Below are positions 1 through 12,434 of a DNA stretch of 12,434 nucleotides, in pieces. The translations under genes were made by a program, and so were the position numbers. Source of the stretch: a bacterium (GTDB lineage: Bacteria; Zhuqueibacterota; Zhuqueibacteria; Oceanimicrobiales; Oceanimicrobiaceae); contig JBHHXT010000141.1 of assembly GCA_046757165.1 (NCBI GenBank), positions 1-12,434 on the forward strand, in the 5' to 3' direction. The notes beneath the pieces were generated by a model. It had not been told where the DNA came from, searched no databases, and saw only the letters and a list, made by a program, of their open reading frames with translations. Within the stretch, counting starts at the first letter, position 1; the number at the start of each line of letters is the position of its first letter.

Positions 1-87
1 TTCTTCATGAATCAAACAGTATTCACATAAACGTTCTGCGCGAATGGCGACTAACTCTCTGAGTTCTTCAGTAACATAGCCACTCAT
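1..87 (-). CDS. Probable HNH endonuclease, N-terminal fragment (runs off the left edge of the window)
   Basis: Not in the ORF track. Manual translation from the ATG at 87 gives MSGYVTEELRELVAIRAERLCEYCLIHEE. The 'LR..V..RA...CEYC' pattern is the typical N-terminus with the first CxxC of small McrA-like HNH endonucleases. The ATG overlaps the upstream stop (ATGA at 84-87). The HNH motif itself lies outside the window. Confidence 0.8.
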   Translation of the reverse strand, partial: MSGYVTEELRELVAIRAERLCEYCLIHEE

Positions 88-326
88 GAGGCAACGTACC
101 GACGAGCCCGTGCTTTTGCAAGCCTCATGATATGTTCTAACTGCATATAGTTGTCCAATTCTGATTTTTCTTCTGAAGTGAGGCTGCTGGTTTTTTCCTT
201 ATGAATCAAATTGGCCACACGTTCTTTTGCAGTCTGTGAAGGTTCATAGGCAATAACATCATCTGGTTTCGTACCGGCTGCAATAAAATCAATTAGCTCC
301 TCATATGCTTTCGTCGTGGTGCCCAT
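84..326 (-). CDS. Small helical hypothetical protein (80 aa), translationally coupled to the HNH gene; possible antitoxin or partner
   Basis: MGTTTKAYEELIDFIAAG...LTSEEKSELDNYMQLEHIMRLAKARARRYVAS. The start is trimmed from 449 to the ATG at 326, because the extra 41 codons run through intergenic hairpins. The 'LT.EE..ELD.Y..LEH.MRLAKARA' pattern resembles small proteins I recall upstream of HNH genes. The gene is AT-rich. Confidence 0.8.
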   Translation of the reverse strand: MGTTTKAYEELIDFIAAGTKPDDVIAYEPSQTAKERVANLIHKEKTSSLTSEEKSELDNYMQLEHIMRLAKARARRYVAS

Positions 327-371
327 AAGCCGGCGAAGCCGGAAATTCGAACTCCTAACTATGACAGATCT

Positions 372-408
372 AACAAAAACCTTGCGAAGGTTCGAAACCT
401 TCGCAAGG
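372..408 (-). terminator. Intrinsic terminator candidate for the hydrolase cluster (REP-like perfect hairpin followed by a U-tract)
   Basis: The minus strand reads CCTTGCGAAGGTT-TCG-AACCTTCGCAAGG (13-bp perfect stem, 380-408) immediately followed by TTTTTGTT (379-372). It lies about 120 nt downstream of the Amidase_2 stop. Confidence 0.7.
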
Positions 409-428
409 CTGCTCGGTTCAGACGAGCA

Positions 429-522
429 AGCATCCTCAAGGATGCTCAATCAAGGCCAGCGCCTCGACCAACAGGGCGCTTCAGCCTCCTTCCAAACCTG
501 AGCCGCGGGATTCATTCCGCGG
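429..522. repeat. Cluster of three further short inverted repeats
   Basis: AGCATCC-TCAA-GGATGCT (429-446); AGCGCC-N11-GGCGCT (458-480); CCGCGGGAT-TC-ATTCCGCGG (503-522, one mismatch). Confidence 0.6.
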
Positions 523-528
523 TGGTCC

Positions 529-3500
529 CTACTGCAGCAAAAGCATCTTCTTCGCAGCCACAAATTCGCCAGCCGTTAACCGATAAATATAGACGCCGCT
601 GGCCACGCGACGGCCCCGTCTGTCTAGACCATCCCACTGCACCCGGTAGACACCGGAACGCCGGCGATCGTCGACAAGGGTTCGGACTTTCTGTCCGAGC
701 GCATTGAAGATCTCGAGTTTGATATTTTTGCTGCCTGTGCCCTCCGGTACCTCGTACCGAATGGTCGTGCCCGGGTTGAACGGGTTCGGATAGTTTTGGC
801 GCAGGTGAAACCGCTTGGGCACGGCCGCCCGGGTGTCCTGGACCGAAGTCGTGATATCGAAATACTGCATCGCCCGCCCAATCACATCGGCGCGGACATC
901 CGGCGACTCGATGGTCTCGAATGTAAACGCGATGTAGATGAGCTGCGCTTCCTGGTCGCTGGTGCCATACTTGCCGGTGTACTGCACCGCAGCAATCCGA
1001 AGATTGTCATAACTCATCGCGACCTCGCTGCCGCCGTTCGGCAGGATGTAGTCAGGAAAATCCTCGATGTAAAGGTCGTCCGAGCTCAGGGTGCCGTAGG
1101 TGAAGTCCAACCCATCGAACACCGTGCCGCTGGCCCCGAGGACACGGTTCGAGCCAGAGAGATCTCCCAGGTAGCGTGCTTTCAGCAATTGTTGATAGCG
1201 GGCCTTTTCGGCAGAAGTCGTGGCATCAAAATCGTAGCCGATTTCGGAACCGGAGATGAAAAGCTTGCCGCCCTGCTCGAGATAGCTCATGAGCCGGCTC
1301 TGGTCGGCGGCCGCGAGAGACTCATCCGACCGGCTGTCATCGCCGCAGAAGTAGACGACGACCTCGTACTCATTCAGGTCGATGGCTCCGGTTTGAACCG
1401 CCGTTTCTGTGCAGGAGTCAAACCCGAAGCCATTGGCGGCCAGCGCCTCGCCATGACTGCGAACGAACGGATGGTGCGGTAATCGCCAGCTCGCCAGACG
1501 GTCGAAGTTGTCGACGATGAGAATATCTGCGGGTCTCTCAAAACCGACGCCGTAGATGTCTGTTGGCGGGCTCGAGAGCGGTTGCGGCTCCTGACCCTCG
1601 ATTTCAACGCGGTTTGTGTCCACGGCCACGACACGGAAGTAGACCGTCGGGCTGGTACCGGTGTAAGACACGATTTGCCGGGTCGCATCCGGTCCCAGCG
1701 TCTGCTCATCGTTGAGGGGGTCGTTCCATGTGCGGCCGTCTTCGCTCATGAACAAACGATAGCCGAGAATGTCCCCCTCCAGACCGGGATACCAGGCAAC
1801 TTCAATTTGCCGTGCAGCGCGGTCGAGGAGCTTCACCCATTTGAGCGTGGGAGCGGCAGGTTCGGTAAGCGGGTCGACCCGTTCGAAACGAAAGGCATCC
1901 AACATCAGACGCGTGTCCAAATCAGCCAACCCGCTGAGTTCGACATAGCCGGCCGCCGGATTTTCAGAAGAGAAGTGAACCGGAGTTGGGCTCAATGGCG
2001 CCCACTTTCTTAGATACACTCTGTTGTATTCAGCAAAATGGGGATGCTGCACCCCACTGGCACTGACAAATCTGTAGTGGGCGCTTTCTCCCAGAAAGGT
2101 GTTGTTCGAGGCCATCAACACCTGATAATCCCCGGTTTCCGCCACCACTGGAAATACACGAGCCCTGTGACTGCCGTCGTTATCTTGCACGATGAGCCGC
2201 ATGCCGTCATTCAGCCCCTCCAGGGAGACATCGCCGGCGTCCGTTTGCCATTGCCCGGAAATCTCAACCTCAGCATTGCGCATCGTGGAGGGTGACACGA
2301 TTTCGGCATGCAAGGCCTCGACTTCAATCTTGAACCGGTACTCGTACACCATGCCATGGGAAGGCTGGGCAAGGTCGGAGGCCTGCACTTCTACGAGCAC
2401 CGTTTGTGAGTTTGGAAAGACTTCTGCCGGGCGATATTGAATCCGGTATTCACTCGGCGTCCCTGTGATCTCGGGCGTCACCTGAGTCCCGTTGATGCGA
2501 ACGATGACGGAGCTGACATCGACACCTTCTTCGTCATCTCTCAGGGAGAACCCAATCGTGGCATCCGGCGGGATTTCCCGGGTGAAAGGTTGCGGCGCGG
2601 GATTGGCCACATAAGGCGCGCCAAAGCCAAGCGCGTTCCGGACGCGGTTGCGCAGTCCGGGCAGCTCGACATAGAGGTTGTCACCCGGGCAGTCCGTCGC
2701 TTTGTAGTCCCGATGGCCGAACAGGGAATCCGGATTCACGCCATAATGGTCAGAGAGCCAGCTCCACATGGCGACCACGCTGTCCAGGGCCTCCTGTGTC
2801 GGAAACTCGCCGGCAATTTCGAAATTGCCCATGTAGGCAATACCGATATTGCCGGTGTTATTGCCTCCCACGTGGGTGCCGCGAAAATCCGGTGGCACGC
2901 CCTCGTAAACCCGACCGGAATCATCCACGGTAAAATGGTATCCGATGTCCTGCCAGCCGCGCGCATTTTGATGAAAATCCTGGATAAACTTTTGTTCCGC
3001 AATTCCGTCGGCCAAGGTCGAAACCCGCTGACCGGCGGTATGATGCTGCGCAAAGCGGAACGGGTCATGCGGAACATAGTTGCCGATTGGCGGATTGGCC
3101 CCCCACTCTTCGCGGGTCACCGCTACCGGCCTGGGGATGGTGTCGGTTTGAGAAAACCGGAGATCGTCCCTGGGTTTGGCAGGGGCTGATTCTCCAGATG
3201 GCGCGGATTTCAGGTTCACCCCCTCGACCGCAAAGATCTCTATCTTCGCCGGCCATTTGGCGCCACGGTTTAGCCACCGGTATTTTATGCTCCGGGTTGT
3301 CTTGCCATCCTTCAAATCCAATTTCGCCCAAAACCGGCCTGTGTTAAACCGCTTCACGGTGACATCCTTCCAACCGCTCCACTTGCCTGTCTCATTCCGG
3401 AAGCTAAGCTGCAAAGCAAGGCTGGAATCCGAAATCGTGCCGTTTAAAAGAATGCGGTTAAAGGGCTCCCGACTCTGCGCACTCGCCGGAGACTGGTACG

Positions 3501-3663
3501 CAACCGAATCCGGCGCGCCCCTCGACAGATCCGCTTTGACCTCGACCTCGAGATTGGGGGCATTGTTAAACTTCAGCATCTCACCCGTCTCCTGCGCAAA
3601 CACTCCCCGGGTGAGAAACACAATCGTCGCCAAAACCGCAAGATATTTCGTCCATAGCTGCAT
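529..3663 (-). CDS. Secreted PGRP-like N-acetylmuramoyl-L-alanine amidase (Amidase_2) with Ig-like, golvesin/CBM-like, FN3 and alpha/beta accessory domains and a T9SS-type-A/FlgD-like C-terminal domain
   Basis: Signal peptide ending VFA/Q. PGRP motifs TREEWGA, HHTAG, HQNARGWQDIGYHF, GRVYEG, GNIGIAYMGNF, GHRD, TDCPG, so the Zn ligands His/His/Cys and the catalytic Tyr are present. FN3 motifs 'VAWYP..GYRL..VYFRVVAVD'. C-terminus 'LRQNYPNPFNP...WDG.D..G..VASGVYIYRL...KKMLLLQ'. The start is set at ATG 3663 (GAGAGGA ends 6 nt upstream); the alternative is 3678. Confidence 0.92.
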   Translation of the reverse strand: MQLWTKYLAVLATIVFLTRGVFAQETGEMLKFNNAPNLEVEVKADLSRGAPDSVAYQSPASAQSREPFNRILLNGTISDSSLALQLSFRNETGKWSGWKDVTVKRFNTGRFWAKLDLKDGKTTRSIKYRWLNRGAKWPAKIEIFAVEGVNLKSAPSGESAPAKPRDDLRFSQTDTIPRPVAVTREEWGANPPIGNYVPHDPFRFAQHHTAGQRVSTLADGIAEQKFIQDFHQNARGWQDIGYHFTVDDSGRVYEGVPPDFRGTHVGGNNTGNIGIAYMGNFEIAGEFPTQEALDSVVAMWSWLSDHYGVNPDSLFGHRDYKATDCPGDNLYVELPGLRNRVRNALGFGAPYVANPAPQPFTREIPPDATIGFSLRDDEEGVDVSSVIVRINGTQVTPEITGTPSEYRIQYRPAEVFPNSQTVLVEVQASDLAQPSHGMVYEYRFKIEVEALHAEIVSPSTMRNAEVEISGQWQTDAGDVSLEGLNDGMRLIVQDNDGSHRARVFPVVAETGDYQVLMASNNTFLGESAHYRFVSASGVQHPHFAEYNRVYLRKWAPLSPTPVHFSSENPAAGYVELSGLADLDTRLMLDAFRFERVDPLTEPAAPTLKWVKLLDRAARQIEVAWYPGLEGDILGYRLFMSEDGRTWNDPLNDEQTLGPDATRQIVSYTGTSPTVYFRVVAVDTNRVEIEGQEPQPLSSPPTDIYGVGFERPADILIVDNFDRLASWRLPHHPFVRSHGEALAANGFGFDSCTETAVQTGAIDLNEYEVVVYFCGDDSRSDESLAAADQSRLMSYLEQGGKLFISGSEIGYDFDATTSAEKARYQQLLKARYLGDLSGSNRVLGASGTVFDGLDFTYGTLSSDDLYIEDFPDYILPNGGSEVAMSYDNLRIAAVQYTGKYGTSDQEAQLIYIAFTFETIESPDVRADVIGRAMQYFDITTSVQDTRAAVPKRFHLRQNYPNPFNPGTTIRYEVPEGTGSKNIKLEIFNALGQKVRTLVDDRRRSGVYRVQWDGLDRRGRRVASGVYIYRLTAGEFVAAKKMLLLQ

Positions 3664-3738
3664 AATCTTTCCTCTCATACTATTGAAGTTAGTTGGAATG
3701 AAACTCTGCCTCCAGGTTCCCCCAACACGACAATGTCC

Positions 3739-3770
3739 CGTCTCACATTTGCCGTTTCACGTCTCACGTC
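3739..3770. repeat. Degenerate heptamer tandem repeat
   Basis: CGTCTCA CATTTGC CGTTTCA CGTCTCA CGTC, 7-nt period, directly after the M23 gene stop. Confidence 0.6.
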
Positions 3771-3771
3771 C

Positions 3772-6144
3772 TCATTTCAAAAGCACAATCGTCTGCGTTC
3801 TCTCGAAGCGACGGGCAGCATCGACTTCTTCGGCTCGTAAGCTCAAAATATAAACCCCGGCAGAGACGGGTCTCTCGAGATCGTCACGTCCCCGCCAGCT
3901 TACCCGGTGGACGCCGGCATGAACACGTCCCTGTACCAGCGTGCGGACTTTCTCGCCAAGCAAGTTGTAAACAACCATCGCCACTCTGGATTCGGCGGGC
4001 ACACCGTATTCTATCGTTGTCGCGGGGTTAAAGGGATTCGGGTAGTTGGGCGCAAGCCAGAACCCCTCCGGGACAGAAGCAGGCGTGTCCTCGTCCGCAG
4101 CCACAGATGTGATGTCGAAGAAAAATTGCAGAACGCGGGCGAAGACCTCGTTGCGGACCGCTTCGTCAGAGATCGTTTCGAACGGGAAGGTGGTGTAAAC
4201 CAGCCGCCCCGTTGCCACGCCCTCGCCAAATAGACCGGCCGACTGAATCGCCGCAATCTCACCCGTCGCATAACGCGCGCAGGCAACCGCACCTTCTCCA
4301 ACCGGAAGGATGAGATCCGGCGTCTCCACCCCATACGGCGTCTGCCCAAAATCGAACTGCAGACCTTCAAAAATCGCATCGTCCAGGCCCGTGACCTGCG
4401 TCCGGTTGGCTGCCTTGCCAGCGAAATCTGCTCTGAGAAAATCATGCAGGAACGCATCGTCCTCCGGAGTGGCGGCCGTTTCGGTGTCGACATCCAGGTC
4501 CCGGGCCACGTTTGCGCCGCTCAAAAACAGGGCACCGCCCTCCGCGAGATACGTCTGCACCAGAGCCTGCTCCTGCGTGCTGAAGGTTTCCGTCTCTGTC
4601 GATTCGTCGCCGAGAATCCAGAACACCGCCTCATAGCCGTTCAGATCCACCAGGCCAGCTTCGACGGCTTCGTTTGCTGCCGTATCGAAGCTAAACTGAT
4701 TTGCCACAAGCGCCTGGCCGTGCGTAAAAACAAAGAAATGATTCGGTTGGGTCCAGCCCCCGTCCTGCCGGTCGAAGCCGTCGACGAGGAGAACTTTCTT
4801 CAGAAAGGAGCCGTTGCTCATGCCGTAGACGTCCGAGGCGACACTTTCGTTTGGCAACGGGGCCTCATCAACCGCCGAAAGCCGAAAGTAGACGTCGCGA
4901 TTGAGCACCTGTAGAATGGTTGTGTCCACGATGCCAGCGGTGAAGACGTTTTCGTCCCGGAACAAAGACCAGCTCTGGTTGTCGAAGCTGAAGGCCAACC
5001 GGTAGCCGGCCAGGTCCGATTCGCCGTTTGGAAACCACGCCAGGCGGAGGCCCCCTTCGATCTCTTTCACAAACTTGAACGCAGGTTGTGCCGGGGCTTC
5101 CAGGTCGGACTCAACAATGGTGACAGCCGCAAAAACCGTGTCCACGTTTGCGCGCGTATCCTCAGTAAAGACCATGACAACATAGTCCCCCACCGGAAGC
5201 GCAGAGGTGTTCCAGAAATTGTCCTGCGACACATCGTTGGTGACCTGATAGACGTGGCTCGTCGTCGAGGAGAGCGACCTGAAATAGACGATATTGACGA
5301 ACGAATTGCTCGGCTTTGTGTCAAACTGAAATCGCACCCCGCCCGCCGGAGGCTCGAAAACGACAGTGCTCGTATCTGCGCTCAGGATTTTGTAGCCAAT
5401 TTTATAGGTGCCGTTGTTGCGCCGCGACGTTCGTGTCGTTGGTGGCCCGTTTTGCTCGTCTACTTTTACCACGATGTCGACCGGGCCGCTGAGGCGGTCC
5501 GCTGGCAGCTCGTTGGCTGTCTTGTTCTGGTAAAACTTGATGAAGCGAATAATCGGCGGCCACGGGTCCTCGTACGGGGTCAGCCCGGAGCCCGGCAGCA
5601 GGCTGTTTTTCTCGGAACCCACGAAGCCGTTTGTAAAATGCACATGCCCCAGACCTGATAAAATCGTGCCGAGCACGGTTTCAGAGGTGAAAACCGAGTC
5701 GCCGATGGAGAGCGCCGGGTTCGGACTGATGTGGACATAGGCCACATCCTGCACGCGCACGAAGGCACTCGAGCCCTGCGTCGAAAGGCTGGTCACGACA
5801 CCGTCCTTGACCGGGTACACCGGCGAGCCATCCGGCTTGGGGATGTCGGTTCCGTTGTGGAAATGCCCGTTCGGGCTCGTGCTCCGGTACTCCGCAAAGC
5901 TGCCCGTGATCTCCTGGCTCTGGTCAAACGGCGTGACCGGCCAGGGGAACTGAACCTGGGAGCTGGCCGGGCGCGCTGTCAGGACGACCATGAACGCTGC
6001 CAGCAGCATCCAGGGGTGGTCGAAAAAGAGACCTGTTCCCGCTTTCGGGGGCATGACAGAAAAACTGACCTCCTTAGACAGCCCGACGTCACAACTGCGC
6101 AACCCCCGGGTGTGTTTCCTGGAAAGTGGATTCTGGAAAATCAT
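3772..6144 (-). CDS. Secreted M23-family metalloendopeptidase with Ig-like, FN3 and alpha/beta accessory domains and a T9SS-type-A/FlgD-like C-terminal domain
   Basis: M23 signature: FPWPV..ITGSFAEYR..HFHNGTD (HxxxD)..GSPVYPVKDGVV..YVH..GHVHF (HxH). FN3 'LAWFPN.ESDLAGYRL...YFRLSAVD'. C-terminal NYPNPFNP...SAGVYIL domain. The start is uncertain: ATG 6144 overlaps the upstream stop (ATGA), and the in-frame ATG at 6054 lies nearer the hydrophobic signal ending PASS/Q. Confidence 0.9.
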   Translation of the reverse strand: MIFQNPLSRKHTRGLRSCDVGLSKEVSFSVMPPKAGTGLFFDHPWMLLAAFMVVLTARPASSQVQFPWPVTPFDQSQEITGSFAEYRSTSPNGHFHNGTDIPKPDGSPVYPVKDGVVTSLSTQGSSAFVRVQDVAYVHISPNPALSIGDSVFTSETVLGTILSGLGHVHFTNGFVGSEKNSLLPGSGLTPYEDPWPPIIRFIKFYQNKTANELPADRLSGPVDIVVKVDEQNGPPTTRTSRRNNGTYKIGYKILSADTSTVVFEPPAGGVRFQFDTKPSNSFVNIVYFRSLSSTTSHVYQVTNDVSQDNFWNTSALPVGDYVVMVFTEDTRANVDTVFAAVTIVESDLEAPAQPAFKFVKEIEGGLRLAWFPNGESDLAGYRLAFSFDNQSWSLFRDENVFTAGIVDTTILQVLNRDVYFRLSAVDEAPLPNESVASDVYGMSNGSFLKKVLLVDGFDRQDGGWTQPNHFFVFTHGQALVANQFSFDTAANEAVEAGLVDLNGYEAVFWILGDESTETETFSTQEQALVQTYLAEGGALFLSGANVARDLDVDTETAATPEDDAFLHDFLRADFAGKAANRTQVTGLDDAIFEGLQFDFGQTPYGVETPDLILPVGEGAVACARYATGEIAAIQSAGLFGEGVATGRLVYTTFPFETISDEAVRNEVFARVLQFFFDITSVAADEDTPASVPEGFWLAPNYPNPFNPATTIEYGVPAESRVAMVVYNLLGEKVRTLVQGRVHAGVHRVSWRGRDDLERPVSAGVYILSLRAEEVDAARRFERTQTIVLLK
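6035..6057. repeat. Degenerate dRS3-like / 'VIPAKAGI'-type palindromic element inside the 5' end of the M23 ORF
   Basis: The + strand reads GTTCCC-GCTTTCGG-GGGCAT-GAC, two mismatches from ATTCCC-N8-GGGAAT-GAC. It translates on the minus strand as VMPPKAGT. Confidence 0.5.
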
Positions 6145-7439
6145 CTTGCCTCGTACCAGTAGGTGGCGCGTCTAAATCTGACAAACAGCGTGCGCTGGTC
6201 CTCCGAAAAGAAAAGCCCTGGATGCGCGAACGTCTGTTCCGGAAAACCGTGCTCCTGTTGCAGGGCACCAGCCGGTCCGTATAGCTTCAGAATGGGGTTG
6301 ATAAACAGAAATCCGCTGCTGGTGTATTCACTTCTTGCCACCAACAGAGCGGCCAGGAGGCCCTGGTTCAGGATTCGTACCCCTGCGATCATCCCCTCCC
6401 GCCTTGAAATCTTTGCCGTCCAGAGGATCCGGCCCGATGGCAGGGCAACCACCGCTGCCCGGCTGTTTTCCGCCAGCAGCAAGCGTTTTGAATCCGCTGA
6501 GAAAGCTGCTCTCTTGAACAAAAAGTCATTTTCGCCCAGTTGCTTGCCCTCCTTGTCAAAAATGACGGTTGATTTGCTGACGGTGCCCTCCTTTTGCACA
6601 GAGTAGCTGCCTGCAGCAACAAACTCGCCGTCCGGAGAAATTGCCACCTGCAGCCCACTCTGGCCACGCAACACCACTCGCCACCTCTCCTCGCCAGTAC
6701 GCGAAAAATAAAAAACGTGCGGCCGGGCAGAAGGGTCCGGCGCTGCCGAACCGGGCGGCGCGGCGCCACGCTGACCGGCGACAGCGGCCAGCCACAAACC
6801 GTTGTCGCTCAGATCCAGATGAAGCGTGCGCTCCAGATCGTACGACGCCCCGGGGAAGAGATCGACCTGCCGTCTCAGGGCACCGTTTGCGTCATGAAAC
6901 AGAATCCGGCCGATCGGCGCAAGCCCCAGGACAAGCGCACCCTCGTCATCCGAAAGCAGCATGGAGGGCACACCCTCGTCATAAGCCACACCATGTTGCA
7001 GCGTAAACCGCTTGACCGCCTCCGACGTGTACACCTCGATGATGAGCGTTCTGTCGCTGACATTCCCATCCTGTGCCCACCTGGCGACGCCGACGTATCT
7101 TCCGCCCCTGGAGAGGATGGTCATGACCTGTCCAGTCGGGAGATCGAGTTTACGCCACACGTCGTTTTCAACCCGCCAAATCGATGCCTCTGTCACCGCG
7201 ATGAACGAATTGGGGAACGCATGAGAACGGTACCATGAAGAGACCTGCTCCCGGTGCTCAGCCATCCGAACCAGCTCGAACTTTGCCGGCTTTGTGCTCT
7301 GGCTCTGAACAGACGCGCCGGAGATAAGAAGGGCCGCAAAAGCCAGGCAGAAAAATGCCACCGGCTGGCGTAAGGTTCTCTTCGGGCCGTCCCTTCTGCT
7401 TTCCCCGGATACGTTTGGGCAAAGAGGCGCTGCAACCAT
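6141..7439 (-). CDS. Exported hypothetical protein, probable WD40/YVTN-like beta-propeller
   Basis: Hydrophobic signal (VAFFCLAFAALLISGASVQS/Q). Repeated blade-like motifs LSRGGRYVGV, LSDDEGALVL, LSDNGLWLAA, ISPDGEFVAAGS, FSADSKRLLLA, FSEDQRTLFV. It starts 2 nt after the upstream stop and its stop overlaps the next ATG. It has no NYPNPFNP domain. Confidence 0.8.
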   Translation of the reverse strand: MVAAPLCPNVSGESRRDGPKRTLRQPVAFFCLAFAALLISGASVQSQSTKPAKFELVRMAEHREQVSSWYRSHAFPNSFIAVTEASIWRVENDVWRKLDLPTGQVMTILSRGGRYVGVARWAQDGNVSDRTLIIEVYTSEAVKRFTLQHGVAYDEGVPSMLLSDDEGALVLGLAPIGRILFHDANGALRRQVDLFPGASYDLERTLHLDLSDNGLWLAAVAGQRGAAPPGSAAPDPSARPHVFYFSRTGEERWRVVLRGQSGLQVAISPDGEFVAAGSYSVQKEGTVSKSTVIFDKEGKQLGENDFLFKRAAFSADSKRLLLAENSRAAVVALPSGRILWTAKISRREGMIAGVRILNQGLLAALLVARSEYTSSGFLFINPILKLYGPAGALQQEHGFPEQTFAHPGLFFSEDQRTLFVRFRRATYWYEAR

Positions 7440-7441
7440 GA

Positions 7442-8398
7442 CTACTTCTCCATTTTGAAAATACGGCCACTCCGGCGTTCATCAAAGACGATGGTTTGAC
7501 CATCTGGGGACCAGCTCGGATTCATCTCGATCTGATCTTCGGTGGCGGTGAGGTTTTGCCGGCGCCCGCCACTCGCGTTGACCACAAAAATATCGGAGTT
7601 CAAAATCGTGTGCCCGTCATCCGTGGTGAGCATGAAGGCCAGCCACTGGCTATCCGGCGACCAGGTCGGTCGCTCTCCAGGCCCCAGGTCCCTAAGCTCC
7701 GAACCGTCCGCATGGACCACGAATAGATTACCACCGTACAGCTCGAACGCGACTTTGCTGCCATCGGGGGACAGCTCGGCTGAAAGGTAGGTTCCCTTCA
7801 GCGGACTCAGCCGGTACTGCTCATTTCCGAGCGCATCGAAGAAGACCAGCGCGTTGCCGGTATTGTAACAGACCGGGTAATCGCTGGTTTGCTGCAGCGT
7901 CGCCGGGCGCTGCGTCTCCAGAGTCTGAACCCCCCGGCGCGTGTTGAGCAAAACGCGCGAATCGTCTCCCGTCCACACGGGCAGGCCTGAAACCGAACCC
8001 CGAAATTGCGCCAGAACACGCGTCTCGCCAGCGGGCACGTCTACTGTCTTGATGAAATGCACGCGCCTGCGCCCGGCGTATTCGAAGCTGCGAACCACGA
8101 GGCGCCTGGAATCCCTCGACCACCTGAACCGGTAGCCAGCGCCGCGGTCCTTTAAAAGTTGCTGCAGGCCACTCCCGTCAGCGTTCATCAGCCAGACTCC
8201 CCGGTATCCCCTGCCCGCCATCGCGATGTGCTGACCGTCTGCGGACCAGACCGGCTGCTGCAAATAAACCTGCGCCGGAGACAGCGCCTGAGCCCGCGAA
8301 AAACCAGACTCGCGTTGAGCCGCAGCCCCCGTGGCGAAGGCGAGAACCACAACTGCTGGCAGAAGAAAGCGTTTCATCCTTTCCATCCTGTCGGTCAT
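7442..8398 (-). CDS. Exported PD40-repeat (TolB C-terminal-like) beta-propeller protein
   Basis: Six PD40-like motifs: PVWSADG, FRWSRDS, PVWTGDD, AELSPDG, PTWSPDS, PSWSPDG. Signal peptide MKRFLLPAVVVLAFATGAAA/Q. The start is trimmed from 8503 to ATG 8398 (ATGA overlap with the amidase stop); 8386 and 8377 are alternatives. There is no room for a TolB N-terminal domain. Confidence 0.88.
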   Translation of the reverse strand: MTDRMERMKRFLLPAVVVLAFATGAAAQRESGFSRAQALSPAQVYLQQPVWSADGQHIAMAGRGYRGVWLMNADGSGLQQLLKDRGAGYRFRWSRDSRRLVVRSFEYAGRRRVHFIKTVDVPAGETRVLAQFRGSVSGLPVWTGDDSRVLLNTRRGVQTLETQRPATLQQTSDYPVCYNTGNALVFFDALGNEQYRLSPLKGTYLSAELSPDGSKVAFELYGGNLFVVHADGSELRDLGPGERPTWSPDSQWLAFMLTTDDGHTILNSDIFVVNASGGRRQNLTATEDQIEMNPSWSPDGQTIVFDERRSGRIFKMEK

Positions 8399-10887
8399 TT
8401 CAACAAAATCATGCGTCTGCTTTCGGCGAAGTTGCCGACCCGAAGCCGGTAGATGTACACGCCGTTTGCTAGCAGGCGGCCGGCTGCGTCGCGGCCGTCC
8501 CACGGGATACGGTAGTGTCCGGCAGGCTGTACTGAATTCACCAGGGTCTCGAGATGCCGGCCGTTGAGGTTGAAGACCTGCAAAACAACCTTTGCGGACA
8601 AACCGGCTGTGGGCAGAATCTCATAGCTTATCACGGTTTCCGGATTGAACGGATTCGGGTAATTCTGCAGCAGCACAAACCGGTGCCGCCCTGCCGGCCC
8701 CCTCGAGCCTGGCGCCGCAAAGACCGGGGCCAATAGCCGGCTCACAAAGAAATCATCAAAGAACAACGTGCCGTGGCCCCGCGCTCTGAAGCCCAGCTCC
8801 AGACCCACGATGTGGATCCGCACGCCATCCAGGCGTCCGTTGCCGCCATCGCCTGCTTCCAGCTCTGCCAGCGCGAAGTCAAACTTCAGCAACCGCCAGC
8901 CGAACCAATCGATTGGAGTCCACGGAAACCCCTCCTCACCGTCAGAATCCCCGAGCAGCAGCCGGATTTCGTTCCGGCTCGTATCGCCGTAGATGTAAAC
9001 GCCAATTCCCTTGTCCTGTTCGAGATCGATCTCGACCTCTTGCAGCAGATCGAGCCGAACGACGCCCTGAGCGCCGACAAACTTGTACTCGAGCTCGCCC
9101 GAAAGCGTGTCCGAAAGGGCCACCCGGCCTGACGCGGTAAACGAGGTGCTGTCGGGGTCGATGTGCTGGGTCCCCGGGGAGTCGTTGGGGTCGGCCCACT
9201 GGAACGGGCCTTCAAAATCATCCCAGAAATTCAGCCCGACGCGTGCCGTCTGCGTGTGAAACTGCCACCTGAAATTCCGCCTCATCGGTGTCCCGTCCAC
9301 CAGGTGCAGGCCTGTCGCCAGGGTCATGAAATAGCGCGCAGATGCAGGCACGGGCTCGACCGGAACGGCAGTCAAGGTGTGGGACCCATCCTGCAAATAG
9401 TCCACATGCAGATCAAAGGTCCCTCCCCCGTCGGAGGTCAGCAGCACCGTGGCCGGGTTGACGGTTTCGGGATCCAGCTCCCGGTTGAAGCGGGCCTGAA
9501 AAACGTCCCGGATGAAGACGCCGGTGTCGCGCCGGGTCGGAACAAAATCCAGCACCACCGGGCTGCTGTTGTCGAGGGATTGTGTCTTGAAGCTCCAGAA
9601 GAAATCATCGCCGGCCGTCCCATCGCCGTTGCCGTCCAGAGGGCGTCCAAACGAATCGGTGGCAGAAGCCGAGATGCGAACCGTGTACTCGGTGTCGAAA
9701 TCGAACCGGGTGTCCGGCTCGAACAACACGACGTCGCTGGCGTCGCTCCAGATAAAATGTCCCCGGGCGGCGGGCGTGACACCAAAGGCCGTCTCGACAC
9801 TTTCTCGCTGCATGGAACGGTTGAACCGGGCGCCAATCTCTTTGTACACATCCACGCCCACAGCCCCGTTGGCCGGGACCGTCAACGTGACAACGGGCGG
9901 CGTATTGGCCGGCAGCTCGAGATCGGAGAAGGTGAACTGATGCTGCCGCACGTCGACCTGCTTTTGGGTTTCCCCGGATCCTGCCAGTGCCGCGCTGACG
10001 CGATAGCTGCCCGGCTCCAGATCCTGGAAAGCATAAAAGCCGTTGCCGTGGTTGTCGGTGGTGAAGGTCATCCCGCCCGGCACGAGCGTGACCACTGCGC
10101 CATTCACGGTTTCTCCACTGGCCTCATCTGTTACGATGCCGGCGAGCGTACCGGTCGTCATTTGGCCGGCCTCAAAGAACTCCAGAAATGCCATGTAAAT
10201 GGCCTGCGCTTCCAGGCGCAGAAACGATTCGCTGCGCAGCTTTCTCTCTTCGACCGGGTTATCATGAAAGGTTGCTTCAGATAACTCACCGGGCATGAGC
10301 AAGTCATTCAGGACGCCCAGACTAAAGCCGCCGTTGCATCCGCCGAAAAAGGTCCAGTCCAGACGGTCTGTAAAGGCGGAGGTACGCAACGCGGCAAGAA
10401 TCCGTTGCGCTATGATCTTGCTGGCGGCGTCGGCCAACCCCGGCCAATCGGGCTGACCCGTGCCACGCGGACTCCCGTTTGGACACAGATTCGCCGCGGT
10501 TCTCTCCTCCTCGTACAACAGAAGCGTTGACCGCCGCGTGCCATCCAGGGCATTGTGGTGTACGGAATGGAACCAGTCCACCCCAAAGGTGTTGGCCAGA
10601 GCTTCCCGCTGGCTCAAAGACGGATTGGTCGAGTCGTCGACCCTGGTGAGCAAAACCGTATCAATGTTGGCACGCTTGAGAAAATCCTTCAAAAGCAGGG
10701 CAACACGCACATTGACCTCGGCTTCGCGCAGGCCGGTGGGTCCGTGATTCGTGTTGCCCCTTCCGTGGCCCGCGTCGACACAGATGCTCAGGCCCGAAAG
10801 GTCCTGCGCCAGCAGCGCGCCGCCGTAGATGGGAAAAAGCACGGTGAGCAAGAAACTCAAACAAAATCGTAGAGGTCTCAAAACCAT
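8395..10887 (-). CDS. Secreted N-acetylmuramoyl-L-alanine amidase (Amidase_3) with a carboxypeptidase-regulatory-like domain, two Big_5-like Ig domains, a CBM-like domain and a T9SS-type-A/FlgD-like C-terminal domain
   Basis: Motifs ICVDAGHG, EAEVN, LLTR, SLSQR..LAN, FHSVHHNA, LGVL...MPGELSE, so the Zn ligands H/E/H and the catalytic E are present. Next is 'GTLAGIVTD..SGE...GAVVTL...GFYAFQDLEPGSYRV', then two 'P.V....P.....GV........FNR' Ig repeats, then a 'DDFE...GIGVYIYGD...IDWFGW...FFDD' beta-sandwich, then LLQNYPNPFNP. The start is set at ATG 10887; the alternative is TTG 10920. Confidence 0.92.
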   Translation of the reverse strand: MVLRPLRFCLSFLLTVLFPIYGGALLAQDLSGLSICVDAGHGRGNTNHGPTGLREAEVNVRVALLLKDFLKRANIDTVLLTRVDDSTNPSLSQREALANTFGVDWFHSVHHNALDGTRRSTLLLYEEERTAANLCPNGSPRGTGQPDWPGLADAASKIIAQRILAALRTSAFTDRLDWTFFGGCNGGFSLGVLNDLLMPGELSEATFHDNPVEERKLRSESFLRLEAQAIYMAFLEFFEAGQMTTGTLAGIVTDEASGETVNGAVVTLVPGGMTFTTDNHGNGFYAFQDLEPGSYRVSAALAGSGETQKQVDVRQHQFTFSDLELPANTPPVVTLTVPANGAVGVDVYKEIGARFNRSMQRESVETAFGVTPAARGHFIWSDASDVVLFEPDTRFDFDTEYTVRISASATDSFGRPLDGNGDGTAGDDFFWSFKTQSLDNSSPVVLDFVPTRRDTGVFIRDVFQARFNRELDPETVNPATVLLTSDGGGTFDLHVDYLQDGSHTLTAVPVEPVPASARYFMTLATGLHLVDGTPMRRNFRWQFHTQTARVGLNFWDDFEGPFQWADPNDSPGTQHIDPDSTSFTASGRVALSDTLSGELEYKFVGAQGVVRLDLLQEVEIDLEQDKGIGVYIYGDTSRNEIRLLLGDSDGEEGFPWTPIDWFGWRLLKFDFALAELEAGDGGNGRLDGVRIHIVGLELGFRARGHGTLFFDDFFVSRLLAPVFAAPGSRGPAGRHRFVLLQNYPNPFNPETVISYEILPTAGLSAKVVLQVFNLNGRHLETLVNSVQPAGHYRIPWDGRDAAGRLLANGVYIYRLRVGNFAESRRMILLK

Positions 10888-10936
10888 GTCGCCAACAACC
10901 TTAGTCCTGTTTTTCAGCAATTAGATGACATATCGC

Positions 10937-11012
10937 CTCACGCAAAGCCGCAAAGTCCGCAGAGAAATGAAGGTCAAGAACAAACTCTGCGCGCTCGGCG
11001 TCTTTGCGTGAG
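10937..11012. repeat. 76-bp imperfect inverted-repeat element (CACGCAAAG...CTTTGCGTG type)
   Basis: Outer arms CTCACGCAAAG (10937-10947) and CTTTGCGTGAG (11002-11012). Inner arms CGCAGAG (10958-10964) and CTCTGCG (10985-10991). There are internal CGCAAAG/CGCAGAG sub-repeats. Confidence 0.8.
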
Positions 11013-11057
11013 ATTAAATACGTAATAGTATTTACGAATTCCTGTACTTAGTTATAG

Positions 11058-12308
11058 TTAGTCATAAAGCAAATACCTTTCTCTTTTTGCCAGGAATTGG
11101 TTGAGAGATTCTTGCCAGTTGGCGCGCAACCGTGACAGGTCTTCCCTGTTTTGGATCGCCTGACGCAAACTGTTCGTGCCACAAAGCCGGTCAAAGTGCC
11201 AGGTATGCCAGCTCGAGCTGTCAGGATAGAGCGCAAAAAGCGTCTCAACAATTTTCAGGCCCAGCCAGTAGGGGCGCAATCGCGCCCGGTCCACGATCCG
11301 GATCTCGGCGCCAAAACATTCTCGCCCCAGATACTTCGGATTCGATGCGACGCCCGGAATCGACCGGGGCACGAAAGCGGCTGGCAGAAAGCGCACCCCC
11401 TCTAACTGCAGGTTCACAAGCCTCGCGACCAATTTCTCGCTCTCCACCCAGGGCGCGCCGAAGATGCGGAAGGGCATGTCTGTCCCGCGCCCCTCTGAGA
11501 CATTCGTCCCCTCGAGAAGACACAAACCGGGATAGAGCGCGGCCGAACGCAGATCAGGGATATTTCCGGACGGCGGGATAAACGCCAACCCGGTGTCACC
11601 GTACCACAGGTTCCGGCGCCAACCTGACATGGGAACGACCTTCAAGTCGACTCTCAGGCCGTTCTTCAGCCAGCCTTCTTCGTTGAACATCCTCGCCAGC
11701 TCGCCGACGGTCATCCCGTGCCGCACCGGAATCGGAAAAAGTCCGACAAAGGTGGCAAACTCCGGCTCCAGCAAGTTGCCCTCGACCTGTTCACCGCCGA
11801 TGGGATTGGGACGGTCCAGAACAACGAATTTCACGCCCTGCTCAGCCGCTGCCTCCATCGCCAGCGCCATAGTGTAGATGTAGGTGTAAAAGCGCGCCCC
11901 GATGTCCTGAATGTCAAACACCAGGACCTGGACGTCCATGTCGCGCAGCATCTCAGGCGTGGGTTTGCGGGTCCTGCCGTACAGGCTGTAAACCGGAAAG
12001 GGGTCTGCCACATGATCCGCCGAATCGATTTTCTCTCCCCTTTCAACGGCGCCGCGCACGCCATGCTCCGGCCCGTACAGGGCGACAACTTCGACCCCTT
12101 TCATGTGGCCGAAAACGTCGACGATGTAGCGCTGCTTTGAATCGTAGGCCGTTTGATTGGTGATGATGCCAACACGTTTGTTTCTGAAAAGGGCTGCGTG
12201 CTGCTCGACATTGTCCAGCCCGGTTCGAACCGTGCCGTCGCTGCACGCCAGAAATAGGAGAAGTAAACCAAGCGGTCTGTGGACTGTGATCCCGGTCGTT
12301 TTGTTCAT
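11058..12308 (-). CDS. namZ: DUF1343 / NamZ-family exo-beta-N-acetylmuramidase (GH171), probable lipoprotein
   Basis: Family motifs VRTGLD, RVGIITNQT, PEHG.RG, YSLYG.TRKP, FDIQDIGARFYTY, LDRPNP, RHGMTVGELA, EGTNVSEGRGT, FDRLCGT and terminal RERYLLY. The N-terminal LLLLFLA-C22 is lipobox-like. Confidence 0.95.
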   Translation of the reverse strand: MNKTTGITVHRPLGLLLLFLACSDGTVRTGLDNVEQHAALFRNKRVGIITNQTAYDSKQRYIVDVFGHMKGVEVVALYGPEHGVRGAVERGEKIDSADHVADPFPVYSLYGRTRKPTPEMLRDMDVQVLVFDIQDIGARFYTYIYTMALAMEAAAEQGVKFVVLDRPNPIGGEQVEGNLLEPEFATFVGLFPIPVRHGMTVGELARMFNEEGWLKNGLRVDLKVVPMSGWRRNLWYGDTGLAFIPPSGNIPDLRSAALYPGLCLLEGTNVSEGRGTDMPFRIFGAPWVESEKLVARLVNLQLEGVRFLPAAFVPRSIPGVASNPKYLGRECFGAEIRIVDRARLRPYWLGLKIVETLFALYPDSSSWHTWHFDRLCGTNSLRQAIQNREDLSRLRANWQESLNQFLAKRERYLLYD

Positions 12309-12314
12309 CCCCTT

Positions 12315-12342
12315 AATCTATCAAAACAAGATCAAATGTCAA
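12315..12342 (-). promoter_or_regulatory. Candidate sigma70 promoter for namZ and the cluster
   Basis: Minus strand: TTGACA (12342-12337), 16-nt spacer, TAGATT (12320-12315), 6 nt, then the ATG at 12308. Confidence 0.6.
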
Positions 12343-12351
12343 AACAAAATC
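12321..12351. promoter_or_regulatory. 13-bp direct repeat overlapping the candidate promoter (possible operator)
   Basis: TCAAAACAAGATC (12321-12333) and TCAAAACAAAATC (12339-12351): 12 of 13 identical, 18-nt period. Confidence 0.45.
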
Positions 12352-12382
12352 TATTCGTATTGACCAGCGCACTCTGGTCGGT

Positions 12383-12432
12383 CTGGTTCCCACGCTCCGC
12401 GTGGCGAACCAGTATTTGACGCTCCGCGTCAA
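12383..12432. repeat. REP-like double hairpin (GTTCCCACGCTCCGCGTGG type), possibly continuing beyond the window
   Basis: CTGGTTCCCACGC-TCC-GCGTGG(C)GAACCAG (12383-12412) and TTGACGC-TCC-GCGTCAA (12416-12432) share the core ACGCTCCGCGT. A third small hairpin, GACCAG-N6-CTGGTC, lies at 12362-12379. Confidence 0.75.
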
Positions 12433-12434
12433 GT

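Follow-up and report, generated by a model that had tools for sequence, protein, structure and literature searches.

Genes and Features of the Locus

The window, i.e., the whole stretch of DNA analyzed, is an entire contig of 12,434 bases. As the initial annotation described, it contains six genes in the same direction, with all open reading frames (ORFs) on the minus strand, from 12308-11058 through 3678-529. From high to low coordinates its features are:

12315..12342, minus strand: sigma-70-like site (TTGACA-16-TAGATT with TG), a weak candidate promoter with a 10/12 match
11058..12308, minus strand: NamZ (GH171) exo-muramidase homologue with lipobox LFLAC and the GPEHG glutamate, without CTD (Pfam/NCBIfam profiles and sequence)
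10937..11012, no strand: long REP-like inverted repeat in the namZ/amidase intergenic gap (sequence)
8395..10920, minus strand: Amidase_3 with CarboxypepD_reg, two Big_5 and a type-A CTD (profiles, homologue alignment)
7442..8398, minus strand: PD40 beta-propeller with signal peptide, without CTD, cognate to the Amidase_3 gene (profile, pairing counts, fold model)
7610..7621, minus strand: DDGH motif at the tip of a long beta-hairpin in the PD40 propeller (model and alignment)
6141..7439, minus strand: "PropA," an unannotated WD40-like beta-propeller with Sec signal peptide, without lipobox or CTD, cognate to the M23 gene (fold model, pairing counts)
3772..6144, minus strand: M23 metallopeptidase with a conserved second domain, a shared module of ~440 aa and a type-A CTD (profiles, alignment)
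529..3678, minus strand: Amidase_2 (PGRP-like HHT..YHF..GHRD..CPG) with an N-terminal domain, the shared ~440-aa module and a type-A CTD (profiles, alignment)
503..522, minus strand: G+C hairpin directly past the last gene, without T-run (sequence)

Two ATGA overlaps, one at 8398-8395 and the other at 6144-6141, can be read directly from the sequence, as can the gap of 2 nt at 7441-7440. The shape of the signal peptides, however, suggests alternative starts for the PD40 gene (ATG at 8377) and the M23 gene (ATG at 6054), and the true starts of both may thus lie a few codons further downstream, so that the overlaps exist but translational coupling remains putative. The Amidase_3 gene begins with TTG and has an alternative ATG at 10887. 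The proposed promoter (12342-12315) is indeed present but must be considered weak, because five sites of this kind were found where 3.8 were expected. Likewise, the hairpin of the proposed terminator is there, but it lacks a T-run and does not appear in the list of the hairpin scan.

Hydrolases and Propellers

The catalytic motifs described as intact in the three CTD-tagged hydrolases are invariant in the homologue alignments. The Amidase_3 domain exceeds the Pfam cut-off (E 3e-20), and its Zn ligands H12, E26, and H81 and catalytic E175 (domain numbering) occur in 84/84 paired homologues. Amidase_2 is also above its cut-off (E 7e-19) and has its catalytic residues His, Tyr, His, and Cys in 7/7 aligned sequences. 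The Pfam match of the M23 domain is weak (E 5e-4, below the cut-off); its HxxxD and HxH motifs are invariant in 38/38 aligned homologues, and its profile matched M23/LytM structures (best E 4e-5). The NYPNPFNP-type CTDs of the three hydrolases were confirmed with TIGR04183 (35.2, 27.8, and 28.8 bits versus a cut-off of 23). An NxPNPF-like motif occurs in 140 ORFs of the genome and 11 contigs contain 3-4 such ORFs; three on one contig is, therefore, not in itself unusual, and it is the enrichment of wall hydrolases that stands out. No endo-glycosidase is present within the locus.

The first gene (12308-11058) had correctly been assigned to DUF1343/NamZ: both NamZ_N (E 9e-82) and NamZ_C (E 1e-49) were matched in Pfam, and the product contains GPEHG with the catalytic Glu, which is Glu92 in NamZ of Bacillus subtilis (PMC8054146). 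However, its lipobox and its lack of a CTD mean that it is not a T9SS cargo.

Two beta-propellers had also been noted, although they were given no role and their cognate pairing with Amidase_3 and M23 was missed. The PD40 propeller (Pfam E 7e-20) has a DDGH motif of which the first Asp and the Gly are invariant in 84/84 sequences. PropA had no match in Pfam or NCBIfam but is predicted to fold as a beta-propeller; its acidic loop residues are an Asp at 6980-6978 (49/54) and a Glu at 6833-6831 (54/54). Searching for homologues with the single PropA sequence yielded only 2 matches, while a profile yielded 182 at E<=1e-30, among the best 150 of which there is no long fusion. Of 315 longer proteins, the best 120 included no natural Amidase_3-PD40 fusion, which is weak evidence. 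Both propeller models are confident (pLDDT 95 and 94) and all-beta, and place the conserved acidic residues in loops. With signal peptides (judged by eye), no CTD, and a lipobox pattern in only 2/63, the propellers are predicted from their sequences to be addressed to the periplasm, the compartment at risk.

Distribution of the Genes

The supposed conservation of the six-gene operon was not borne out, since the four-gene core occurs in only 4/167 genomes of the phylum. An Amidase_2 gene of this type was found in 10/167, and one relative (G005) has five of the genes in identical order. The full set of six was thus put together at the level of the family, from two-gene modules that are older. 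The Amidase_3-CTD gene (91 genomes) and the PD40 gene (93) occur together in 87/167 genomes, and 83 out of 100 amidase genes adjoin a PD40 propeller, which lies upstream in 62 cases and downstream in 21. Conversely, 71/80 PD40 loci in the GTDB collection, with Ignavibacteria, Rhodothermales, Marinimicrobia, and Calditrichia represented, contain the amidase. At 7 loci two complete pairs stand in tandem, with paralogues sorting with paralogues, and in two genomes two amidases flank a single propeller. The amidase pair occurs without the M23 pair in 42 genomes.

For M23-CTD (54 genomes) and PropA (56) the picture is comparable: both are found in 53/167 genomes and are adjacent in 47. Among 131 genomes of the class Ignavibacteria, 18 contain the M23 gene and 15 of these also PropA (8 adjacent, 7 unlinked); the 7 unlinked copies retain both acidic motifs. 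The partner was not matched in 3/18 Ignavibacteria and 1/54 KSB1 genomes with M23 and in 4/91 genomes with Amidase_3, and 20/41 metagenome M23 loci have no adjacent PropA; incomplete assemblies may explain some of these cases. All these counts overstate the association because related genomes are not independent. For the same reason, i.e., the shared history of kin, a Pearson correlation of 0.64 between the distances of the paired families is not counted as co-evolution. An apparent covariation of amidase H78 with a propeller Asp was ruled out, as the Zn ligand is H81 and invariant; the effective alignment depth of 54 is below the need of contact prediction. Among relatives the M23 enzyme is far more conserved (39-80% identity) than PropA (20-42%), while mean column identity is about equal for the PD40 propeller (45%) and its amidase (51%).

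In relatives, an NlpC/P60-like CTD enzyme adjoins a third, unrelated propeller family in 11/11 genomes, with an identity of 68-82% for the enzyme versus 30-55% for the propeller. Weak matches to this third propeller in the source genome were rejected as generic NHL proteins adjoining unrelated genes. Among the 153 CTD ORFs of the source genome only Amidase_3 and M23 have an adjacent small propeller matched by the three propeller profiles, a biased control. No neighboring propeller was found for the Amidase_2-CTD gene of the locus, the GH18-CTD gene of relatives, or a second M23-CTD protein of the genome (contig C337), and a linked guard is thus not required by every exported wall enzyme. Genes for proteins of ~420 aa beside distant M23 homologues were discarded as propellers (HHalign probability <=2%); they resemble Rho and a GWxTD-type protein.

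Genome Context

The genome most probably belongs to KSB1 rather than to Bacteroidota. Among the T9SS core components, SprA and 16 PorV exceed their cut-offs and PorU scores 844 bits versus 420. Of the motor and ring, GldM and GldN were searched for and had no match in the genome, but the control genomes gave no match either; this result, which bears on cargo release, is counted against the protective role discussed below for the propellers. The original interpretation is partly supported: the CTD-tagged wall hydrolases with their intact active sites occur in a genome with SprA, PorU, and PorV and are distinct from its four non-CTD Amidase_3 and several conventional M23 genes. It could, nevertheless, be argued that the enzymes act on the producer's own wall, in turnover, daughter separation, or filament or S-layer remodeling, and that the propellers are TolB-like regulators. 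The PD40 repeats and the match with TolB in a fold search would fit this, as would the high conservation of the enzymes and the missing motor genes (with the silent controls). However, the PD40 propeller scores only 80 bits against TIGR02800 (TolB; cut-off 343) and lacks the N-terminal TolB domain, the distribution is patchy (0/19 and 0/12 genomes of whole families), the genome has other amidase and M23 genes without CTD, and the CTDs together with SprA, PorU, and PorV point outward. We, therefore, give this explanation little credence.

MurNAc catabolism is also represented, by a MurQ-like gene on contig C8 and AnmK on C25, both away from the locus; a GH3 enzyme (C322) and genes for stem-peptide salvage also lie elsewhere in the genome. 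A salvage operon of the B. subtilis type (namZ, nagZ, amiE, murQ, and murP together) is not what we found, since the locus holds namZ only. These data bear on the original interpretation, in which the operon would by itself encode consecutive steps of wall degradation outside the cell and the propellers would help incidentally in substrate binding or uptake. It agrees with the gene order in G005 and with the recurrence beside the pairs in relatives of salvage-type genes (NamZ, MurQ-like, SH3-NlpC/P60, MLE epimerase, permease, and GH18-CTD), and NamZ of B. subtilis acts sequentially with NagZ and AmiE (PMC8054146). It seems quite improbable, however, given the rarity of the four-gene core, the many genomes with the amidase pair only, and the fact that each propeller tracks one enzyme rather than a pathway. 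Moreover, NamZ lacks a CTD, the locus lacks an endo-glycosidase, and the GH18 query from relatives found no homologue in the source genome.

Discussion

The genes of the pairs are linked, co-occur, and co-duplicate, which is the pattern of effector-immunity pairs. We consider it somewhat more probable than not that the propellers are cognate periplasmic inhibitors that shield the producer's own wall while folded T9SS hydrolases are in transit. The three hydrolases are predicted to leave through the T9SS translocon, whereas the two untagged propellers would remain in the periplasm, where the PD40 propeller likely binds and blocks Amidase_3 and PropA likely does the same to M23. The enzymes would be exported by Sec and then fold in the periplasm, as T9SS cargo does (PMC11285876). 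The cognate propeller would cap the Zn site, probably via its conserved acidic loop; export via SprA/PorV would strip off or leave behind the partner, and PorU would cleave off the CTD. Outside, the enzymes would, judging from their families, cut cross-links and stems in the walls of foreign or dead cells, and the fragments may be consumed by the lipoprotein NamZ, GH3, AnmK, MurQ, the SH3-NlpC/P60 peptidase, and MLE epimerase, the genes of which are present. Such an arrangement would serve a wall-scavenging or lytic lifestyle.

The propellers could instead be dedicated chaperones, escorts, or activators, involved in hand-over to the translocon or in a two-protein holoenzyme. One-to-one pairing, co-duplication, and unlinked co-occurrence would be explained equally well, propellers are established as general interaction scaffolds, and the about equal conservation of the PD40 propeller and its amidase also fits a role as cofactor or enzyme. 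However, ~150 other CTD cargo genes have no such neighbor (by three profiles), such partners accompany lytic wall enzymes of three distinct chemistries rather than cargo generally, and the invariant acidic loop residues fit capping of a metal site. This alternative is, therefore, unlikely.

If the propellers do act as inhibitors, they would explain how foreign walls are digested but not the own wall. T9SS cargo folds where the own wall lies, and how a wall hydrolase passes without killing its producer is now directly testable, also in cultured carriers such as Roseithermus sacchariphilus (both pairs) and Rubrivirga sp. The propellers are candidate specific inhibitors for Amidase_3, M23, and NlpC/P60 enzymes and, to the best of our knowledge and literature searches, would be the first protein inhibitors of such kind for Amidase_3 and M23. 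This offers a candidate function for thousands of genes annotated as "TolB family" or "hypothetical." More tentatively, and with somewhat less than even confidence, FCB bacteria of deep-branching lineages (KSB1, Ignavibacteria, Rhodothermia, Marinisomatota, and Calditrichota) may possess a bacteriolytic arsenal exported by a motor-less T9SS, having recruited beta-propellers three times independently as periplasmic immunity proteins (for Amidase_3, M23, and NlpC/P60). They would then be widespread lysers or wall recyclers, and abundant uncultured lineages of sediments and wastewater are indicated as active in these roles. The literature covered, from which subscription journals were excluded, yielded nothing on KSB1 with type IX secretion or Zhuqueibacterota with peptidoglycan, and no description of the enzyme/propeller pairs; a KSB1 survey suggests wall components as food, with no mention of amidase in the passages covered (PMC9012183).

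Several known systems resemble the locus or its pairs. As in the potempin/KLIKK-peptidase pairs of Tannerella forsythia (PMC9890683), the gene of a T9SS cargo enzyme directly adjoins that of a cognate partner without tag. Each potempin is an inhibitor of the T9SS peptidase encoded beside it, with PotA acting via an Asp on the catalytic zinc, and an acidic warhead is plausible for the propellers, as proposed inhibitors, too. However, potempins are surface lipoprotein barrels of 98-132 residues that defend against proteases after export, whereas the propellers are non-lipoproteins of 300-430 residues that partner wall hydrolases. The amidase effector-immunity pair Tse1/Tsi1 of the T6SS (PMC3391265) likewise consists of a peptidoglycan hydrolase and a propeller-like protein of the periplasm encoded next to it, and shares swaps in gene order, a conserved loop, and an enzyme that is conserved next to a more variable partner. 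Tsi1, which occludes Tse1, is a partial propeller of three sheets, though, and Tse1 is injected by the T6SS, while delivery here would be by T9SS; Tsi1 was not among the sequence or fold matches listed in the propeller searches. Bd3460 of Bdellovibrio (PMC4686830) similarly guards the producer's wall against its own exported wall endopeptidases, including products of an unlinked locus, but it is an ankyrin-fold protein, a single guard for two serine DD-endopeptidases, in an invasive predator. The murQ-murR-murP-amiE-nagZ-namZ operon of B. subtilis (PMC8054146) shares a NamZ homologue, and there sequential wall digestion feeds MurQ; its enzymes are exo-acting and carry no T9SS tags, whereas here a lipoprotein NamZ adjoins CTD enzymes of the lytic type, with MurQ, AnmK, and GH3 encoded on other contigs. 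Finally, the PD40 propeller resembles TolB in being a periplasmic PD40 propeller of the six-blade type but differs from it in its missing N-terminal domain, its score far below the family cut-off, the absence of a tol-pal context, and its linkage to an amidase.

Organization of the Locus

The six genes, all on the minus strand in the order NamZ, Amidase_3-CTD, PD40 propeller, PropA, M23-CTD and Amidase_2-CTD, belong to a draft genome (G000) of 6.09 Mb with 54% G+C and a completeness rated at 99.98%. The window spans one of its contigs from end to end. The features discussed here are:

7442–8398, minus strand: PD40 propeller gene
6141–7439, minus strand: PropA, a WD40-like propeller (432 amino acids, unannotated)
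3772–5109 and 529–1870, minus strand: unannotated module of ~440 residues (FN3-like plus alpha/beta domain) in the M23 and Amidase_2 proteins, respectively
3139–3594, minus strand: N-terminal domain of the Amidase_2 protein
410–378: hairpin (15 pairs and a T-run), ahead of the next ORF
1–326, minus strand: ORF of 80 amino acids and an overlapping frame that leaves the contig end

The two ATGA overlaps (8395–8398 and 6141–6144) and the 2-nt gap (7440–7441) are indeed present in the sequence, and, judged from the signal peptides, the PD40 and M23 genes probably start slightly downstream of the called codons. The catalytic motifs were rightly described as intact, their residues being invariant in homologue alignments (Amidase_3, 84/84; M23, 38/38; Amidase_2 motifs, 7/7). 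NamZ has an N-terminal lipobox and lacks the CTD, the type-A C-terminal tail of T9SS cargo. The ~440-residue module, which precedes the CTD in both the M23 and Amidase_2 proteins (41% identity between them), is shared with GH18 and NlpC/P60 cargo and in weaker forms with M28, M1 and GHL10 cargo, and may serve in wall binding or assembly. The Amidase_2 N-terminal domain resembles that of Rv3811 in language-model features (0.85; a lead only) and could be an in-cis cap, sparing this enzyme a partner. The 80-residue ORF overlaps (ATGA, 87–84) a frame that leaves the contig end and starts like what we take to be an HNH endonuclease; both are probably unrelated to the hydrolase locus.

Conservation of Pairs Rather Than of an Operon

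The six genes had been proposed in the initial annotation to form an operon. The set as a whole is not conserved among relatives: the Amidase_3–PD40–PropA–M23 string occurs on one contig in 4 of 167 genomes of the phylum (G000 and its relatives G004, G005 and G010), G005 having five genes in the order of the window. Both enzymes are encoded in 49 genomes, the amidase only in 42 and M23 only in 5; the long Amidase_2 type is found in 10, with 31 more having short, weaker matches only. The loci of relatives have extra wall-related neighbors, i.e., GH18-CTD, NamZ, MurQ-like, SH3-NlpC/P60, MLE epimerase, amino-acid permease and beta-lactamase-fold proteins. Since the gene set varies but such neighbors recur, it is the theme of wall degradation and salvage that is conserved. 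The GH18-CTD genes, which also encode the ~440-residue module, lie directly 3′ of the M23 gene:

L021, 9542–12073
L022, 4464–6962
L027, 3045–5543
L030, 4731–6962

They may represent the missing glycan cutter; they have no partner gene alongside, and the relatives' GH18 query found no homologue in G000. In the related genome G007 the Amidase_2-CTD gene (L026, 8778–9779) has shrunk to two short frames near SH3-NlpC/P60 and MLE epimerase genes.

The conserved units are enzyme–propeller pairs. Of the 167 genomes, 91 have Amidase_3, 93 have the PD40 family and 87 have both; the propeller adjoins 83 of 100 amidase genes (62 upstream, 21 downstream). Beyond the phylum, among the best 80 of at least 453 confirmed PD40 loci in the GTDB collection, the amidase is present in 71; seven of the other nine are short or truncated where a contig stops, two are neither. 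Seven loci carry two full pairs in tandem, and the second-copy amidases group together, as do the second-copy propellers.

Among the 167 genomes, 54 encode M23, 56 PropA and 53 both, the two genes adjoining in 47. PropA occurs without M23 in three: in two the gene lies at a contig end of an incomplete bin (80% and 56% complete), and the third gives a weak match. Among 131 Ignavibacteria-class genomes, 18 possess M23 and 15 of these match the PropA profile, eight directly downstream of the M23 gene and seven elsewhere, as frames of 360–398 residues that align to the PropA family (HHalign 97.6%, E 3e-12) and retain both acidic motifs. Seven M23-negative genomes of this class also give matches (E 2e-7 to 1e-4, overlapping in score with the weakest of those above), which are short and mostly within long proteins or generic propellers. 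PropA adjoins 21 of 41 metagenome M23 loci, whereas 9 show none alongside, some at contig ends, and 11 form a clade (L283–L307) with the propeller elsewhere in the genome and the M23-CTD gene between two non-propeller genes, presumably Rho-like and GWxTD-like. Catalytic M23 residues are retained in this clade.

Tracing the ~440-residue module led to a third pair in relatives (L358, 3077–5870; L402–L412). A CTD protein of 620–660 amino acids has an NlpC/P60-like N-terminal domain with invariant GxDCS and His (weak Pfam NLPC_P60 matches in 14/17; best PDB match Spr/MepS, E 0.007). Its close form directly follows a 300-residue signal-peptide propeller gene in 11/11 genomes, a count that leaves aside 12 genomes with distant forms. 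This propeller is of NHL/SBBP type with an invariant EAEG motif, and at E ≤ 1e-12 none of the remaining genomes gave a match to it. The pair, often near SH3-NlpC/P60 and MLE epimerase genes, is absent from G000. None of the three propeller families is closely related to another (HHalign 1–81%). A pathway operon with incidental propellers would fit the gene order shared with G005 and the recurring wall-related neighbors but not the tie of each propeller to a single enzyme, and seems quite improbable.

Secretion and Salvage

Export through a T9SS is predicted. G000 encodes SprA (contig C16, L350), PorU (C13, L351) and 16 PorV paralogues over the cut-off, each at its own locus, and ~150 CTD cargo genes (140 NxPNPF-type ORFs by motif, 165 by profile); GldM and GldN gave no match, control genomes being equally silent, and the system may possibly work without the known motor. 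Candidate salvage genes are located elsewhere in G000 and encode a MurQ-like SIS protein, AnmK, an SH3-NlpC/P60 peptidase adjoining an MLE epimerase and a 942-residue GH3 frame. Remodeling of the cell's own wall would suit the strong conservation of the enzymes, but candidate housekeeping hydrolases exist apart from the locus (four non-CTD Amidase_3 and eight other M23-containing genes), and we consider it quite improbable.

Propellers as Putative Inhibitors

Both propellers are confidently predicted to be all-beta (pLDDT 95.0 for PD40, 94.3 for PropA), and their PDB matches are all to generic propellers (10–20% identity). The N-termini of PropA homologues are of Sec type; 2/63 show a lipobox pattern. 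In the PD40 family a long hairpin ends in a DDGH tip with an invariant Asp-Gly, and a Glu is nearly invariant; PropA loops have an invariant Glu and an Asp in 49/54.

Before export, T9SS cargo is stripped of its signal peptide and reaches its folded state in the periplasm (PMC11285876). An amidase or M23 endopeptidase in that state would be exposed to the wall of its own cell. As untagged, periplasm-addressed, one-to-one partners, the propellers bear the classic signature of inhibitors, and by analogy it seems reasonably probable that they inhibit their linked enzymes. Against this stand the lack of a linked propeller for Amidase_2-CTD, GH18-CTD and a second, different M23-CTD protein of G000 (L416, 622–2400; contig C337, 4.6 kb, no adjoining propeller gene), the few enzyme-positive genomes without a partner match, and a PD40 protein as conserved as its enzyme. 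The last would also suit a cofactor, and chaperones or cofactors would account for the one-to-one pairing equally well; we consider this reading unlikely.

Searches of the literature, with subscription journals and supplements outside their scope, gave no account of these loci or of propellers accompanying wall hydrolases of the T9SS. The enzyme families and the enzyme–inhibitor logic are each already known. The partial propeller Tsi1 inhibits Tse1 (PMC3391265), potempins inhibit the T9SS peptidases linked to them, the catalytic zinc being bound by an Asp (PMC9890683), and Bdellovibrio Bd3460 is a further inhibitor precedent (PMC4686830).
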